64,000 nucleotides of DNA from an uncultured Candidatus Saccharibacteria bacterium. GTDB lineage: Bacteria > Patescibacteriota > Minisyncoccia > Phycocordibacterales > Phycocordibacteraceae. The notes under the pieces were generated by a model. The model saw nothing but the letters and a program-made list of their open reading frames with translations. It was not told the origin of the DNA and made no database searches. The position numbers were made by a program, and so were the translations under genes. Positions 1-64,000 of the stretch are shown here, one piece after another (positions within the stretch are counted from its first letter, which is position 1; every line of letters starts with the position of its first letter). Where the stretch lies: NCBI GenBank assembly GCA_964371445.1, contig CAYJLK010000002.1, positions 43,718-107,717 of the forward strand, given 5' to 3'.

Positions 1-1011
1 GGCAACGCGGTGAGGCTCAAAGGTAACCGCGGTATAGAAATAGGTGAAGAGTACTACGAAGAAGAAGTAGACCGCGCCATACTGCCACGGATTGGAGAGG
101 AAGGCGGTATACCAAAGCGCCGCGCTTGCCGCAAATGAAATCTGGAATGCTCCAAGCGCTGAGAGCACCATCTGCGGCAAGAGCAGGAGCGAGAGCGCGA
201 AGATGATAGGGATCACGCCCGCCTGCAGGAGGCGGATCGGGAGATAGGTCGCTGCGCCTTGAGAAAGCGCCGCGCCGCGCACCGCACGCGCATAGGCGAT
301 CGGGATCGATCGCTCGGCATCGGAGACGACCACGACCGCATAGATCAGCGCGAGGGCGAGAAGCGTGAATGCGAGATATGCGGGGATATTTGCTGCGGTG
401 GATGCGAAAATCGTCTGTCCCACGCTTGCGGGCACGCTCGAGAGGATACCCGCGAGAATGATCAAGCTCACCCCGTTGCCGATGCCGAATTCGGTCACGA
501 GCTCGCCGAGCCACATAAGGAGCATGGAGCCCGCGGCGACAATCGCGATGTTCGCGATAAGCGCCACCGAGCTCAGATGCGAAATAACGCCCTGACCTTC
601 AAGCAGGAACAGGAATGCGACGCCCTGCAATATCGCGATGGGGATCGTGAAGAGGCGGCTCCAATTAATGAATTTCGCCCGACCGGCCTCCCCTTCCTCA
701 AAATAGGCCTGCTTCACCTGCGGAAAGATGACGGTGCCGAGTTGCATGATGATCGATGCGGTGATGTAGGGGCCGACGCCGAGCATCATGATCGAGAGAC
801 TGGAGAGTCCGCCGCCCGAAAAGATATTCAAAAGGCCGAAGAATTGATTATTTGCAAAAAAAGCGGCAAGCGCGGCGCGGTCAACACCCGGGATCGGGAT
901 TGACGCGAGAAGACGGAAGAGTACCAGCGCGCCGACGAGGAAGAGGATACGGAAACGTATTTCGGAATCGCCGAAGGCAAGCTTGAGTTTGTGAAAAAAA
1001 GAATTAATCAT
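1..1011 (-). CDS. secY: preprotein translocase SecY, N-terminal part; gene continues beyond window start
   Basis: Minus-strand frame from 1011 reads MINSFFHKLKLAFGDSEIRFRILFLVGALVLFRLLASIPIPGVD, a typical SecY N-terminus. The start overlaps the L15 stop, as usual for the spc operon. No in-window stop, so absent from the ORF track. Confidence 0.85.
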   Translation of the reverse strand, partial: MINSFFHKLKLAFGDSEIRFRILFLVGALVLFRLLASIPIPGVDRAALAAFFANNQFFGLLNIFSGGGLSSLSIMMLGVGPYITASIIMQLGTVIFPQVKQAYFEEGEAGRAKFINWSRLFTIPIAILQGVAFLFLLEGQGVISHLSSVALIANIAIVAAGSMLLMWLGELVTEFGIGNGVSLIILAGILSSVPASVGQTIFASTAANIPAYLAFTLLALALIYAVVVVSDAERSIPIAYARAVRGAALSQGAATYLPIRLLQAGVIPIIFALSLLLLPQMVLSALGAFQISFAASAALWYTAFLSNPWQYGAVYFFFVVLFTYFYTAVTFEPHRVA

Positions 1012-1456
1012 GGATAGTCCCGCCGGCCTTCGTGATTGCGGCGAGTGCCGGAGCAGAGAGCGTGCATCCTTTGACGACGAGCGCCTTGGTAATCTCTCCG
1101 GTTCCGAGGATCTTCACCACCGGCGCGCGACCCTTGGCGCGACGGACGAGTCCGCGTGCGAGAAGCGAGGCGGGAGACACGGTCTCACCGGCCTTGTAGT
1201 TCAGGTCGAGTGCGGAGAGGTTCACCGCGGAGAGCGCGATGCGATTCGTCCGGACGCTTCGCGCGCGGTTCTTGCCGTGGCCGCGGCGCTTTGGGAGCTT
1301 CTTGATAAGGTCGCGGACTTCCGGACGGATCTTGTGCCCGGCGCGGGCGGTCTGCCCCTTGCCGCCGCGCCCGGAAGTCTTGCCGCGTTTGCCGCCGCGC
1401 CCGACCGGCGGGTTTTTCTTATTCTTCGTTCGCGGAGAAAATGAGTGGAGTTGCAT
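1004..1456 (-). CDS. rplO: 50S ribosomal protein L15
   Basis: 150 aa with a Gly/Arg/Lys-rich N-term (GRGGKRGKTSGRGGKG) typical of L15. Position is between S5 and secY. Confidence 0.9.
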   Translation of the reverse strand: MQLHSFSPRTKNKKNPPVGRGGKRGKTSGRGGKGQTARAGHKIRPEVRDLIKKLPKRRGHGKNRARSVRTNRIALSAVNLSALDLNYKAGETVSPASLLARGLVRRAKGRAPVVKILGTGEITKALVVKGCTLSAPALAAITKAGGTIHD

Positions 1457-1466
1457 ACGGAAATGA

Positions 1467-2093
1467 TTACGCGGTGCGTAATTTCTTGAGGGCGGCGACC
1501 GTCGCGCGCGCCATCGTGAGTTTATTCTTGGAACGGCTATGGATCTTGGTCACCACATCGGTCACGCCCGCAAGATCGAGTACTGTGCGCACCGCCGAAC
1601 CGGCGACGAGACCGCGACCTTTTGAAGGGATGATTTCAACCGTAGATGAAGAGTACTTCATGGACACTTGGTGCGGAATAGAACCTGAAGCCGTGCGAGG
1701 TACGGTAAAGAGATGTTTCTTCGCATCGCGCGTCGCCTTATCAATCGCGAGCGCCGTATCGACACCTTTTCCAAGGCCGACACCGACGCGGCCCTTCTTG
1801 TCGCCAATGACGACAACGAGACTGAAGTTGAAGCGGCGACCGCCCGCCATAACGCGCGCCACGCGGCGGGCATCAATCGTGACTTGTTCGAACTCGCCGC
1901 GCTCGCGCGGCGGGCGACCGCCGCGGCCGCCAGCGCGCGGTGCGCGACCGCGCATCGTGCTGCGACCACCAGTGCGCGAAGCAACGGGAGTCGACACAAC
2001 CTCAGCAGGAGTCGTCTCCGCCACAGTCTCGACAACCGCCTCTGGTGCGGCTTCAACTTCCTGTATGATTTCTGGTTCCATCGGAGTTGTCAT
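1467..2093 (-). CDS. rpsE: 30S ribosomal protein S5
   Basis: 208 aa with S5 motifs (VVVIGDKKGRVGVGLGK, GSGIPHQV) and an acidic/Ala-rich N-terminal extension. Only 10 nt separate it from L15, leaving no room for L30. Confidence 0.9.
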   Translation of the reverse strand: MTTPMEPEIIQEVEAAPEAVVETVAETTPAEVVSTPVASRTGGRSTMRGRAPRAGGRGGRPPRERGEFEQVTIDARRVARVMAGGRRFNFSLVVVIGDKKGRVGVGLGKGVDTALAIDKATRDAKKHLFTVPRTASGSIPHQVSMKYSSSTVEIIPSKGRGLVAGSAVRTVLDLAGVTDVVTKIHSRSKNKLTMARATVAALKKLRTA

Positions 2094-2098
2094 AAGTA

Positions 2099-2449
2099 TT
2101 AAAAAGCGAGACCGCCCTCCCGTGCCGCGTCCGCAAGCACCTTGACTTGTCCGCCGTAACGAAAGCCTCCACGATCGAAGACAACCGTCGTGATGCCTGC
2201 GGCCACAGCCTTCTTCGCGATAGCAGAACCGACTGACGCCGCCTGCACCGACTGAGAGCCCTTAAATTCGCGGCCGTGCGATGCGACGAGTGTCTTCCCT
2301 ACCGTATCGTCGATAAGTTGTGCCGAGACGAACCGATTGCTTCGGTAGACGGCGAGTCGCGGCCGCGCCGCAGTACCCGAGATCGTCGCGCGCACGCGCG
2401 CATGGCGGCGCTTGCGGAGTTCACTCGTGCTGGTAGGTTTGTGGTTCAT
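2099..2449 (-). CDS. rplR: 50S ribosomal protein L18
   Basis: 116 aa with typical L18 sequence ([18 protein letters not shown]...[21 protein letters not shown]). Confidence 0.9.
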
Positions 2450-2455
2450 ATGAGA

Positions 2456-2986
2456 TTAGACGGCCTTCTTGCCCTGCTTACGGCGGATGACCTCGCCCTC
2501 GTAGCGAATACCCTTCCCGAGGTACGGCTCCGGCGGCTTCACGCGACGAATGTTCGCGGCGAACTGTCCGACTGATTCCTTATTGACGCTCTCGAGCTTC
2601 ATAGTGTTCTTCTCTGACGTCGCCGTGATATCTTCTGGTATCGAAAGCGGCACTGTGTGTGAAAAGCCGACCGTGAGAACGACCTCCTTTCCTTTTACCT
2701 CCATCTTGTAGCCGACGCCATCAAGAATAAGTTTCTTCATATACGGCGTCTCGACACCCTGAACCATATTCTTCACATGCGAGGCGAAGGTGCCGGTGAG
2801 CGCCTTTGCGAGACGTGAACGATCCTTGGGCGTGACCATCACGCCTTCCGGGCTGACGACGATCTCAACCGACGGATGCACGCGCTTCGTGAGCGTCCCT
2901 TTCGTCCCTTTCACCGTGAGCACGCCGCCCGACACGGAGACATCGGTCTTTCCTACTGAAATTGGCTTTTTTGCGAGGCGGGACAT
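2456..2986 (-). CDS. rplF: 50S ribosomal protein L6
   Basis: 176 aa starting MSRLAKKPISV...GKGIRYEGEVIRRKQGK; operon position. Confidence 0.9.
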   Translation of the reverse strand: MSRLAKKPISVGKTDVSVSGGVLTVKGTKGTLTKRVHPSVEIVVSPEGVMVTPKDRSRLAKALTGTFASHVKNMVQGVETPYMKKLILDGVGYKMEVKGKEVVLTVGFSHTVPLSIPEDITATSEKNTMKLESVNKESVGQFAANIRRVKPPEPYLGKGIRYEGEVIRRKQGKKAV

Positions 2987-3015
2987 ACGTGAATTATGTA
3001 GTGAGTGTCGTCGAG

Positions 3016-3420
3016 TTACCAGATTTCGAAAAGATTCTCGCCGCCGGTGCGATTCTTCCGCGCCTCGGTGTCTGAGATGACGCCGAGCGAAGAAGAGATG
3101 AGGCGCGCGCCCGTGCCTCCCTTTACCTTGTGCGCATCGGTGTGCGGCACATAGAGCCGGCGGCCCGGCTTGCTGATGCGCTTCACGCCGCGTAGTCGCG
3201 CGACGCCGCGTTCGTCGTAGGCAAGGCTGACCACGATTTCTTTTTTTACCTCGCTCTCTCCCTTCGCCTTCGCTTCAACCCGCGTTATGAAACCGAGATC
3301 CTTAAGCTTCTGCGCGATGGAGAGCAGGTGCTCCGAGTACGGTACCGATACCTCGGCCTTTTTGATGGCTGCGGCATTCTGCAGACGGATAATGAAATCG
3401 CCGACGCGGTCAGTTACCAT
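3016..3420 (-). CDS. rpsH: 30S ribosomal protein S8
   Basis: Trimmed to the internal Met ([17 protein letters not shown]...) at 3420, which overlaps the S14 stop by 7 nt. The ORF-track upstream extension would otherwise overlap S14. Confidence 0.85.
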
Positions 3421-3683
3421 GATGCTTTCTTTACGCCGGGGATCTTCCCCTCCCGCGCGAGCTCGCGGAACTGGATCCGAGAGAGACCGAAAACGCGCAT
3501 ATAGCCGCGAGAGCGGCCGGTAATCGCGCAACGGTTCTTGAGCCGGACCGGCGAGGAGTTCTTTGGGAGCTTCTGCAGGCCTTCAGAATCACCGGCCAAC
3601 TTCAAAGCAGCACGCTTGACCGCGTACTTCTTGACTAGTTTTACCTTTTTGGCATACCGCGCCAGTTGTGATTTCTTAGCCAT
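3414..3683 (-). CDS. rpsN: 30S ribosomal protein S14
   Basis: 89 aa, [20 protein letters not shown]...; operon position between L5 and S8. Confidence 0.85.
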
Positions 3684-3722
3684 GAGAAAAAATAAAGCTC
3701 CGAAGAGCGTATACGTACGATA

Positions 3723-4280
3723 TCACTTGGATACCTTAGAGTCAACGATGAGCGGGAAACCGAGGTGACGGAAGAAGGCCTCGGCCTCGGCCTTCGTTTT
3801 AGCGGTCGTGACGACGGTAATGGCGAGACCAAAGACGTCTTTGAGATCCTCATCGGAGGTTTCGGGGAATATCGTGTTTTCCTTGATGCCCACCGTCATA
3901 TTCCCCATATCGTCGATCGCCGTCGCCTTGAGTCCGCGGAAGTCGCGGGTGCGCGGGAGCGCGATATGGATAAGCTTGTCGAGAAAATCGTACATCCGCG
4001 TCCCCCTAAGGGTGACTTGGAGGCCGACCGTGTCGCCCTCGCGCACTTTAAAGGAGGCAATGGAGAGCTTCGCGGCGCGCGGAGCTGCCTTCTGCCCCGT
4101 GATCTTGGCGAGCCGATCGGAGATGAGCTCGATCTGCTTCTTGTCGCGCTTCTTCCCGACACCGGAGGAGACGATGACCTTCTCTACGCGCGGACCCTGC
4201 ATCGGGCTCGTGTAGCCGAAGAGTTCCGCGAGCGCGAGGTAGGCAGACTGTTGACGCTGTTTGGTAATAGACATATGCAA
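3723..4280 (-). CDS. rplE: 50S ribosomal protein L5
   Basis: 185 aa with L5 motifs (GVGKKRDKKQIELISDRLAKITGQKA, IALPRTRDFRG). Confidence 0.9.
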   Translation of the reverse strand: MHMSITKQRQQSAYLALAELFGYTSPMQGPRVEKVIVSSGVGKKRDKKQIELISDRLAKITGQKAAPRAAKLSIASFKVREGDTVGLQVTLRGTRMYDFLDKLIHIALPRTRDFRGLKATAIDDMGNMTVGIKENTIFPETSDEDLKDVFGLAITVVTTAKTKAEAEAFFRHLGFPLIVDSKVSK

Positions 4281-4547
4281 TTATTTACTCTTGCTCTTGA
4301 CCGGCGCATCGAGTGCGGACACAATCTTCCCCGACGACACGATCTGTACGTTCGATGCGTCGATCGCCCGCGGACGCTCGATGATACGACCGACCTTACC
4401 GGCACTACCTTTCATATGGCGCTTATAGAGTGCGACGCCTTCGACGACGACCGTATTCTCGCGCGGGAACGCGCGCACAACAACGCCGGACGTGCCTTTG
4501 TCCTTGCCGGCGATTACTTTGACCTTGTCTCCTTTTTTAACATGCAT
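4281..4547 (-). CDS. rplX: 50S ribosomal protein L24
   Basis: Trimmed to the internal Met MHVKKGDKVKVIAGKDKG... (KOW motif). The longer ORF-track start would overlap L14. Confidence 0.85.
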   Translation of the reverse strand: MHVKKGDKVKVIAGKDKGTSGVVVRAFPRENTVVVEGVALYKRHMKGSAGKVGRIIERPRAIDASNVQIVSSGKIVSALDAPVKSKSK

Positions 4548-4557
4548 AGATAATGTA

Positions 4558-4935
4558 TTACACGACTTCTGGCGCAAGCGACACGATATTGTGCCAGCCT
4601 CGCTCGGAGAGTTCGCGCGGCACCGGACCGAAGATGCGGTTCCCTTTCGGACCCATCTCCTTACCCTGCTTCTCGATGAGCACGACCGCATTCTCGTCAA
4701 AACGGATATACGAGCCGTCCTTGCGACCAAAGGGCTTCACTTGCCGCACAACGACCGCACGGAAGATGTCCTTCTTCTTCACGGCCTTTCTCGGCGCGGC
4801 GGTCTGGATGGACACGACGACCACGTCCCCGATGCCCGCATAACGGCGCTTGCTGCCGCCGAGCACTTTGAAGATTCTCGCGACTTGTCCGCCGGAGTTG
4901 TCCGCTACTGTAACGATGGATTGAGGTTGCAACAT
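4558..4935 (-). CDS. rplN: 50S ribosomal protein L14
   Basis: 125 aa, MLQPQSIVTVADNSGGQVARIFKVLGGSKRRYAGIGD... matches L14. Confidence 0.92.
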   Translation of the reverse strand: MLQPQSIVTVADNSGGQVARIFKVLGGSKRRYAGIGDVVVVSIQTAAPRKAVKKKDIFRAVVVRQVKPFGRKDGSYIRFDENAVVLIEKQGKEMGPKGNRIFGPVPRELSERGWHNIVSLAPEVV

Positions 4936-4936
4936 A

Positions 4937-5206
4937 TTAGTTTTTCTCCGCCGAGACGGTCTTCGTCGGATCGATAGCGAAACGCTTCAGTTTCGAGATC
5001 GGGCGGGTCGCGACGATCGTCACCGTGTCTCCCACCTGCACCGTATTCCCCGGATCGTGTGCGAGATACTTCTTCGAGCGCACAAAATACTTCTTGTACT
5101 TTGCGTTCTTCACATACCGATCGACCTTGACCGTGGCTGTGTCCTTCATTGCCGTCTTTACGACGACGCCGACGAATGATTGGGGACGAATGATTTTTGT
5201 TTCCAT
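4937..5206 (-). CDS. rpsQ: 30S ribosomal protein S17
   Basis: 89 aa with the typical S17 core (GVVVKTAMKDTATVKVDRYVKNAKYKKY). Confidence 0.9.
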   Translation of the reverse strand: METKIIRPQSFVGVVVKTAMKDTATVKVDRYVKNAKYKKYFVRSKKYLAHDPGNTVQVGDTVTIVATRPISKLKRFAIDPTKTVSAEKN

Positions 5207-5211
5207 ATGAT

Positions 5212-5418
5212 TTATGCGGTCGCGACCTTACGAGAGCGCGCGTGTTGTTCTGTGAGCACACGAGCGATGTTCTTGCGAAGTTTCCTCGGCGCATTCGACT
5301 CTTTCGCGCGCGCGCCAGCGGCCGAAAAGCGCTCCGTGCGAAGTTCAGCGCGCGTATCGGTCAGGATCTTCATAAGCTCCTGGTCAGTCTTGGTCGTCAT
5401 GTGTTCTTTTTTTGTCAT
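5212..5418 (-). CDS. rpmC: 50S ribosomal protein L29
   Basis: 68 aa, KTDQELMKILTDTRAELRTERFSAAGARAKESN; position between L16 and S17. Confidence 0.85.
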   Translation of the reverse strand: MTKKEHMTTKTDQELMKILTDTRAELRTERFSAAGARAKESNAPRKLRKNIARVLTEQHARSRKVATA

Positions 5419-5441
5419 ACAAGTAGGGGAAAAGCAATGAA

Positions 5442-5864
5442 TTAGTGGCGCGTGACAATCGTCGTCTTGACCGGCAATTTCATGCCCGCTTGCCGCATGT
5501 GTGCGCGCGCGACAGTTTCGGGAACGCCGTCCATCTCGAAAAGAATCCTTCCGGGGCGCACCTGAAAGACGTAGTGCTTCGGATCGCCCTTACCGCTGCC
5601 CATGCCCACTTCCGCAGGCTTCGCCGTCACCGGACGATCCGGGAAAATGCGGATCCAGAGCTTGCCGGTCTTCGCGGTGGCGCGCGTCAGCACCTTGCGT
5701 GCCGCCTCGATCTGATTGCTCGTGATGCGCGCAGGCGTGAGCGCCTTCAGCCCGAACGAGCCGAAGGCAATCGTGACCCCGCGCGTATCGGGACGATGCA
5801 GGTTCTTCTCGGAGAGACGTTGGGTCTGCCACTTGCGGTGTTTTACTTTTTTAGGAAACAACAT
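5442..5864 (-). CDS. rplP: 50S ribosomal protein L16
   Basis: 140 aa, [42 protein letters not shown]... Confidence 0.9.
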
Positions 5865-5873
5865 ACTGAAATA

Positions 5874-6602
5874 TTAGCCCTGCCTGCCGTCAGGGAGGCG
5901 CGGGGCGCTTTCCGGCATCGCTACCCTCGTCTTCTTATCCTGGTACACGTTGCCGCGATAGATCCAGACCTTGATGCCGATAACGCCGTACGGCAGATAC
6001 GCCTGCTCATGGGCGAAATCAATATCGGCACGGAATGTCTGAAGCGGAATGCGACCTTTCTTCAACTCCTCCTTGCGGCTCATCTCGGCGCCGCCAAGAC
6101 GACCCGACAGCGCGATGCGTACGCCTTCGACCTCGCGTACGGCGATGACCTTCTCGATCGTCTGCTTCAGCACGCGGCGAAACGGCATGCGCTTCTCCAG
6201 GCCCTCGGCAATCATGAAAGCGACAACTGCGGCATCCGTCTCCGGCTGGCGCACTTCGACAATGTCGAATTTCACCAGTTTACCGGCTGGGAGGGCGTGT
6301 CCAGAAGCCTTACGGACGACATCGGTCAGTTCGGTGCGCAGCTTGGTTGCATTCTCGCCGGAACGACCTATCACGAGACCCGGGCGGGCAGTCGAGAGGA
6401 TAACGCGCAGCTCGTTCGCCGAGCGCTCGATCTCGATGCCGCTCGTGTAGGTGCCGCGCAAACGCTTGCTGAGGAAGCGGCGAATCATCTCATCAACCTT
6501 GATGTTCTCGCGGTAGCTCTTCTTGTCGGTCGTGAACCAACGGCTCTTCCAATCTCGGATGATGCCGAGGCGATGAGCGTAAGGATGTACGGTGTGTGTC
6601 AT
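5874..6602 (-). CDS. rpsC: 30S ribosomal protein S3
   Basis: 242 aa with a KH domain (GIIRDWKSRWF) and a Pro-rich C-terminal tail. Confidence 0.9.
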   Translation of the reverse strand: MTHTVHPYAHRLGIIRDWKSRWFTTDKKSYRENIKVDEMIRRFLSKRLRGTYTSGIEIERSANELRVILSTARPGLVIGRSGENATKLRTELTDVVRKASGHALPAGKLVKFDIVEVRQPETDAAVVAFMIAEGLEKRMPFRRVLKQTIEKVIAVREVEGVRIALSGRLGGAEMSRKEELKKGRIPLQTFRADIDFAHEQAYLPYGVIGIKVWIYRGNVYQDKKTRVAMPESAPRLPDGRQG

Positions 6603-6608
6603 ATAAAT

Positions 6609-6929
6609 TTATGCGAGAGTCACCTTCACCCGACTCTTGCGCCGGCGGATGGCCGAAGCGCGACCGAATGCGCGCGGCATATACTTCTTCAGCATGCCGG
6701 CGCTCTCGACGATGATCGACTGCACCGTAAGCGTCTCGACATTCTGACCCTGACCTTCTGCATTTGCGGCAGCGCTCTTGATGAGTTTCGCGATAGGCTC
6801 TGCGGCGCGGCGCGGCAAAAACTCGAGCGCAGCGAGCGCATCCTTCACCTTCTTTCCTTTCATGAGGTCAGCCACAAGGCGGACCTTGCGGGGCGTCTGA
6901 TTATAGCTCTCGAGGATTGCGCGTGCCAT
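6609..6929 (-). CDS. rplV: 50S ribosomal protein L22
   Basis: 106 aa, MARAILESYNQTPRKVRLVADLMKGKKVKDALAALEF... Confidence 0.9.
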   Translation of the reverse strand: MARAILESYNQTPRKVRLVADLMKGKKVKDALAALEFLPRRAAEPIAKLIKSAAANAEGQGQNVETLTVQSIIVESAGMLKKYMPRAFGRASAIRRRKSRVKVTLA

Positions 6930-6932
6930 ATA

Positions 6933-7280
6933 TTATTTCTTAGCCGCCGGCGCCGGAGATTCCTTCGCCGATTTCGCAGAAGCAATTTCCGCCTGCTGCT
7001 TCTTCATCTCCATATCCTTCTGCATCTTGCCGCCGTGGCGGAGGAATTTCTTTGTCGGCGAGAACTCACCGAGGCGATGTCCTACCATTTCCTCGGAAAC
7101 GAGAACTTCGAGGTGGGACTTCCCGTTATGGACGCCCAGAGTAAAACCGATCATTTCCGGGCTTATCTGGCTCCGGCGCGCCCACGTGTTTATCACCCCG
7201 GCCGTTGCTGGTTTCTTATCGACGAGCTTCTTCAGGAGCTTTGCATCCACGAAGGGCCCTTTCTTAAGTGAGCGTGCCAT
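6933..7280 (-). CDS. rpsS: 30S ribosomal protein S19 with Lys/Ala-rich C-terminal extension
   Basis: 115 aa versus about 92 typical. S19 core ([29 protein letters not shown]) followed by a [23 protein letters not shown] tail. Confidence 0.9.
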
Positions 7281-7344
7281 AAGTAATTAAAAACCCGCGT
7301 GGCGGGATATCCCCAAGATACAGCAATTGTAGGTCATGGTCAAA

Positions 7345-8193
7345 TTAACCCTTACGCTTCTTGCCGACCTTGCGGCGGGAGACGATAAAGACGTTTGAGT
7401 ACTTCTTCGGCGTGCGGGTCTTCTGACCCTTGCCGGTGGGCTTGCCCCACTTGCTCTTCGCCCTGCGGAGCCCGCGCCCCTGCTTACCTTCGCCGCCGCC
7501 ATGCGGATGATCGACCGGATTCATCGCGGTGCCGCGCACCGTCGGGCGGATGCCCATCCAGCGCGAACGGCCGGCCTTTCCGATGACGACGAGATTGTAT
7601 TCTTCGTTGCCGACCGCGCCGATAGACGCCCACGAGAGGTCAGAGACCTTACGGATCTCGGTCGACGGGAGCTTTATCTGCGCATAGCCCGCATCGTGTG
7701 CGACCACCTCGGCATAGTTGCCGGCAGAGCGGACGAGGGAGGCACCCGAAAGCGGAGAAATCTCAATGTTGTAGACGAAGGTGCCGACGGGGATCTTGCC
7801 CAAGGGGAGACGATTGCCCGCGATGAGCGGCGCATTTTCGGAAACGACGAAGGCCGATCCGACTTTAACCTCCTTCGGGAGAATGACGTAGCGGCGCGCG
7901 CCATCGGCATAGAGCGCGAGCCCGATGAAGGCGCTGCGGAACGGGTCGTATTCGACCGTCTCGATTACCGCCGGAATATCCTTCTTATCGTACTTGAAAT
8001 CGACATCGCGGAACCGCTTCTTATGACCACCTCCCTGGTGGCGCGTCGTGATACGGCCGAATGCGTTCCTGCCGCCCTGACTTCCCTTCTTCTTCAGAAG
8101 GGGCTTGTGCGGCGCATGACCTGAAAGAAGCTCCTTGAACGGGAGGGTGGTCATGTGGCGGCGACTCTTGGATGTGGGCTTGTAGGTTTTCAT
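7345..8193 (-). CDS. rplB: 50S ribosomal protein L2
   Basis: 282 aa with L2 motifs (HPHGGGEGK, MNPVDHPHGGGEGK). Confidence 0.92.
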   Translation of the reverse strand: MKTYKPTSKSRRHMTTLPFKELLSGHAPHKPLLKKKGSQGGRNAFGRITTRHQGGGHKKRFRDVDFKYDKKDIPAVIETVEYDPFRSAFIGLALYADGARRYVILPKEVKVGSAFVVSENAPLIAGNRLPLGKIPVGTFVYNIEISPLSGASLVRSAGNYAEVVAHDAGYAQIKLPSTEIRKVSDLSWASIGAVGNEEYNLVVIGKAGRSRWMGIRPTVRGTAMNPVDHPHGGGEGKQGRGLRRAKSKWGKPTGKGQKTRTPKKYSNVFIVSRRKVGKKRKG

Positions 8194-8199
8194 AATAGT

Positions 8200-8571
8200 T
8201 TATGCGAACTGGATACTGTCCCCGGCATTCAGGTAGACATAGGCCTTCGAGCGCGCAGCGCGCGTGCCGGTACCGCGCTTGGTACGCATCATCTTTCGCT
8301 TCGCAGGGAGATGCACGATACGAATCTTGCGCGGGGCCACGTTGTAAATCTCCTTGATGGCGGATGCGATCGAGGCTTTCGTCGCGCGCGGAGTGATCTC
8401 AAAGGCATACACGCCCTTCTCGGTAGCGATGAGCGCCTTTTCAGAGAACCACGGTGCGCGAATAATCTCGTGGGCTACTCCGCTCTCTAGCTTCGCCGTG
8501 CGGGCGCGGCGCTTCACGACGACCTTTGCCTTCTTCTCTTTCTTAGTCTTGCTGGTGCCAAAAAGTGCCAT
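8200..8571 (-). CDS. rplW: 50S ribosomal protein L23 with Lys-rich N-terminal extension
   Basis: 123 aa. The N-term MALFGTSKTKKEKKAKVVVKRRARTAK precedes the L23 core (VIRAPWFSEKA...KIRIVHLPAKRK). Confidence 0.85.
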   Translation of the reverse strand: MALFGTSKTKKEKKAKVVVKRRARTAKLESGVAHEIIRAPWFSEKALIATEKGVYAFEITPRATKASIASAIKEIYNVAPRKIRIVHLPAKRKMMRTKRGTGTRAARSKAYVYLNAGDSIQFA

Positions 8572-8577
8572 GATAAT

Positions 8578-9285
8578 TTATTTAGCTTTCGCGCGGGCGA
8601 GAAGCGCCTTAAACGCCTCCTCCGGCTTCTCGATGATGAGATACTTGTGCGCCATTACATCGACCGGATTCAGGTTGCGCAACTCTTCGGTCATCATGTT
8701 GCCGAAGTTGCTGAAGCTCTTTATCACGTTCGCGTCATAGGCAGCCATCGCGAGAAGCGCAGCATTCTTCGACTTCGTCGCGAGCTTTTCCGCACCCGCG
8801 CCCTTCGCGAGACCGACAATTGCCGCCTTGGCTGCCCTGGTCTTCGGCGCTGAAAAAGCAAACGAGTCGACGAGGATAATCTCGCCGTCCTTGGCCTTCC
8901 GAGAAAGGACCGAGAGGAGCGCGCCGATGCGCATCTTGCGATTGATCTTCTCGCTGTAATTTCGCTCGCTGCGCGGACCAAACGTGATACCGCCGTGGCG
9001 CCAGATCGGCGAGCGGGTCGAGCTATGGCGCGCCTGGCCGGTGCCCTTTTGTTTCCACGGCTTCTTGCCGCCACCCGAGACTTCGGAGCGGTCCTTGGTA
9101 TGGGCACGATTCTGGCGCAGGTTCGCCTGCATCGCAGTCGTGACCTGGTGGACAAGATCGACACGCCACGGTTGGCCGAACAGGCTCTCGGGAAGCGCCA
9201 TGACACCGACTTTTTCGCCGGCCATAGAGAATATCGGTGCCTCAATCGGCACGTATTCTTTTTTCATTTTTTTAGTGACAGTCAT
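8578..9285 (-). CDS. rplD: 50S ribosomal protein L4
   Basis: Trimmed to the internal Met (MTVTKKMKKEYVPIEAPIFSMAGEKVGVMALPESLFG...) so that it does not overlap L3. L4 motifs present (GGGKKPWKQKGTGQARHSS). Confidence 0.85.
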   Translation of the reverse strand: MTVTKKMKKEYVPIEAPIFSMAGEKVGVMALPESLFGQPWRVDLVHQVTTAMQANLRQNRAHTKDRSEVSGGGKKPWKQKGTGQARHSSTRSPIWRHGGITFGPRSERNYSEKINRKMRIGALLSVLSRKAKDGEIILVDSFAFSAPKTRAAKAAIVGLAKGAGAEKLATKSKNAALLAMAAYDANVIKSFSNFGNMMTEELRNLNPVDVMAHKYLIIEKPEEAFKALLARAKAK

Positions 9286-9295
9286 GGTATTCAAA

Positions 9296-9910
9296 TTACG
9301 CAGAGACGACCTCGAGCAGGGTGCCGCGACGACCCGGTACGGCGCCGCTGACGATAATCTCGCCGGCCTTCGCGTCAACCGCGAGAACCTTGAGGTTCGT
9401 CACCGTCACGCGGTCGCTCCCCATGCGGCCAGCCATGCGGATGCCCTTGGCGACGCGACCGCCCGCGCGACCGCCGCTGCCTCCAATCGACCCCGGAGAG
9501 CGCTCGGTGTGCTTCTGCCCGTGAGAACGCGGACCGCCATGGAAGCCGTGGCGCTTCACGACACCGGCGAAGCCCTTGCCCTTCGTGAGACCAGAGACGC
9601 GCACGACATCGCCGACGGCGAAGATAGCGGCATCGATGATGGAACCGACTTCAGCCGATGTGTCTGCGCGGAATTCGCGAATTGCTTCGAAGCCCTTGCC
9701 CTTCGTGTGGCCCAAAACCGCCTTAGAGATATTCTTCGTGCGGCGTTCGCCCATGCCGACCTGAATAGCCGCGTAGGCATCCTTGCCCTCCTTCGTCTTG
9801 ACCTGCGTCACCGTGACCGGGTCGGTCAACAGAATAGTCCCCGCATAGGCGCGACCGTCCGTCCCGAAGATACGGGTCATTTTTTCTTTCTTGGCGAGGA
9901 TGAATTTCAT
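9296..9910 (-). CDS. rplC: 50S ribosomal protein L3
   Basis: 204 aa, MKFILAKKEKMTRIFGTDGRAYAGTILL..., GHTKGKGFEAI. Confidence 0.9.
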   Translation of the reverse strand: MKFILAKKEKMTRIFGTDGRAYAGTILLTDPVTVTQVKTKEGKDAYAAIQVGMGERRTKNISKAVLGHTKGKGFEAIREFRADTSAEVGSIIDAAIFAVGDVVRVSGLTKGKGFAGVVKRHGFHGGPRSHGQKHTERSPGSIGGSGGRAGGRVAKGIRMAGRMGSDRVTVTNLKVLAVDAKAGEIIVSGAVPGRRGTLLEVVSA

Positions 9911-10030
9911 TTTTTAAAGCAAAACGCGCGGATAGCAGACGCTCCGCGCGTTCTGCCATAGGTCCCTCGCACATTTCTCGGGACTTAGCGTTAGGGGCAC
10001 TCTACCCTACCGCTGCAAAAGATGCAAATC

Positions 10031-10546
10031 TTACTCCCTTCTGTCTCTTAGTTTGTTTCCCATATCTTTTCGAGCAATCTCAATCTGTTCTGGGGTGACG
10101 CGAAGCTCGCCCTTCACCTCTTCTGCTCCTGTCCTACGCATTTCTTCCTCAACGATACCTCGTGACTTCGTGTATGCTTCTTCACTCTGTTCCTTCTCCA
10201 TCTCTGCGCCCGAGGAGAAAAGCTTTGCCTCTTTCTTTAAAGCTTTTGCATTCAGAGCAGCACCCATTCCTGTGAAAATACCTCCAGCACCAGCTAAGGG
10301 GTTGCCGGTGAGGGTTGCCGCAACTCCAAGTGAAGTCGCGACGGCTGAAATTCCAAGTGAAGCCTTAGCCATGGTTCTCTTCTTTTTTGCGTCTATTTCC
10401 ATCTCCTTGCTATCTTCTGCACGCATGTCTCCAACATGAGCCGCCGTGACAAATTCTCTTCGCTTCTCTCTCGGAACGAATGGCTCGTCCTTTCTGTTTG
10501 GTATTTTTTCCATGCCCATGAGTATACCACCGGCAAAAACACACAA
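10031..10546 (-). CDS. hypothetical protein inserted between rpsJ and rplC
   Basis: 171 aa with a Gly/Ala-rich hydrophobic segment (ASLGISAVATSLGVAATLTGNPLAGAGGIFTGMGAAL) flanked by charged Lys/Glu-rich regions. No recognisable family. Local GC is visibly lower than the flanking ribosomal genes. Confidence 0.5.
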   Translation of the reverse strand: MCVFAGGILMGMEKIPNRKDEPFVPREKRREFVTAAHVGDMRAEDSKEMEIDAKKKRTMAKASLGISAVATSLGVAATLTGNPLAGAGGIFTGMGAALNAKALKKEAKLFSSGAEMEKEQSEEAYTKSRGIVEEEMRRTGAEEVKGELRVTPEQIEIARKDMGNKLRDRRE

Positions 10547-10641
10547 CCGCCCTTATGGGCGGTTGTGTTCCGCGGAGCCACGCCCGCTTATTGTTTAAGT
10601 TAGGACAGACTCGCAGCTTTTTGTGTTTTCTTGGTCGTCGC

Positions 10642-11058
10642 TTAAACCATTTTCACATCTATCGTGACGCCGCTTGGGAGATTGAGGTTCGTGAGGGCCT
10701 CGATTACCTTCGGGGAGGGGTTCATGATGTCGATGAGGCGCTTATGGACGCGCATCTCGAACTGCTCTCTCGCGTCCTTATGGACGAAGGTCGAGCGGTT
10801 GACTGTCCAACGCTTGATCTCGGTCGGAAGCGGCACAGGTCCGACGACCGTCGCGTCGAAACGCGCTGCGGTGTCCATAATCTGCTTTACCGAGAGATCG
10901 AGAATCTTGTGCTCATAGGCACGGACGCGGATGCGGAGCTTGTGCTCCACCGGGACCACTGCGGCTACCTTCTTCGCGGCGCGCTTGCCCTCCGTAGCTT
11001 TCGCGGAGGAGGACTTCGGAGCGGCCTTCGCTTTCGGTTTTGCTGTCGCTGTTGCCAT
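10642..11058 (-). CDS. rpsJ: 30S ribosomal protein S10 with Lys/Ala-rich N-terminal extension
   Basis: 138 aa versus about 102 typical. About 35 aa of KPKAKAAPKSSSAKATEGKRAAKK precede the S10 core (KLRIRVRAYEHKILDLSVKQIMD...). Confidence 0.9.
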   Translation of the reverse strand: MATATAKPKAKAAPKSSSAKATEGKRAAKKVAAVVPVEHKLRIRVRAYEHKILDLSVKQIMDTAARFDATVVGPVPLPTEIKRWTVNRSTFVHKDAREQFEMRVHKRLIDIMNPSPKVIEALTNLNLPSGVTIDVKMV

Positions 11059-11080
11059 ATGAGTAATAATCCAGCCTGGC

Positions 11081-12280
<1,200 letters not shown>

Positions 12281-12442
12281 ATCGGTTAATTTATTCTGTT
12301 AAATCACGAATAATTCCGACGTGAGTCGGAACAAACTCCTAAGCTTGCCGACTCACAAAAGCAGACAAGCCAAAGAGCGACGCCAAGATGCGTTACCTAT
12401 GAATGTACCCGAGCCCGCCTAAAAGTGCAAGAGTTTGGAAAA

Positions 12443-12470
12443 GAAAAAAGCGGAAGGGTTCCCTCCGCTT
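12443..12470 (-). terminator. rho-independent terminator for the minus-strand gene at 12495-12860
   Basis: Hairpin agcggaaggg-ttc-cctccgct preceded on the + strand by aaaaaa, which is the U-run on the minus strand. Confidence 0.5.
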
Positions 12471-12494
12471 TGTGGCGCCTCTGGCGCCGGTGCT

Positions 12495-12860
12495 TCATGC
12501 TTTTTTTGCCTCTTCCTTGGCTTTCGGCTTGACGGCTTCGGCCTTTGCCGGCTTCGCGTCGGCGGGCTTGGCGTCTTTTGCCTTCTTGACCTTCTTGGCC
12601 TTTTTCGCCTTCTTGTCTTTCTTGACTTCTTTCTTGTCGACCTTGGCGACCGCAGTCTTGGCGACGGCCTGGGACTTGTCGGCCTTGGCTGCAGCGAGCG
12701 TCGGCGCCGGCGTTGGCGGCTTGACGGTCACGGCCTTGACGGTGGCGGTCTGGGTCTTACCGTCCTGGGCGGCGGCGGCCGGCAGGGCGAGGGCGGAAGC
12801 TATGGCGATGGACGAAAGGAACAATAATGTGCGTTTCACTTGAACCTCCTTTGGGAACAC
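12495..12860 (-). CDS. small secreted Lys/Ala-rich low-complexity protein (histone H1-like tail composition)
   Basis: 121 aa. Signal peptide MFPKEVQVKRTLLFLSSIAIASALALPAAAAQ, then KKAKKAKKVKKAKDAKPADAKPAKAEAVKPKAKEEAKKA. Confidence 0.55.
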   Translation of the reverse strand: MFPKEVQVKRTLLFLSSIAIASALALPAAAAQDGKTQTATVKAVTVKPPTPAPTLAAAKADKSQAVAKTAVAKVDKKEVKKDKKAKKAKKVKKAKDAKPADAKPAKAEAVKPKAKEEAKKA

Positions 12861-12984
12861 CCAACAATTATGGGTACCCCGGATACTACACCTCTTTTGT
12901 TCCTTGTAAAGGACCCTTCGAACACAGCGGCCGCCCCCCCGGGCGGCCGCTGTGTGTGCATAAGGATATGCTAGTCTTTATGTT

Positions 12985-13167
12985 ATGGAGATATTGATTG
13001 GCTTGGTTCTGGCGATTTTAGGAATTCCGCTCTTAGTATTTGGGATTCTGATGTTTATTAAATCGGACGGTTGGCTCTTTTTCACTAAAGCACTATTAGT
13101 AATCCTCATTGGTCTCTTGTTATCCACGACATCCTTTGTATTTCTGAGCGACGGGTTTGGGTTTTGA
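12985..13167 (+). CDS. tiny two-TM membrane protein
   Basis: 60 aa, almost entirely hydrophobic (ILIGLVLAILGIPLLVFGILMF ... ALLVILIGLLLSTTSFVFL). Lies in an AT-rich patch. Confidence 0.4.
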   Translation: MEILIGLVLAILGIPLLVFGILMFIKSDGWLFFTKALLVILIGLLLSTTSFVFLSDGFGF

Positions 13168-13191
13168 TGGAATTTCTTACTTACTACTTAA

Positions 13192-13491
13192 ATGAATACT
13201 GAAATTCGTAATGCCATAATTAAGTTGTTCGACAAACATGCGAGTCGTTCTCAAGATTGGTTAGTGTCGGAGATTCGTGATTTGGGGTTAGTCGATACAG
13301 ATGGTAGAGAAGTTGTCCGAACAATAGGGTTGATGGAAGATGCGGGAGAATTGCAGAAATTAGATATAGGGGTTTATCGACTTACTCTCAAAGCGATAGA
13401 AGCAGAGGCTCCTTGGTTACAAAAATGCAAAAATTATATAATCAAGAATTGGCTCGCTTTAGTGGCACTGATTATCGCCCTATTTAAGTAA
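13192..13491 (+). CDS. hypothetical small protein with C-terminal TM anchor
   Basis: 99 aa ending NWLALVALIIALFK; AT-rich; no recognisable domain. Confidence 0.45.
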   Translation: MNTEIRNAIIKLFDKHASRSQDWLVSEIRDLGLVDTDGREVVRTIGLMEDAGELQKLDIGVYRLTLKAIEAEAPWLQKCKNYIIKNWLALVALIIALFK

Positions 13492-13509
13492 CGCGGTTTT
13501 TGAAGCCTT

Positions 13510-15657
13510 TTATTTGCGCGATGCGATGATGTCGTCCGCGACGTTCTTCGGGACCGTATCATAATGATCGAACTCCATCGTCATCGAGCCACGGCCTTCG
13601 GTCATCGAGCGAAGCGTGGTGGTGTAGCCGAACATTTCAGAAAGCGGGACCTTCGCGTGGACTACCTTGTTCATGCCGCGCTCTTCCATACCTTCTATCT
13701 GAGCGCGCTTGCCGGAGAGATTGCCGGTGATGTCGCCCATGAACTGATCCGGCACGATGACTTCGACGCGCATGATCGGTTCGAGGATGACCGGCTTCGC
13801 CTTCTGTGCCGCTTCCTTAAACGCCATCGAAGCCGCAATCTTGAAGGCGATTTCCGACGAGTCGACATCGTGGTAACTGCCGTCGTAGAGGTCGACTGAG
13901 ACGTCGACCATCGGGAAGCCGGCGAGGAAGCCGCGCGACATCGCTTCGCGGAGCCCCTTCTCCACTGGTGTGATGAACTCCTGAGGAATGACACCGCCCT
14001 TGATGTTGTTGATGAATTCGAAATGATCCTCGCGCATGACGTTCTTTGCAACCTTCTTCTCCGGATCCACCGGTTCCATCTTTTTCATGCGGATCTTCAC
14101 ATGACCATACTGGCCGCGGCCGCCGGTCTGCTTGATGTACTTCCCTTCCGCCTCCGAAGATCCGAGAATCGTCTCGCGATACGCCACTTGCGGCTTTCCT
14201 ACATCGGCAACAACGTTGAACTCGCGCTTCATACGGTCGACGAGAATTTCCAAATGCAGTTCGCCCATGCCTGAGATGATGGTCTCGTTCGTCTCTTCAT
14301 CAGTCTTGATGCGGAAGGTCGGGTCCTCATCCGAGAGCTTGCGTAGCGCAACACCCATCTTCTCCTGATCGGCCTTGGTCTTGGGCTCGATGCGAAGCGA
14401 TACCACCGGCTCGGGGAACTTGATCTCCTCGAGCATGATCGGATTCGCTTCATCGCAGAGCGTGTGCGACGTTTTCGTATCTTTGAGGCCGACGGCGGCG
14501 GCAATCTCGCCCGTGAACACCTGGGAGACTTCTTCGCGCTTATCGGCCTGGAGCCGGACGATGCGGCTAATGCGCTCTTTAGAGCCTGTCGTCGAGTTAT
14601 AGACGTACGAGCCGGCGGTGAGCGTGCCCGAATACACACGGAAGAAGGTCAGCGCGCCGACGAACGGGTCGGTCTGGAGCTTGAAGGCGAGCGCGCAGAA
14701 CGGCTCGTCGTCGTTTGCATGGCGTTCGATCGGCTCACCGGTCTTCGGGTTCGTGCCGGTGGCGGGCGGGAGGTCGAGCGGAGACGGGAGATAGTCGACG
14801 ACGGCGTCGAGCACGAGCTGGACGCCTTTGTTCTTAAGCGCCGAGCCCGTGTATACCGGGAAGACTTCGTTTGCGATGACCGCCTTGCGTAATATATTTT
14901 TCAATTCATCCACGCTCGGCTCTGTGCCCTCGAGGTACGCGCCCATCGCGGCATCATCGTTCTCGACGATGCGTTCGACGAGCTCGGCACGATACTTCTT
15001 CGCGTCTTCGAGAAGATTCGCCGGTATGTCCCCTTCGATGACATCCTCACCCATATTCCCCGAAAAGGTATATGCCTTCATCGTGAGCAGGTCGACGCAC
15101 CCTTCATGTGCGGACTCTTCGCCGATAGGGATCTGCATGCGAATAGCCTTCGGCGAGAGCCGATCGAGGATGCTCGCGTAGGAACGCTCGAAGGATGCTC
15201 CCGTGCGATCGAGCTTGTTGATGAAGCAGACACGCGGCACCTGAGCCTCGTCGGCATAACGCCAGTTGGTCTCGGACTGCGGCTCCACGCCCGCGACACC
15301 GTCGAAGACGACGATAGCACCGTCAAGCACGCGCATCGAGCGCTTCACTTCAGCAGTGAAATCGATATGTCCCGGCGTGTCGATAACATTGAAACGGAAT
15401 TTCTTCGCCGTATCCTTCTTGTCCTTCTCGCCCGTCTTCGTCCAGAAACAGGTGATAGCGGCGGCGGTGATGGTGATGCCGCGTTCGCGCTCCTGTTCCA
15501 TCCAGTCGGTGGTCGTCTCGCCCTCATGCACCTCGCCGATCTTGTGCTGAGAACCCGTATAGAAAAGGACGCGCTCGCTGGTGGTCGTCTTCCCCGCGTC
15601 AATGTGCGCGATGATGCCGAAATTGCGTACTTTCTCGAGCGGATAGTCTCTGTTCAT
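13510..15657 (-). CDS. fusA: elongation factor G
   Basis: Trimmed to [26 protein letters not shown] (ATG at 15657). Full EF-G domain set through the C-terminus. Confidence 0.93.
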
Positions 15658-15786
15658 AAAATGGGTAAAAAATAAAAGCGCCGTGGCGTTATTGCTAAGA
15701 CTACTACCAAACGAGCTGAGTGACAAATGCGTGTCTGCACATATTTGTCCGAAGCGAGTGCAGGGAGGAAGCTCGGCTCTGCGAGC

Positions 15787-16251
15787 TTACCAAGCGAAAT
15801 GGGCAAAGGCCTTGTTCGCGTCCGCCATGCGGTGCATCTCATCCTTCTTCTTGATCGCGTCGCCTTCGTTCTTGGCGGCGAGGAGAAGTTCGGCGGCGAG
15901 CTTCTCGGCCATCGGCTTCCCTTTCTTCGCGCGCGCAGCGCCGATGAGCCAGCGGAAGGAGAGCGCCAGGCGGCGGGACTGCGGGACTTCACGTGGCACC
16001 TGGTAGTTGGCGCCGCCGACGCGGCGGGAACGCACTTCCATAAGCGGCGAGACGTTGCGAAGCGCGGATTCAAACGTCTCAAGCGGGTTTGCACCGCCCT
16101 TCTCTATCTCAGCGAGAGCGCCATAGACAACAGCGCGTGCCGTATCCTTCTTCCCGCTCCACATAACGGCATTGATGAAACGAGTCAGCGTCTCAGAACC
16201 GTACTTGAGGTCCGGTCGCCAGGTGCGCTTTTTCTTTAACGGACGTCTCAT
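15787..16251 (-). CDS. rpsG: 30S ribosomal protein S7
   Basis: Trimmed to MRRPLKKKRTWRPDLKYGSETLTRFINAVMWSGKK.... The start overlaps the S12 stop. Confidence 0.9.
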   Translation of the reverse strand: MRRPLKKKRTWRPDLKYGSETLTRFINAVMWSGKKDTARAVVYGALAEIEKGGANPLETFESALRNVSPLMEVRSRRVGGANYQVPREVPQSRRLALSFRWLIGAARAKKGKPMAEKLAAELLLAAKNEGDAIKKKDEMHRMADANKAFAHFAW

Positions 16252-16252
16252 A

Positions 16253-16660
16253 TTACTTCGGGCGCTTCGCACCGTAACGCGAACGCGAACGACGGCGCTT
16301 CTCGATGCCGCTCGTGTCGAGCTTGCCGCGTATAATGGTGTACTGCACGCCGATATCCTTCACGCGGCCGCCGCGAAGCATCACCACCGAGTGTTCCTGG
16401 AGGTTGTGCCCTTCGCCGGGGATGTAGGCCGTAACTTCCATCCCGTTCGTGAGGCGGACACGGGCGATCTTGCGGATAGCGGAGTTCGGCTTTCTCGGGG
16501 TCTTCGTCGTCACCTTGGTGCAGACGCCGCGCTTGAAGGGAGAGGGATAGAACGTCGGACGATTCGAGAGTGCATTAAAACCGCGAGCAAGCGCCGGCTT
16601 GCTCGTCTTCGACGATTTCGACTTGCGGCCCTTCTTGGAGAGCTGATTGATGGTAGACAT
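16253..16660 (-). CDS. rpsL: 30S ribosomal protein S12
   Basis: Trimmed to [17 protein letters not shown]... (ATG at 16660). The ORF-track upstream extension is Arg/Pro-rich read-through. Confidence 0.9.
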
Positions 16661-16730
16661 GTATTTGAAAACCCGCGAACGCGGGATAGAGGCACTATAT
16701 ATAATAGTGCGACAGAACGCAACTCCGACG

Positions 16731-17525
16731 CTAGTGGTCAATAGGTTCGCGGTATGGATCAACGCTATAGGGTTTGGCCGGAGCGGGGGGCTCTGCGGGA
16801 GTCGAAGGGACGGTCTTCGGCGAAGCCGATGATTCGACTTTGGGAACGACCACGAAAGGGGCGCGGGCTCCGGCGGGGATAGGGCGCGGCTGAATCGGCG
16901 CGGCTTTCGGAATGTGAGGTTCGACCTTGGGTAATATGGGCGAAGGTCGAACCTCGGGGACCGCGACCGATGGCATCGCACCTGGAAGATTCGCCTGCGG
17001 CGCAGGAGGCATTGACGCCTGCTTAAACTCGATATGCGGCTCTTCATGGTCCTCGAGCATCCTGTTATTCGGCGTCATCGTGACGGCGGCCAGCACATCT
17101 CGCAGAGCGGGTCGTTTGCTCACTCCAGCGGGAATCTTATTTTCCAAATGAAAATGGCTCGGAGGCTGCACAGCCGGCTGAGGCGCATTCCCCATACCAT
17201 TCTTCCTCTCTTCTTCCTGCAGCGGAACAAAAATCTGACTATTCACGTCCCGCACGATACCGTTAATAACTTGTTGGCCGAGTTGAGCTTCATCGGTGAG
17301 CACTTTAATGAATTCGTCGGGGTTCTCGATGCCCATCAGGAGCAGCATAATCTCCCGCTCGAGCACTCCCGCCTGATCGATGCGGAGCGCGTACTTCGCC
17401 ATCAATCCCCGCGCGACCACCGTATACTTCCCTTGTACAAGGTACGCGCGTATCACCGGCGGCAAGGTCTGCATCACCTGCTTGATGCTTTCTTCGAGTG
17501 TCAGTTCCGATTGGTCTTGGTTCAT
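16731..17525 (-). CDS. hypothetical protein with a structured N-domain and Pro-rich C-terminal tail
   Basis: 264 aa. The C-term [46 protein letters not shown] is Pro-rich. Co-oriented with and 7 nt downstream of the 720-aa gene, 70 nt upstream of rpsL. Confidence 0.55.
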
Positions 17526-17532
17526 AGTTTAA

Positions 17533-19695
17533 TTAGTGCGCGCCTTCGGGCTTCGGCGGCTCCTCTTTCTTTTCCTCTACTGGTTTCTCGCTTCCAGATT
17601 TCTCTTCAACATCTTCCAGTTCTTTCGCCATTTTTTTCGCTGCATCGAGGAACTTATCTTTGGTCGGTTTTTCTTTCAAAGATTCCTTAATCTTCCGTGC
17701 CGCAGCTGAGCTATCGGGGCCGTAGGTGATAAAGGTCACCGGATTAAGCGGGATGCTAATACCCTCAGCATAGGCAGTCTTGCTCGCCTTTATTGCACCA
17801 CTCAACCTGTCTTTTGGAGCTTTTTCTGCCGCCTCGTTCGCCTTCTTTGCACTAGTTTCTGCGACTGCAGCAGCTTCGAGGTCTTTTGCGGCCGCACCAA
17901 GTTTCGAAGTCACTGTAGCAAAGTTCGTCTTAACCAATTCGAGATTCTGTTGTGCCGCCCGAAGAGCAGAACCGACACTCGAGGGTCGCCCAGCGGTTCT
18001 ATCGGCCTTGTCTATAGCTGAAAGTCGTGCAACTTCGGCTTCGTTCCGTCTCATCACCACCTCCGCAGCGTCATACTCTTGCCGCGTCTTATTCTTTAAT
18101 CCCTCGGCTGTTCCTTTCGCCCTTGTCGCATCTTCGAGCGTCTTTTTCGCTTGCGCAATGCTTGTCAACTCAGACGAAGTCTCTCGGTGAGCGTCTTTGT
18201 GGGCAGTTTCAATATACTTCGCTTCCTCTTCATGCGCCTTGATGTTCTTGTTGCGGGCTTCTACGAAACCTCCCTTCTGCGCCTCTCCAGCTTCAATGCC
18301 GCCGCCGGGGAACTTCTTCAGCGCACCCGACCCGCGTATATCAAAGCTCCCTGTTGCAACATGATCGAGAGTTCCTGTCATCACGCGGCCTGTGAGCGCG
18401 TTTACCTTGTTGAACGTCTTGCTCTGCCTCAATCCACGAGAAGCAAAATATGCGCCTCGTCCGAGAGTCCGGTTCACTCCCCACGCGGTGGCACCGAAGG
18501 TGAGCGCCCCGGCGCTCTTCGACGCCCAGCCGGCGCCGGCGGCAGAGAGCTTCTTCGAGAAGAGGACGACGGCGAGCAGGAGCCCCATCGCGACGAAGAA
18601 GGAGAGCATCATGCTCGCGAAGCCGGCGAAGTTCCCTGACACGTAACCAAGCCAATTCGAGGAACAGGAAGTGTTCGTGGAACCCGCAGACGGTTGACAG
18701 AGGCCGGTGAGAAAATTGACGTCCGTGATGACGGCGAGCGCGATATAGAGCGTGAGGAGCAGGACGGGCGCAGTGATGGTCTGCTCGGCGAGCTCGCTCC
18801 ACCACTTCTTCGCCTGAGCTTCGAGCTTGGGCACGGCGAGCCCCGCGAAGCCGACCGGCGAGAGAATGATGAGGAAGATGAGCACAACAAACCGCGCAAT
18901 AAGAATGAAGGCGAGCGAGAACATCACGAACGCGGTGATGATAAAGAGCAGGATGCCCATGAAGCCGATGATCCAGGAATTCCCGGCCTTGAATACCGAT
19001 GTGTTCGTCCTTACATCATAAAGAGTCTGGAGTCCGAGCTGACCCATGATCTTGTTGCTGATCCCCTCACTTGAGGGAGACATGCTGTTCATGTCTTGAG
19101 GGGTCGGTAGCTTGCCGCCGTTAATCTGCGTATAGAATTGTGTCGCGAAGAGGTTGCCAGTGTCGATAATTGCTTCAGATATAAAAAGGGAAAAATTGAG
19201 GAAGACTGCGGCGATGAGCATCATGGGGATCATCTTCTTCCCCCATCCGTAGAGGTCGTAATTGATGATTGTCGCGATGCCGGCGAAGAGGAAGCCGAAG
19301 ATGAGCATGATGTTCCCGATGTCGCGAAGGATGCGCCAGGTGACACCAATGGCGGAGAGGTTATTCACATAGTCCCCCATCGTGACGACGGTGTAGTAGA
19401 CCGCGTAGTTGAGGGTGACGGCCGCGACGCCGACGAGCCACGCGAAGAGGCTCATGATCCAGATCATCACCTGGCTGAACCCTTCGCTGTTGTCGGGGTT
19501 CTTCGGCAAGTCGGTTGCTGTCTTTGCGGCTTCTGCGAATCCGCTGACTGCGGCCTGATTAGCTTGTTGTTCAGTAAGGGGGCTGTCGACCAGGGCTTCG
19601 AACTGCGCATGCGCGGCGGGCGCTAATGCGCCCGCCGTCATGACGAGCGAGAGAGCGGCGAATGAAATAAGAAAGAAATGTCGCATATCAGCCAC
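17533..19695 (-). CDS. polytopic membrane protein, VirB6/TrbL-like architecture: signal peptide, about 6 TM helices, long coiled-coil C-terminal domain
   Basis: 720 aa. N-term signal MADMRHFFLISFAALSLVMTAGALAPAAHAQ, multiple hydrophobic helices over aa 70-420, then about 250 aa Lys/Glu/Ala-rich coiled coil (KNIKAHEEEAKYIETAHKDAHRE...). The family call rests on architecture only. Confidence 0.6.
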   Translation of the reverse strand: MADMRHFFLISFAALSLVMTAGALAPAAHAQFEALVDSPLTEQQANQAAVSGFAEAAKTATDLPKNPDNSEGFSQVMIWIMSLFAWLVGVAAVTLNYAVYYTVVTMGDYVNNLSAIGVTWRILRDIGNIMLIFGFLFAGIATIINYDLYGWGKKMIPMMLIAAVFLNFSLFISEAIIDTGNLFATQFYTQINGGKLPTPQDMNSMSPSSEGISNKIMGQLGLQTLYDVRTNTSVFKAGNSWIIGFMGILLFIITAFVMFSLAFILIARFVVLIFLIILSPVGFAGLAVPKLEAQAKKWWSELAEQTITAPVLLLTLYIALAVITDVNFLTGLCQPSAGSTNTSCSSNWLGYVSGNFAGFASMMLSFFVAMGLLLAVVLFSKKLSAAGAGWASKSAGALTFGATAWGVNRTLGRGAYFASRGLRQSKTFNKVNALTGRVMTGTLDHVATGSFDIRGSGALKKFPGGGIEAGEAQKGGFVEARNKNIKAHEEEAKYIETAHKDAHRETSSELTSIAQAKKTLEDATRAKGTAEGLKNKTRQEYDAAEVVMRRNEAEVARLSAIDKADRTAGRPSSVGSALRAAQQNLELVKTNFATVTSKLGAAAKDLEAAAVAETSAKKANEAAEKAPKDRLSGAIKASKTAYAEGISIPLNPVTFITYGPDSSAAARKIKESLKEKPTKDKFLDAAKKMAKELEDVEEKSGSEKPVEEKKEEPPKPEGAH

Positions 19696-21475
19696 CGGTA
19701 GCCTGAACTACATATAAGGATGAGTTTGGATTACAGACCGTCGTCTTGAGTGCCGCCGCATTCGTCGTGATGAGAATCATCCGATCAAGGATCGACCCTC
19801 CTGAGACAGTGAGGGAGCCCGCCGGAGCGGCATCGGCAATCCCAAACGCCTCCGCCTCTTGCTGAGCGTTCCCGACATCCGTCATAGTTGGCGCCATTGC
19901 CTGGAGCGCCTGCACATCGGCAATATATGCATCTCCCTTCGGATCGACACCCGAGTTCAATTCGGCTTGGACCTTCTGCACCGCCGCACGTGCAGCGGCG
20001 ATAATCACATCTGCTGCCGCCGCTTGTGAGAAGACCGAGGCGATCTCGCCCGTAGACGCGAGCGCCGCCTTCGCCGTCACCGCCTGCGCCCGCGCAGCAT
20101 CGATAAAGACGGTGTGGACGCTGTTCAAGTCTGTCCCCGACCAGAGTCGATTGCCGAATTCGTCAACCGCATTTAGCGCATCGCGTGCGGCAGTATCGGC
20201 GGCGGCAGTGCAGTAGTTCGCGAGAGAGACGACGCTCGTCGAAGCAGTCTCTGCCGATGTCTGTAACGAGTTCCACGCCGATTCATACTGCGTGATGCGG
20301 CTTGTCAGATCAGAACCGGATATCGGAGAACTTGCGGCGGTCTGATAAATAGAAGCGTTCGAGGCTCCGAGAGAACCCGACGCCCTCTCATATTCCATAA
20401 GCCGGGAGGTCGAGTTCGACCCGGCAGGTTGGTCGATGCCGAAGAGTCCTCCTGACTCCGAACCACCGAGAATCTCTACCGCGAAATTCACGGTCTTCAT
20501 GACCGTTGCGATATTTCCCAAGATGCTATTAATCTCGGGACCGACGTTGCCCATGCGCGTGATGATGTCCTGCTGGCCGCCGAGTATTTTATTAAGGGTT
20601 CCCACGATGACCGAACCAGGGGTCTTGATGGTGCCCTGCGTGCCGTCCTTGTTGGTGCAAGGGTCTCCGGGATTGACGCCCTCCATCGCCGTACCGTCAT
20701 TATCTTCGGTAGTGGTCTGGTCGCTGGCGCCGCACCATGAGGCGAAGCCCTGGCCCCAGCTCAATTCTGCGAGGCGCGCGCCGGTGGCGCCGCCGACGCC
20801 TGGTCCGACGAGATCCCCGAGCTTGCTCTGCGCGGCCGGATAGAGCGTATAGGGATTATTCTCCGTCCGCGTCGTGAGGGCGAACCATGCGGCTATGCCG
20901 CCTTGCGACCAATTCCCCGTGAGAAAACTCGGTCGGTACGAGGGCGTCGAGGCGGCGAGCGTATTCATATTTTCTGCCCAGAAGCCGGCGAGACTCGTCT
21001 TGGCGAGATAGTTGGTGCGGAGCGAAGAGGCAATCGAAGAGGCGAATGGCGAATTCGAATTCCGCCCGAATTGGTCGAAGAATCCGAGCGCCCGCGCATC
21101 TCCCACCGTCTGCAGAGACTTCTGCACATCCACTACAAATTGCGGAATGCCGGTGCCGTTTGCCTTGCCGATGACGAAATTTATAATGCCGGCAGTGAGC
21201 ATCTTCATCAGGTTCCCCGAGAGGACAAAGGCGAGCGGCTGGAGCACATAGGCATTGATCTGTTGGGCAGTCGTCGCCCACGCAGTGGTGGCAGTATTTA
21301 CCGAGGTGAGCGTGCTCTTAAGCGCGGTGATGGTACTCTGAAACAGATTCTTCCCGACCTCTACGACCGCGTACTGTGCATGCACTCTCTGCGGTAAAAC
21401 AAGAAATGCCGAAGGCGCGATGAGTGTGACCGTGAGGAGTATTGCGAGTGCAGAAGAGAAGAAGCGCGGCATCAT
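19688..21475 (-). CDS. secreted Ser/Thr/Ala-rich protein
   Basis: 595 aa with a signal peptide (MMPRFFSSALAILLTVTLIAPSAFLVLPQRVHAQ). No known domain. Overlaps neighbours by 8 and 4 nt, which points to an operon. Confidence 0.7.
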   Translation of the reverse strand: MMPRFFSSALAILLTVTLIAPSAFLVLPQRVHAQYAVVEVGKNLFQSTITALKSTLTSVNTATTAWATTAQQINAYVLQPLAFVLSGNLMKMLTAGIINFVIGKANGTGIPQFVVDVQKSLQTVGDARALGFFDQFGRNSNSPFASSIASSLRTNYLAKTSLAGFWAENMNTLAASTPSYRPSFLTGNWSQGGIAAWFALTTRTENNPYTLYPAAQSKLGDLVGPGVGGATGARLAELSWGQGFASWCGASDQTTTEDNDGTAMEGVNPGDPCTNKDGTQGTIKTPGSVIVGTLNKILGGQQDIITRMGNVGPEINSILGNIATVMKTVNFAVEILGGSESGGLFGIDQPAGSNSTSRLMEYERASGSLGASNASIYQTAASSPISGSDLTSRITQYESAWNSLQTSAETASTSVVSLANYCTAAADTAARDALNAVDEFGNRLWSGTDLNSVHTVFIDAARAQAVTAKAALASTGEIASVFSQAAAADVIIAAARAAVQKVQAELNSGVDPKGDAYIADVQALQAMAPTMTDVGNAQQEAEAFGIADAAPAGSLTVSGGSILDRMILITTNAAALKTTVCNPNSSLYVVQATGG

Positions 21476-22491
21476 GGTTTTGTGGGCGTGATGTCCGCGA
21501 TGAGGTTCACGAACGAGGCTCCCGGCGTCTTATCGGGGAGCGTGACGCCCGCCGCCGCATATATCCTACCGATATTCGTGAATGCCGTTCCGAGTGCGAT
21601 TACCGCCCTTGGATACTGATCGAGCGCGAGCATCGTCGCGAGCGGATCGGTATCGGCACGCGTGAAATCGGTCGCTATCTGGCTCATGCGCATGAGTGCA
21701 TTGACCAGCGTGAGCGCATCGGCGGCGAGCTCCTTGGGCACCGGCAACACGGCGAGACCGACCGCAGAATCCCGATACGCCTTCGCTATCGAAGCGATGT
21801 GCGGATATGCCGTAGTATCGCCGTTGAGGAGAGCACTCTTCAGATAATTAATCTCGCTCGTCGTCGCATTACTCGTATTCTTCAGGAGTACCGCTTCAGC
21901 GCTCACCGCAAATGTCTTGAGCGCATCGGCACCGAAGCCAGAAACCGCAAGGTCTTTTGCGGATCGGTAATCGGGGGCGATGGCGATGGTCGACTTGAGC
22001 GATTCGAGAGCCTGACCGGAGATGGCAACCATCTCGCTTTCAGACAGATTCGCCCCGCCCTTCGCTTCCTTCGCCGCCAGATAGATCGTGAAGAAATTTC
22101 TCGCGAAGGCGGCAGTCAAGGTCCCTTCTGCGGGCGGCGGCGGGAGCGAGCCGTCGAGGCTCATAGGAGAGGAGGAGGCCGTGACGGCAATATCGGCAAT
22201 CGCTTTCGGTACGATCAGACCCTTGGTGACAGCGGCGCCGTCGGTCATGCCGAGACGGAACGTATCGGTCATATGCGAATCGGTCCCGTAGAGCGCCTCT
22301 TCCCAATCAGGGAGACCGTCGCCGTCGGTATCTCGTGTCGCGATCGCTTGGAGAAGCTCTGTTTCAGTAGAAGCCTGAGCGGTCGAAGGAGACTCGACGC
22401 TCTTCGCGAGCATATAGGCGCCAATGACCAAAACCGCTGAGAAGAGCGATGCGGCTACGATTCGCCAATGTGGAAGCAGTCTTTCCCCCAT
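21472..22491 (-). CDS. N-terminally anchored extracytoplasmic protein with a DTDGDGLPDWEE Ca-binding-like motif
   Basis: 339 aa with one N-terminal TM (IVAASLFSAVLVIGAYML). Carries a thrombospondin-type-3 / DxDxDG-like motif. Confidence 0.7.
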   Translation of the reverse strand: MGERLLPHWRIVAASLFSAVLVIGAYMLAKSVESPSTAQASTETELLQAIATRDTDGDGLPDWEEALYGTDSHMTDTFRLGMTDGAAVTKGLIVPKAIADIAVTASSSPMSLDGSLPPPPAEGTLTAAFARNFFTIYLAAKEAKGGANLSESEMVAISGQALESLKSTIAIAPDYRSAKDLAVSGFGADALKTFAVSAEAVLLKNTSNATTSEINYLKSALLNGDTTAYPHIASIAKAYRDSAVGLAVLPVPKELAADALTLVNALMRMSQIATDFTRADTDPLATMLALDQYPRAVIALGTAFTNIGRIYAAAGVTLPDKTPGASFVNLIADITPTKP

Positions 22492-22575
22492 AGTATCGCT
22501 TTAAAGTATAGCAGTCGTGCCGGAGAGAGATAGTGTCTGTATAGGTATAAAGGTGCACTACGGCACCGGCGCATG

Positions 22576-23346
22576 TCAGACGTTCGCCAGAGTGAGCCAG
22601 TCGGAAAGGGAGAGGTCCTCGGCGCGCGCCTTTTCCGGGATATTCCCCTGCGACAGACCTGCTTCTGCAAGATTCTTCCGCACGAATTTCCGCTTGTGGG
22701 CGAACCCGGCGTGCAGAAGCACGAAAAATATCTCTTCTTGAGCCTTTGACGCGAAGCGCCGACGCGAGATACCGCGGATAGAAAGCACTGCCGAGTCTAC
22801 CTTCGGTGCGGGCAGAAATGCGCCGCGCTTGACCGTGAATTCGTATGTCGGTTCGCCATACGCCTTCACCGAGAGCGAGAGGATGCTTTCTTTCTTCGAA
22901 CGGGTGATACGCTCGGCGACTTCTTTCTGCACGAGGAGCGTCATTGCGCTCGGCTGGTTCGATGTCTCGAGGAACATGCGAAATATTTCTCCTGTCAGGT
23001 AGTACGGGATGTTCGCGACAAGCGCGTATCCTTTCGGGAGCGAAGAAATGTCGAACGTGCGGATGTCACCGTGCAGCAACTCTAATCTCCCCCTCGCGCG
23101 CTCATCTGCGAAGTCGCTCTCTAATGTTTCAAAAAGTCCCTGGTCTGCCTCAAGCGCGATCACCTTTCGCGATAGCTTCAAGAGCTCGCGCGTGAGCATC
23201 CCCGTTCCGGGCCCTATCTCGAACACAACTGCGTCCGGAGAGAGGCCCGCGACAAGCGCGATGCGCTCGGCAATGCGCGCATGCATCAGGAAATTTTGTC
23301 CGAGCGATTTTCTCGCCTTGAACGCCGTTGAAGGGTTAGCCCGCAT
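22576..23346 (-). CDS. rsmA: 16S rRNA (adenine1518/1519-N6)-dimethyltransferase
   Basis: 256 aa with an SAM-binding FEIGPGTGMLT motif and KsgA/Dim1 family sequence. Confidence 0.88.
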   Translation of the reverse strand: MRANPSTAFKARKSLGQNFLMHARIAERIALVAGLSPDAVVFEIGPGTGMLTRELLKLSRKVIALEADQGLFETLESDFADERARGRLELLHGDIRTFDISSLPKGYALVANIPYYLTGEIFRMFLETSNQPSAMTLLVQKEVAERITRSKKESILSLSVKAYGEPTYEFTVKRGAFLPAPKVDSAVLSIRGISRRRFASKAQEEIFFVLLHAGFAHKRKFVRKNLAEAGLSQGNIPEKARAEDLSLSDWLTLANV

Positions 23347-23365
23347 GAGTGTATACTTTCATTGT

Positions 23366-23689
23366 ATGGAAAAACATCATCTTACGCCAGACAACTTCGA
23401 CCGTGAAGGAGGAGTCCGCCACATCTTGCGTTACGAGCACAGTTTTGGGCATGATGATCTCGAGCGAGCAAAGGAGGTAGTGCTTAAAGGCATCGAACAC
23501 ATCGAGAACAAGACAAAAACAACTTCCGGTATGGGCGCTCACCATTTCGATATCGCAATGAAGTATTTCAAAGAGAACCCCGAAGGCAAAGTTGAGTGGA
23601 AGAAAATTCCGGAACACCAGCGCCCGCATGTTGAAGCGGCTCTCAAACGACACTTCGGCATTTCTGAACCGGAACAAGAGGCCGCCTAA
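23366..23689 (+). CDS. hypothetical small protein
   Basis: Trimmed to MEKHHLTPDNFDREGG... (107 aa). The upstream part of the ORF-track call is antisense to ksgA. Opposite strand to its neighbours. Confidence 0.4.
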   Translation: MEKHHLTPDNFDREGGVRHILRYEHSFGHDDLERAKEVVLKGIEHIENKTKTTSGMGAHHFDIAMKYFKENPEGKVEWKKIPEHQRPHVEAALKRHFGISEPEQEAA

Positions 23690-25644
23690 GCCTCGATGAT
23701 CTCCTCTCCGTTGGTCTCGTCATAGCACATCAGCGCCCCATCGATATCGGCAAGAAAGGATGACGGTTCTGCATACGTATCGCTCCCATAAATTTTACGA
23801 ATGCGCGCGAGCGTGAGAAAGAGACGATTCTGTGCGCGTGTCATCGCGACATAGAAGAGTCGCCGTTCCTCTTCTTCATCACGGTCATTCTCGCCGCCCA
23901 TACCTTGGTGCGGGAACAGACCTTCCTCCATGCCGCTCACGAAAACCGTATCGAATTCAAGACCTTTTGCCGCATGAACGGTCATGAGAGTGACACCCGT
24001 TTTCTCCCCCTGATCGAGCTCGTCCTGATCGCTCGCTAGGGCCGCTTCGGCCAGATATGCCGCGATACCCTCCTTCCCGGGGGTCATATCGTGCCGTGTC
24101 GCGACCGAGGCGAGCTCTTCGACGTTCTGGAATCGCTCGCGATCTTCTTCACTTCCCTCGTCGTAGAGTACGCGGCGCATGCCGCTCTTCTCCACGACGA
24201 GCTTCACAAATGCCGACGGTGCGAGTGCGGCGGCCGCGCGAGCGAGTTCGTCGATGACTCTTTCAAACGCTTCAACTTTCGCGAGTTCTCCGGCACGAAG
24301 AGCGGAACGCTGCCCTGCGGCGAGCTTCCCGAGCGTCACCTTGCCGATCCCGCGCGCCGGCGCGGCGGCCGCGCGCAATTTATCGACTTCGCGCGAAGGA
24401 TCTATCGCGAGCCGCATCCACGCGAGCGCATCTTTCACCTCCTTGCGCGCGAAGAATCGCGTACCCAAGAGCTTGTATGGTACGCCCGCATGCAGCAGAC
24501 CCTCCTCGAGCGCGCGCGATTGGAAATTCGTGCGGAAGAGTATCGCGATTGCTTCGGGCTTCACACCATCGTGCATCAGCTCGCGCACCTTGTGCGCGAT
24601 CCAACTCGCCTCATCCTCGGCGCTTCGCGCGATATGCACTGTTATCGGCTCGCCCTTCGCGCGCTCGGTCGTCGAATATTTCTCTTTGCGATTTTTATTC
24701 TTCTCGATCACTGCATTCGCCGCATCCACCAGATTTTTCGTCGAACGGTAATTGCGTTCGAGAATAATCGTCTGCGATTCCGGATATTCTTTATCGAACT
24801 CAAGCAGATTTTCTATCGTCGCGCCGCGCCAGGTGTAGATGGTCTGGTCGATATCGCCCACGACAAACAGATTCCGATGCTTCGCCGCGAGCATGTTCGC
24901 GAGCCGGCCTTGGAGCGCGTTCGTATCCTGATACTCATCGATATGGATATAGCGCCAGCGATCCTGTGCGAGCGCGCGGATGTCCGCATGTTCTTCGAGG
25001 AGCCGAACCGGAAGCGCGATAAGGTCGTCAAAGTCGAGCGCCTTTTCAGAGGCGAGCGCCTTCTCGTAGCGCAACCACGCTTCCGCGGTAATGCGCCCCC
25101 CGAAGCCGCCGCGTGCATACTTTTCATAGAACTCGCTCGCACGAAGCCCTTCGCTCTTCGCACGCGAGATCCGGCCCAAGATGGCGCGAGGCGAGAACTC
25201 CTTTGCGGTCACATCGAGCGCCTTGAGCGCCGCCGCTATCGCCTTTTCAGAATCGTCGCGGTCATACACGCTGAAGAAGCGCGGGACACCGATCGCTTTC
25301 CCGTAACTTTCCAAAAGCTCGCGTCCGAGGCCGTGGAAGGTCGCGACAAACGGGACGCCGGCGTCCGCACCGAGCATCGCCCGCACCCGTTCGCGCATCT
25401 CCCGGGCGGCCTTGTTGGTAAACGTAACGGCCAAAATCTCATTGGCGGGCACCCCCTCGCGGATAAGGTGGTAGATACGGGTGGTGAGCACACGCGTTTT
25501 CCCGCTCCCCGCACCGGCGAGGACCGACAGAGGGCCGTGGAGAGCGAGTACAGCTCGCCGTTGAGCCTCGTTTAAGCCTTCGAGATATTTCACTTTCCAA
25601 ATATACCCCAAAACCCGCTCTCCACAGGTATCCGGGGGCTTCAT
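23686..25644 (-). CDS. uvrD: ATP-dependent DNA helicase UvrD/PcrA family
   Basis: 652 aa with AGAGSGKT Walker A and TFHGLGRELL, typical superfamily-1 helicase. True start may be a few codons inside. Confidence 0.9.
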   Translation of the reverse strand: MKPPDTCGERVLGYIWKVKYLEGLNEAQRRAVLALHGPLSVLAGAGSGKTRVLTTRIYHLIREGVPANEILAVTFTNKAAREMRERVRAMLGADAGVPFVATFHGLGRELLESYGKAIGVPRFFSVYDRDDSEKAIAAALKALDVTAKEFSPRAILGRISRAKSEGLRASEFYEKYARGGFGGRITAEAWLRYEKALASEKALDFDDLIALPVRLLEEHADIRALAQDRWRYIHIDEYQDTNALQGRLANMLAAKHRNLFVVGDIDQTIYTWRGATIENLLEFDKEYPESQTIILERNYRSTKNLVDAANAVIEKNKNRKEKYSTTERAKGEPITVHIARSAEDEASWIAHKVRELMHDGVKPEAIAILFRTNFQSRALEEGLLHAGVPYKLLGTRFFARKEVKDALAWMRLAIDPSREVDKLRAAAAPARGIGKVTLGKLAAGQRSALRAGELAKVEAFERVIDELARAAAALAPSAFVKLVVEKSGMRRVLYDEGSEEDRERFQNVEELASVATRHDMTPGKEGIAAYLAEAALASDQDELDQGEKTGVTLMTVHAAKGLEFDTVFVSGMEEGLFPHQGMGGENDRDEEEERRLFYVAMTRAQNRLFLTLARIRKIYGSDTYAEPSSFLADIDGALMCYDETNGEEIIEA

Positions 25645-25819
25645 TGACTACCAGTCTCACTCGGCTATACTCCCTGTATCGCTGATATGGAAGTACGCAA
25701 GGAATGGCTTATGTAAGCCATTTTTGTATTAAAGACCGACCATCTGGACCCCCTGTTTCCCTATTACATTCAACTCTACATTCTTCATACTCGGACTCGC
25801 GGCCATTTTCTCTACCGCA

Positions 25820-26833
25820 GTGTTCCTGCCAGATCGCGTGAACGCCTTCTGGCCGTTTTCTACAAATGCGGATGCCGCCATCGGCACCTTCATGCCGGGA
25901 TCTTCGACGCCAGCGCTCCAAGCGTCCGTCAATATTGATCCGAATCCGAACAAAGGTCTCGGCGACAACATTCAGACAACCGGGGGTCGGGCGCTCCTCG
26001 CAAGCGCCGGTCCTTCCGGCACTATCGCGGACGTCGCGGGCGCAACGGCTCCCGACCACATTTCGGTATACGTCGTCCGTCGGGGCGACACGCTCTCCGA
26101 TATCGCAACCATGTTCGGGGTCTCGGTAAATACCATCATTTGGGCGAACAACCTCTCCGGCGTACGGGATGTCCATCCGGGCGACACTCTTATCATCCTG
26201 CCGATTTCCGGCGTCGAGCGCACCATCGTAAAGGGCGATACGCTCAAATCTATTGCGAAAAAGTACGGCGCCGATGCAAACGAAATAGCTCAGTACAACG
26301 GTCTTGATCCTGCAGAGCCGCTTGCTATCGGTTCAACGGTCATTATCCCCGGCGGCGAAGTCGCTCCGGCGGCTTCAGTCGCCCCCAAGGGCTCCGCTCC
26401 GCGCAAGATTAAGAGCGAACCGTACCTCGGCGGAAGCGGCTCCGCCCAACCCGGTTACTACACGAATCCCGTGCCGGGCAGCATCTTTACCCAGGGTATC
26501 CACGGATGGAACGGCATCGACTTCGGTGCGGCGCGCGGCACACCGATCCATGCCGCGGCGGCCGGTACGGTCATCATCGCGCGCAATAACGGCGGGTGGA
26601 ACGGCGCCTACGGGAACTATGTCGTTATCACGCACGATAACGGCACCCAGACGCTCTACTCACACATGCGGAGCGCCATCGTGTCTCCAGGACAGTTCGT
26701 CTCGTCGGGCCAGGTTATCGGCTATGTCGGATCAACCGGTCTCTCGACCGGTCCGCACCTCCACTTTGAAGTCCGCGGTGCCGCCAACCCTTTCCGTACG
26801 TGCTCAGTCGGTAGCGTCTGTGCTCCGCAATGA
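25820..26833 (+). CDS. LysM-domain M23 family metallopeptidase
   Basis: Two LysM repeats (GDTLSDIATMFGVSVNTIIWANNL, GDTLKSIAKKYGADANEIAQYNGL) plus an M23 core (HGWNGIDFGAARGTPIHAAAAGTV...GSTGLSTGPHLHFEVRG). GTG start; the in-frame upstream sequence encodes a hydrophobic segment. Confidence 0.85.
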   Translation: MFLPDRVNAFWPFSTNADAAIGTFMPGSSTPALQASVNIDPNPNKGLGDNIQTTGGRALLASAGPSGTIADVAGATAPDHISVYVVRRGDTLSDIATMFGVSVNTIIWANNLSGVRDVHPGDTLIILPISGVERTIVKGDTLKSIAKKYGADANEIAQYNGLDPAEPLAIGSTVIIPGGEVAPAASVAPKGSAPRKIKSEPYLGGSGSAQPGYYTNPVPGSIFTQGIHGWNGIDFGAARGTPIHAAAAGTVIIARNNGGWNGAYGNYVVITHDNGTQTLYSHMRSAIVSPGQFVSSGQVIGYVGSTGLSTGPHLHFEVRGAANPFRTCSVGSVCAPQ

Positions 26834-26890
26834 AATAGAGGAAGAAAATCCCGCGGCGCCAGAGGCGCCGCGGGTGTTTTAATTTTTCAA

Positions 26891-28471
26891 TCATTCGAAT
26901 CCAAAGAGGCCGCGGGGGCGATACTGCAAAGCTTCGTGTACAAAGGAGGGAGTCACGGTATCGGCGCCCGCAAGGTCGGCAATCGTGCGCGCCACCCGCA
27001 TCGTGCGGTGGTAGGAGCGCGGTGAGAGATGCAGGCGCGCGGCAGACTGAGTGAGCGTCTCTTTTGCGGCAGTGGTGAAGCCGCTCTTCTCATCGAGTTC
27101 GCGCCCGGTGAGAGCACCGTTCGTCGCTCCCCGCTTCCCGGTGCGGCGCTCGACGCGCGTGCGCGCCGCGACGACACGCTTGCGCACTTCTTCAGAAGGT
27201 TCGCCGTCTGAAAGTTTAGCGAGTGTGTCGTGCGGGACAAGCGGCACTTCAATCCAGAGATCCAAGCGGTCAACGATTGGCCGGCTGATGCGGCGCGCCT
27301 GTTTCGCCGCGGCGCGAAGCGCGACGCGAGAGTCGTCAGAGAGCGTATCCGCCGGATTCATCGCCGCGACAATCATGCAGTCAGCCGGGAACGTGACGGT
27401 CGCGCGAGCGCGCGAGACGGTCACGATGCGGTCTTCAAGCGGCTGGCGAAGCGCCTCAAGCGTCCGCGAGTCGAACTCCGGGAACTCGTCGAGAAAAAGA
27501 ACTCCCTTGTGCGCAAGCGTCACTTCACCCGCCTTCGGGAAGGCGCCGCCGCCCACGATGGCGACATGCGATATCGAGTGATGCGGCGCGCGAAAGGGCG
27601 GCCAATAGACCGCCTCGCTTTCGGTGAGGAGTCCGGCCGTCGAGTGTATCGCCGTCACTTCGAGCATATCGTCGTCAGTAAGTGGCGGGAGAATCCCCGA
27701 GAGAGCGCGGGCAAGCATCGTCTTGCCGGTGCCGGGCGGTCCATAGAAGACGATGTTGTGCCGGCCAGCGGCCGCGATCTCGAGCGCGCGCTTCGCGCTC
27801 TCCTGCCCTTTCACATCTGCGAGATCGAGCGCGGGCGGCGGCGGTGCGGTGCGGCGGTCGCGCACGAGCTTTGGCAAAGGCTTCACTCCTTTTAAATGTT
27901 CGATGAGTTCAGAGAGCGACTTCGGCGCATACACGGTCATACCCTCGGCAAGTAGCGCCTCGCGAGCATTCCCTGGTGGTACGAAAATGGTCTTTGTCCC
28001 ATGGCGCTTCGCGGCGAGCACCTGCGGGAGCACACCCTTCACCGCTCGAAGCGTGCCGTCGAGAGAGAGCTCGCCAATCAAGAGCATCTCGTCTTCAGGA
28101 GGGCGGAGGTCGCCCGCGGCGATGAGATAGGCGAGAGCGAGGGAAAGGTCGTAGTGCGAACCTTCTTTTTTCAGATCCGCCGGCGAGAGCGAGAGGATGA
28201 TGCGCTTATTCTGTTGCTTCGGAGACTTATAGCCCGAGTGGCGGATAGCGGCCGAGACGCGGTCGCGTGCCTCGTCGACCGCTTTATCAGCGAGACCGAC
28301 GACGGCGAAATTATGTAAGCCGCGCGTGAGGTCAGCCTCCACGCTCACGAGTTCAGCGCCAGAACCGACCGGCTGTGCGGCGAGCGTCTTGGCGTAACCG
28401 GCTTTCGGTAATGGAGCTTTCTTTGTCGAGCGAACCGTTGCAGGATCCGATCGAGCGACAGCCATGGGCAA
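26891..28471 (-). CDS. comM: Mg-chelatase-like AAA ATPase YifB/ComM
   Basis: 526 aa with Lon-like N-domain, AAA core ([14 protein letters not shown]) and C-terminal YifB region. Confidence 0.9.
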
Positions 28472-28819
28472 TTATAAATGCTTCACGCAGGTCGTCGCGG
28501 CGGCGTCGGCGCTGAGGCGCGCCTCTCCTATCTCCTCACCGCAGATTTCGCACTTCCCATACTCTTTCTTCTCGATTCTCGAAAGCGCTTCGAGGACCGT
28601 ATCGTATCGCGACTCGAGATCAGCGAGGATGGCGGTATTGCTTTCGCGGCTCATCACGACATCGGCTTGGTCGGCGAGGTCAGACTCGGTGCCCACCTCC
28701 GACGGGACGGCTTCCCAGTCCCCCGGGACGGTCGGATTCTTGCGGCCGACCGTTCCCATCTCCGACTCGAGTCGCGCCTTTTCTTCCTCGAGCTTCTTTC
28801 TAAATTGTTCGGTTTTCAT
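28472..28819 (-). CDS. DksA/TraR-family C4 zinc-finger protein
   Basis: Trimmed to MKTEQFRKKLEEEKARLESE... A coiled coil followed by CEICGEEIG...TTC. 115 aa. Confidence 0.7.
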   Translation of the reverse strand: MKTEQFRKKLEEEKARLESEMGTVGRKNPTVPGDWEAVPSEVGTESDLADQADVVMSRESNTAILADLESRYDTVLEALSRIEKKEYGKCEICGEEIGEARLSADAAATTCVKHL

Positions 28820-28836
28820 GCAGGGATAATAGCAGA

Positions 28837-29943
28837 TTATTGGGTGCGCGAGGTTGCAAGCCGTTTTAGTATCTCGACGAATGCGGCGGTGTCGCGAGCG
28901 ATGACAAGCGTCACCTGATTCCAATACCCATAGAGAAAGACGCTCCGGCCCGACTCGTCGTGATACACACGCACGTCATGATTGGCGATTGTCGTGTCGG
29001 AAAATCCTGCGACAGCCATCGCCTGCGGCACACTCGTCGAGGCGGTCGAACCGGATGCGACCGGATAGGGAGGGAACAGTCTGACGAGACTGCGCGGCAT
29101 TGTTTTTTCCCATGCGAGCATGCCTGAGAAGGTATTACTGTATGACGAAACGGAAAGTATGAAGAAGGGACTTTGACTGCCGCCCGCGTTCACGACCCCC
29201 GCCATACTGCCCTCCGTGTTCACGTTCCGAATCAAGACACTCGGTATCGACAGCGGAAGTGCAGTGAAGACACTTCCGGTCGTACTTGCGATATAGAGGA
29301 GCCGAACGTTGTTCGGAGTAAGGGAACGAGCGACCGACTTCTCGACCGCACTGAGGAGCGCGGAACCGGTGCCCGAGATCTGTTCGCGATCATCGACAAA
29401 GATCGGTGCCTGCACGCTCGGAGCCAACACAACGGGAGCGAGCGCCGTTTGGTACCGAGAATATGCGATGTACGCGCCGGCGGCGCCGGCGATGAGGAGG
29501 ATGCCGCCCGCAATAGAATAGAGCACGTTCGCCCGCGAAGGTCCCTGCGGCGCAGATGAGTGCACGAGCACGGGCGCCGAATCCTGTTCAGCAGCGAGCA
29601 CTGTTGCAGATGACGCATGTTGCTCCTTCATCCTGTCCGAAAAATCACTCGAATACGTCTTGATCGGAGCATTTGCCGGCGCGGGCGGTATGTAAGCCGG
29701 TGCGGCTTTAGGAACAATGGACGGATTCTGGATTGAAACAGGCACCGGTATCGGCGTCGCAGGAGCCGCCACTGGGCGCTCTTCTAGTGTCGGAGCAGTG
29801 AGCGGCACGAGGTCGGGCGCATTACCCTTTTTAAACGTCTCCATGTCGCCCGCGAAGGTGCGGATATATTTCTCCGGTTCCTGCGCACCGGCAGGCGGAG
29901 ATTCTTTGTCTGGCGGAACAGAAGGAGTGCCCTGAGTGTCCAT
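28837..29943 (-). CDS. hypothetical bitopic membrane protein with Pro-rich cytoplasmic N-region
   Basis: 368 aa with a single central TM (VLYSIAGGILLIAGAAGAYIAYS). No family. Confidence 0.6.
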   Translation of the reverse strand: MDTQGTPSVPPDKESPPAGAQEPEKYIRTFAGDMETFKKGNAPDLVPLTAPTLEERPVAAPATPIPVPVSIQNPSIVPKAAPAYIPPAPANAPIKTYSSDFSDRMKEQHASSATVLAAEQDSAPVLVHSSAPQGPSRANVLYSIAGGILLIAGAAGAYIAYSRYQTALAPVVLAPSVQAPIFVDDREQISGTGSALLSAVEKSVARSLTPNNVRLLYIASTTGSVFTALPLSIPSVLIRNVNTEGSMAGVVNAGGSQSPFFILSVSSYSNTFSGMLAWEKTMPRSLVRLFPPYPVASGSTASTSVPQAMAVAGFSDTTIANHDVRVYHDESGRSVFLYGYWNQVTLVIARDTAAFVEILKRLATSRTQ

Positions 29944-29984
29944 TACGCTCTATAATAGCGCATCGCGCACGATGTGTACCGCTG

Positions 29985-30500
29985 TTATGCGCGCGAGGTG
30001 ATGGTGTATTTGCGCGGATCGTCGCACAGATCGGTGAATGCATGCGCCGCTTCCTTCAGTTTGCCCGAAGAAGATTTGCCGAAGGAGATGACCTCTACCT
30101 GACACCCCTCGTTCATGTCCAAGTACTGGATGAGCGGGATGAAATCGCCGTCGCCGGTGACAAGCACGACGGTATCGAGCTTCGGAGCGAGCTTGACCGC
30201 GTCAATCGCGAGCCCGACGTCCCAATCGGCCTTCTTCGCACCATCGGCGAATATCTGAAGGTCTTTCACCTTCGTCTCGATACCCATCTTGGTGAGCGCT
30301 TCGAAGAAGTTTGACTCTTCGCCGCTCTCGGTCGAGATGACGTAGGCGATGGCGCGCACGAGGATGCGGCCGCCCACGGCCTCTTCGAGAACCTTTCCGA
30401 AGTTGACGCGCGCCTTATAGAGATGTTTCGCACTGTGATAGAGATTTTGTGTGTCTATGAATACGCCGACACGCTGAGCGGGATGTTTGATAACTGCCAT
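29985..30500 (-). CDS. NYN-domain (LabA-like, PIN-like) protein
   Basis: VGVFIDTQNLYHSAK ... VLVTGDGDFIPL, a NYN ribonuclease-like fold signature. Confidence 0.8.
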   Translation of the reverse strand: MAVIKHPAQRVGVFIDTQNLYHSAKHLYKARVNFGKVLEEAVGGRILVRAIAYVISTESGEESNFFEALTKMGIETKVKDLQIFADGAKKADWDVGLAIDAVKLAPKLDTVVLVTGDGDFIPLIQYLDMNEGCQVEVISFGKSSSGKLKEAAHAFTDLCDDPRKYTITSRA

Positions 30501-30640
30501 ATAAATTTTCTTATAAAAACAAAATAATAAAACGACTCACTCACCCCATACTACCACCAAACGAGCGAGTAAAAGGAAGATTCCGATATTTCTTTTACGA
30601 ACGAGCGCAGGTGGAAAGCTTTGCTTACCACCCAAAAAAG

Positions 30641-30907
30641 CTATTTCTTGAGACCCAACTTCTTTATCAAAGCGTTGTAACGGCGCTTGTCATTCGTCTC
30701 GAGATAGCGGAGATGCATGCGACGATCGGCAACCATCTGCAAGAGACCGCGACGAGAATGAAAATCCTTCGGGTTTTTCTTCAAATGTTTTGCGAGTTCG
30801 TCGATCTGACGCGAAAGGAGCGCGACCTGTACATCCGGAGAACCGGTGTCAGTGTCGTGCCGGGCGGTGCTTTTCATCACCGCCGCCTTTTTCTTCGTGG
30901 TAAGCAT
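30641..30907 (-). CDS. rpsO: 30S ribosomal protein S15
   Basis: 88 aa, KDFHSRRGLLQMVADRRMHLRYL. Confidence 0.9.
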   Translation of the reverse strand: MLTTKKKAAVMKSTARHDTDTGSPDVQVALLSRQIDELAKHLKKNPKDFHSRRGLLQMVADRRMHLRYLETNDKRRYNALIKKLGLKK

Positions 30908-31001
30908 GAGTAGAGATACCCTACCATATCTTGCCTATTTACGCAAGTGTTATGGAATGCAGCTATTAATATTGTGCGCACATTATTGGTATACTTTCTA
31001 T

Positions 31002-31922
31002 ATGCAAGCTGAGGTCGCCAAGCGCCAGTTTCTTGAATACATTGAGATTGAGCGCGGACGCGCGGTGAAGACTATCGAAAATTATGATAGATACCTCTCC
31101 CGCTACTTCGAGCAGATGCAGATAAAGAGTGTGAGCGACATCACCGAGCAGAATGTGCGCGACTTTCGCCTCTGGCTCAACCGGCAGAAAGGGACGAAGG
31201 CCGACTCGATGAAGCGCCGCACCCAGAACTACTACATGATCGCGCTCCGCGCCTTCCTCAAGTTCCTGCGGAAACGTGATATCGACGCTATTTCCCCGGA
31301 GAAGATAGAGCTCGCCAAGCTCCCCGAGCGCCAACTCGACCTCATCACCTCCGCTGAACTCGAACGACTCATGAAGGCGCCTGGCGAGGCATATGAAAAA
31401 GAGACTGATGAAGATAAGAAGGTCGCCTATCTGCGCGACGCCGCGATACTGGAGATGCTCTTCTCTACCGGTCTGCGCGTGTCTGAACTTTGCTCATTAA
31501 ACTCTGATATTGATCTCACGCGCGACGAGCTCTCGGTGCGCGGCAAGGGCGAGAAGGTGCGAGTCGTCTTCCTCTCCCCCACTGCGAAGGAAGCGGTGCG
31601 TGCGTACCTCAAAGCGCGCAAGGATATGGAGGAGGCGCTCTTCGTCGACGGCCGGCCGAATAAGCTCCACCGCATCATCCCGCGCGATATCCAGCGCCAC
31701 TTAAAGACCTACGTCGCGCGCGCCGGCATCACGAACGTCGTCACGCCCCACACCCTCCGCCACGTCTTCGCCACCGACCTCCTCTCAAATGGCGCCGACA
31801 TCCGCAGTGTCCAACAGCTCCTCGGCCACGCCTCTATCAACACGACCCAGATCTACACCCACATCACCGACTCGCACTTGCGCGAAATCCATAAAAAGTT
31901 CCACGGGAAGTCCCGAAGCTGA
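31002..31922 (+). CDS. xerD: tyrosine recombinase XerC/XerD
   Basis: Trimmed to MQAEVAKRQFLEYIEIERGRAVKTIENYDRYL... Catalytic RHR...Y present (HTLRHVFAT, LLGHASINTTQIYTH). An extended -10 TGgTATACT lies just upstream. Confidence 0.88.
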   Translation: MQAEVAKRQFLEYIEIERGRAVKTIENYDRYLSRYFEQMQIKSVSDITEQNVRDFRLWLNRQKGTKADSMKRRTQNYYMIALRAFLKFLRKRDIDAISPEKIELAKLPERQLDLITSAELERLMKAPGEAYEKETDEDKKVAYLRDAAILEMLFSTGLRVSELCSLNSDIDLTRDELSVRGKGEKVRVVFLSPTAKEAVRAYLKARKDMEEALFVDGRPNKLHRIIPRDIQRHLKTYVARAGITNVVTPHTLRHVFATDLLSNGADIRSVQQLLGHASINTTQIYTHITDSHLREIHKKFHGKSRS

Positions 31923-32065
31923 CGAAGCAGGGAGGCGTGCATGGTCGAGGACGTGTCGGAACGCGACGGCGTGAGACACAGCAAATTTTCAGCCAGAAAA
32001 TTATGCGTGTCCGAGAACAAGCATGCCTGCCGGCGGCGAAGCGACCAGTGGTATACAATACTCAA

Positions 32066-32833
32066 ATGAAACTCGTGTCGTGGAACGTAAACGGCTTGCG
32101 GTCGCTCGCCAAGGAGAGCTACTGGGAATCATTTCTCGCGGGCGTGAAGCCAGATATCTTCTGCCTCCAAGAGACCAAGGCGAATCCGGACCAGCTTTCT
32201 GAAGCGTTCCTCTCCCCTGCCGGGTATTCGGCATTCTTTTCTTCCTGTCAGATTAAGAAGGGCTATAGCGGTGTCGCTCTCTATTCTAAAGTTGAGCCGC
32301 TGAAAGTGATTTACGGCATGGGCATCCCGGAATTCGACCAGGAGGGGCGCCTCATCGGCGCAGAATATGAGGATTTCTGGCTTCTCAATGCTTATTTTCC
32401 CAACGGCGGACAAGGTCCCGAACGTCTAGACTACAAAATGCGCTTCTACGACGCCTTTCTAAAGTTCATCGAGAAACTGCGTAAGGAGAAGCCCGTCATT
32501 TTCTGCGGCGACGTGAACACCGCCCATGAAGAGATAGACTTGGCGAGACCAAAAGAAAATGAAGAGAACACCGGCTTTCTCCCCGAGGAGCGCGCCTGGA
32601 TAGACGAGGTGGTGGCTGCCGGCTACATGGACTCCTTCCGCCACTTCCACCCCAACACCAAGGAGGCGTACAGCTACTGGGATATGTTCACCCGCGCGCG
32701 CGACCGCAATGTCGGCTGGCGCATCGACTACTTCTTCGTCGCAAGCGAGTTTATGAAACACGTGAAGAAAGCCGAGATCCACCCCGACATCTTCGGCTCC
32801 GACCACTGCCCTGTTTCCATCACCATCTCATAA
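32066..32833 (+). CDS. xth: exodeoxyribonuclease III
   Basis: Trimmed to MKLVSWNVNGLRS...; ends SDHCPVSI; Xth/APE1 family. Confidence 0.9.
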   Translation: MKLVSWNVNGLRSLAKESYWESFLAGVKPDIFCLQETKANPDQLSEAFLSPAGYSAFFSSCQIKKGYSGVALYSKVEPLKVIYGMGIPEFDQEGRLIGAEYEDFWLLNAYFPNGGQGPERLDYKMRFYDAFLKFIEKLRKEKPVIFCGDVNTAHEEIDLARPKENEENTGFLPEERAWIDEVVAAGYMDSFRHFHPNTKEAYSYWDMFTRARDRNVGWRIDYFFVASEFMKHVKKAEIHPDIFGSDHCPVSITIS

Positions 32834-32866
32834 AAAACCCGCGAAGACGCGGGACCAGGTTTTTTG
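32833..32866. terminator. bidirectional rho-independent terminator
   Basis: aaaaa-cccgcg-aaga-cgcggg-accaggtttttt: a perfect 6-bp GC stem with an A-run on one side and a T-run on the other. Confidence 0.7.
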
Positions 32867-33353
32867 CTGGACAGGGATGCGGCCTCCGCCACACAATCTA
32901 TATCTCGTTCATTCGGCCCTCGCGGACTCGGGTCTCCTGAACGGCTCCAGTAAAGGACAGTTATCCACAGGGTGTCCTTTACAATGTCCTTTAGTGGACT
33001 AGTATCAACAAAGGAGAGGCGATTGTACATTCTCGTTCTTTCGTCGGCGCTCTGCCTTCCTTGCGAGGTGTCTGCCCACATTCAGGATGATTCCTGACAC
33101 AAGCCCTCCGGCATGATGTTCCTTGTTTTTAGGAAGTGCCAGTACGCAAATATCAGTTGAGATAAAAAGCTACCCACATCTCGATCGTAGGCACCATTTA
33201 ACGCCCCAAGCTCCTACCCCGCCAACGGTCACCAAACTGGGTGGCTTTTTTAATTCAACACTGTTCCACGTGTAACACCCAACCGCACACGCATCGCTTT
33301 TGAATGAAGTCAGACTTCATTCAAAGTGCTGTGGATAAGCAAGCATTTCATAC

Positions 33354-33384
33354 ATTATATATCAAATTGTTCCACGTGGAACAA
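33354..33384 (-). promoter_or_regulatory. promoter-like -35/-10 (minus strand) overlapped by a perfect 18-bp palindrome TTGTTCCACGTGGAACAA
   Basis: On the minus strand, TATAAT (+33354-33359) lies 17 nt from GTTCCA (+33377-33382). The palindrome covers the -35. A near copy GTTCCACGTGTAAC is at 33263-33276. Confidence 0.3.
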
Positions 33385-33399
33385 TACTGGCTGGAATAG

Positions 33400-34866
33400 C
33401 TAGCAGACGTGGTGCTTCGACATTATCTGGCGTACTTCCTCATCCTCTGCCTCTTCCCTCTTCTTTTTCCCTGATTCGCCAAGCTTTTTAAGCTCTTCGT
33501 CTGACAAAGCGAGCAGTTCACTAGTTCTTTTATCCAAATATTCCTCGGTATTCTTAGCAGAATCATCAAGTATTTCCTCAAGAAGTGCGTTTAGGGTCCA
33601 GCCGATACGAGGTCCCGGTTCCACATGAAACTTCTCCATTATGCGTTCTCCGCCGGTCTTCAGCATACCGACTGAGATAGGATCGCGGAGCGCCTGCTCA
33701 ACCATTGCCTTGTACTTACGGAAGCGGAAGGGCTGTTCCTTGGGTCTGCCGGTGCCGATACGGTCGCAGATACGGAGATTTAGAAGGTCCCAGATGTTCT
33801 CCTCGCCGACGTTCTTAATCATCCGACGCACGGCTGAGAGGGTAATCTGCTCGGGATCAGAAAAGAACATGTGCCACCTGACCAGTTTGACCACCTTGTC
33901 GATTGTCTCGCGAGGGAAGTGCAGGTCTTCGAGCGCCTTCTTTGTTACACGTGAACCAACGACCTCGTGGCCGTGGAAGGTCCATTCTCCTTTCTCGTTC
34001 TTTCGGCGAGTCTCCGGCTTAGACACGTCGTGGAAGAGGCCGGCGAGGCGGATATCAAAGTTCCAGTCTTTATCGGCCGCGTGCTGCATAGTGCGCATCA
34101 GGTGCTCAAAGACGTCATAGCTGTGCGCCTGGTTCTGCTCCACACCAATGCCGCGGACGAGATCCGCTGAGATATATTCGAGGATGCCAAGACGCTGTGC
34201 GAGTACGAGGGCGTTCATTGGCTGAGTCGAATTGAGTATTCTCACAAGTTCATCCTTCACTCTTTCACGTGAAACATGGCTTAAATGCTTGCTATTTTCG
34301 CTTATCGCCGCCGCAGTCGTCCCGTCGATGCCGAAATCGAGTTCTGCAACGAGACGTACGGCACGGAGCATACGGAGCGCGTCTTCATTGAGACGTTCCG
34401 ACGCGTTGCCGACGGCTCTAATGAGCTTGTCCTTTATGTCCTTTTGACCGTCGTACGGGTCAATCAAATGTCCTCGAGAGTCTTCAAGTGCGATAGCGTT
34501 GATGGTGAAGTCACGGCGCGCGAGGTCTTCAAGCAGGGAAGCACCGAACTCTACTTTATCTGGTCGGCGCTTATCAGAATATTCTGACTCGGTACGATAG
34601 GGGGTCACTTCGATGATCGCGAGACGAGGGTCCTCTGAATCAGTCTTCACGCCGACCGTTCCATAGTCATTTTCATAAAAAGAATCAGGGAATAGGCCCT
34701 GGATCTGCTCAGGGTGAGCATTTGTGGTGATGTCCCAATCCTTCGGTTCTCGGCCGATAATCAGGTCTCGGACGCAGCCACCGACGAGATACGACTCATA
34801 GCCGGCCTTTCGTAGGACGTCTTCAACTGTTGTAACTTCAGACGGAATACGATACTGCATTTCCAA
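33400..34866 (-). CDS. cca: CCA-adding tRNA nucleotidyltransferase with HD domain
   Basis: 488 aa with the Pol-beta head GGCVRDLIIGREPKDWDITT and a C-terminal HD region. Confidence 0.88.
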   Translation of the reverse strand: MEMQYRIPSEVTTVEDVLRKAGYESYLVGGCVRDLIIGREPKDWDITTNAHPEQIQGLFPDSFYENDYGTVGVKTDSEDPRLAIIEVTPYRTESEYSDKRRPDKVEFGASLLEDLARRDFTINAIALEDSRGHLIDPYDGQKDIKDKLIRAVGNASERLNEDALRMLRAVRLVAELDFGIDGTTAAAISENSKHLSHVSRERVKDELVRILNSTQPMNALVLAQRLGILEYISADLVRGIGVEQNQAHSYDVFEHLMRTMQHAADKDWNFDIRLAGLFHDVSKPETRRKNEKGEWTFHGHEVVGSRVTKKALEDLHFPRETIDKVVKLVRWHMFFSDPEQITLSAVRRMIKNVGEENIWDLLNLRICDRIGTGRPKEQPFRFRKYKAMVEQALRDPISVGMLKTGGERIMEKFHVEPGPRIGWTLNALLEEILDDSAKNTEEYLDKRTSELLALSDEELKKLGESGKKKREEAEDEEVRQIMSKHHVC

Positions 34867-34897
34867 ATCCTATCACAGTGCCGTACACTAAAGACAC

Positions 34898-34969
34898 GCC
34901 CCCGTGGTGAAATGGATATCACTGCTGACTTCGGATCAGCCGTTCCGGGTTCGAATCCTGGCGAGGGCA
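34898..34969 (+). tRNA. tRNA-Arg (anticodon TCG), CCA not encoded
   Basis: Cloverleaf: acceptor GCCCCCG/CGAGGGC (1 mismatch), anticodon loop CTTCGGA with G37, T-arm CCGGG-TTCGAAT-CCTGG. Followed by caagc. Confidence 0.75.
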
Positions 34970-35014
34970 CAAGCACTGGAAAAATAAACAGGTGACGTGT
35001 TATCATGTCGCCAG

Positions 35015-35085
35015 CGCGGGTATGGTTCAATGGTAGAACATCTGGTTGCCAATCAGATGATGGGAGTTCGATTCTCCCTACCCGC
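35015..35085 (+). tRNA. tRNA-Gly (anticodon GCC), CCA not encoded
   Basis: Acceptor GCGGGTA/TACCCGC perfect, anticodon loop TTGCCAA, T-arm GGGAG-TTCGATT-CTCCC. Confidence 0.8.
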
Positions 35086-35096
35086 ACTGAGTAAGG

Positions 35097-35137
35097 CAAA
35101 AAGAGAAAGACCGACATTGCGTCGGTCTTTCTCTTTT
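35097..35137. terminator. strong bidirectional terminator after the tRNA pair
   Basis: aaaaagagaaagaccgac-attg-cgtcggtctttctcttttt: a 15-bp stem flanked by A- and T-runs. Confidence 0.7.
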
Positions 35138-35307
35138 TCGCCGCGCGAAGTGCGGGTATGGGCATTTCCATACACGCACGACCAAAATCGTGATTTCGAA
35201 ACGACTTTGGAGTTGTGTACAAACCTGTGCACACTGGGGATAAAGGACAGCAGACTTTTTAACAAGTCCGTGAAATAGTAAGGAAATGAGCCGTATTTCT
35301 AAAAGCC

Positions 35308-35703
35308 GTGAACATAGCATCTCTCACCAGTAAACAGGTCGGTAACCTAGGAGAGAGCGTCGCTTGCGAGTATCTCAAGCGGCACGGATTCTCGATTGTC
35401 GACCGCAATATCGCGCGAAAAACGGGCGAGCTCGACATCATCGCAAAGAAAGAAAATACGCTCCATTTCGTCGAAGTGAAGACGGTCCTCGTGCACAGAT
35501 TCCCCGACGAAAACGACTCGCACGATGTGTACGATCCCTCGCTCAACTTGCACGAAGCGAAGGTGTACAAGGTCGCCCGCACGGGAGAGTGGTATGTCCT
35601 TGAGAAAGGCTGGGAAGGGGAGTGGCAGGTCGACGGAATCCTCGTGTGGCTCCGCCGCGCTGACGGCATGACCCGCGTCTCCTACCTGCCGCAAATCGTC
35701 TAA
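35308..35703 (+). CDS. YraN/UPF0102 family endonuclease-like protein
   Basis: GESVACEYLKRHGFSIVDRNIARKTGELDIIA is the YraN signature. 131 aa. Confidence 0.75.
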   Translation: MNIASLTSKQVGNLGESVACEYLKRHGFSIVDRNIARKTGELDIIAKKENTLHFVEVKTVLVHRFPDENDSHDVYDPSLNLHEAKVYKVARTGEWYVLEKGWEGEWQVDGILVWLRRADGMTRVSYLPQIV

Positions 35704-35706
35704 TCA

Positions 35707-35777
35707 TCGGGCCGCCGAGAATTGAACTCGGTCTGCCTGCTCCCAAAGCAGGTGTACTACCGGCATACTCCGGCCCG
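35707..35777 (-). tRNA. tRNA-Pro (anticodon TGG), CCA not encoded
   Basis: Minus-strand cloverleaf: acceptor CGGGCCG/CGGCCCG, anticodon stem-loop CCTGC-TTTGGGA-GCAGG with G37, T-arm CCGAG-TTCAATT-CTCGG. Confidence 0.75.
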
Positions 35778-35797
35778 TTGTCCTCATCGTATCAGCT

Positions 35798-36928
35798 TTA
35801 TGGTAAATTCGCAGTCACTATCGCCTCGAGCGTCGGTATTTGGGGCGCGAAGTCGGCGGCGGCCGTCGGAGGCGATTTCGCAAAGAGGAGATCGAGCGCC
35901 TGTCCGGTCACGCCCGCATACGTCGCGCGGATATAGGAGGCAGTGACCGCGTCGAGCGAGCGTGTCTCGGTCGCACCCTCGACAGTGCTCGTCGTGATGG
36001 TAGCGACAAGCATCTCGGATGCGTCGGCGACGCCGCCACCCGAAGATCCTTCCTGCGCCGCCGCCGAACCGCCGAGTGAGAGCACGTCGATCGTATTTGT
36101 CTTAAACGTGAAGACTCCCTTTACCGAACCGAAGACAATGATAGGGAAGAGAGCGGATTGTATTTGGCTCGACTCGAGAAATTGTGCACCGTAGGAGGCG
36201 ATGACCACCGGCGTGCCGGCGGAAGGCGGCGTCTGCGCGAGTGATATGAAAGGGAATTCTGCCGGAAGCGCATCTCTGGTCGCACTCTTCGTGACGGCAA
36301 GAATCGCGAAATCATATTCGCCGGTTCCCGTCGGCGCCGCGAGCGTGAGCACATTTGCATTTTCTGAGAGCCATGCGGAGGGGATGTAGGCCAGCGCCGC
36401 ATCATAGCGGTCGGCGGCCGGACTGCCGGCGCGGATGGTGCAGTCGGCGCCGCGGTCGGCGAGGAGGAAATACTGCGCGATATGCGCATTGGTGAGGATG
36501 AACCCTTTTGCGTCGACGATGACGCCGCTACCGGAGATCGAGTGTAGACCGCTCCCCGCGGGCATATAACAGATGATGTTCACGAGCGCAGCACGAAGCG
36601 TCGAGGCAGCGCGATCAAGCGCTCCAGCATCGGGGACCGGAGCCGAAACGATAACGGGAGTCGGAGCGGGAGTCGGGACTGGCATCGACGCCGCCGGCGA
36701 GACGGTCTTCTCTGGAACAGACGCCTTCTGTTCCGCCGGCGCTAGTTGCGGTAACGTTATATCCGGCAAGACGAGATCGGGCAAGACTAAGAGCGTCGAA
36801 GACGCGGCTTGCAGATTCGTCTCGGCGACACGCACGACGGTCACGCTCCCGGAGAAAGCGACGATGAAGATGCCCAGGATGAGGGCGACGACAATTCCGA
36901 GATAGGGCGCTAGGCGCGACATGTTCAA
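35798..36928 (-). CDS. membrane-anchored trypsin-like serine protease
   Basis: N-terminal TM, a His motif GFILTNAHIA and a Ser motif GSSGGGV. No PDZ domain. Confidence 0.75.
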   Translation of the reverse strand: MNMSRLAPYLGIVVALILGIFIVAFSGSVTVVRVAETNLQAASSTLLVLPDLVLPDITLPQLAPAEQKASVPEKTVSPAASMPVPTPAPTPVIVSAPVPDAGALDRAASTLRAALVNIICYMPAGSGLHSISGSGVIVDAKGFILTNAHIAQYFLLADRGADCTIRAGSPAADRYDAALAYIPSAWLSENANVLTLAAPTGTGEYDFAILAVTKSATRDALPAEFPFISLAQTPPSAGTPVVIASYGAQFLESSQIQSALFPIIVFGSVKGVFTFKTNTIDVLSLGGSAAAQEGSSGGGVADASEMLVATITTSTVEGATETRSLDAVTASYIRATYAGVTGQALDLLFAKSPPTAAADFAPQIPTLEAIVTANLP

Positions 36929-36960
36929 AGGCTAACCCAAAAATGGTATTCTCACCACAC

Positions 36961-37034
36961 GCGGGATTAGTTTAATGGTAGAACATCAGTTTTCCAAACT
37001 GATAGCACCGGTCCGATTCCGGTATCCCGCACCA
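36961..37034 (+). tRNA. tRNA-Gly (anticodon TCC), CCA encoded
   Basis: Acceptor GCGGGAT/ATCCCGC perfect, anticodon loop TTTCCAA, ends ...GCACCA. Confidence 0.8.
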
Positions 37035-37059
37035 ACACAAAGAGGAGTACCATAGAGAG

Positions 37060-38196
37060 ATGGAACCGCTCGCCGCGAGGATACGGCCGACAACACTCGA
37101 CGAGGTGGTGGGGCAGGAGCACCTGGTCGGAGCAGGGAAGCCGCTTCGGGTTGCGGTCGAGAAGCGGCACAAGTTTTCGTTTATCCTCTGGGGTCCGCCC
37201 GGCACGGGGAAGACGACCATCGCACGCATCTATGCGCGCGCCCTTGATGCTGAGCTCTTCGAGCTCTCCGCCGTCTCCGCCGGTAAAGAGGACATTCGCA
37301 AGATAGTTAGCGGTACGCAGGAACAGGGAGCAGAGAAGCCGAAGGTCTTATTTTTAGACGAAATTCATCGGTTCAATAAAGCCCAACAAGATTTTCTTTT
37401 GCCCTATGTGGAGAGCGGCGAGCTCACCCTTATCGGTGCGACAACCGAGAACCCATCGTTCGAGGTTATCGCGCCGCTTCTCTCACGCTGTCGCGTCTTC
37501 GTCTTGGAGCCTCTCTCTGAAGAGGCTCTACGATCAATCGTGAAGCGCACCAAGTTGAAGGTGAAGAAAGACGCGTTTGACTGGCTCTTAGGATACGCAA
37601 ACGGCGATGCGCGCAGAGCGCTCGGGATGCTCGAGGGCGCACAAAGTCTGTATGGAGACATAACTGCCGAGACACTCAACAAAGCGCTCGAGTCGCCGCA
37701 TCTGCGCTACGACAAGAAGGGAGAAGAGCACTACGACACCATCAGTGCGTTTATAAAAAGTATGCGCGCCTCGCAGGCGGACGCGGCGCTCTATTATCTC
37801 GCGCGCATGGTCGAGGCGGGGGAGGACCCGCTCTTTATAGCTCGAAGGATGGTCATATTCGCGAGCGAAGACATCGGGCTCGCTCAGCCGACCGCGCTCG
37901 TGGTCGCCAATGCCGTCTTCCGTGCGTGCGAGACCATCGGCTACCCGGAGTGCGCCATCAACCTCGCCCACGGCGTCGCGTATCTTGCGCAAGCGAAGAA
38001 GAACCGCTCGGCATATGATGCGCTTCGCGCCGCGCAGGCAGACGTGCACGAGCACGGCAACCTCCCGGTGCCCAAGAAGATACGCAATCCCGTGACCAAG
38101 CTGATGAAAGAACTCGACTACGGGAAAGAGTATGAGAAATATGACAATGAGTCGTATCTCCCCGATAAAATAAAGAAAAAGAGATATTTGAAATGA
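37060..38196 (+). CDS. rarA: replication-associated recombination protein A (AAA ATPase)
   Basis: [39 protein letters not shown]; MgsA/RarA family. Confidence 0.9.
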   Translation: MEPLAARIRPTTLDEVVGQEHLVGAGKPLRVAVEKRHKFSFILWGPPGTGKTTIARIYARALDAELFELSAVSAGKEDIRKIVSGTQEQGAEKPKVLFLDEIHRFNKAQQDFLLPYVESGELTLIGATTENPSFEVIAPLLSRCRVFVLEPLSEEALRSIVKRTKLKVKKDAFDWLLGYANGDARRALGMLEGAQSLYGDITAETLNKALESPHLRYDKKGEEHYDTISAFIKSMRASQADAALYYLARMVEAGEDPLFIARRMVIFASEDIGLAQPTALVVANAVFRACETIGYPECAINLAHGVAYLAQAKKNRSAYDALRAAQADVHEHGNLPVPKKIRNPVTKLMKELDYGKEYEKYDNESYLPDKIKKKRYLK

Positions 38197-38235
38197 AAAC
38201 AAACGCGGCGCCTTCCGGCGCCGCGTTTGTTTTCT
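38197..38235. terminator. bidirectional terminator between rarA and hup
   Basis: aaaacaaacgcggcgcc-ttcc-ggcgccgcgtttgtttt, a perfect palindrome. Confidence 0.7.
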
Positions 38236-38246
38236 GCACAAAAACC

Positions 38247-38519
38247 TTATTTCACTGCGTCCTTCAGTGCCTTTGCGGCGCGGAACTTCGCGGTGCGGCT
38301 TGCGGCGATATGAATCGTCTCACCGGTTCGAGGATTCCTACCCTGGCGCGCAGGACGTGCCTTCGTCGCGAAGATACCGAGGCCGGCGATCGATACTTCG
38401 TCGCCTGACTTGAGGCTCTTAACGATAGAATCGATGACGGTCTCGACAGCGCGTTCGGCATCAGCCTTCGTCGAACCGAGAACGCCATGTACCTTGTCGA
38501 CAATGTCTGCTTTGTTCAT
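38247..38519 (-). CDS. hup: DNA-binding protein HU
   Basis: 90 aa, MNKADIVDKV...GFGKF-like arm RNPRTGETIHIAASRTAKF. Confidence 0.9.
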   Translation of the reverse strand: MNKADIVDKVHGVLGSTKADAERAVETVIDSIVKSLKSGDEVSIAGLGIFATKARPARQGRNPRTGETIHIAASRTAKFRAAKALKDAVK

Positions 38520-38643
38520 GAATATCTGCTAGCTGCTAATCCCGCGGCCGAGAGGGGCGGGCATGAGAGAAAGTATAGGAAATGCGCCACATTGCGCAAT
38601 AGGGCTTGACCACCCAGCGTGGATAATGTGAAATCAAGAAAAA

Positions 38644-40173
38644 TCAACGAGCGAACTCAACGACGCGGTTCTCGCGGATGATATTGATCTTGATTTCGCC
38701 CGGATATTTGAGTTCGTCCTGGACGCGCTTCGCAATATCGCGCGCCAGCGTGTGCATCGCTATATCCGAGACCTTGCCCGGGTTCACGAAGACGCGGATC
38801 TCGCGTCCGGCCGCAATCGCATAGACCTTTTCGACACCGGGAAAGGTGGCAGCGAGGCGCTCGAGGTCGCCGAGGCGCTCGAGATAACGATCCACCGTGT
38901 CGCGGCGCGCGCCCGGGCGACCGCCCGAGATGGCGTCGGCTACTTGGACGATGACTGCCTCCGGCGTCTCATACGGATATTCCTCATGGTGCGATTGCAT
39001 CGCGAGAATGATGCGCTTGTCGACGCCAAACTTCTCGAGGATGCGCCGACCTATCTCGACGTGCGTCCCCTGTACCTCATGGTCCACCGCCTTGCCGATA
39101 TCGTGCAGGAGGGCAGCGGTGCGCGCGATAGAGGCGTCGGCGCCAAGCTCAGTTGCGAGCATGCCGGCGATATGCGCCATCTCGATCGAGTGCTGAAGCA
39201 CATTCTGGCCGAAACTGGTGCGGTAGTGGAGGCGACCAAGGAGCGCAGTGAGCTTCGGATCGAGCCCGATAACGCCGGCTTCATATGCAGCGGCTTCGCC
39301 CTTCTGCTTCACAATCTCAGCCACCTCGGCGCGCGTCTTCTCTACGGTTTCTTCAATCTTTGCCGGCTGGATGCGTCCGTCCTGAATAAGCTTCTCGAGC
39401 GCGATCTTCGCAATCGCGCGGCGAAGCGGGTCGAATGAAGAGAGTGTGATGCGATCCGGCGCGTCATCGATGAGCACATCGACGCCGGTCGCGCGTTCAA
39501 ATGCTTTGATATTGCGGCCTTCTTTGCCGATAATTTTTCCCTTCATGTCCTCCGAGGGGAGGGCGACCGAGAGTGACATCACTTCGGCGTTCACGGCGTT
39601 CCCGAGACGGTGAATCGTCGTCGTGAGGATATCGCGCGCCTTGTCTTCGAGGCGTTCTCGCCCATGCGCGGCGAGTTTCTGTAATCGTAAAAGGATCGCC
39701 TCTTCATGAGCGCGCTCTATTTCTGAAAAAAGCTCTTCGCGCGCCGCTGATTCGGAGAGGTGCGCGACCTTGGCGAGCTCCTTCGAACGTTCGAGAGTCA
39801 ATTTCTCCGCCTCGCTCCGCGCGCGAAGCGCCTCAACTTCGCGCTCCCGCACCTCATCTTCTTTTCCATCGAGATCGCGCTGGCGCGAATCGAGGAATTC
39901 CTCACGCGCCGCGATGCGTTCCTCCCTCGCCGAGAGTTTCTCTTCGCGCTCCTCGATCGGCGCGAGGCGTTCGGTCTCGATGACTTCGCCGCGGAACTCC
40001 GCATCGGCGATAATCTTTGCCGCCTGCTCCTTCGCCTGGAGCAGTTTTCGCTTTGTATCGAGCTCGACCGAACCGCGCTGAGCGAGACCGATAAGGACGC
40101 GCAACACGTAGCCGAGCGCGACGCCGCCCACGCCCGAGAGCGCGAGAAGTACCAATATAATGTTGAGTGACAT
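38644..40173 (-). CDS. rny: ribonuclease Y
   Basis: N-terminal TM, coiled coil, KH domain (GKIIGKEGRNIKAFE) and HD domain (LLHDIGKAVDHE). Confidence 0.9.
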   Translation of the reverse strand: MSLNIILVLLALSGVGGVALGYVLRVLIGLAQRGSVELDTKRKLLQAKEQAAKIIADAEFRGEVIETERLAPIEEREEKLSAREERIAAREEFLDSRQRDLDGKEDEVREREVEALRARSEAEKLTLERSKELAKVAHLSESAAREELFSEIERAHEEAILLRLQKLAAHGRERLEDKARDILTTTIHRLGNAVNAEVMSLSVALPSEDMKGKIIGKEGRNIKAFERATGVDVLIDDAPDRITLSSFDPLRRAIAKIALEKLIQDGRIQPAKIEETVEKTRAEVAEIVKQKGEAAAYEAGVIGLDPKLTALLGRLHYRTSFGQNVLQHSIEMAHIAGMLATELGADASIARTAALLHDIGKAVDHEVQGTHVEIGRRILEKFGVDKRIILAMQSHHEEYPYETPEAVIVQVADAISGGRPGARRDTVDRYLERLGDLERLAATFPGVEKVYAIAAGREIRVFVNPGKVSDIAMHTLARDIAKRVQDELKYPGEIKINIIRENRVVEFAR

Positions 40174-40481
40174 ACGCCCGTTTTGTTACGTTTCGCGCCT
40201 GCGCGCGAAGCGGATAAAGTCTAGAAAGGGGAGGGGCGGTGGAGCGGTCAGTAGCAGCCAGTCAGCGGGGCGGTATGCCCGGACACCACTTTTGGCATTA
40301 TTGTGTTCGTGCCAACCGATGCTTTCGTCCTGCGATATCGCCTTTGTTTTCGCGATTCCACGGAACTGCTCTCGGCACAATAACCAAGGCACGATGCCAA
40401 ATGTGGTGTACGGGTATGAGGGGACTCTACCATAAACAAAACGCGCCGACCAAGTCGGCGCGTTTTGTCTCTCTGTGCTCG

Positions 40482-41084
40482 TTAATTAAACACTTTGTCG
40501 ACGAGACCGTACTTCTTGGCTTCGTCAGCAGTCATGAAGAAGTCGCGCTCCACGTCCTTCTCAATCTTCTCCAGTTTCTGCCCGGTGTTCTTGGCGAGTA
40601 TCTTGTTGAGGACCGCGCGGAGCTTCAGTATCTGCTTCGCCGTAATCTCGATATCAGTCGCCTGACCTTCGGCGCCGCCATGCGGCTGATGAATCATCAC
40701 CTCGGCATTCGGGAGGGCGTAGCGCTTGCCTTTCTGGCCCGCCGAGAGGAGGATCGCCGCGCCCGAGGCCGCCATGCCGACGCACACGGTCGAGACATTC
40801 GGCTTCACGTGATTCATCGTGTCTACCATCGCCAAGGTCGCCGTCACCGAGCCGCCCGGCGAGTTGATGTAGAGGGAAATGTCTTTCTTCGGGTCCTCCG
40901 CCTCCAAAAAGAGGAGTTGGGCGATGACGAGATTCGCTACGTCGTCGTCGATCGGTCCGCCGAGAAAGACGATACGCTCCTTGAGGAGTCGCGAGTAGAT
41001 GTCGTAGGCGCGTTCGCCGAACTGGCTCTTCTCGATGACCATCGGGACGAGCATCGAAGCGCGCGGTTGTGTGTATGTGTTCAT
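40482..41084 (-). CDS. clpP: ATP-dependent Clp protease proteolytic subunit
   Basis: Trimmed to [18 protein letters not shown].... Catalytic Ser context [10 protein letters not shown]. Confidence 0.9.
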
Positions 41085-41101
41085 AGTAAAATAATTAGAC
41101 G

Positions 41102-41356
41102 TTACTCCGCGGTTGCTGACTCGGTAAATATTTGATTCTGCGCGATTCGTTCGCCCCATGCGTAGAAGGCGCCGATGATGATCATAAGCACGATGATGAC
41201 AATCGAGATGACTGCCCCCCAGGACTGTGCGGCGGGAGAGGGGACGCCAAGCGGCACTCCCTGGTGCGCCGCAGGCGTTACCGGCACGCCGACCTGCGGA
41301 GTGTTCTCACCGGACGGAAGAAGTTTTTCGGGTTCCATATTATTTTGAGTCGTCAT
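41102..41356 (-). CDS. small C-terminally anchored membrane protein, hypothetical
   Basis: About 84 aa from [11 protein letters not shown] with a C-terminal TM ([23 protein letters not shown]). Confidence 0.4.
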
Positions 41357-41864
41357 ACATCTTCCGCGCTCGTTCAAAGGCTTCCATCGCCTTTGCGGCG
41401 CCCTCGTATCCGTCGATCTTCACTTCGACCGGTTTCCCTTTGAGACTCTTGTACGTCTCGAAGAAATGCACGAACTCCTTGAGCTGATGCTGATTGACGT
41501 CCTGCAGATCCTGTACATCATCCCAACGCCTATCCTCGACCGGCACGGCAATAATCTTCTCATCGGCGTCGCCGCCGTCGATCATATGAAGAATCCCCAC
41601 CGGCCGCGCGACGACGAGGACGCCGACGTCGAGCGGGTAGGTCGTGAGCACGATCACATCAAGCGCGTCGCCGTCGTCCCAGAGGGTCTGCGGCACGAAG
41701 CCGTAATCGAAGGGATAGGCCGCCGCCGAGTAATTGGCGCGGTCGAGCTTGATGAGACCGGTCTTCTTATCGATCTCATACTTGTTATGCGAGTCCTTGG
41801 GGATTTCAATGATGACGTTCATCGCCTCCTTCGTCCCCGGCTCAATGTCGTGCAGTAGGTTCAT
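41340..41864 (-). CDS. ppa: inorganic pyrophosphatase (family I)
   Basis: From Met15 of the ORF (MNLLHDIEPGTKEAMNVIIEIPKDSHNKYEID...) a canonical PPase. 14 in-frame upstream codons (MRAFASFINIISNG) with a GGGAGG SD lie inside the inverted-repeat element. Confidence 0.88.
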   Translation of the reverse strand: MNLLHDIEPGTKEAMNVIIEIPKDSHNKYEIDKKTGLIKLDRANYSAAAYPFDYGFVPQTLWDDGDALDVIVLTTYPLDVGVLVVARPVGILHMIDGGDADEKIIAVPVEDRRWDDVQDLQDVNQHQLKEFVHFFETYKSLKGKPVEVKIDGYEGAAKAMEAFERARKMYDDSK

Positions 41865-41943
41865 CCCGTTAGAAATTATGTTAATAAACGACGCAAACGC
41901 TCGCATACTTCCTCCCGCTCATTTCGGCATTTCTAACGGGATT
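41864..41943. repeat. inverted-repeat element ATCCCGTTAGAAAT-N52-ATTTCTAACGGGAT at the ppa start
   Basis: Seen directly. Arms at 41864-41877 and 41930-41943 (+/-1). On the ppa sense strand the order is TATAAT-8nt-ATGAATCCCGTTAGAAAT-22nt-ATG(M1)...ATTTCTAACGGG-ATG(M15). Confidence 0.6.
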
Positions 41944-41998
41944 CATATTCGTGGATTATAGCGCAGCGCCGACTTTTTCAAAGTCGGCGTTCGGTTTC

Positions 41999-43414
41999 CT
42001 ATTCGTCTTTCGCTTTGTCGCGATCTTCTCCAGCGTCAGCGACGGTCTCGTCGCTTGCAGGGAGCTGGGTCAGTTCCTCTTCAGCCGGGAGCTCGGTCGC
42101 CTGCGGCGCCTCGTCCGTAACAAGCTCCATGCTCTCGGTCGGCATGAGACCGACCGCAATGGCCGGATCCTCTTCAGGCGTGACGGCGACTGTCTCGCCG
42201 TCTGACTCCGCAACTTCGGCGCCGCCGGTTGAAACGATATCGATGTTCCAGCCGGTAAGCTTCGCCGCGAGGCGGACGTTCTGACCGCCCCTACCGATGG
42301 CGAGCGACTGTTCGTCTTCGGCGACCGTCACCGTCGCGCGGTGATCAGCCTCGTCGAGCACGACGTCAAGCGGGGTCGCGGGGGAGAGCGCCTCTTTTAT
42401 GAATGCTGCCGCATCATCATTCCACTCGATGATGTCGATGCGTTCGCCGCCGAGCTCGCTCATGACGGTCGAGACGCGCACACCGCGCTGACCGACGAGA
42501 GAACCGACCGGATCGACGTGCGGATCCTTCGAGGCGAGCGCGATCTTGGTGCGGCTCCCCGGCTCGCGCGCAAGCGCCTTCACTTCTATCGCGCCCGATG
42601 CGAGTTCCGGCGCTTCCATCTCAAACAGCTTCACCACGAACTTCGGATGCGCGCGGGAGAGGCGCAGATATACGCCGCGGAATCCCTCATCAACCGCATA
42701 GAGATAGGCGCGGATGCGCTCGCCCATACGGTACCGCTCGCCCGGAATCTGTTCCTCGTAGGGGATGATGCCGGTGGTGCGGCCGAGGTCGACAAAGATC
42801 GCCCCGCGCTCCATGCGCTGGACGATGCCGCCCACGATCTCGCCCTTTTTCTCGCCGAATTCCTCCATCATGGAGAGTTTTTCGGCCTCGCGCACCTTTT
42901 GGATGACCACCTGCTTGGCGGTCTGCGCCGCGATGCGGCCGAAGTCGTCCTGCGGCTCGAGCGGGAAGATAATTTCTTCATTCACGCTCACCCCGCGCTT
43001 CATCAGCTTCGCGTCGGCGAGCAGAATGTGCTTCTCGGGGTCAAAGCGCGGCAGCTCGCCTTCGGCGAGATGCTCATCGCCCTCATGAAATCCGTGCCCG
43101 TGCTGGTGCTCCTCGGGAATCTCTTCGCCCTCCTCGGGGAAACGCACCGTCGTGTCGTCCACGACGGTCTTTACCTGTTCAAAGGCAATCGTGCCCGTAT
43201 TGAGGTCGAGTTTTGCATGAACGACCTGTCCGCGCTTGCCGTATTCGCGCTTATACGCAGTCGCCATCGCGCTCTCAATCGCCTCGATCATGGTCGCGCG
43301 GCTGATGCCCCGATCTTCGAACTCTCCGAGCACTGCGTTGATGGTCTTTAGGTCAATCATGGTATGGGTTGTGTATGTTGCACTTTTTAAAAAGAAAGCC
43401 CGCAAAGCGGACAT
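41999..43414 (-). CDS. nusA: transcription termination/antitermination factor NusA with acidic C-terminal extension
   Basis: S1 plus two KH domains (GSRTKIALASKDPHVDPVGSLVGQRGVRV). Long Glu/Asp-rich C-term. True start probably MIDLKTINAV at about 43360. Confidence 0.88.
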   Translation of the reverse strand: MSALRAFFLKSATYTTHTMIDLKTINAVLGEFEDRGISRATMIEAIESAMATAYKREYGKRGQVVHAKLDLNTGTIAFEQVKTVVDDTTVRFPEEGEEIPEEHQHGHGFHEGDEHLAEGELPRFDPEKHILLADAKLMKRGVSVNEEIIFPLEPQDDFGRIAAQTAKQVVIQKVREAEKLSMMEEFGEKKGEIVGGIVQRMERGAIFVDLGRTTGIIPYEEQIPGERYRMGERIRAYLYAVDEGFRGVYLRLSRAHPKFVVKLFEMEAPELASGAIEVKALAREPGSRTKIALASKDPHVDPVGSLVGQRGVRVSTVMSELGGERIDIIEWNDDAAAFIKEALSPATPLDVVLDEADHRATVTVAEDEQSLAIGRGGQNVRLAAKLTGWNIDIVSTGGAEVAESDGETVAVTPEEDPAIAVGLMPTESMELVTDEAPQATELPAEEELTQLPASDETVADAGEDRDKAKDE

Positions 43415-43511
43415 TCAGATAGTTGCAAGTATACCAGATACGCTTCGCACGTCAATAATGTGTGCAATGAGCGTTTTGCCCATAGCAGAGCGCGCTATAC
43501 TTATCCGTAAT

Positions 43512-45260
43512 ATGCACGTTTCGGAAGGCGAACTGAAAGAATTCATCACTGATTCTGGCCTTGTCGCCAAGAAAGAGATCGATGCCGCCGACAAAGAAGC
43601 AAAAGCGCGCGGACAATCGCTCGGTGCGGTCCTCGTCTCGCGCGGTTCTCTGACCGAAGACGCGCTCCGGCGCATCCAGGCATACGTGCTCGGCATTCCG
43701 TTCGTCAATCTTAAGGAACATCGCGTTCCCGTCGACGTGCTCGCGCTCATCCCAGAACCGATTGCGCGCACGCACAACATCATCGCGTTTAAGAAGGACG
43801 GCGACTCCCTTGAAGTGGCGATGCTCGACGTCGAAGACCTCGCATCGATCGACTCGGTGCGGAAGAAGACGGGGCTCAAGATCCTTTCGCGGCTGACCGA
43901 CACGGAGAGCATCAAGTATACGCTTCTGCAATACCAGAAGTCGCTGAAGGACGAGTTCGGCGATATCATCTCGACCGAAGCGGGGAAGATCCGCGTCGTA
44001 ACGGAGGGCGGGAAGGAGCTCTCGGGCGACGAACTGAAAAAGATGGCCGAGGATCTGCCGATCGTGCGCATCGTCGACACCCTGCTCCGCCACGCGATCG
44101 TCCAGGGCGCCTCCGACATCCATATCGAACCGATGGAGAGCGAAGTGCTCGTCCGCTATCGCATCGACGGCATTCTCCACGATGCGATGACACTCCCGCG
44201 GCCTGCGGCCGCGGGCATCGTCGCACGCATCAAGGTCTTGTCCAACTTAAAGCTCGATGAGAAGCGCCTCCCCCAGGACGGCCGGTTCAAGATGGAGACT
44301 GAAGCCGATCGAGTATCCTTCCGCGTCTCGATACTCCCGACCTTCTTCGGCGAAAAGACCGTTATGCGCCTTCTGCGCGAGACCGGAGAAGGCTTCACGC
44401 TTGATGTGCTCGGGCTCCACGGCGAGAATATGGAGCGCATCCACCACGCGCTCACGCAAACGACCGGTATCATCCTTGTCTCGGGGCCGACCGGAAGCGG
44501 AAAGACGACGACGCTCTATACGATGCTCGACATTTTGAATCAGCCGGACGTCAATATCTCCACTGTCGAGGATCCAATCGAATACCAGATGAAGCGCGTG
44601 AACCAGACGCAGGTGAATCCGCAGATAGGATTTACCTTCGCGAGCGGACTCCGGTCCCTCGTGCGCCAGGACCCGGACATCATCATGGTCGGCGAGATCC
44701 GCGACAGCGAGACGGCGTCGCTCGCAATCAATGCCGCACTGACCGGTCACCTGGTCCTCTCGACCATCCACACCAACAGCGCCGCGGGCGCCATTCCGCG
44801 GCTTATCGATATGGGCGTCGAACCGTTTCTGTTGGTCTCTACGCTCCGCGTCATCATCGGTCAGCGCCTCGTGCGCAAGCTCTGCGAGGGCAAGGAGCAA
44901 TACTCAATGGACAAGGCGACACGCGGGAAGATCGCGAGCGAAGAAGAGTTCAATGTTGCATTCAAAACGCTTAAGGACGAGAAGCTGGTGAAAGAAGGTT
45001 CCACGCTCGACGACATCGCGTTCTATCGGCCGAAGGAGTCCGCCGAATGCGCCGACGGATACAAGAGCCGCATCGGCATTCATGAAGTGCTCTCAGTCTC
45101 GCCGACCATCCGCGAGATTATGCTGCACTCGAGCACGAGCGGCGCTATCGAGGAGCAGGCGAAGAAAGAAGGCATGCTCACGATGTTTGAAGATGGACTC
45201 TACAAGGCCGCGCGCGGCGTTACCTCAGTCGAAGAAGTGCTCCGCGCCATCACCGAATAA
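43512..45260 (+). CDS. pilB: type IV pilus assembly ATPase PilB/GspE family
   Basis: Trimmed to MHVSEGELKEF.... GspE N-domain, Walker A VSGPTGSGKTTTLYT, and a tetracysteine-like region. Confidence 0.88.
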   Translation: MHVSEGELKEFITDSGLVAKKEIDAADKEAKARGQSLGAVLVSRGSLTEDALRRIQAYVLGIPFVNLKEHRVPVDVLALIPEPIARTHNIIAFKKDGDSLEVAMLDVEDLASIDSVRKKTGLKILSRLTDTESIKYTLLQYQKSLKDEFGDIISTEAGKIRVVTEGGKELSGDELKKMAEDLPIVRIVDTLLRHAIVQGASDIHIEPMESEVLVRYRIDGILHDAMTLPRPAAAGIVARIKVLSNLKLDEKRLPQDGRFKMETEADRVSFRVSILPTFFGEKTVMRLLRETGEGFTLDVLGLHGENMERIHHALTQTTGIILVSGPTGSGKTTTLYTMLDILNQPDVNISTVEDPIEYQMKRVNQTQVNPQIGFTFASGLRSLVRQDPDIIMVGEIRDSETASLAINAALTGHLVLSTIHTNSAAGAIPRLIDMGVEPFLLVSTLRVIIGQRLVRKLCEGKEQYSMDKATRGKIASEEEFNVAFKTLKDEKLVKEGSTLDDIAFYRPKESAECADGYKSRIGIHEVLSVSPTIREIMLHSSTSGAIEEQAKKEGMLTMFEDGLYKAARGVTSVEEVLRAITE

Positions 45261-45336
45261 CTATGCCCCGTATGACAACCTCAATCTTCAAGCGTTTTTC
45301 TAAAGAGGCAACTTATGTAAAGTTGTCATACGGGGT

Positions 45337-46551
45337 ATGAAATTTCGCGTCACTATACGCAAAGAGGGAGTGCCGGATGTCGAGAGCCTCATCGAGGCGC
45401 CGTCACGCTTCGCAGTATACGAACAAGTGCAGAATGATGGCGGGTTCGTCGTCAAACTTTCCGAAGTGGGCCGGGCATCCGCCCTATCAAAGTGGCTTTC
45501 CTACAGCATCGGCACCGGCATAAAGCGCTCCGAGATTATCCGCATGGTGCGGAACCTTTCCGCGATGCTCACCGCCGGGCTCTCGCTGTCGCGCGCGCTC
45601 TCGGTCATCGAACGGCAATCGGGCAACGCGCACCTGAAGGCGATCATCATCGAGCTCTCCGATTCGATAAAGAAAGGATCCTCATTCCATGAGGGATTGA
45701 GCGCTCATCCGAACGTGTTCCCTAAGATACTCGTCGCGATGGTGCGCGCCGGTGAAGAGTCGGGCTCTCTGTCCGATGCGCTTCTCATCGTCGGACTGCA
45801 GATGGAGCGTTCTGAAGAGCTCATACGCAAGATTAAGGGCGCGATGATCTATCCCTCGATTGTTATTTCGACGGTCATTATCGTCGGCATCCTGATGCTC
45901 ATCTATGTTGTCCCGACGCTCACCCACACCTTTAATCAGCTCGGCGTTGAAGTGCCGCTCGCAACCCGCATCATCGTCGGCCTTTCGAACTTCATGGTGG
46001 CTCATATCATCCTTGTCCTCGCGCTACTTATCGCAGGCGTCGTCGGCGGCATCGCCGCGGCGCGTTCGAGGTGGGGGAGCAATCTCATCCTTGCCGGAGC
46101 GCTGTATCTGCCGGTCATCGGGGAGCTCGTGCGAGAAACATACACCGCACGCGCGGCGCGGACGCTTTCGTCGCTCCTCTCTTCGGGCGTACCGGTCCTC
46201 GACGCCCTTTCTATTACGAAGGAGGTTGTGCGCGCAGATGCATTCGCGAACGTGGTTGGAGAAGCGGAAGAGCACGTGAAGAAAGGGGAGCTTCTCTCCG
46301 CGTCATTCGCCGAACACACGCGGCTCTATCCGATCCTGATGAGCGACATGCTCGCCGTCGGAGAAGAGACGGGCAAGGTCGCCGAGATGCTGAAACAGAT
46401 TGCAGAATTTTATGAAGCAGATGTCGCCGCGCAGACGAAGGACCTCTCGACCATCATCGAGCCGGTGCTCATGCTCGTCATCGGCGCCTTCGTCGGCATC
46501 TTCGCCGTCTCAATCATCGCGCCGATCTACTCGCTCTCCTCAGCGTTTTAA
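45337..46551 (+). CDS. pilC: type IV pilus inner-membrane platform protein PilC/GspF family
   Basis: 404 aa with two T2SSF repeats and 3 TM. Confidence 0.88.
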   Translation: MKFRVTIRKEGVPDVESLIEAPSRFAVYEQVQNDGGFVVKLSEVGRASALSKWLSYSIGTGIKRSEIIRMVRNLSAMLTAGLSLSRALSVIERQSGNAHLKAIIIELSDSIKKGSSFHEGLSAHPNVFPKILVAMVRAGEESGSLSDALLIVGLQMERSEELIRKIKGAMIYPSIVISTVIIVGILMLIYVVPTLTHTFNQLGVEVPLATRIIVGLSNFMVAHIILVLALLIAGVVGGIAAARSRWGSNLILAGALYLPVIGELVRETYTARAARTLSSLLSSGVPVLDALSITKEVVRADAFANVVGEAEEHVKKGELLSASFAEHTRLYPILMSDMLAVGEETGKVAEMLKQIAEFYEADVAAQTKDLSTIIEPVLMLVIGAFVGIFAVSIIAPIYSLSSAF

Positions 46552-48318
46552 CTAGCGCGTAATCGCGTAGGTGCCGGGAACCACTGCCCACGAACCGCCC
46601 GGTCCGTTGGAGAAGCTGGCGTTCTGCAATCCGTTCAGGTAATAAATGCTTGCATTATTTTCCAGTTTTAGGAATTTCGCGGTTATTTGGCTTGCCCGGG
46701 CGCCATTATTGACGTCTACCGTGCCGTACGGCGCATACAAAATGACGCCGGCCGCATTATTTGAAAGTTCGATGGCGTTCGGTCCGGTATTCGTACTGAT
46801 GATCATCGGGAAACTATTTGTGCTCCCGTTTCCGTTGATGATGACATTGTTTGAGAGGTCCACAATTCCTCTTGTTGCTGTATCGCCCGTCGCATCCGCA
46901 ATGATAATCGCCCCGGAGCTGCCAGTGCTCGGCGAAACGCCGAGCGTCATATTGTTTGAGAACAGGACGTTCCCGTTCACCCAGACCGGTCCGGAGAGCG
47001 TGAGCGCCGCGCCGTTCGTGACCGTCAGGTTACCGTCAATTTTCTTCGGGCCGAGCGTCACGGCACCCGCCAGCTGATAGGGACCGGCTATCGTGCCTCC
47101 CGCGGCGGCGATCTCTTCCCACTGTGCGATCTGCGCATCGCTGATAGGGAGCGGTACCGGCGCCGCGGGAAGTACGCCGGCGTGGCTTGTCCCCGCGACA
47201 CTACAGCTCGACGTCGTCTGGTAGGACGCATCGCCGCCGATTGTACAGCCTACAAGCGAGGTGGCCCACGCGCTCCCCTCGACCGTTACTCCGGAGATCG
47301 AAGTGGCCAAGCCAGTGACATACACCCTGAAGTTCAGATCGCCGGTAATGCCGCTCCACGTCGGATTCTGCGCATTCCAGTTACTGCTGTGTTTCGCGGA
47401 GCCTCTTGCGTAGCCGCTGCCGCTGTCCAATCCCCAGGTGACGTAGTTGCTCGCGCTGACCGGCACAATCGCGATAATCCAATACGTCTCTTCTGCGGTA
47501 AGAAACGGCGTGTCCTCGAGCGTGACGTCGACAAATCCGTATGTGGTTGTGACGAGCGACGAGGGGATTGTGCCGCTCGCGAGCACCGTCGTCGACGGCT
47601 TTCCGTTGTCGTCGGCAACGACCTTTATGGTGATATCGCCTGGATTTCCCGTCTTTTTCATATGCAGTGTCATTCTCGCGAGAGAAGCACTGACCGACGG
47701 CTTCATTGATTGCGAGACCGCCGCGTGCGCGGAGATATCTCCCACCGAAAAGCCACTGTCCCGCACGATCCACTCCTGATCGGCGACCGCATCGACACCC
47801 ACCGCAACGGTCGCATCGCCGGTAATCGTGCCGCTCCCTGAGATATCGCCGTTCGCGAACACATTTCCTTCAATGCGCGACCCGTTATCCATCGAAACTC
47901 CACCGATGCCGAGTTGCACCCCGTAGCGGAACGACACGAACGATGAATTTATGCTGACCATCGTCTGAATGACTTTTGTCGCGGTCGGATTCGCGCTGTT
48001 CGGCACCGTGCCGGTAACCGTGAGGCGCTTGGTGTTGCCGTCGATGCTTGAGACCGATACGCTGACCGTCCCGTTGCCGAGCGCCGTGTCGCTCTCTCCA
48101 GAATAATTTCCGTTTTGATTCAATTCGTAGACCGCCTTGTCGACCCCCGCTTCTGCGAGCGCGAGCGCTTGTGCGGATGCGAGCGCAAAACGTTCCGCAT
48201 GCACTGCGCTTCCGAAATAGCCGAAGAAACTGGTCATGACACTCATGACGATGGCGCTCGCAACGAGAGCGAGCAGGAGGATGGAACCGCGATTGTGGTG
48301 AAGGAAGCGCGTGGTCAT
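46552..48318 (-). CDS. large PilX-like minor pilin / pilus-associated protein
   Basis: 588 aa. N-terminal hydrophobic segment plus ALALAEAGVDKAVYEL, the PilX_N AEAG motif. The rest is beta-rich and Ser/Thr/Gly/Asn-rich. Confidence 0.65.
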   Translation of the reverse strand: MTTRFLHHNRGSILLLALVASAIVMSVMTSFFGYFGSAVHAERFALASAQALALAEAGVDKAVYELNQNGNYSGESDTALGNGTVSVSVSSIDGNTKRLTVTGTVPNSANPTATKVIQTMVSINSSFVSFRYGVQLGIGGVSMDNGSRIEGNVFANGDISGSGTITGDATVAVGVDAVADQEWIVRDSGFSVGDISAHAAVSQSMKPSVSASLARMTLHMKKTGNPGDITIKVVADDNGKPSTTVLASGTIPSSLVTTTYGFVDVTLEDTPFLTAEETYWIIAIVPVSASNYVTWGLDSGSGYARGSAKHSSNWNAQNPTWSGITGDLNFRVYVTGLATSISGVTVEGSAWATSLVGCTIGGDASYQTTSSCSVAGTSHAGVLPAAPVPLPISDAQIAQWEEIAAAGGTIAGPYQLAGAVTLGPKKIDGNLTVTNGAALTLSGPVWVNGNVLFSNNMTLGVSPSTGSSGAIIIADATGDTATRGIVDLSNNVIINGNGSTNSFPMIISTNTGPNAIELSNNAAGVILYAPYGTVDVNNGARASQITAKFLKLENNASIYYLNGLQNASFSNGPGGSWAVVPGTYAITR

Positions 48319-48863
48319 AGGTTTCGCAGATACAGATGCTCGCGGAGATGCGTCTGCACCGTATCTCCACGAATCAAAGCACTCGTGGTGGCATCGACGG
48401 TGACGCTCGCGACTGCAGGGAAGCTCGCACTATCGTAGGTGAAGCTGAGCGCATCGAGCGCGGATGTCAGCTGTTTCTCCCCCGAGACGCGCGCACTGCC
48501 GGCCGCCGCGTCAGTGAGCCGATAGGCATTCGTACCCGACGCAAAGATACCGATATAGTCATAGGTGTTCGCGATAGTGGCGCCCGATGCATCGATGGCG
48601 GGGAGCTCGAAGACTGCGGTCGTCGTCCCCGACGTATACGCAACGCCGGAAAAGACGTGCGACGCGACGACGTGGTCCGCCTGCAACCCCGCAGTGCGCA
48701 CCGCATCCATAATACTGCTCCCACCGAGCGTGATGCCAATCGATGATTTCTGCAATGAAATAAAATGCCCGTACACGACGGAGAGCTGTGTCACCGCCAG
48801 TATGAGAACGACGAAGAGTGCGACGGTGATGAGTGTCTCGATGAGGGTAAAGCCGCGAGTCAT
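48315..48863 (-). CDS. type IV pilin-like protein (prepilin signal)
   Basis: MTRGFTLIETLITVALFVVLILAV is a class III signal peptide with G-FTLIE. 182 aa. Confidence 0.75.
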   Translation of the reverse strand: MTRGFTLIETLITVALFVVLILAVTQLSVVYGHFISLQKSSIGITLGGSSIMDAVRTAGLQADHVVASHVFSGVAYTSGTTTAVFELPAIDASGATIANTYDYIGIFASGTNAYRLTDAAAGSARVSGEKQLTSALDALSFTYDSASFPAVASVTVDATTSALIRGDTVQTHLREHLYLRNL

Positions 48864-48866
48864 AGA

Positions 48867-49250
48867 TTAGAGGCCTCCCGACTGGGTGAGGAGTGTGGTG
48901 AACGAAACGGCGCGTGTCGACCCGTTCACGCCCTGCCACGAGACGCCGGTCATTACCTGTTTTGTCTTCGTATTCCAGACGGTGACGCTGGTGCTTGCCT
49001 GCCCCTGCGGCAGGGAAGCAAGCCCAGGGTCGAAGAACGGACCGTCTGCGGGAAGGGCGTCGTATCCTCCGGCGCGGAGCTCGTCGAGCTTGCTGTCCGC
49101 TATGCGGAACGCGATATTTTCATACGCGGCGTCGCGCACGCCGCCGACCGCGCCGACGACAAACATCGTAAAAGCGACGGTGAGGCTCATGATAAAGAGT
49201 GCGACGAGCATCTCGATCAGGGTGAATCCTGTTTTTTTGCGTACAGCCAC
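48867..49250 (-). CDS. type IV pilin (candidate major pilin), GTG start
   Basis: Within the longer ORF-track call. (V/M)AVRKKTGFTLIEMLVALFIMSLTVAFTMFVV is a textbook prepilin N-terminus. The start was trimmed to the GTG at 49250 so the gene no longer runs antisense across the tpiA promoter and start. 127 aa. Confidence 0.65.
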   Translation of the reverse strand: MAVRKKTGFTLIEMLVALFIMSLTVAFTMFVVGAVGGVRDAAYENIAFRIADSKLDELRAGGYDALPADGPFFDPGLASLPQGQASTSVTVWNTKTKQVMTGVSWQGVNGSTRAVSFTTLLTQSGGL

Positions 49251-49301
49251 TACAAAAGTATAGCAAGCTCGTCGACAAGTGAATTTGTTATACTTCCTCG
49301 T

Positions 49302-50045
49302 ATGCTTATCGTTGCAAACTGGAAAGCGTATGTCGAAGACGTTAAAAAAGCGAAGAAGCTCTTTTCGACGAGCAAGAGGCTCGCGCGCGTGACCGGCGCT
49401 ACTATCGTGCTCGCACCTCCCGCACCCTTGCTCGGCGCTCTTGCCGTCAACAATAAATCGGCGGTCGCCTTTTCCGCACAAGACATTTCTGCCACTACCG
49501 GAGGCGCCCTGACCGGAGAAGCGACCGCGGGAGCCTACGCCGCGGCAGGCGCGACCTATGTAATCGTCGGGCATTCCGAGCGCCGCGCGATGGGCGATAC
49601 CGACAGCGTCATCGTCGAGAAGCTCGCGCGCACCTTCGCGAACGGGCTTCGACCTATCCTCTGCATCGGCGAGCGCGAACGCGACAGCGAAGGCCGCTAC
49701 CTCTCCTTTCTCCGCGAAGAACTGACCGTCGCGCTTCGAGCGCTCACGCCCAAAGAGCGCGCACAAACCATCATTGCCTACGAGCCTCTGTGGGCTATAG
49801 GCAAAACGGCGGCATTCGCCATCCCGCCAAACGATCTAGCTGAAATGGTGCTCTATATCCGCAAAGTGCTTGCGGAATTCCTTCCGGGAAGAGGTTCTGC
49901 CGGTATTCCCATACTCTACGGAGGCTCAGTCGAGCCGGAGAATATCCGTGCACTTGCAGCCCTCTCGAGCGTCGATGGCTTCCTCGTCGGACATGCCTCG
50001 GTCGATCCCGCGCTCTTCGCGGCGCTCGTCCAACAGCTCGCGTAA
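49302..50045 (+). CDS. tpiA: triosephosphate isomerase
   Basis: Trimmed to MLIVANWKAYVED.... Motifs IVGHSERR and AYEPLWAIGTG-like (AYEPLWAIGKT). Confidence 0.88.
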   Translation: MLIVANWKAYVEDVKKAKKLFSTSKRLARVTGATIVLAPPAPLLGALAVNNKSAVAFSAQDISATTGGALTGEATAGAYAAAGATYVIVGHSERRAMGDTDSVIVEKLARTFANGLRPILCIGERERDSEGRYLSFLREELTVALRALTPKERAQTIIAYEPLWAIGKTAAFAIPPNDLAEMVLYIRKVLAEFLPGRGSAGIPILYGGSVEPENIRALAALSSVDGFLVGHASVDPALFAALVQQLA

Positions 50046-50047
50046 CA

Positions 50048-51223
50048 ATGCGCACCGTCCGCGACATACCGTTTCTCGAAAACATCCCCGTGCTGGTACG
50101 CGCCGCGCTGAACGTCCCCATTGAAAACGGGAAGGTCGCGAATGACTATCGCCTGCGCCGCGCAGTGCCGACGATCCAGTACCTGCGCGAGCGCGGTGCA
50201 AAAGTCGTGCTCATAAGCCACATTGAAGGAGTCGGGCTGCCTACCGGCAGATCGGGGACGGAGACGCTCCGACCGGTCGCGCACGCCCTCGACACACTGC
50301 TCCCGGGCGTCTCATTCTTCGACGAGACGATCGGAGCACCTGCGCGGCAGGCGGTGCGCGAGCTTGCGGCAGGGAAGATACTGGTGCTCGAAAATCTGCG
50401 GCGGCACAAAGGGGAGCGGATGAACGACCGCGCGTTTGCACAGGAGCTCGCGGCGCTTGCCGACGTCTTCGTCGAAGACTCGTTCGACACCTGCCACCGC
50501 GCACACGCCTCGATTGTCGGCGTCCCCGAACTCCTGCCGAGCTATGCCGGACTCCTTCTCGAAGAGGAGGTCCGCGAGCTTTCAAAAGCGCTCGCGCCCG
50601 CACACCCGTCGCTCGCAGTTATCGGCGGAATGAAATTTAATACCAAGGAAGAAGTGCTCGCGACACTTCTTGCAAAATACGACCGCGTCTTCGTCGGTGG
50701 TGCATTAGCGAGCGATTTCCTCCGAGCCTCCGGGCGGGAAGTGGGGAAGTCCTTTGTCTCGAGCGCACACACAGAATCCCTCAAAGGCCTCCTCGCCCAT
50801 CCGAAACTCGTATTGCCCATTGATTCCCTCGTCATACCGGCGAGCGCGGTCGGTACGAAAGACGCGCGAGCGAAGGCGCGCATCGCGCCTCTCGGGGACG
50901 TGCATCCCGACGAGATCATCCTCGACCACGGTCCGCGCACATCCGCCCTTCTCGCCGCTCTCGCGGAGAAAGCAGAGACCGTTCTCTGGAACGGTCCTTT
51001 GGGGAGATATGAGGACGGCTTTAGCGATGCTACTGACGACTTTGCACGCGCCGTCGCGGGCTCAGGCGCGCGCTCAGTCATCGGCGGCGGCGACACCGTT
51101 GCCGCGATAGAGGGTCTCGGTCTCCTCTCACGCTTCTCGTTCGTCTCCACCGGCGGCGGCGCGATGCTCGCCTTCCTCGCACGAGGCACCCTCCCCGGCA
51201 TCGATGCGCTCAAGGCTCACTGA
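50048..51223 (+). CDS. pgk: phosphoglycerate kinase
   Basis: 391 aa, VRAALNVP...KVVLISHIEG..., C-terminal GGGDT and STGGGAMLAFL. Confidence 0.92.
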   Translation: MRTVRDIPFLENIPVLVRAALNVPIENGKVANDYRLRRAVPTIQYLRERGAKVVLISHIEGVGLPTGRSGTETLRPVAHALDTLLPGVSFFDETIGAPARQAVRELAAGKILVLENLRRHKGERMNDRAFAQELAALADVFVEDSFDTCHRAHASIVGVPELLPSYAGLLLEEEVRELSKALAPAHPSLAVIGGMKFNTKEEVLATLLAKYDRVFVGGALASDFLRASGREVGKSFVSSAHTESLKGLLAHPKLVLPIDSLVIPASAVGTKDARAKARIAPLGDVHPDEIILDHGPRTSALLAALAEKAETVLWNGPLGRYEDGFSDATDDFARAVAGSGARSVIGGGDTVAAIEGLGLLSRFSFVSTGGGAMLAFLARGTLPGIDALKAH

Positions 51224-51579
51224 AGCGCCTGACGAATCTTCGCGGCGTTCGTTTCAAAATCGTTCTTATCGCCCTTCGCTCCATCCTCGGGGTAGACCCA
51301 GATGTGCGCGTGAGGCACCTCGTCGCCGATTATTTTTGAAAGTATCCACTCGGTGCCGAATGCTTTCTGTTGCGCCCGCGCAACTTTTCGTACCACTTCA
51401 AAATATTCGCCCACATTCGGCACGTCCCAGACCCAGCGATAGTGCGTCTTGGGAATGACTTGTGCGTGTCCCGGAGATTGCGGGTGAATATCCAGAAACG
51501 CGAGAAAAGCATCGTCTTCATAGACCGTATGCGCCGGTATCTCGCCGCTGACAATTTTGCAAAAAATACAGTTTTCCAT
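51217..51579 (-). CDS. HIT-family (histidine triad) hydrolase
   Basis: Trimmed to MENCIFCKIVSGEIP...; HAHIWV triad. Confidence 0.8.
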   Translation of the reverse strand: MENCIFCKIVSGEIPAHTVYEDDAFLAFLDIHPQSPGHAQVIPKTHYRWVWDVPNVGEYFEVVRKVARAQQKAFGTEWILSKIIGDEVPHAHIWVYPEDGAKGDKNDFETNAAKIRQALQ

Positions 51580-51598
51580 CGCTTGAGTATACAATAGT

Positions 51599-53332
51599 GT
51601 GCACATGTTCCCGCTCCACGACTCGCTTGACGACACCCTGCGCGAAGAACTCGCGCTGCACGACGACTTGACCGCTGCCTTGCTCTCGCGCCGCGGCGTG
51701 ACGACGAAAGAAGGCGCGGAACGATTTTTGAATCCGTCATACGACCTACACGTGCACGATCCGTTCCTGATGACGGATATGCAAAAAGCGGCGGAGCGAT
51801 TTGCACGCGCGATTATTTCGGGAGAAAAAATCGCGGTGTGGAGCGACTACGATTGCGACGGCATCCCGGGCGCAGTGCTCCTGCATGATTTCTTGAAAAA
51901 AGCCGGCGCGAATTTTGAGAATTACATACCTCATAGACACAACGAGGGGTACGGAATGAATATCTCTGGTATCGAAAAATTATCAAAGAGCGGTGTGCAG
52001 CTAATCGTCACGGTTGACTCCGGCATCACCGACACTGAACCGGTCGCGCGCGCGCGGGAGCTCGGCATAGAAGTCATCGTCACCGACCATCACCTTCCGG
52101 GTGAAAAATTGCCCGACGCATTCGCCATTCTGAATCCGAATGCGCGCGCCGACGAAACGTATCCGTATAAAAGTCTCTGTGGCTCCGGTGTCGCGTGGAA
52201 GCTCGTCTGTGCAACACTCGCCGTCGCCCCCAAGCTTCGCGCGAACGTGCCGGAGGGCTGGGAGAAGTGGCTCCTTGATATGGTCGGGCTCGCGACCATC
52301 GCCGACATGGTCCCGCTTACGGGTGAGAACCGCGTGCTCGCCACCTACGGCCTCCGCGTGCTCCGCAAATCGCCGCGTACTGGTTTGCAGAAAATGCTCC
52401 GCGGGATGCGCGTCGAACAACGCGCCGTTACCGAAGACGATGTCGGATTTATGATTGCACCGCGGGTCAACGCGGCGAGCCGCCTCGGCGAAGCACGCGA
52501 CGCATTCCAGCTCTTCACGACAACCGACGAGAGCGAAGCGGACCTGCTCGCGAAGAAACTCGAGAAGTTGAATCGGGAGCGCAAGGCACAGGCGGGCGCC
52601 ATCACGCGCGCGGTGCACACGCGGCTGAAAGAGCGCGGTGAGCCTCGAACCATCATCGCACTCGGCGATCCCGAGTGGCGTCCCGCACTTCTCGGACTCG
52701 TCGCGAATACCATTGCCGACGAATATGAACGGCCGGTATTCCTCTGGGGACGCGAGGGGAACATGAGTCTGAAGGGCTCATTTCGAAGCGGCGGCGGGGC
52801 CAGAATGATGGAGCTCCTAAACGCGACCGAGAACACCTTTGCACAATTCGGCGGACATGCGGCCGCAGGAGGTTTCACTCTCATCGATACGGAAGTGTTT
52901 TTCTTGGAAGATCGACTCGTCGAAGCGTATGCGCGCCTCACCGCCGACGCCGAACAGATTGATCCGCTCGTCGCTCGCGCTGACGCAGTGATCACTCCAG
53001 AAGAAGCGACGCACTCCTTCTTGCAGAAGATTGAACGCCTCGCTCCCTTCGGACAGGGTAACCAAAAACCGGTGTTCTTATTGCGCGATGTGTCTCTGCG
53101 AGAGATTTCACGCTTCGGAAAAGCAGAGGAACACCTCAAATTAAAAATCGCCGTCGATGAGAGTGACAGCAGTATCGACGCAGTCACATTCTTCGTCAAA
53201 GGTGCCATCGCGCGCACGGCGGAGAGACTGTTGCACGATAGCCGCGTGAATCTCCTCGCACACCTCGAGCGCGACACCTTCAGCCGCGGCACTCCCGTCC
53301 GCCTGCGACTTTTAGATATCAGAGTTGTATAG
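51599..53332 (+). CDS. recJ: single-stranded-DNA-specific exonuclease RecJ
   Basis: DHH (SDYDCDGI, VDSGITD, TDHH) and DHHA1 domains. Confidence 0.88.
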   Translation: MHMFPLHDSLDDTLREELALHDDLTAALLSRRGVTTKEGAERFLNPSYDLHVHDPFLMTDMQKAAERFARAIISGEKIAVWSDYDCDGIPGAVLLHDFLKKAGANFENYIPHRHNEGYGMNISGIEKLSKSGVQLIVTVDSGITDTEPVARARELGIEVIVTDHHLPGEKLPDAFAILNPNARADETYPYKSLCGSGVAWKLVCATLAVAPKLRANVPEGWEKWLLDMVGLATIADMVPLTGENRVLATYGLRVLRKSPRTGLQKMLRGMRVEQRAVTEDDVGFMIAPRVNAASRLGEARDAFQLFTTTDESEADLLAKKLEKLNRERKAQAGAITRAVHTRLKERGEPRTIIALGDPEWRPALLGLVANTIADEYERPVFLWGREGNMSLKGSFRSGGGARMMELLNATENTFAQFGGHAAAGGFTLIDTEVFFLEDRLVEAYARLTADAEQIDPLVARADAVITPEEATHSFLQKIERLAPFGQGNQKPVFLLRDVSLREISRFGKAEEHLKLKIAVDESDSSIDAVTFFVKGAIARTAERLLHDSRVNLLAHLERDTFSRGTPVRLRLLDIRVV

Positions 53333-53339
53333 TACCCAC

Positions 53340-53759
53340 ATGAAATTCACCATCCATGCCGACGGGGGAGCACGGGGGAACCCGGGACCAAGCGGTGCAG
53401 GCGCGGTCGTGCGCGACGAGTTCGGCAGTATCGTCGCGAGCGTTTCAAAATTTCTCGGTCACCGCACAAATAATTTCGCCGAGTACGAGGCGGTCATCCT
53501 CGCCTTTGAGGAACTCCTGAAGCTCGTGCCGAGCGCCGAGCGCGAGCTCACCGATGTGACGGTAAAAATGGACAGCGAGCTGGTAGTGAAGCAGATGAAA
53601 AAAGAATACAAAGTGCGGCATCCGGTCCTCAAAGAACAGCAGGCGCGCCTCGCGCAGGTCGCCGGCGCCTTCGGCACGGTGACCTTCATGCACGTCTTCC
53701 GCGAAGAAAATTCCGACGCCGACGCCCTCGCCAACGAAGCGATGGACCGTGGTGCATAA
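53340..53759 (+). CDS. rnhA: ribonuclease HI
   Basis: MKFTIHADGGARGNPGPSGAG...NNFAEYEA...; ATG at 53340 just after the recJ stop. Confidence 0.85.
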   Translation: MKFTIHADGGARGNPGPSGAGAVVRDEFGSIVASVSKFLGHRTNNFAEYEAVILAFEELLKLVPSAERELTDVTVKMDSELVVKQMKKEYKVRHPVLKEQQARLAQVAGAFGTVTFMHVFREENSDADALANEAMDRGA

Positions 53760-54231
53760 TCTTAAGAACATGATTTCTACTTCAACAATGCAAGTTTTGG
53801 TTCCATCACTTTCAGCTCTTGTTGGGGCAGTAATAGGTGCGACTGCGGCTCTTGCGGGTGTACGTTGGCAAATTATTGCCGATCATAAACAAAAACGAGA
53901 TGAACAAATTTTTAACGCTCGTCGTGATGTTTATGCAGAAATAATGAGCATTCTGAATTATTCATTTTTAAAAGGGAAAGATTTAAATGCTGCACTTTCG
54001 GATCCGCATTTTAAAACGCAGGTGTCGATACATATGGGGGACTGTTTCAGCCGGGCGAGACCAATTGCAGGTTTAAGGCTCAGTGAAAAACTCCGTGAAC
54101 TTTATGGGGCGGAGATGCTTTTGTGGAAGCCTGAAAATACCGGTGAAAACACCGAGTTGGATAAAAAACGTGCTGCGCTGGCGAACGAAGTTGAGATCCT
54201 TATTCGTGAAGACCTTGGTATAACGGATTAA
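53749..54231 (+). CDS. hypothetical N-terminally anchored protein in an AT-rich segment
   Basis: 160 aa with a TM (VLVPSLSALVGAVIGATAALAGV). No family. Local GC is markedly lower than the genome. Confidence 0.5.
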   Translation: MVHNLKNMISTSTMQVLVPSLSALVGAVIGATAALAGVRWQIIADHKQKRDEQIFNARRDVYAEIMSILNYSFLKGKDLNAALSDPHFKTQVSIHMGDCFSRARPIAGLRLSEKLRELYGAEMLLWKPENTGENTELDKKRAALANEVEILIREDLGITD

Positions 54232-54256
54232 AATCGTATAGATATTTTCTGCCACG

Positions 54257-55777
54257 ATGAGTGTCTTGATTTCAGTCACTGGAGGGTTTGTGAGCGGGGT
54301 AGGACTCCGCTCGCTTTTTTATTTCGGGTGGGAGCCGGCGGCGTTTGTGATGATACTCGCGGCACTTCTTGGTGCCGCGGCATTTTATAAGCCGCGAGTC
54401 GTGTACACGATGGGTACAGTGTTTTGTTTATTCGTCGCGTTCGGGATGGTGCGCTCAACAGTCGCCGATACGCCGCCGCCCGAGGCGTTTGTGCGCGACC
54501 TGAAGCATCGCGTGTCGTATGAAGCAGTGGTGGTGGGGGACCCGGATGTGCGCGAGAAGAATCAAAGGATTGCGATTCAAGTGGGGGATGTGGGCATGCT
54601 TGCCGTGATGCCGCTCTCGGCTCGCGTAGCGGTCGGCGACCGCGTGCGCGTCTATGGCACGCTTTCCTTGCCGCAAGCGTTTGAGACCGAAAATGGTCGG
54701 ACATTTCGTTATGACAAATATCTCGAGGCGCGCGGTATCCGCTTTCTTATCCAATACGGGACGATATATACACAGGAGCCAGCACTGTGGTATTCGGTTC
54801 CGGCCGCCTTAGCACGCATCAAGCACTCATTTCTCGACGGGCTCAACCGCGCATTGCCGACACCGGACAGCGCGCTCGCGGGCGGCATCGTGATAGGAGG
54901 GAAGCAGGGGCTCGGCACCGAACTCCAAGAGGCATTCACGCGCTCGGGGCTCGTCCAGATCATCGTGCTCTCGGGCTACAACGTGATGATAGTCGCCGAA
55001 TGGGTGATGGCATTCTTCGCGCTCCTTGCGCTCCCGCGCCGTCTCCAATTCTTTGCTGGCGGGGCGGCACTCCTCCTCTTTGTTGGCATCGCCGGCATCT
55101 CCGCCACGGCGGTGCGTGCCGCCATCATGGCGGTCATCGCGCTCTACGCGCGAGCGACCGGGCGCTCCTATGCCGCGAGCCGTGCGCTCCTATTCGCCGT
55201 CCTCCTCATGCTCATATGGAATCCGCTCTATCTCGTCTTTGACCCCGGCTTCGGTCTCTCGGTCGCCGCGACCGCAGGCATCATCTGGCTCGCCCCGATT
55301 ATTGAACGCATGATGGACTTCGTAGGTCCATCATCAGATGAGGGACCTACGAAGTCCCGACATGGGTTCTGGACAAACACAATTGCGACCACGCTCGCCG
55401 CGCAAATCTCGGTACTTCCATTATTGCTCTACAACATCGGACTCTTCTCGCTCGTCGCACTGCCGGCGAATATCCTGGTGAACCCGCTCGTGCCGCTCGC
55501 GATGGCTCTCGCCGCTATTGCGGGAGTCGTCGGCATGACTATCGGACCTTTCATTCCATTTATCACCGCCGTCATCGGCGCCCCCGCCCACCTCCTCATG
55601 CGCTACTTCATCTTTATCGCAGAAAAAAGTTCCGCACTGCCGTATGCGGCATTCAATCTGCCCCTCTTCTCATTTTGGCTCGTCCTCGCCGCGTATGCGG
55701 CGCTCATTTATATAGTCGCGTCGAAGCGCTTCTCGACGACCGACCAGTTCACATTCGCGAAAAAGGCGTCGACATAA
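54257..55777 (+). CDS. comEC: DNA internalisation competence protein ComEC/Rec2 (no C-terminal metallo-beta-lactamase domain)
   Basis: DUF4131-like N-region plus a polytopic competence domain (QIIVLSGYNVMIVAEWV). 506 aa; ends after the TM bundle. Confidence 0.8.
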   Translation: MSVLISVTGGFVSGVGLRSLFYFGWEPAAFVMILAALLGAAAFYKPRVVYTMGTVFCLFVAFGMVRSTVADTPPPEAFVRDLKHRVSYEAVVVGDPDVREKNQRIAIQVGDVGMLAVMPLSARVAVGDRVRVYGTLSLPQAFETENGRTFRYDKYLEARGIRFLIQYGTIYTQEPALWYSVPAALARIKHSFLDGLNRALPTPDSALAGGIVIGGKQGLGTELQEAFTRSGLVQIIVLSGYNVMIVAEWVMAFFALLALPRRLQFFAGGAALLLFVGIAGISATAVRAAIMAVIALYARATGRSYAASRALLFAVLLMLIWNPLYLVFDPGFGLSVAATAGIIWLAPIIERMMDFVGPSSDEGPTKSRHGFWTNTIATTLAAQISVLPLLLYNIGLFSLVALPANILVNPLVPLAMALAAIAGVVGMTIGPFIPFITAVIGAPAHLLMRYFIFIAEKSSALPYAAFNLPLFSFWLVLAAYAALIYIVASKRFSTTDQFTFAKKAST

Positions 55778-56298
55778 TTCTTCTTCTCTGCCGGCACATA
55801 GTCCACCATATACGCGTGCTCCCAGAGGTCGAGCGCGAGCAGGATAGGGAGGCCGGCGAGTGATCCGAGTTCATGGTCGTTCACAAAGACCGTGTGTAAT
55901 GTCTTCCCGATAGGGTCGGCATAGACGACGACCCAGCCGATGCCGCGGCTCTGTGCGACTTCTCGCATGTGCGCCTCGAGTGTTTTCTCTCCGTACTTCT
56001 CGGTTATTGCCTTCGCGAGCGCCCCATCGCCCGTGAGGGAAGTCTGACTTCCTTCAAACTGTTCAAAGTAATATTCGTGGAGGCGCATCCCGTTGAATTC
56101 AAAGGCGAGCCGTCTACGCATCTCGGCTATCGCATATTTCCCACCCTCATCTTCTGTCTGTCCATACGCGGCGATGGTCGCCATGATGAGATTCACATGC
56201 TTCACGTACCCCTCATAGAGGGCGAGGTGCACTTTCACCTGCTTTTCTGAAATCCCCGAGAGAATAGGGAGGTCGAACTGTTTTGCGGTGTAGGTCAT
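55708..56298 (-). CDS. sodA: Fe/Mn superoxide dismutase
   Basis: Trimmed to MTYTAKQFDLP.... Motifs HLALYEGYV, FNGMRLHEYYF, DLWEHAY. Confidence 0.88.
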   Translation of the reverse strand: MTYTAKQFDLPILSGISEKQVKVHLALYEGYVKHVNLIMATIAAYGQTEDEGGKYAIAEMRRRLAFEFNGMRLHEYYFEQFEGSQTSLTGDGALAKAITEKYGEKTLEAHMREVAQSRGIGWVVVYADPIGKTLHTVFVNDHELGSLAGLPILLALDLWEHAYMVDYVPAEKKNYVDAFFANVNWSVVEKRFDATI

Positions 56299-56419
56299 AG
56301 ACCTAAAATGTACCATTCATTTACAAGAACTCCATGTAGACAGCGGATAGAAACTCGTGAAGTCTTTGAACACAAAGACGGGCCCTTCATGAGGGGTCCG
56401 TCTTCAGGAGCGCGCCGTT

Positions 56420-56683
56420 TCATTCCGCTACACTCCCAATTTCCGGGAAAGTGCCGGTAAGGAAGGCGGGGGTGCCGACCATTTCTGCTCTGATGAAAAG
56501 TACCAGGCCGTTTTCTTCATGCCTGCTCACGCCGCCAGCTTTGACGAGTTGTTCGGCGGCCTCCTCAATTTCCGCTTCCGATACCCCTTGGAGATACGTC
56601 TGGAGATCGCGCGGCCGTACGCCTTTCCCGATAGGAAGACACAACCGAACTTTTGCCTGCAGTTCCATTGAGCTTATGTTCAT
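56420..56683 (-). CDS. hypothetical small protein
   Basis: 87 aa; no recognisable family. Confidence 0.45.
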   Translation of the reverse strand: MNISSMELQAKVRLCLPIGKGVRPRDLQTYLQGVSEAEIEEAAEQLVKAGGVSRHEENGLVLFIRAEMVGTPAFLTGTFPEIGSVAE

Positions 56684-56763
56684 GACAGCTCCTTTGTCCG
56701 TGGGAACATTCCCATATATAAAATACCTCGGTACCGGGATGAGTCCACCGCCCGAGGTGGATA

Positions 56764-57006
56764 TTAAATCGCTTTTGCCTTCTTGAGGGCGGCGAAGGCG
56801 CCGTTCTTCTTGATGGTCTTAAGGCCTTTCATGGAGACGTCCACAATAATAGTCTTATTCAGCTCCGCCACATAGATGCGGCGCTTCTGGAGGTTCGCCT
56901 TGCGACGGACCTTGCCGGTCGGATTAAATTGCGTCGCACGGGTACGGTTCGAGTACCGCCCGCCGATCTGGGTGGTCTTGCCGGTGATGTCACATTTTCT
57001 TGCCAT
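56764..57006 (-). CDS. rpmB: 50S ribosomal protein L28
   Basis: MARKCDITGKTTQIGGRYSNRTRATQFNP... Confidence 0.88.
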   Translation of the reverse strand: MARKCDITGKTTQIGGRYSNRTRATQFNPTGKVRRKANLQKRRIYVAELNKTIIVDVSMKGLKTIKKNGAFAALKKAKAI

Positions 57007-57118
57007 AAAATATATTTAGTAGATACCTTGCCATAGGAGGCCTGCCCCGTAGCCAGCCGAGCGAAGCGAGGCTGTGGTACTGGGGCGCATGGTAGCATAG
57101 GTTCGTAAACGAGCAAAC

Positions 57119-57751
57119 ATGGTCACCCTCCTCACGTTCACTATCCTTATCCTTTCCATCATCGTCCACGAGGTGGCGCACGGCTACGCCGCCAACTCGC
57201 TCGGCGATCCGACCGCCCGCCTCGCCGGCCGTCTCACCCTGAATCCCATCCCGCACATCGACCTCATGGGCTCGATCGTCCTCCCCGCCCTGCTGGTCTT
57301 CACAGGGTCCCCGATCATGTTCGGATGGGCGAAGCCGGTACCCTATAATCCTTACAATCTAAAGAATCAGCGCTGGGGCGAATCGCTCGTCGCGGTCGCC
57401 GGAAGCGCGACGAATATCCTCCTTGCGATTATCTTCGGCCTCATCGTGCGATTCGGCGGCTCGCTCGGATTTGATGCGACGGCGCTTTCTCTGGCGGCGA
57501 CTATCGCCTTCATCAACCTCTTCCTCGGCCTCTTCAATCTCATCCCGTTCCCCCCGCTCGACGGCTTTACCGTACTTCGTTCGGTGCTCCCGTGGCACCT
57601 CTCCTCCGGCTTCGCCCGCCTCGAACAGCACGTCCGCGCCGCGGGAGTCATTTCGCTCCTACTCTTCCTCTTCATCTTCTCCTACCTGCTCGCGACTCCT
57701 TTTTTCAACCTCGTCCTCTGGCTTTTCGGGCTCCTCGCGGGGAAAGGGTAG
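57119..57751 (+). CDS. site-2 protease family (M50-like) membrane metalloprotease
   Basis: HEVAHGYAANSLGDPTARLAGRLTLNPIPHIDLMGSIVLP, the COG1994 signature. 210 aa, polytopic. Confidence 0.75.
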   Translation: MVTLLTFTILILSIIVHEVAHGYAANSLGDPTARLAGRLTLNPIPHIDLMGSIVLPALLVFTGSPIMFGWAKPVPYNPYNLKNQRWGESLVAVAGSATNILLAIIFGLIVRFGGSLGFDATALSLAATIAFINLFLGLFNLIPFPPLDGFTVLRSVLPWHLSSGFARLEQHVRAAGVISLLLFLFIFSYLLATPFFNLVLWLFGLLAGKG

Positions 57752-58089
57752 AAGTCTCTGGTACTCAAAAGGGAAGAGGCGACGAATCGCCTCTTGGCTC
57801 AGAGAACGTTTGCCCAACGGGGGCCGTATACGCAAGGAAACAAATGCTCGTACTGTGAGTCACTGATCCGGTGGTTGTTCTCGGAGAAAATAATCGGACA
57901 GAGGCAAATGTGACACGTTTGTTGCTGCCTTTCTTCTTCTTTGTGCGCTTGTGCAATAAGTGCAAGGGTAAAGCCGGCTGACATGTCCATACGCCCTCCT
58001 TTCCGATCTAAAGAGCAGATCGCACACTATAAGCATATACCCACTTCTGACGCGCAACTCCGTTATGCACTACTGCTATACTACGGGGA

Positions 58090-58524
58090 ATGGAATACCA
58101 GGTGCCGCAGTTCATTGAAGTCGAGGACAAGATCATCGGTCCTTTGACCTTGAAACAATTCATCTATATCGCCGGAGCAAGCGGACTCTGCATCGTTTTC
58201 TTCGTCTATTTACCCATCATCGTCGCCCTCCTCCTCGCGGCGCCGGTGGCAGGGCTCGCAGCGGCACTCTCGTTTTATAAGATGAACGGGAAACCGTTCA
58301 TCGAGGTGCTCGAGGCCGGATTCAGTTATTACACGCGGGGGAAACTCTTCCTCTGGAAACATCAGGACCAAAAGGTCCAGGAAGAGAGCGTCGCGGATAC
58401 GGCCGCCGCGGAGATTCCGTCGCCGCGCGCCACGCCGAAGCTCACGCGCGGGAAGCTCTCGGAGCTTGCGTGGTCGCTCGACGTACAGAAGGCGGGCGGC
58501 AATGCCGAGAACAAGAATCCCTGA
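58090..58524 (+). CDS. PrgI-family / VirB3-like small membrane protein of monoderm-type T4SS
   Basis: MEYQVPQFIEVEDKIIGPLTLKQFIYIAG followed by two TM helices. Immediately upstream of the VirB4 N-domain ORF. Confidence 0.6.
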   Translation: MEYQVPQFIEVEDKIIGPLTLKQFIYIAGASGLCIVFFVYLPIIVALLLAAPVAGLAAALSFYKMNGKPFIEVLEAGFSYYTRGKLFLWKHQDQKVQEESVADTAAAEIPSPRATPKLTRGKLSELAWSLDVQKAGGNAENKNP

Positions 58525-58525
58525 T

Positions 58526-59161
58526 ATGGCGGTACCCTCAGCAAGCGCAACCCAGCAGTTCGTTCCGGTGAAGGAGATCCGGAACGGCATCATTATCCTC
58601 AAAGACGGCGGCTACCGCGGCGTGCTTATCTGTTCCTCGATCAACTTCGGACTCAAGTCGGCCGATGAACAGCACGCGATCACGCTCGGCTTCCAGAATT
58701 TCCTCAATACGCTCGACTTCTCGATACAGATTGTTATCAATTCGCGCCGGATGGACCTGCGTCCCTACCTCGCGCTCCTGGGAGAAAAGTCCGCCGAACA
58801 AAAGACAGAGTTGATGCGGATCCAACTTCGCGAGTATATCGAATTCGTCCGCTCCTTCACCGACCAGGCGAATATCATGACGAAATCTTTTTACGTCGTC
58901 GTCTCATACACGCCGCATGTCAGCGCCGCGAGCGCGACCAGCTTCCTGCGGCGCGAGAATGCCGCGGTGAAGAGCGCCGCTGCCGAGACTTCTTTCGAAG
59001 AAGATCGGGCTCAGCTCGAACAAAGGCTCACACTCGTCGCCGCCGGTCTTGCAGGCACCGGCGTTCGCGCGGTCCCGCTCGGTACTGAAGAGGTCATCGA
59101 ACTGTTGTATCGTTCATTTAATCCGGGCGAACTTGAGAACCCTATCAGGCTCGATAATTAA
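58526..59161 (+). CDS. VirB4/TraE-family N-terminal domain as a separate ORF
   Basis: QQFVPVKEIRNGIIILKDGGYRGVLICSSINFGLKSADEQHAITLGFQNFLNTLDFSIQIVINSRR matches the N-terminus of Gram-positive-type VirB4. Ends 4 nt before the ATPase ORF, in a different frame. Confidence 0.7.
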   Translation: MAVPSASATQQFVPVKEIRNGIIILKDGGYRGVLICSSINFGLKSADEQHAITLGFQNFLNTLDFSIQIVINSRRMDLRPYLALLGEKSAEQKTELMRIQLREYIEFVRSFTDQANIMTKSFYVVVSYTPHVSAASATSFLRRENAAVKSAAAETSFEEDRAQLEQRLTLVAAGLAGTGVRAVPLGTEEVIELLYRSFNPGELENPIRLDN

Positions 59162-59165
59162 ACGT

Positions 59166-60992
59166 ATGGCACTCCTCGACTTTCTCAATCGTAAAAAAGA
59201 AGAAGAAGAAGAAGCGCCGGCGGTCATGCCGGTCTTGCCGAGAGACATCTACCGGCAGGGAGCGCTGAGCCTCGTTGACACTATCGCTCCGACGGCGCTG
59301 AAGATCAGCTCGCGCGAGCTCGAACTCGGAGAAAAATTCGTCCGCGCTTTTTACACTATCTCGTATCCTCGTTTCCTCTCCGACAGCTGGTTCTCGCCCA
59401 TCATCAATCTCGACAAAGTGCTTGATGTCTCTCTCTTCATCCACCCGGTAGAGACCGAACAGGCCCTGCGCGGCTTCCAGAAGAAGGTTGCCGAGGTCCA
59501 GAGCCAGATTAACGAGCGCGAAGCGAAGGGATTGGTGCGCGATCCGCTGCTTGATACGGCGTACCAAGATCTCGAGAGCCTGCGCGATAGCCTCCAGCAG
59601 GCGCAGGAAAAGCTCTTCGATGTCGGCCTCTACCTCGCGCTCTACGGCGACACGAAGGAGGAGATCGACCGGACCGAAGGCGATATCCGCGGTATCCTCG
59701 ACGCAAAGCTCGTCTATACGAAGCCGGCGTTGTTCCAACAGGAGCAGGGGTTCCGCTCATGCCTGCCCTTGGGTAGCGACGAGCTCCTCGTCAATTCGAA
59801 GTTGAATTCATCGCCGCTTTCTTCGATATTCCCGTTCGTTTCTTTCGACCTGACGAGCGACCGCGGCATCCTCTACGGCATCAACCGACACAATTCTTCG
59901 CTTATTCTCTTCGACCGCTTCTCGCTCGAGAACTACAATTCCGTCGTGTTTGCAAAGTCCGGTTCCGGCAAAAGCTACGCGACGAAGCTCGAGATCCTGC
60001 GCTCCCTGATGTTCGGCACCGACGTCATCGTCATCGATCCCGAACGCGAATACGAACAGCTCGCCGAAGCGACGGGCGGACGCTCATTCCACATCTCGCT
60101 CTCTTCCGAGCATCATATCAATCCGTTCGATCTCCCGCCGGTCAAGGAAGACGAGGATCCGAAGGATGTCCTGCGCTCCAACATCATCGCGCTTGTCGGA
60201 CTCTTCCGCATCATGCTCTCGGGACTCTCTCCCGAAGAAGACGCGATCATCGACCGCGCCATAAGTGAAACGTACGCGCTCAAAGACATCACCGGCGATT
60301 CCGACTTTACCGGCGCCGAACCGCCGCTGCTCTCCGATTTCGAACAGGTGCTCTCCGGCATGGAGGGAAGCGAATCGCTGGTCGAGCGCCTCTCGAAATA
60401 TACTCGCGGGTCGTGGTCGGGATTCCTTAATCAGCCAACCAACATCGACCTGAAACAGCAGTTCGCCGTCTTCTCGGTGCGCGATATGGAGGACGAGCTG
60501 AAACCAGTCGCGATGTATATCGTCACGCACTACATCTGGAATGCGGTACGGCACGAGATGAAGAAGCGGCTCCTTATCATCGACGAGGCGTGGTGGATGA
60601 TGAAGAGCGACGACACCGCCTCCTTCCTCTACTCGCTTGCGAAGCGCGGAAGAAAATATTATCTGGGCGTCTGTACCATCACGCAGGATGTCGAGGACTT
60701 CTTGAAGAGCCCGTACGGTCGGCCGATCCTTACCAACTCCTCTATCCAGTTATTGTTGAAACAGTCGCCGACGACCATCGACGTGCTCCAACAGACCTTC
60801 AATCTTACCGATGAGGAAAAATATCTTCTGCTCGAGGCTGGCGTCGGGGAAGGGCTCTTCTTTGCAGGATTGAAGCATGTCGCCATCAAGGTCGTCGCGA
60901 GCTATACCGAGGACCAGATTATTACCTCTGATCCTTCCCAGCTGATCGCCATTAAGCAAGAGAAGGATCGGTATGCCGCAGAAAAGAAATAG
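59166..60992 (+). CDS. VirB4/TraE-family conjugative ATPase (central and C-terminal domains)
   Basis: Walker A FAKSGSGKSY, Walker B LLIIDEAWWMM, FYTISYPRFLSDSWFSPIINL region. 609 aa. Confidence 0.85.
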   Translation: MALLDFLNRKKEEEEEAPAVMPVLPRDIYRQGALSLVDTIAPTALKISSRELELGEKFVRAFYTISYPRFLSDSWFSPIINLDKVLDVSLFIHPVETEQALRGFQKKVAEVQSQINEREAKGLVRDPLLDTAYQDLESLRDSLQQAQEKLFDVGLYLALYGDTKEEIDRTEGDIRGILDAKLVYTKPALFQQEQGFRSCLPLGSDELLVNSKLNSSPLSSIFPFVSFDLTSDRGILYGINRHNSSLILFDRFSLENYNSVVFAKSGSGKSYATKLEILRSLMFGTDVIVIDPEREYEQLAEATGGRSFHISLSSEHHINPFDLPPVKEDEDPKDVLRSNIIALVGLFRIMLSGLSPEEDAIIDRAISETYALKDITGDSDFTGAEPPLLSDFEQVLSGMEGSESLVERLSKYTRGSWSGFLNQPTNIDLKQQFAVFSVRDMEDELKPVAMYIVTHYIWNAVRHEMKKRLLIIDEAWWMMKSDDTASFLYSLAKRGRKYYLGVCTITQDVEDFLKSPYGRPILTNSSIQLLLKQSPTTIDVLQQTFNLTDEEKYLLLEAGVGEGLFFAGLKHVAIKVVASYTEDQIITSDPSQLIAIKQEKDRYAAEKK

Positions 60993-61635
60993 CGCCGAGC
61001 CACCGAAGGTGATGACCTGGGGAAAGGCAGCACCGATTCTTGCTGTGTGTGTCATCTTCGACGCGCTGCGCCTCATGTTCGAAATGTTCTGGTTCTTCGG
61101 ACCGGCGATGGCCGCCCTCTACTGCACCGTTAAGGTGAGCGGGGTGGTCGGAACGACCTTGGGAGGATTTGCCTGCGGTGTCGGCGCTACGGTGGCGGGA
61201 ACCCTCGGAGCTCCCGCCATAGAGGTTTTCGGCGTCGTGATGGCGATAGCTGTCGGACTCTTCGGATGGCTCGTCATCGGACTCTGGCTCATGGTAACGA
61301 ACGCGCGCATTTTCAAAGAGAATGCCGCCTGGTTTGCCGGTAGTCTCCTCATAAGCGAGATACCTATTGTCGGTTCGATACCCGCACTTACCATCATCGT
61401 CTGGAAAATGTACCGCACGCAAATCACGCTAGAAAAAGCCGAGATGCAGCGCTATGAACAGGAGCGAGCCGCTGCCGAACGGCAGGAGCGCGAACAACGA
61501 ATCGCCCTCGTACTCCACAACCAATCACTGCAACAAGCGCAGATCGAGCAGGAAGAGGCGGCGGACGATGCGCTCTCTGCCGAAGCCGCAAATGATGATG
61601 AATATATCCCCCAAAAGATGAGAGAGGCGGCGTGA
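60973..61635 (+). CDS. polytopic membrane protein with coiled-coil C-terminal tail (VirB6-like candidate)
   Basis: 4-5 TM helices then QRYEQERAAAERQEREQRIALVLHNQSLQQAQIEQEE. A GAGAAGGA SD precedes the ATG at 60973. Overlaps the VirB4 end. Confidence 0.55.
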   Translation: MPQKRNSAEPPKVMTWGKAAPILAVCVIFDALRLMFEMFWFFGPAMAALYCTVKVSGVVGTTLGGFACGVGATVAGTLGAPAIEVFGVVMAIAVGLFGWLVIGLWLMVTNARIFKENAAWFAGSLLISEIPIVGSIPALTIIVWKMYRTQITLEKAEMQRYEQERAAAERQEREQRIALVLHNQSLQQAQIEQEEAADDALSAEAANDDEYIPQKMREAA

Positions 61636-62663
61636 CCTCTTGCAAGAGGCGCTATACTAGACGCATGCGTTCTGGTCTCCTCACCATTCTCACTGCCGCC
61701 CTCATGCTCCCCGGTATAGCTGCCGCCCAGGTGTTTGCCGACCTGGGAATAAGCGACACCGCGTCCTTCAATCTCTCCGCCATTCCTCAGTACCCGGTGC
61801 CCTACGGCAAGGTGTCCCTCTCCTTCCTTTCAGGTTCTATCGAGCTAACGAGCGCGACCTTGACCGTTTCCGCAAACGGAAAAGACATATACCGAGGCTC
61901 GGTACAGCCGGTCTCTGTCACGCTCGGAAAGGCGGGGAGCGTAACAAATGTGACGGCGATTATATCTGCCGGCGGCGAGAAATACACTCAGACACTCCGC
62001 ATCCAACCCCAAGACGTCGCGCTCATCGCCGAACCGATCTCCTTCGCGCCCCCGCTCTATCCCGGGAAACCGCTCGTACCACTCGACGGGACTGTGCGCG
62101 TCGTCGCTATGGCGAATCTGAAAAATGTCAGCGGAAAGTCGCTCGACCCCGCGACACTCTCCTACGCATGGGTCGTCGACAACATGCAGATCGCAAACTC
62201 CTCGGGCATCGGCAAGACGGCAATCATGGTCGCCTCGCCGCTTCAGTACCGCAGTCGCGATGTTGCGGTCTCGGTCATGAGCGCCGACGGGAGCCACGTC
62301 GGGGGCGCATCGCTCTCGCTCTCGTCCCTCGAGCCTTCGATACGCCTCTATGAAAATGACCCCTTGCTCGGCATTCGTTTCAACCGCGCCCTTTCGGGCG
62401 CATACTCCATCATGAACGCCGAGTCTTCGCTCTATGCCGCTCCATTTTCGCTCCCGACCCAGCGTGGAGCGCCGCTTATCCAGTGGTTCTTAAACGGAGA
62501 ACCAGCACAGACTGGCGGCTCCATAACCCTGCGACCGACGGGAAGCGGGCAGGGGAGCGCCTCGCTCTCGCTCACTGCCTCCTCAGGGGAGTATGCAAAG
62601 GCGACTGCGAACCTCTCCCTCAAGTTCGGTGAAAAACCCGAATTTAATTTCTTCGGATTATGA
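61632..62663 (+). CDS. secreted protein, hypothetical (T4SS-cluster associated)
   Basis: Signal peptide MRSGLLTILTAALMLPGIAAAQ from Met12 (61665), then a Ser/Thr/Ala-rich beta-type domain. The stop TGA overlaps the next ATG (ATGA). Confidence 0.6.
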   Translation: MTSCKRRYTRRMRSGLLTILTAALMLPGIAAAQVFADLGISDTASFNLSAIPQYPVPYGKVSLSFLSGSIELTSATLTVSANGKDIYRGSVQPVSVTLGKAGSVTNVTAIISAGGEKYTQTLRIQPQDVALIAEPISFAPPLYPGKPLVPLDGTVRVVAMANLKNVSGKSLDPATLSYAWVVDNMQIANSSGIGKTAIMVASPLQYRSRDVAVSVMSADGSHVGGASLSLSSLEPSIRLYENDPLLGIRFNRALSGAYSIMNAESSLYAAPFSLPTQRGAPLIQWFLNGEPAQTGGSITLRPTGSGQGSASLSLTASSGEYAKATANLSLKFGEKPEFNFFGL

Positions 62664-62741
62664 ACCCCGTTAGAAATCACGAACAAAATATGAAAGATAA
62701 AAATGTGGCAGGAAGTCGCATGGGTTCTATTTCTAACGGGG
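62660..62741. repeat. second copy of the inverted-repeat element ATGAACCCCGTTAGAAAT-N51-ATTTCTAACGGG-GTG
   Basis: Arms at 62665-62677 and 62729-62740. Same arm sequence, spacing and flanking ATGAA / RTG as the ppa copy. Spacer sequences are unrelated. Confidence 0.6.
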
Positions 62742-63544
62742 TGAAGAAAACGACGCTCATTCTCTCTGTTCTCTCATTTTTCGCGCTCGCCTCGACCGCC
62801 TTTGCACAAGGATTCGTCCCGCTCGCACCGATACCCGGTCTCACCGAGGGCGCGACAGCAGACACGGCTGGTCTCGCGAACTTCTTCAACAACCTCTACA
62901 AATATCTCATCGGTCTCGCTGCTGCGCTCGCTGTCATTGAAATCATCTGGGGCGGACTTGAAATATCGACACAGGATTCGGTGAGCAAGAATAAAGACGG
63001 GAAGGATCGTATCTATCAGGCGATCTTCGGCCTTGTCCTCGTCCTCTCGCCAGTGCTTGTCTTCTCCATCATCAATCCGAGTATTCTGAATCTCTCATTG
63101 AATCTCCAGAAGCTGGATACAGCATCCACAGCACCAAGTCCAGTACCAAGTGGAACGGGAACAGGGGACACAACCACAGCGACTGCAGCTGGATGCTCTG
63201 TGTCACTTAATCAAGGCGTTGTTGGTTGCCCGACTCAAGCAGCAGCTGATGCCTGGGTTAGTTCATGTTCGAACGGCACTGGGCGCGTGTATCTATCAAA
63301 TGAAGCTTCGTTACCTTATGCGGCAACCTGTAACGTCTTGCAACCATTTCGGGGAAACCAAAATTATACTGACAAGACAACGATCCCAGCAGGGCTGTGG
63401 TGTTTCAAGACCGAAGATGCCAACAAGCCCAACACTATTGTTTACACCTGCGGTGCAAGTAAAGACGCCTGCGACACCCTCGCTATGCGTCCTCCTCTAG
63501 GAGGACGTGTCTTCGCCGATTGTGCAAGCCCTCCTCCTAATTAA
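62660..63544 (+). CDS. pilin-like (VirB2/TrbC-like architecture) secreted protein with Cys-rich C-terminal domain
   Basis: Signal peptide, two hydrophobic helices (LANFFNNLYKYLIGLAAALAVIEIIWGG; IFGLVLVLSPVLVFSII), Thr-rich linker, 8 Cys in the last about 110 aa. Start ambiguous among ATG 62660 (coupled), ATG 62720 (AGGAAG SD) and GTG 62741. Confidence 0.55.
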   Translation: MNPVRNHEQNMKDKNVAGSRMGSISNGVKKTTLILSVLSFFALASTAFAQGFVPLAPIPGLTEGATADTAGLANFFNNLYKYLIGLAAALAVIEIIWGGLEISTQDSVSKNKDGKDRIYQAIFGLVLVLSPVLVFSIINPSILNLSLNLQKLDTASTAPSPVPSGTGTGDTTTATAAGCSVSLNQGVVGCPTQAAADAWVSSCSNGTGRVYLSNEASLPYAATCNVLQPFRGNQNYTDKTTIPAGLWCFKTEDANKPNTIVYTCGASKDACDTLAMRPPLGGRVFADCASPPPN

Positions 63545-63546
63545 AT

Positions 63547-64000
63547 ATGCGCCGCTTACTTATCATTGCCGCAGTCGCGATACTCCTCCTCGGGCTTGGA
63601 ATTATCGCGTACTTCTATTTCTTCGCGGGCGGCTCGGCGGGCGTTGAGGTGACTGTGCCGAGTTCAAATGTCAGCCTTCCCTCGGCAGAGCAGGGGACAG
63701 CGCCCGCTACCGGCACAACTGCCGGCGGCGGCGGTACTCAAAACGAACCCACAAATGCGCCGGTAGCAGTCTCCGCGCGGCTGGTGAAGATAAGCGCCGG
63801 ACCGGTCGTGCCGGGAGCAGCCGTGGTAAGCAAGACAAGAAATGCCAGCTCCACGCCCTCCTCGACGTCGCCCGGGACGAGCGACACGACCGTCACCTAC
63901 ATCGAGCGGACAAGCGGTAATGTATTCTCCTATTCCACGAACACAAAAACGTCTACGCGCACCAGCAATAAAACAATTCCGGGCATTCAATCCGCCGCAT
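63547..64000 (+). CDS. N-terminally anchored Ser/Thr/Gly-rich protein, partial (runs off window end)
   Basis: MRRLLIIAAVAILLLGLGIIAYFYFFAGG... with no stop before 64000. Not in the ORF track because it is open-ended. Confidence 0.5.
   Translation, partial: MRRLLIIAAVAILLLGLGIIAYFYFFAGGSAGVEVTVPSSNVSLPSAEQGTAPATGTTAGGGGTQNEPTNAPVAVSARLVKISAGPVVPGAAVVSKTRNASSTPSSTSPGTSDTTVTYIERTSGNVFSYSTNTKTSTRTSNKTIPGIQSAA

Follow-up and report, generated by a model that had tools for sequence, protein, structure and literature searches.

A VirB4 encoded by two adjacent genes in a chromosomal type IV secretion operon of Patescibacteria

Is a VirB4 that is read as two neighbouring open reading frames a damaged gene, or is it naturally encoded in two pieces? 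The question is raised by one locus in the stretch of 64,000 nucleotides analysed here (the window), and our findings argue very strongly for a natural, ancient two-gene encoding within the chromosomal type IV secretion system (T4SS) operon of a Paceibacterota/Kaiserbacteria-like member of the Patescibacteria.

Two reading frames and the operon around them

Read directly in the window sequence, ORF A runs on the + strand from ATG 58526 to TAA 59159-59161 (58526..59161, 211 aa) and ORF B from ATG 59166 to 60992 (59166..60992, + strand, 608 aa). ORF B lies in frame +1 relative to ORF A, the distance from start to start is 640 nt, and the intercistronic spacer is ACGT (59162..59165, + strand, 4 nt). 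A sequence-only reading of the locus had placed these start and stop codons, and the difference in frame, correctly; its total of about 840 aa was too high, the two products adding up to 819 aa. As homologues of ORF A are 211 aa long and align from residue 1, ATG 58526 is its true start. Two upstream TTG codons were ruled out as starts, 58466 for ORF A and 59049 for ORF B, the homologues aligning from ATG 58526 and ATG 59166, respectively. At the junction, no match to a promoter or terminator was found on the + strand. This absence, together with spacers that are mostly 1-6 nt, suggests that ORF A and ORF B would be co-transcribed and translationally coupled; given that a Shine-Dalgarno-like motif is not evident in the sequence upstream of ORF B, we infer the mode of initiation.

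The operon follows the order prgI (VirB3), trsD-like, virB4, membrane protein, secreted protein and VirB2-like pilin. Its first product is a PrgI/TcpE-type small membrane protein of 144 aa, the VirB3 equivalent (58090..58524, + strand; Pfam PrgI PF12666, E 3.5e-09, 37.5 bits against a cutoff of 27; TcpE, E 3.3e-4), whose gene stops 1 nt ahead of the ORF A start. Downstream, overlapping the end of virB4 by 20 nt, lies a gene for a hydrophobic, probably polytopic membrane protein of 220 aa with an acidic coiled tail (60973..61635, + strand). It has no Pfam or NCBIfam match; its position, its hydrophobic segments and the report that Patescibacteria VirB4 is accompanied by VirB6 homologues (PMC12102498) make it a candidate VirB6-like channel subunit. 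The next gene overlaps both of its neighbours by 4 nt and encodes a 343-aa protein with an N-terminal signal-like segment and a weak, below-cutoff match to BiPBP_C (61632..62663, + strand; Pfam, E 8.4e-4). The last product is a VirB2/TrbC-like T4SS pilin of 294 aa (62660..63544, + strand; Pfam T4SS_pilin PF18895, E 2.3e-08, 34.4 bits against a cutoff of 26.6; TrbC, E 1.2e-05). With VirB4 at 382.6 bits, PrgI at 37.5, T4SS_pilin at 34.4 and a TrsD-like gene, the locus combines the VirB4, PrgI/VirB3, VirB2-like pilin and TrsD components of the Patescibacteria T4SS as it has been defined (PMC12102498), the 220-aa protein being the candidate for its VirB6 homologue.

The position of the break within VirB4

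On the 752-position CD1110 VirB4 model of NCBIfam, ORF A covers positions 1-166 and ORF B positions 184-733, the latter scoring above the VirB4 equivalog cutoff (NF045971 conju_CD1110, 382.6 bits against 325, E 3.7e-114). The Pfam TraC_F_IV N-domain model (375 positions) is likewise shared out, to about 174 for ORF A and 298-374 for ORF B, and on a TraC-F-type NCBIfam model the alignment of ORF B begins at 259 of 800. The products of ORF A and ORF B are therefore complementary in profile coverage. Within ORF B, the crystallised C-terminal ATPase domain of VirB4 (4AG5) aligns with residues 233-588 (E 7e-44), P-loop_TraG PF19044 falls on residues 254-557 (E 1.2e-26), and the translation retains intact Walker A (AKSGSGKS) and Walker B (LLIIDEAW) motifs. 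ORF B opens with the second half of the N-terminal domain, up to about residue 232, and continues with the RecA-like ATPase domain, from about residue 233 to 588. Thus the break, which the sequence-only reading had set exactly at the boundary between N-domain and ATPase, falls within the N-terminal domain, some 230 residues ahead of that boundary. The ORF B polypeptide contains no complete N-terminal domain, and the missing part (CD1110 positions 1-166) is ORF A. In short, the VirB4 N-terminal domain is cut into two halves: the first, its initial 180 or so profile positions, is detached as ORF A, and the second makes up ORF B together with the ATPase domain.

TrsD has been described as remotely homologous to the VirB4 N-terminus (PMC12102498), and we find the same homology for the TrsD-like ORF A. 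Its predicted structure matches only TrwK/VirB4 in the PDB by fold comparison and superposes on TrwK; the model, of medium confidence (pLDDT 67.5, pTM 0.60), shows the VirB4 N-domain fold. Fold comparison alone found VirB4, a search of the ORF A family profile against PDB sequences having returned none. At the level of families, the TrsD profile used in PMC12102498 picks up ORF A; against the TrsD/TraD family NF041427, ORF A reaches 17.9 bits, below the cutoff of 200 (E 0.0021), and hhalign of the ORF A family with one pGO1 TrsD sequence gave no significant result. ORF A is thus TrsD-like by position and role and stands outside the narrow NCBIfam subfamily. A precomputed match to PF26593.2 is present in all close ORF A homologues and in most of those from Bacillota; a local Pfam scan of ORF A at E<=10 did not return PF26593. 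Homologues of ORF A number 6404 once clustered at 90%, and among the best 120 every one measures 211-224 aa. The TraD of a pELF plasmid is a coupling protein and irrelevant to ORF A. The homology of TrsD to VirB4 has been credited to Guglielmini et al. 2014 (PMC4027160), where the main text does not mention TrsD; a figure or a supplement of that paper is the probable source of the claim.

Conservation of the two genes among relatives

The comparison set comprised 78 related genomes or loci holding both genes. Two separate ORFs occur in all of them (78/78) and a fused one in none (0/78); in this clade ORF A and ORF B are always separate cistrons, and the order of VirB3-like gene, TrsD-like gene and virB4 without the N-terminal part is kept throughout. 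The junction itself is highly variable. ORF A ends in TAA at 44 loci, TGA at 24 and TAG at 10, and the frame of ORF B relative to ORF A takes all three values (30/26/22). Spacers measure 1-8 nt at 58 loci, most commonly 1 nt (21 loci) or 2 nt (18 loci), 14-113 nt at 13 and 552-978 nt at six, where an inserted cassette carries other genes; at one locus the ORFs overlap by 14 nt. Even the closest strain, at 97% DNA identity, has a spacer of 2 nt against 4 nt here.

Could a sequencing or assembly frameshift have split a single 820-aa virB4 in the window? The two ORFs do lie in different frames, 4 nt apart, and in most T4SS classes VirB4 is normally fused, the full-length NCBIfam models having 752-894 positions. 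Nonetheless, an error of this kind would have to recur in 78 independent assemblies with three frames, three stop codons, long spacers and inserted genes; loci with both genes in the same frame still carry an in-frame stop, and ORF A has 6404 stand-alone homologues. We regard such an artefact as vanishingly improbable.

Recent pseudogenisation, in which a nonsense or frameshift mutation would have inactivated virB4 in this lineage, has as background that Patescibacteria genomes are reduced and might be expected to show gene decay. The pattern of substitution is not that of a decaying gene: dN/dS of ORF A is 0.03-0.08, and its 18 differences from the closest strain are all synonymous, with 0 non-synonymous. 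ORF B, for its part, is 88-94% identical in 70 of the 78 loci, lower values reflecting genes cut by contig ends, and its Walker motifs are intact; its start Met is invariant in the compared loci, the N-terminal motif MALLDFLNRKK is conserved, and scattered stops among relatives were not seen. Both genes are under strong purifying selection, and inactivation is as poor an explanation as artefact. The sequence-only reading had weighed a natural split against frameshift, assembly error or pseudogene, and had named among its checks whether sister genomes have one ORF or two. Two ORFs in 78 of 78, with varied stops, spacers and frames, bear out the first option and, with the dN/dS of ORF A, refute the second. 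Its view of such a split as rare does not survive the 6404 homologues of ORF A, nor the 2,272 TrsD copies reported from Patescibacteria (PMC12102498).

A third possibility, scarcely more credible than the previous two, is that programmed frameshifting or stop-codon read-through yields a fused, full-length VirB4. The genes are very close, and a Ca. Colwellbacteria relative does make a single protein. Yet neither a slippery sequence nor a frame relationship nor a stop codon is conserved at the junction; frames 0, 1 and 2 are about equally common, spacers vary, and in six genomes 0.55-0.98 kb of other genes intervene. We reject this reading.

Split and fused relatives, and the role of TrsD

The closest counterpart is the Patescibacteria T4SS described in the same group of organisms (PMC12102498, Microb Genom 2025), which combines PrgI/VirB3, TrsD, VirB4 and a VirB2-like pilin. 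There, as in the window, a TrsD homologue lies directly upstream of a chromosomal virB4, and we see no substantive difference. TrsD is the commonest component of these systems, with 2,272 homologues, of which 1,664 adjoin virB4, and it was reported as essential in Ca. S. epibionticum (PMC12102498). In the text of that paper the words "split", "fission", "shorter" and "truncated" are absent, and "fusion" is used for VirB3-VirB4 only; it is thus apparently silent on the accompanying VirB4 lacking exactly the TrsD part, and on a fused form.

The same break is found in Gram-positive plasmids. In the S. aureus pGO1/pSK41 type (MPF-FATA subclass), trsC (VirB3-like) is followed by trsD (227 aa) and trsE (672 aa, DUF87), and pGO1 TrsE begins at CD1110 position 183 against 184 for ORF B. 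The similarity of ORF A to the pGO1-type TrsD family is marginal in sequence, and the settings differ: a conjugative plasmid encoding a relaxase and a coupling protein in the case of pGO1, a chromosomal operon in the window. Other Bacillota plasmids (Geobacillus pGspE55-1, C. botulinum pCLJ, Halobacillus) share with the window the order PrgI, TrsD-like protein, DUF87 VirB4. In CD1110 positions, the small and large proteins cover 2-174 and from 183 in Geobacillus, and 15-175 and from 186 in pCLJ, while the large protein of Halobacillus starts at 162. By tblastn, ORF A finds the Bacillota small proteins directly (Geobacillus, E 3e-15); these are 257-345 aa long, carry N-terminal extensions and are 22-29% identical to ORF A. 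One of them gives a weak PrgI-like match.

Single-chain VirB4 proteins (the CD1110 family of CTn2, R388 TrwK and the Colwellbacteria fusion), on the other hand, are one polypeptide, colinear along its full length with ORF A followed by ORF B. In the fused Ca. Colwellbacteria protein of 797 aa, ORF A aligns with residues 5-213 (40% identity) and ORF B with residues 209-796 (55%). The fusion lacks only about 29 linker residues, made up of the ORF A tail, the MALLDFLNRKK motif of ORF B and an acidic linker. The sequence-only reading had proposed to check whether VirB4 residues are missing at the junction; comparison with this homologue finds linker alone to be absent. An AlphaFold2 model of the fused protein, predicted without an alignment, was unusable for judging how the halves pack (pLDDT 33.8).

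These relatives also bear on a further alternative, in which the TrsD-like protein would not be the missing piece of ORF B but an independent paralogue of the VirB4 N-terminus, accessory to the system and with a role of its own, for instance as regulator or chaperone. ORF B, pGO1 TrsE and the VirB4s of Geobacillus, Halobacillus and pCLJ all lack exactly the positions that the small protein supplies, and the fused relative joins both parts colinearly. We consider an accessory paralogue very improbable, if somewhat less so than the alternatives weighed above.

A seemingly different cut of the same VirB3-VirB4 module occurs in the SCO6880 family of Actinomycetota (NF042935, 477 positions). On this model PrgI matches positions 12-80, ORF A 240-290 and the first 200 residues of ORF B 363-476, all far below the 60-bit cutoff. 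Judging from these profile coordinates, VirB3 and the whole VirB4 N-domain are apparently one protein in that family, ending at the boundary between N-domain and ATPase. This is the arrangement that the sequence-only reading had in mind.

How would a VirB4 in two pieces work? It is plausible to hypothesize that the two polypeptides associate non-covalently, rebuilding a complete VirB4 N-terminal domain. VirB4 N-terminal domains contact VirB3 and VirB8 (PMC12857230); by analogy with R388 TrwK, the rebuilt domain may tether the hexameric ATPase at the membrane to partners of the VirB8 type and to VirB3, whose place PrgI takes here. The ATP hydrolysis needed for assembly and for the transfer of substrates would come from ORF B. 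More tentatively, a single ancient fission at about positions 175-184 of the VirB4 profile could be common to Patescibacteria T4SSs, pGO1-type and other Bacillota plasmids, with re-fusion in Ca. Colwellbacteria. Such a fission might be functional rather than neutral, the VirB3-binding half of the N-domain being made, dosed or exchanged apart from the ATPase, and MALLDFLNRKK, absent in the fusion, might be a docking element. We hold this last scenario to be possible but rather doubtful.

The two-piece VirB4 is real, ordinary and already known, a typical arrangement both in Patescibacteria and in Gram-positive plasmids of the pGO1 type; published work already covers the gene pair, how abundant it is and its homology with the N-terminus of VirB4. 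In annotation, these two genes should not be marked as a virB4 broken by frameshift or pseudogenisation, and the product of 211 aa, a "hypothetical protein", can carry the label of TrsD-like VirB4 N-terminal module. The conceptual gain is small: profile coordinates and the Colwellbacteria fusion show one protein divided into complementary halves, TrsD and the short VirB4. A component reported to be the most abundant in Patescibacteria T4SSs, and essential in one cultivated species, thereby acquires a concrete, testable role. If the single, functional fission proves true, TrsD, currently of "function unknown", would become a defined VirB4 subunit.

Genomic setting of the pair

On the plus strand, the TrsD-like ORF A (ATG 58526 to TAA 59159-59161, 211 aa) is followed by the short VirB4 ATPase gene ORF B (ATG 59166 to 60992, 608 aa), which is offset from ORF A by +1 in frame and separated from it by the 4-nt spacer ACGT, as read directly in the sequence. 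The two ORFs in different frames that the sequence-only reading described are thus plainly present, but their sum is 819 aa and not the claimed 840 or so. ORF A starts 1 nt past the stop of a 144-aa PrgI/TcpE-type membrane protein gene (58090-58524, plus strand; Pfam PrgI E 3.5e-09), and three overlapping genes lie downstream of ORF B, the last encoding a VirB2/TrbC-like pilin (62660-63544, plus strand; T4SS_pilin E 2.3e-08). The operon is tightly packed, with spacers and overlaps of 1-20 nt throughout, and neither promoter-like nor terminator-like sites were found on the plus strand at the ORF A/ORF B junction. On the upstream side (55708-57751) the T4SS operon is flanked by housekeeping genes, namely superoxide dismutase-like (55708-56316) and L28-like (56764-57006) ORFs, both on the minus strand and recognised from translation only, and an M50-type peptidase (57119-57751; Pfam E 2.2e-15); given this flank, its location is chromosomal rather than on a plasmid or obvious island.

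Natural split or error

A broken VirB4 could reflect a frameshift, an assembly error or pseudogenisation instead of a natural two-gene split, alternatives between which the sequence-only reading did not choose. Scanning one genome per species gave 80 related loci, found in MAGs of Paceibacterota, Kaiserbacteria and other Patescibacteria; both parts are present in 78, as separate ORFs in every case. Among these, ORF A ends in TAA (44), TGA (24) or TAG (10), the relative frames are distributed 30, 26 and 22, and the spacer measures 1 nt (n=21), 2 nt (n=18), 3-8 nt (n=19), 14-113 nt (n=13) or 552-978 nt (n=6, with other genes in between), one locus showing a 14-nt overlap. The ORF B alignment begins at residue 1, at an ATG, in every locus. 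Against the closest relative, L001 (97.2% DNA identity over ORF A; spacer 2 nt vs 4 nt here), ORF A shows 18 differences, all at third codon positions and with no amino-acid change, and its dN/dS against more distant loci is 0.03-0.08. A search of 5.8 billion proteins returned 6404 ORF A homologues, the best 120 all being 211-224 aa long. The comparative data, the purifying dN/dS and the stand-alone homologues therefore exclude all the artefactual or decay scenarios: sequencing frameshift and assembly error by the 78 two-ORF loci, with their varied stops, spacers and frames, and recent pseudogenisation by the dN/dS and the wholly synonymous L001 differences. Programmed frameshifting is excluded as well, since frames, stops and spacers vary and six loci carry intervening genes. 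The split pair is real, functional and ancient.

Variation at the junction

The cassettes of 0.55-0.98 kb between the trsD-like gene and virB4 in six related genomes (L020 3478-4362; L026 4631-5349; L050 613-1164; L053 4637-5441; L068 1899-2876; L074 4628-5506) carry a 23S rRNA-intervening-sequence/bAvd-like four-helix-bundle gene (PF05635, E 3.9e-36), of which L050 keeps just a C-terminal remnant, joined to its cargo ORF; the cargo upstream of the gene varies (DUF5680, a SET-domain protein or an unknown ORF). This looks like a small mobile insertion targeting the intergenic site. A conserved AT-rich spacer of 30-50 nt, with a motif like tttaaatatttaaatat and always after a TGA stop, occurs in a subset of genomes (L022, L031, L035, L040, L043, L046, L047, L049, L073 and L078; around 4620-4670 in most), is absent from the window, and may act as a promoter within the operon or as a regulatory site. 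In its N-terminal region (59166-59310, residues 1-48), ORF B opens with an 11-residue motif, MALLDFLNRKK, that every locus examined conserves; between it and a conserved stretch, PVLPKDIYKQG.LDLVDTIAPTAL, lies a variable linker, acidic and encoded by a GAA repeat of differing length (EEEEE here, EEE in L001). Of the 18 synonymous differences from L001, half sit within 45 nt of the ORF A 3' end (59113-59155 vs L001 2444-2486); on the basis of this cluster and the 2-nt spacer indel, the ORF A 3' end and junction are a local hot spot or recombination edge. In the GTDB genome holding L001, a 387-kb contig (L028) bears another copy at 89% identity, pointing to mixed strains in the bin.

The break within VirB4 and its meaning

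On CD1110, a 752-position NCBIfam VirB4 profile (NF045971), ORF A covers positions 1-166 and ORF B 184-733 (382.6 bits, above the 325-bit cutoff), and the 375-position Pfam N-domain model TraC_F_IV is likewise shared out, ORF A reaching about 174 and ORF B covering 298-374. ORF B 233-588 aligns to the VirB4 C-terminal ATPase domain crystallised from T. pseudethanolicus (4AG5; E 7e-44), and ORF B 258-562 to TrwK 446-741. About 230 residues of N-terminal domain thus precede the ATPase in ORF B, so the cut falls in mid-domain and not, as had been proposed, exactly at the N-domain/ATPase boundary. Modelled with AlphaFold2 from 49 homologues in Patescibacteria and Bacillota, at medium confidence (pLDDT 67.5, pTM 0.60), ORF A shows a predicted VirB4 N-domain fold: TrwK chains make up the 14 best Foldseek matches (E 5.6e-05 to 2.7e-03), after which E rises to 0.23. 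Successive parts of NF042935 (SCO6880 family, 477 positions) are matched, all below cutoff, by PrgI (12-80), ORF A (240-290) and ORF B residues 1-200 (363-476), encoded at 58090-59161 and 59166-59780; this pattern suggests that in actinobacterial systems VirB3 is fused to the whole VirB4 N-domain, with the cut at the N-domain/ATPase boundary.

Nearly all of the best 150 ORF A matches (representatives at 50%-identity clustering) are 200-440 aa long, the one exception being P0353, a 797-aa 'ATP-binding protein' of Ca. Colwellbacteria found on three MAG contigs (other records: MBI3088895.1, MBI2506916.1). In colinear order, its residues 5-213 align with ORF A at 40% identity and its residues 209-796 with ORF B at 55%, and it wants only some 29 residues, the ORF A tail and ORF B N-terminal linker. 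The junction has thus cost the pair no conserved VirB4 segment, a loss that had been flagged for checking. The two cistrons are conserved and complementary. MALLDFLNRKK is missing from the fused protein. As P0353 is the only long protein among these representatives, a secondary re-fusion within Patescibacteria is suggested.

On 83 plasmids, most of them from Bacillota, the ORF A search also picked up small proteins that stand alone, and in every system examined the large partner starts at a near-identical CD1110 position. Behind PrgI, as here, Geobacillus pGspE55-1 encodes 318-aa (CD1110 2-174) and 636-aa DUF87 (from 183) proteins, and C. botulinum pCLJ a 257-aa 'TraC family' protein (15-175) and a 620-aa partner (from 186). 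A Halobacillus plasmid pairs a 345-aa 'TrsD' with a 622-aa DUF87 protein (from 162), and S. aureus pGO1, downstream of trsC, a 227-aa TrsD with the 672-aa TrsE (from 183), both small proteins lacking a CD1110 match and matching the TrsD family NF041427. ORF A scores 17.9 bits against NF041427 (cutoff 200) and its hhalign comparison with pGO1 TrsD is not significant; we therefore term it TrsD-like and not a member of that subfamily, its sequence link to the prototype being weak.

VirB4 N-terminal domains mediate contacts within dimers and with VirB3 and VirB8, and are embedded in the membrane (PMC12857230, a 2025 review). ORF A and ORF B would be co-transcribed and translationally coupled in their tightly packed operon; the TrsD-like protein would bind the short VirB4 non-covalently, completing its N-terminal domain, which, by analogy with TrwK, may dock the ATPase onto PrgI/VirB3 and the membrane translocon. 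The pair is the standard, already known TrsD-VirB4 layout of Patescibacteria T4SSs: 2,272 TrsD homologues are reported in 2,221 assemblies, 1,664 of them associated with virB4, and TrsD is listed as essential in S. epibionticum ML1 (PMC12102498). Our analysis adds that the halves are complementary and cut at a fixed mid-N-domain position common to Bacillota plasmids, and explicitly demonstrates the re-fused form in Colwellbacteria.

Follow-up and report, generated by a model that had tools for sequence, protein, structure and literature searches.

A previously undescribed, probably mobile DNA hairpin of ~77 bases at the translation starts of ppa and a T4SS pilin gene

The piggyBac terminus, CCCTAGAAAGATA, starts with CCC, and piggyBac-derived MITEs are known from eukaryotes; to our knowledge, none derived from IS1380 has been described at start codons. 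REPINs occur exclusively outside genes, have arms that are each a palindromic REP, and produce no target site duplication (TSD). Bertels and Rainey reportedly described them in 2011 as dispersed hairpin repeats with compensatory arms that are moved in trans by a single-copy RAYT. As for documented target choice and excision, piggyBac generates 4-bp TSDs (variants TAAA, TATG, TCAA, and GTAA), has asymmetric ends, and is excised seamlessly via complementary 4-nt overhangs (PMC10813416, PMC7351741), and ISEcp1 generates 5-bp TSDs, with re-use of the target TATGA (PMC2887853). Correia terminal inverted repeats (TIRs) are cleaved by RNase III, ERIC is acted on by RNase E, and these elements, which are transcribed together with adjacent genes, can alter mRNA fate; RPEs, which are palindromic and mobile, enter protein genes without breaking the frame, the added peptide being tolerated (PMC10969869).

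Here, we describe a repeat that occurs twice in the window (i.e., the whole 64-kb stretch of DNA that was analyzed), at the starts of ppa (copy 1) and of a T4SS pilin gene (copy 2). It is a copy of a previously undescribed mobile DNA hairpin of ~77 bases (77 to 78 bp here) that occurs in many uncultured bacterial phyla. Its termini, 4-bp TSD, and seamless empty sites resemble those of piggyBac/IS1380-type elements, a likeness that we take as a lead only. Literature searches returned nothing relevant on the arm sequences, on MITEs associated with start codons, or on MITEs in CPR.

The two copies and their family

Copy 2 lies on the forward strand and was read directly as ATGAAC (62660 to 62665), CCCGTTAGAAAT (62666 to 62677), ATTTCTAACGGG (62729 to 62740), and GTG (62741 to 62743). 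The original pilin ATG (62660 to 62662), recognized by direct reading and from empty orthologues, is now the start of an element-encoded extension; within the ATGA overlap, the TGA at 62661 to 62663 is the stop of the upstream ORF (61632 to 62663). Flank statistics and comparison with empty sites identified TGAA at 62661 to 62664 as the left TSD copy. It is followed by the left 13-bp TIR (arm A, C plus CCCGTTAGAAAT; 62665 to 62677), which reads (N)PVRN in frame, and by a 51-nt spacer (62678 to 62728) that is open in frame 0 and has in-frame ATGs at 62690 and 62720. This spacer is homologous to those of three other pilin-locus copies (L206, L207, and L208; 54 to 69% identity). The right 13-bp TIR (arm B, ATTTCTAACGGG plus G; 62729 to 62741) encodes ISNG in frame 0 and contains TAA in frame 1. 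The rebuilt start, GTG (62741 to 62743), consists of the terminal G of the element and TG from the duplicated target, whose right TSD copy, TGAA, occupies 62742 to 62745, as read directly and by comparison with empty sites. Copy 2 is an in-frame extension of 27 codons preceding the signal peptide (from VKKTTLIL...) of the T4SS pilin gene (PF18895 T4SS_pilin/PF04956 TrbC; 62741 to 63544), whose neighbors in the window are T4SS genes.

Copy 1 (78 nt; 41864 to 41941) lies on the reverse strand and consists of a left repeat (41941 to 41929), a 52-nt spacer (41928 to 41877), and a right repeat (41876 to 41864), with the 12-nt arms at 41929 to 41940 and 41865 to 41876 and ATGAAT ahead of arm A. TGAA flanks it on the left (41942 to 41945), where the original ppa ATG is found (41946 to 41944), and on the right (41860 to 41863), where the rebuilt ppa ATG (41864 to 41862) directly follows arm B. 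The spacer holds GGGAGG-N5-ATG in frame with ppa. Direct reading placed a TATAAT box (41955 to 41960) 8 nt upstream of the original ATG, a leaderless-type layout. The box is conserved at empty orthologous sites, 4 to 11 nt ahead of the ATG in 35 of 72, and none of these 72 sites has an SD. A scan for consensus sigma-70 promoters called none at copy 1, and it is therefore the conserved TATAAT by itself that suggests leaderless expression of ppa.

Most of what the initial annotation had read from the letters held on inspection: two copies with arms of 12 to 13 nt spaced by 51 to 52 nt, a 5′ ATGAA and a start codon directly 3′ of arm B at each of them, MNPVRN at arm A and ISNG at arm B in both translations, and a range for copy 1 (41864 to 41943) that is correct to within 2 to 3 nt. 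The shared ATGAA was real as well, but it belongs to the 4-nt direct repeat TGAA that flanks both sides and had been missed. An SD-like motif plus ATG had been assigned to both spacers, which applies to copy 1, whereas the SD of copy 2 is not convincing. Similarly, the proposed mRNA stem appeared in the MFE folds of both copies, but with 14 bp instead of 12, because two bases outside each 12-mer also pair. The arm 12-mer occurs four times in the window versus 0.16 expected (four or more in 0 of 100 shuffles), far from chance. Matches with two to three mismatches were at chance level (33 versus 41 expected), indicating that the window holds exactly two copies and no decayed ones.

The family extends to at least 120 genome loci. 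Among those listed, hosts are mostly Patescibacteria, along with Planctomycetota, Omnitrophota, Elusimicrobia, and phages; some of the matches outside Patescibacteria could be misbinned contigs. Family termini are 13-bp inverted repeats, Y-CCCGTTAGAAAT … ATTTCTAACGGG-R, which extend to 13 to 14 bp in the window copies. CCC is invariant at the termini, and one complementary Y/R pair sits between it and the TSD. Among the loci listed, the outer arm positions 1 to 9 are invariant in ~97% of 91 gene-start copies and the base next to the 12-mer is matched by its complement at the other end in 98% of copies. The spacer ranges from 3 nt, in bare hairpin copies, to >100 nt (elements of ~40 to 150 bp), and up to several copies occur within 8 kb. 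The TSD is 4 bp, sometimes 5 bp, and usually TGAA within a consensus target T-A-TGAA; flank positions l5-l2 equal r2-r5 in 78 to 87% of copies, and duplications other than TGAA (TGGA, TGAG, TGTA, TAAA, TTTA, and CCCTG) co-vary on the left and right. Direct repeats of at least 5 nt flank 57 of the 121 copies among the loci listed, versus ~6 in re-paired controls.

An asymmetric sub-terminal third half-site, AACGGGR, is able to pair with arm A, and of 36 gene-start copies, 35 have this internal motif in the same direction. In copies elsewhere, the TSD has no fixed direction relative to the motif; the idea that orientation is set by the insertion mechanism was thus rejected and the bias put down to selection. 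A guide or capture role, with the spacer pairing with or deriving from its own flanks, was also discarded, as scores equaled those of re-paired controls.

Filled and empty orthologous sites

Orthologous loci, picked by protein homology, differed at the level of sequence in the presence or absence of the element at exactly the same position. About 75 of 80 to 81 ppa loci are empty and read TATAAT-N7/8-ATGAAC..., and five are filled at the identical position (the window, L125, L130, L137, and L168); the nearest relatives of the filled loci are empty. Most pilin genes read …ATGAAAAAA… without the element, and the empty sites of L204 and L205 read ...TTCGGCCT-ATGAAAAAAACGACT. At both starts, the window reads A-TGAA-element-TGAA. 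Eight pilin loci were counted as filled, a set that includes decayed as well as intact-arm copies; the window and L206 to L211 carry the element, and L212 retains an arm-A remnant alone. Decayed copies are those of L137, L210, L211, and L212. The flanks of the window and L125 are 97% identical at ppa, yet their spacers are unrelated and their arm variants differ; L210 carries another sub-family at the pilin start. Judged from these comparisons, different sub-families entered the same start codons independently at both genes. Exact empty sites are interspersed with filled ones in close relatives, a pattern in which never-occupied and precisely vacated sites look alike.

The combination of TIRs, a TSD that co-varies on both sides, exact empty sites, and independent insertions argues for a MITE-like element. 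The initial annotation had dismissed a MITE on the grounds that the spacers share no sequence, a conclusion that these features contradict. Further traits of MITEs, i.e., small size without a transposase ORF, many dispersed copies, and insertion polymorphism, were also found. We consider it probable that in each of the two window copies a small, palindromic, non-autonomous element has been inserted, with the start codon rebuilt.

A search for an autonomous parent revealed no arm pairs 300 to 5,000 bp apart in 1.3 Mb of loci. No transposase-sized ORFs were found beside lone arms, which are decayed copies and not IS ends; no transposase with these termini was found in the loci examined, and no neighboring protein family recurred across 123 loci. 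A Mu-type transposase on the phage contig L202 was dismissed as the mobilizing enzyme, since its chemistry does not fit. The element may be moved in trans by a putative DDE transposase whose chemistry would resemble that of piggyBac/IS1380 (CCC-type ends, a 4-bp staggered cut, and seamless excision). Movement of this kind would account for the occurrence of filled sites here and there among close relatives with empty ones.

Start codons, gene expression, and arm conservation

Among the loci listed, 64 of 119 copies (~54%) sit on start codons, versus 7.8% (TGAA) or 14% (ATGAA) expected. The initial annotation had named a lack of bias toward gene starts as the outcome that would count against it, and the bias was found. 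It may reflect either target choice or the persistence of those insertions that hosts tolerate. Host genes share no common function and are often essential (aminoacyl-tRNA synthetases, DnaA, and pyruvate kinase, among others). The right-hand start is ATG if the terminal base of the element is A and GTG if it is G. With the start codon rebuilt at the far end, even essential genes tolerate the element.

The element was inserted into A|TGAA|N, a target spanning the start codon and the initial two bases of codon 2. On the left, the native ATGAA is retained with the native promoter, coupling signals, or overlapping stop of the upstream gene, and on the right, the terminal purine and the duplicated TG create a new ATG or GTG right before the intact gene. 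We infer that ribosomes starting at the original ATG could keep the gene expressed by one of three routes: in-frame read-through, with arm B translated as ISNG; a stop at the TAA within arm B, 4 nt ahead of the new start, and re-initiation; or a stop at a TGA overlapping the new start, likewise followed by re-initiation. In some spacers, an in-frame start is probably available as well. The 27 codons added to the pilin gene would lengthen the n-region of the signal peptide and are expected to be cleaved off with it, whereas ppa would be served by a 21-codon leader ORF plus the internal SD-ATG in frame with the gene.

Leader ORFs reach arm B in 18 of 42 cases (8.9 expected), and spacers are poor in stops. 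However, 24 of the 42 end early within the spacer, so the coupling route is not universal. The frame is kept in copy 2, in 7 of 42 start-site copies, and in all 7 copies inside long ORFs, but spacer lengths modulo 3 (25/23/12) reveal no overall enrichment of in-frame copies, and the element was therefore rejected as a coding insert. Bypass of the T4 gene 60 type appears unlikely, because take-off and landing codons mismatch at copy 2 (AAC versus AAG).

It is possible, if only tentatively, to go further and regard the element as a start-codon-adapted piggyBac/IS1380-like MITE with ends evolved for harmless insertion at ATGAA starts; seamless excision would render occupation reversible, and the outcome would be a horizontally spreading modulator of initiation. 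Harmlessness would derive from the terminal purine, the ISNG frame, the TAA, and the overlapping TGA in the arm; slow arm evolution would reflect a conserved hairpin-binding protein or the need to stay excisable; and the element would act in streamlined genomes with scant intergenic DNA, on a recurrent gene set. In a more extreme variant, ribosomes or initiation complexes would be shunted from one duplicated start codon to the other across the closed hairpin.

The arms evolve slowly. The window, L130, and L168 show no changes in 72 nt of arms, while their spacers are 63 to 68% identical, and in the pilin copies ~3% of arm positions have changed versus ~40% in the spacers. Covariation in related loci, a check proposed by the initial annotation, yielded 20 compensated arm pairs, nearly all confined to three positions on the inner side, and no variation in the outer 9 bp. 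Arm conservation is far above the level expected from neutral decay, and a purely selfish fossil does not account for it. Inner-arm covariation, which a DDE transposase does not require, hints at a functional hairpin, as RNA or single-stranded DNA (ssDNA). The idea that the internal AACGGG motif serves as an equilibrium decoy by which the start codon is released was dropped, given its small effect (P(stem) of 0.89 versus 0.97).

A once-mobile element could now be kept by the host, either as a 5′-proximal RNA hairpin that tunes mRNA stability or initiation or as the site of a hairpin-binding protein, which would place the arms under host-level purifying selection. This would suit arms that are 97 to 100% identical between homologous copies with spacers at only ~60% and coding flanks at 57 to 81%, the orientation to the gene that is fixed in 35 of 36 copies although insertion is not directional, the scarcity of leader-frame stops in the spacers, and the stable fold of copy 2 (z = −3.4). 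Uncompensated arm changes on the sense strand also lean to G.U over A.C (15 versus 7), but the trend is not significant. We nevertheless hold host retention to be unlikely: in most orthologues, the closest included, there is no copy of the element, and ppa or the pilin is evidently expressed all the same; copies have decayed at L137, L210, L211, and L212, the host genes are functionally unrelated, and the outer 9 nt are conserved across phyla as sequence, beyond what pairing demands.

The same contrast between covarying inner arms and an invariant outer 9 nt is what a reader of folded hairpins would be expected to leave, and together with bare copies with 3-nt loops and a third half-site that can pair with arm A, it suggests movement as ssDNA by a hairpin-recognizing enzyme (HUH/Y1 of IS200/IS605, RAYT-REPIN, or an integron-like recombinase). 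We consider this quite unlikely. Such families make no TSD and insert beside a fixed tetra- or pentanucleotide, whereas here the TSD co-varies with the target; the lack of a TSD, the insertion beside a fixed short motif, and the exclusively extragenic location that define REP/REPIN-RAYT and IS200/IS605 elements were not found, copies instead lying on start codons and within ORFs. No Y1 or RAYT gene recurs near the copies in the 123 loci. The likeness to integron attC sites (GTTRRRY/RYYYAAC) was rejected because the two core-like sites, GTTAGAA ... TTCTAAC, stand in the opposite order.

A dedicated cis-regulatory element, acting either as a hairpin for translational control or as a pair of operator half-sites for one regulator, had been the main proposal of the initial annotation. 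The start codon at the stem base, arm centers about six helical turns apart, and the gene-start bias speak for it, and an effect of the hairpin on translation is plausible as a by-product of insertion. As the purpose of the element, however, such regulation is very improbable, and the empty sites refute it for the most part: the element is missing from about 75 of 80 ppa orthologues and from most pilin homologues. Moreover, a TSD is present, copies lie inside ORFs and in phages or are 3-nt-loop hairpins, arm spacing runs from 3 nt to >100 nt, Rfam searches returned only noise at gathering and E-value thresholds, and the host genes are unrelated in function. Paired operator half-sites, in particular, do not fit copies inside ORFs, bare 3-nt-loop hairpins, or the cross-phylum spread. 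Finally, inversion of the segment with phase variation of the pilin N terminus, as the perfect inverted repeats that bracket a short stretch where a surface-protein gene begins had suggested, is extremely improbable, since spacer orientation is the same in all homologous copies (at the pilin start, the window and L206 to L209) and in P0001 and P0010, independent assemblies of the same pilin, the internal motif keeps one orientation in all but one of the gene-start copies, the element also sits on housekeeping genes (ppa, dnaA, and those for aminoacyl-tRNA synthetases), no gene for a recombinase is a recurrent neighbor (123 loci), and 51 nt is very short for recombinase synapsis.

Implications and comparison with known systems

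If the MITE-like reading is right, this would be the first described mobile element that lands on start codons and repairs them, in the Candidate Phyla Radiation and neighboring phyla, and would explain how a transposon persists in genomes with almost no non-coding DNA. Gene callers would also be giving false or optional N termini (MNPVRN…ISNG) to hundreds of unrelated proteins, with starts misassigned. The element would offer a natural system in which to study leaderless initiation, termination-reinitiation, and how well signal peptides tolerate being extended. The presence of the same 13-bp termini in different phyla and in phages is the mark of an agent that moves horizontally, and arms that evolve so slowly may betray a host or element protein by which the hairpin is recognized. 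Should the enzyme prove to be a bacterial relative of piggyBac/IS1380 that excises seamlessly, genome engineers might take an interest in it.

Like the element described here, Correia/NEMIS of Neisseria and ERIC of enterobacteria are small and non-autonomous, form a TIR hairpin in mRNA, and have a short TSD. They are, however, 100 to 155 bp long, do not extend beyond one genus or family, lie between genes, and have a TA TSD, whereas the present element (mostly ~40 to 125 bp) has identical termini across phyla, a 4-bp TSD of the TNNA type, and half of its copies exactly on start codons, which are rebuilt. RPEs (~150 bp) are found only in Rickettsia and within genes; in contrast, the present element has no overall in-frame preference and typically occupies a start codon, with arm stops serving the other two frames. 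It differs from REPINs in that its arms are not self-palindromic, a 4-bp TSD is generated, and copies occur on start codons. The likeness to piggyBac/IS1380 lies in terminal repeats of ~13 bp with a CCC start, here CCCGTTAGAAAT, and in the 4-bp TSD (4 to 5 bp in the IS1380 family). Unlike in piggyBac, the target is not TTAA and an extra Y/R pair precedes CCC, and the resemblance of such short termini could be a coincidence.

Anatomy of the element and its position at gene starts

Direct reading of the plus strand at 62660-62745 confirmed the arrangement described in the initial annotation for the start of the T4SS pilin gene (copy 2): the original start codon and following bases, ATGAAC (62660-62665), arm A (CCCGTTAGAAAT; 62666-62677), a 51-nt spacer, arm B (ATTTCTAACGGG; 62729-62740), and a right-hand GTG start codon at 62741. 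The second copy, at the ppa start on the minus strand (copy 1; arms at 41929-41940 and 41865-41876, 52-nt spacer), was equally real, with ATGAAT just before arm A and the ppa ATG just after arm B. The arm 12-mer occurs four times in the window versus 0.16 expected, near-matches being at chance level, and an Rfam search of the window returned four tRNAs only, with no match at either copy. The ORF content is that of a Patescibacteria-type genome, with nusA and ppa encoded by the minus strand and T4SS genes clustered on the plus strand. The compact T4SS-like cluster (58090-63544) consists of overlapping genes, among them ORFs for a VirB4-like ATPase (59049-60992), a multi-pass membrane protein (60973-61635), and a secreted protein of 343 aa (61632-62663), followed by the pilin; in copy 2, the left ATG shares bases with the stop codon of the upstream ORF (ATGA). 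Type IV pilus/T2SS ATPase-like (43236-45260) and RNase Y-like and ClpP (38644-41159) ORFs were also read.

Searching a single genome for each species with the pattern CCGTTAGAAAT-N40-65-ATTTCTAACGG retrieved at least 120 loci, and the flanks of 121 element copies were aligned. In 98% of these copies, the outer base adjoining the left 12-mer is complementary to that adjoining the right 12-mer, which makes this position part of the inverted repeat. The next four flanking bases form a direct repeat (78-87% identity per position), and the sixth position is at chance. Direct repeats of at least 5 nt were found in 57/121 copies versus ∼6 upon random re-pairing of left and right flanks. The duplicated tetranucleotide is mostly TGAA, with TGGA, TGAG, TGTA, TAAA, TTTA, TTAA, and CCCTG as left-right covarying alternatives. 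Terminal inverted repeats together with a target-site duplication are a transposition signature. Arm positions 1-9 (CCCGTTAGA) are almost invariant, and positions 10-12 show compensated variants (GAAGT/ACTTC, GAAGC/GCTTC, GAAAA/TTTTC, GAGAT/ATCTC, GAGGT/ACCTC), amounting to 20 compensated pairs in 91 gene-start copies.

In 60 of the 121 copies, arm B is directly followed by ATG or GTG and an ORF of at least 60 codons, and 42-44 of these 60 carry an ATG at the equivalent left position. The bias toward gene starts anticipated in the initial annotation was borne out after rebuilding empty sites: 64/119 insertion points are gene-start-like, versus 7.8% of all TGAA sites (p = 4e-39) and 14% of all ATGAA sites (p = 2e-24) under the same test in the same loci. 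The left start is always ATG, whereas the right start is ATG if the last base of the element is A and GTG if it is G. The new start codon therefore consists of the terminal purine of the element plus the duplicated TG, which explains GTG at the pilin gene and ATG at ppa. The host genes (aminoacyl-tRNA synthetases, DnaA, pyruvate kinase, guanylate kinase, PPase, hibernation factor, T2SS pseudopilin) cover diverse functions and are in many cases essential, so insertion cannot inactivate them.

Empty and filled orthologous sites

Empty orthologous sites are the decisive test. Among 80 ppa loci from metagenomes, chosen by protein homology alone (66-91% identity), ∼75 lack the element and read ...TATAAT-N7/8-ATGAAC TTA CTG..., and five (the window, L125, L130, L137, and L168) carry an insertion exactly at A|TGAA|. 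The filled loci are not mutual nearest relatives; for example, the closest relatives of L168, at 80-82% DNA identity, are all empty. The window and L125 share flanking noncoding DNA at 97% identity, with unrelated spacers (52 versus 95 nt) and different inner-arm variants. Thus, at least three subfamilies independently entered the same ppa start codon. Across the 324 kb of ppa-selected loci, element copies occur only at the ppa start; particular gene starts are occupied recurrently, through either targeting or tolerance. A separate perfect hairpin (GCCGACTTTGAAAAAGTCGGC; 41968-41988) lies after the nusA stop, directly upstream of the ppa TATAAT in the minus-strand order nusA, ppa; the window and L125 share this hairpin-promoter block at 97% identity, versus only ∼82-85% in the coding DNA on either side.

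The host gene of copy 2 encodes a T4SS pilin (PF18895/PF04956), most homologues of which begin directly at MKK..., with a subset reading MNPVRN...ISNG-VKK.... The empty pilin loci L204 and L205 read ...TTCGGCCT-ATGAAAAAAACGACT, and the window site reads ...TTCGGATT-A-TGAA-[C CCCGTTAGAAAT...ATTTCTAACGGG G]-TGAA-GAAAACGACG; the upstream gene and ATGA overlap are shared with the empty loci. A different subfamily occupies the same pilin start codon in L210; in L211 and L212, the copy has decayed or lost a part. Among database pilins (P0001, P0010, P0012, P0020, P0022, P0025, P0027, P0029, P0035, P0072, and P0078), called starts vary within the element (MNPVRN..., MKDKN..., MNKTKFISNG...). Element-derived residues are thus annotated as pilin N termini, and the same is expected in many unrelated protein families.

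Copy 2 is a copy of a mobile hairpin. The readings initially proposed for the pilin gene (a riboregulator devoted to it, paired operators, or an invertible switch) are rejected, and the exclusion of a MITE gives way to the terminal inverted repeat, target-site duplication, and empty orthologous sites. Copy 2 belongs to a family that is new and crosses phyla, made up of miniature mobile hairpins sitting on start codons, which they rebuild; the searchable literature yielded no description of this family. The arms change far more slowly than surrounding sequence: the window copy, L130, and L168 show no changes in 72 arm positions with spacers 63-68% identical, and among eight copies from the pilin locus, some of them selected for intact arms and decayed ones then added, change is ∼3% in arms versus ∼40% in spacers. 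Possible reasons are an in-place function (RNA hairpin or protein site), repair templated by the hairpin, or the same sublineage excising and reinserting repeatedly.

Gene expression and RNA folding after insertion

The route by which gene expression probably survives insertion depends on the reading frame at arm B. Reading from the original ATG yields M-N/D-P-V-R-N. In frame 0, arm B encodes ISNG and translation would continue into the gene; in frame 1, it reads N-F-stop (UAA), 4 nt ahead of the new start; and in frame 2, F-L-T-G-stop, with UGA overlapping RUG. The ORF reaches arm B in 18/42 left-ATG copies (7 fusions and 11 adjacent stops) versus 8.9 expected with shuffled spacers, and an internal start in frame is present in 10/24 copies that stop early. 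Overall, spacers show no preference for keeping the frame (length mod 3, 25/23/12); spacer length is a multiple of three in 7/7 copies within long ORFs. Empty ppa sites have a TATAAT-like box 4-11 nt before the ATG in 35/72 cases and an SD in none, so that the native gene looks leaderless; a consensus promoter scan at ppa called nothing. After insertion, the 5′ ATG opens a 21-codon leader ORF. The copy 1 spacer contains GGGAGG-N5-ATG, which shares the ppa frame. An SD-like GGAGG followed by ATG is retained in L130 and L168; this ATG begins a short ORF ending at the arm B UAA in L168, but an ORF of just 4 codons in L130. Frame 0 of copy 2 is free of stops, so that the pilin gains 27 codons ahead of the signal peptide; the homologous copies L206-L209, chosen for having the extension, keep a 51- or 54-nt spacer and an ATG at codon 11.

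RNA folding placed a 14-bp arm stem in the MFE structure of both window copies (z = -3.4 and -1.7). The spacer of 35/60 gene-oriented copies contains an incomplete third motif resembling arm B (AACGGGR), usually 5-23 nt past arm A, and the motif is reversed in one copy only; its orientation agrees with that of the gene in 35/36 copies. Away from gene starts, the direction of the duplication is not fixed relative to this motif, so the orientation bias looks like selection rather than insertion chemistry. The motif slightly lowers arm-stem probability at equilibrium (0.89 versus 0.97) and, in the nascent transcript, pairs with arm A as an 8-9-bp hairpin. Uncompensated arm changes give more G.U on the sense strand (15 versus 7), which is suggestive only.

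Family diversity and resemblance to known transposons

Among the matches listed, hosts are mostly Patescibacteria, with others in Planctomycetota, Omnitrophota, Elusimicrobia, Thermodesulfobacteriota/Deltaproteobacteria, WOR-3, KSB1, and further groups. Some non-Patescibacteria matches could be mis-binned contigs, but in several the G+C content is high and the Tat signals are typical of planctomycetes. On one Phycisphaerae contig, two paralogous Tat-signal genes (MNRRDFLK...; L056:3455-3518 and 7822-7885) carry the element ahead of the twin-arginine signal, with nearly identical flanks and 42-nt in-frame spacers; here, insertion came first and gene duplication later. Three matches lie in viral contigs, which represent a true phage and a transposable phage of Mu-like type. 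The phage in L201 (10.8 kb) has portal and Mu-F-like genes and carries the element; the Mu-like phage (Mu transposase and MuB-like ATPase), represented by L202/L203 on a single viral contig of 30 kb, carries it three or four times. These phages are possible vehicles for spread between hosts.

With mismatches and any spacing allowed, arm pairs lie from 3 nt (bare hairpins) to >100 nt apart, and nested copies are present. Bare elements, perfect hairpins without a spacer and with arms 3-6 nt apart (L092:1694-1720, L111:4381-4407, L116:2633-2659, L087:2845-2871, and L202:3963-3992), could represent either the smallest mobile unit or the outcome of deletions. At L069:865-1007 (around 898-962) and L118:1620-1795, a GAAGC/GCTTC arm variant encloses a GAAAT/ATTTC element, indicating that elements insert into one another or beside existing ends. 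One subfamily (L009, L015, L034, L040, L103, L107, and L115; e.g., L015:1150-1215) has a G+C-rich 42-nt spacer (GCCCGC..GCGC..GGGC..GCGGGC) with its own compensatory changes (GCTCGC...GCGAGC in L107), lies in frame within long ORFs in L015, L034, and L103, and, in genomes otherwise A+T-rich, looks like structured cargo and a recent horizontal arrival. Another (L043, L053; L024, L060, L082, L091, L065, and L125) has a second small hairpin, GGAAATCT-NNN-AGATTTCC, adjoining one arm; its spacers are ∼70% identical across different genes and genomes, direct evidence that whole elements, not arms alone, are copied to new sites. A guide or capture role of the spacer was discarded, since it neither pairs with its flanks nor derives from them.

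The 1.3 Mb of loci examined contained no candidate autonomous parent, no cognate transposase, and no protein family recurring beside copies. The ends of the element are 13 bp long and include an invariant CCC; its further features are a 4-bp duplication, asymmetric subterminal repeats, and exact empty sites dispersed among filled relatives. piggyBac transposons have CCC-type TIR starts and 4-bp duplications with variants such as TAAA, TATG, TCAA, and GTAA, and IS1380 is their prokaryotic outgroup (PMC10813416); the ends of piggyBac are asymmetric, and its excision is seamless, via complementary 4-nt overhangs (PMC7351741). Insertion of ISEcp1 (IS1380 family) duplicates 5 bp, and TATGA serves repeatedly as its target (PMC2887853). 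In these features the element is like piggyBac/IS1380, a resemblance rather than membership: no cognate transposase was found in these loci, and one extra base pair lies between the duplication and CCC.
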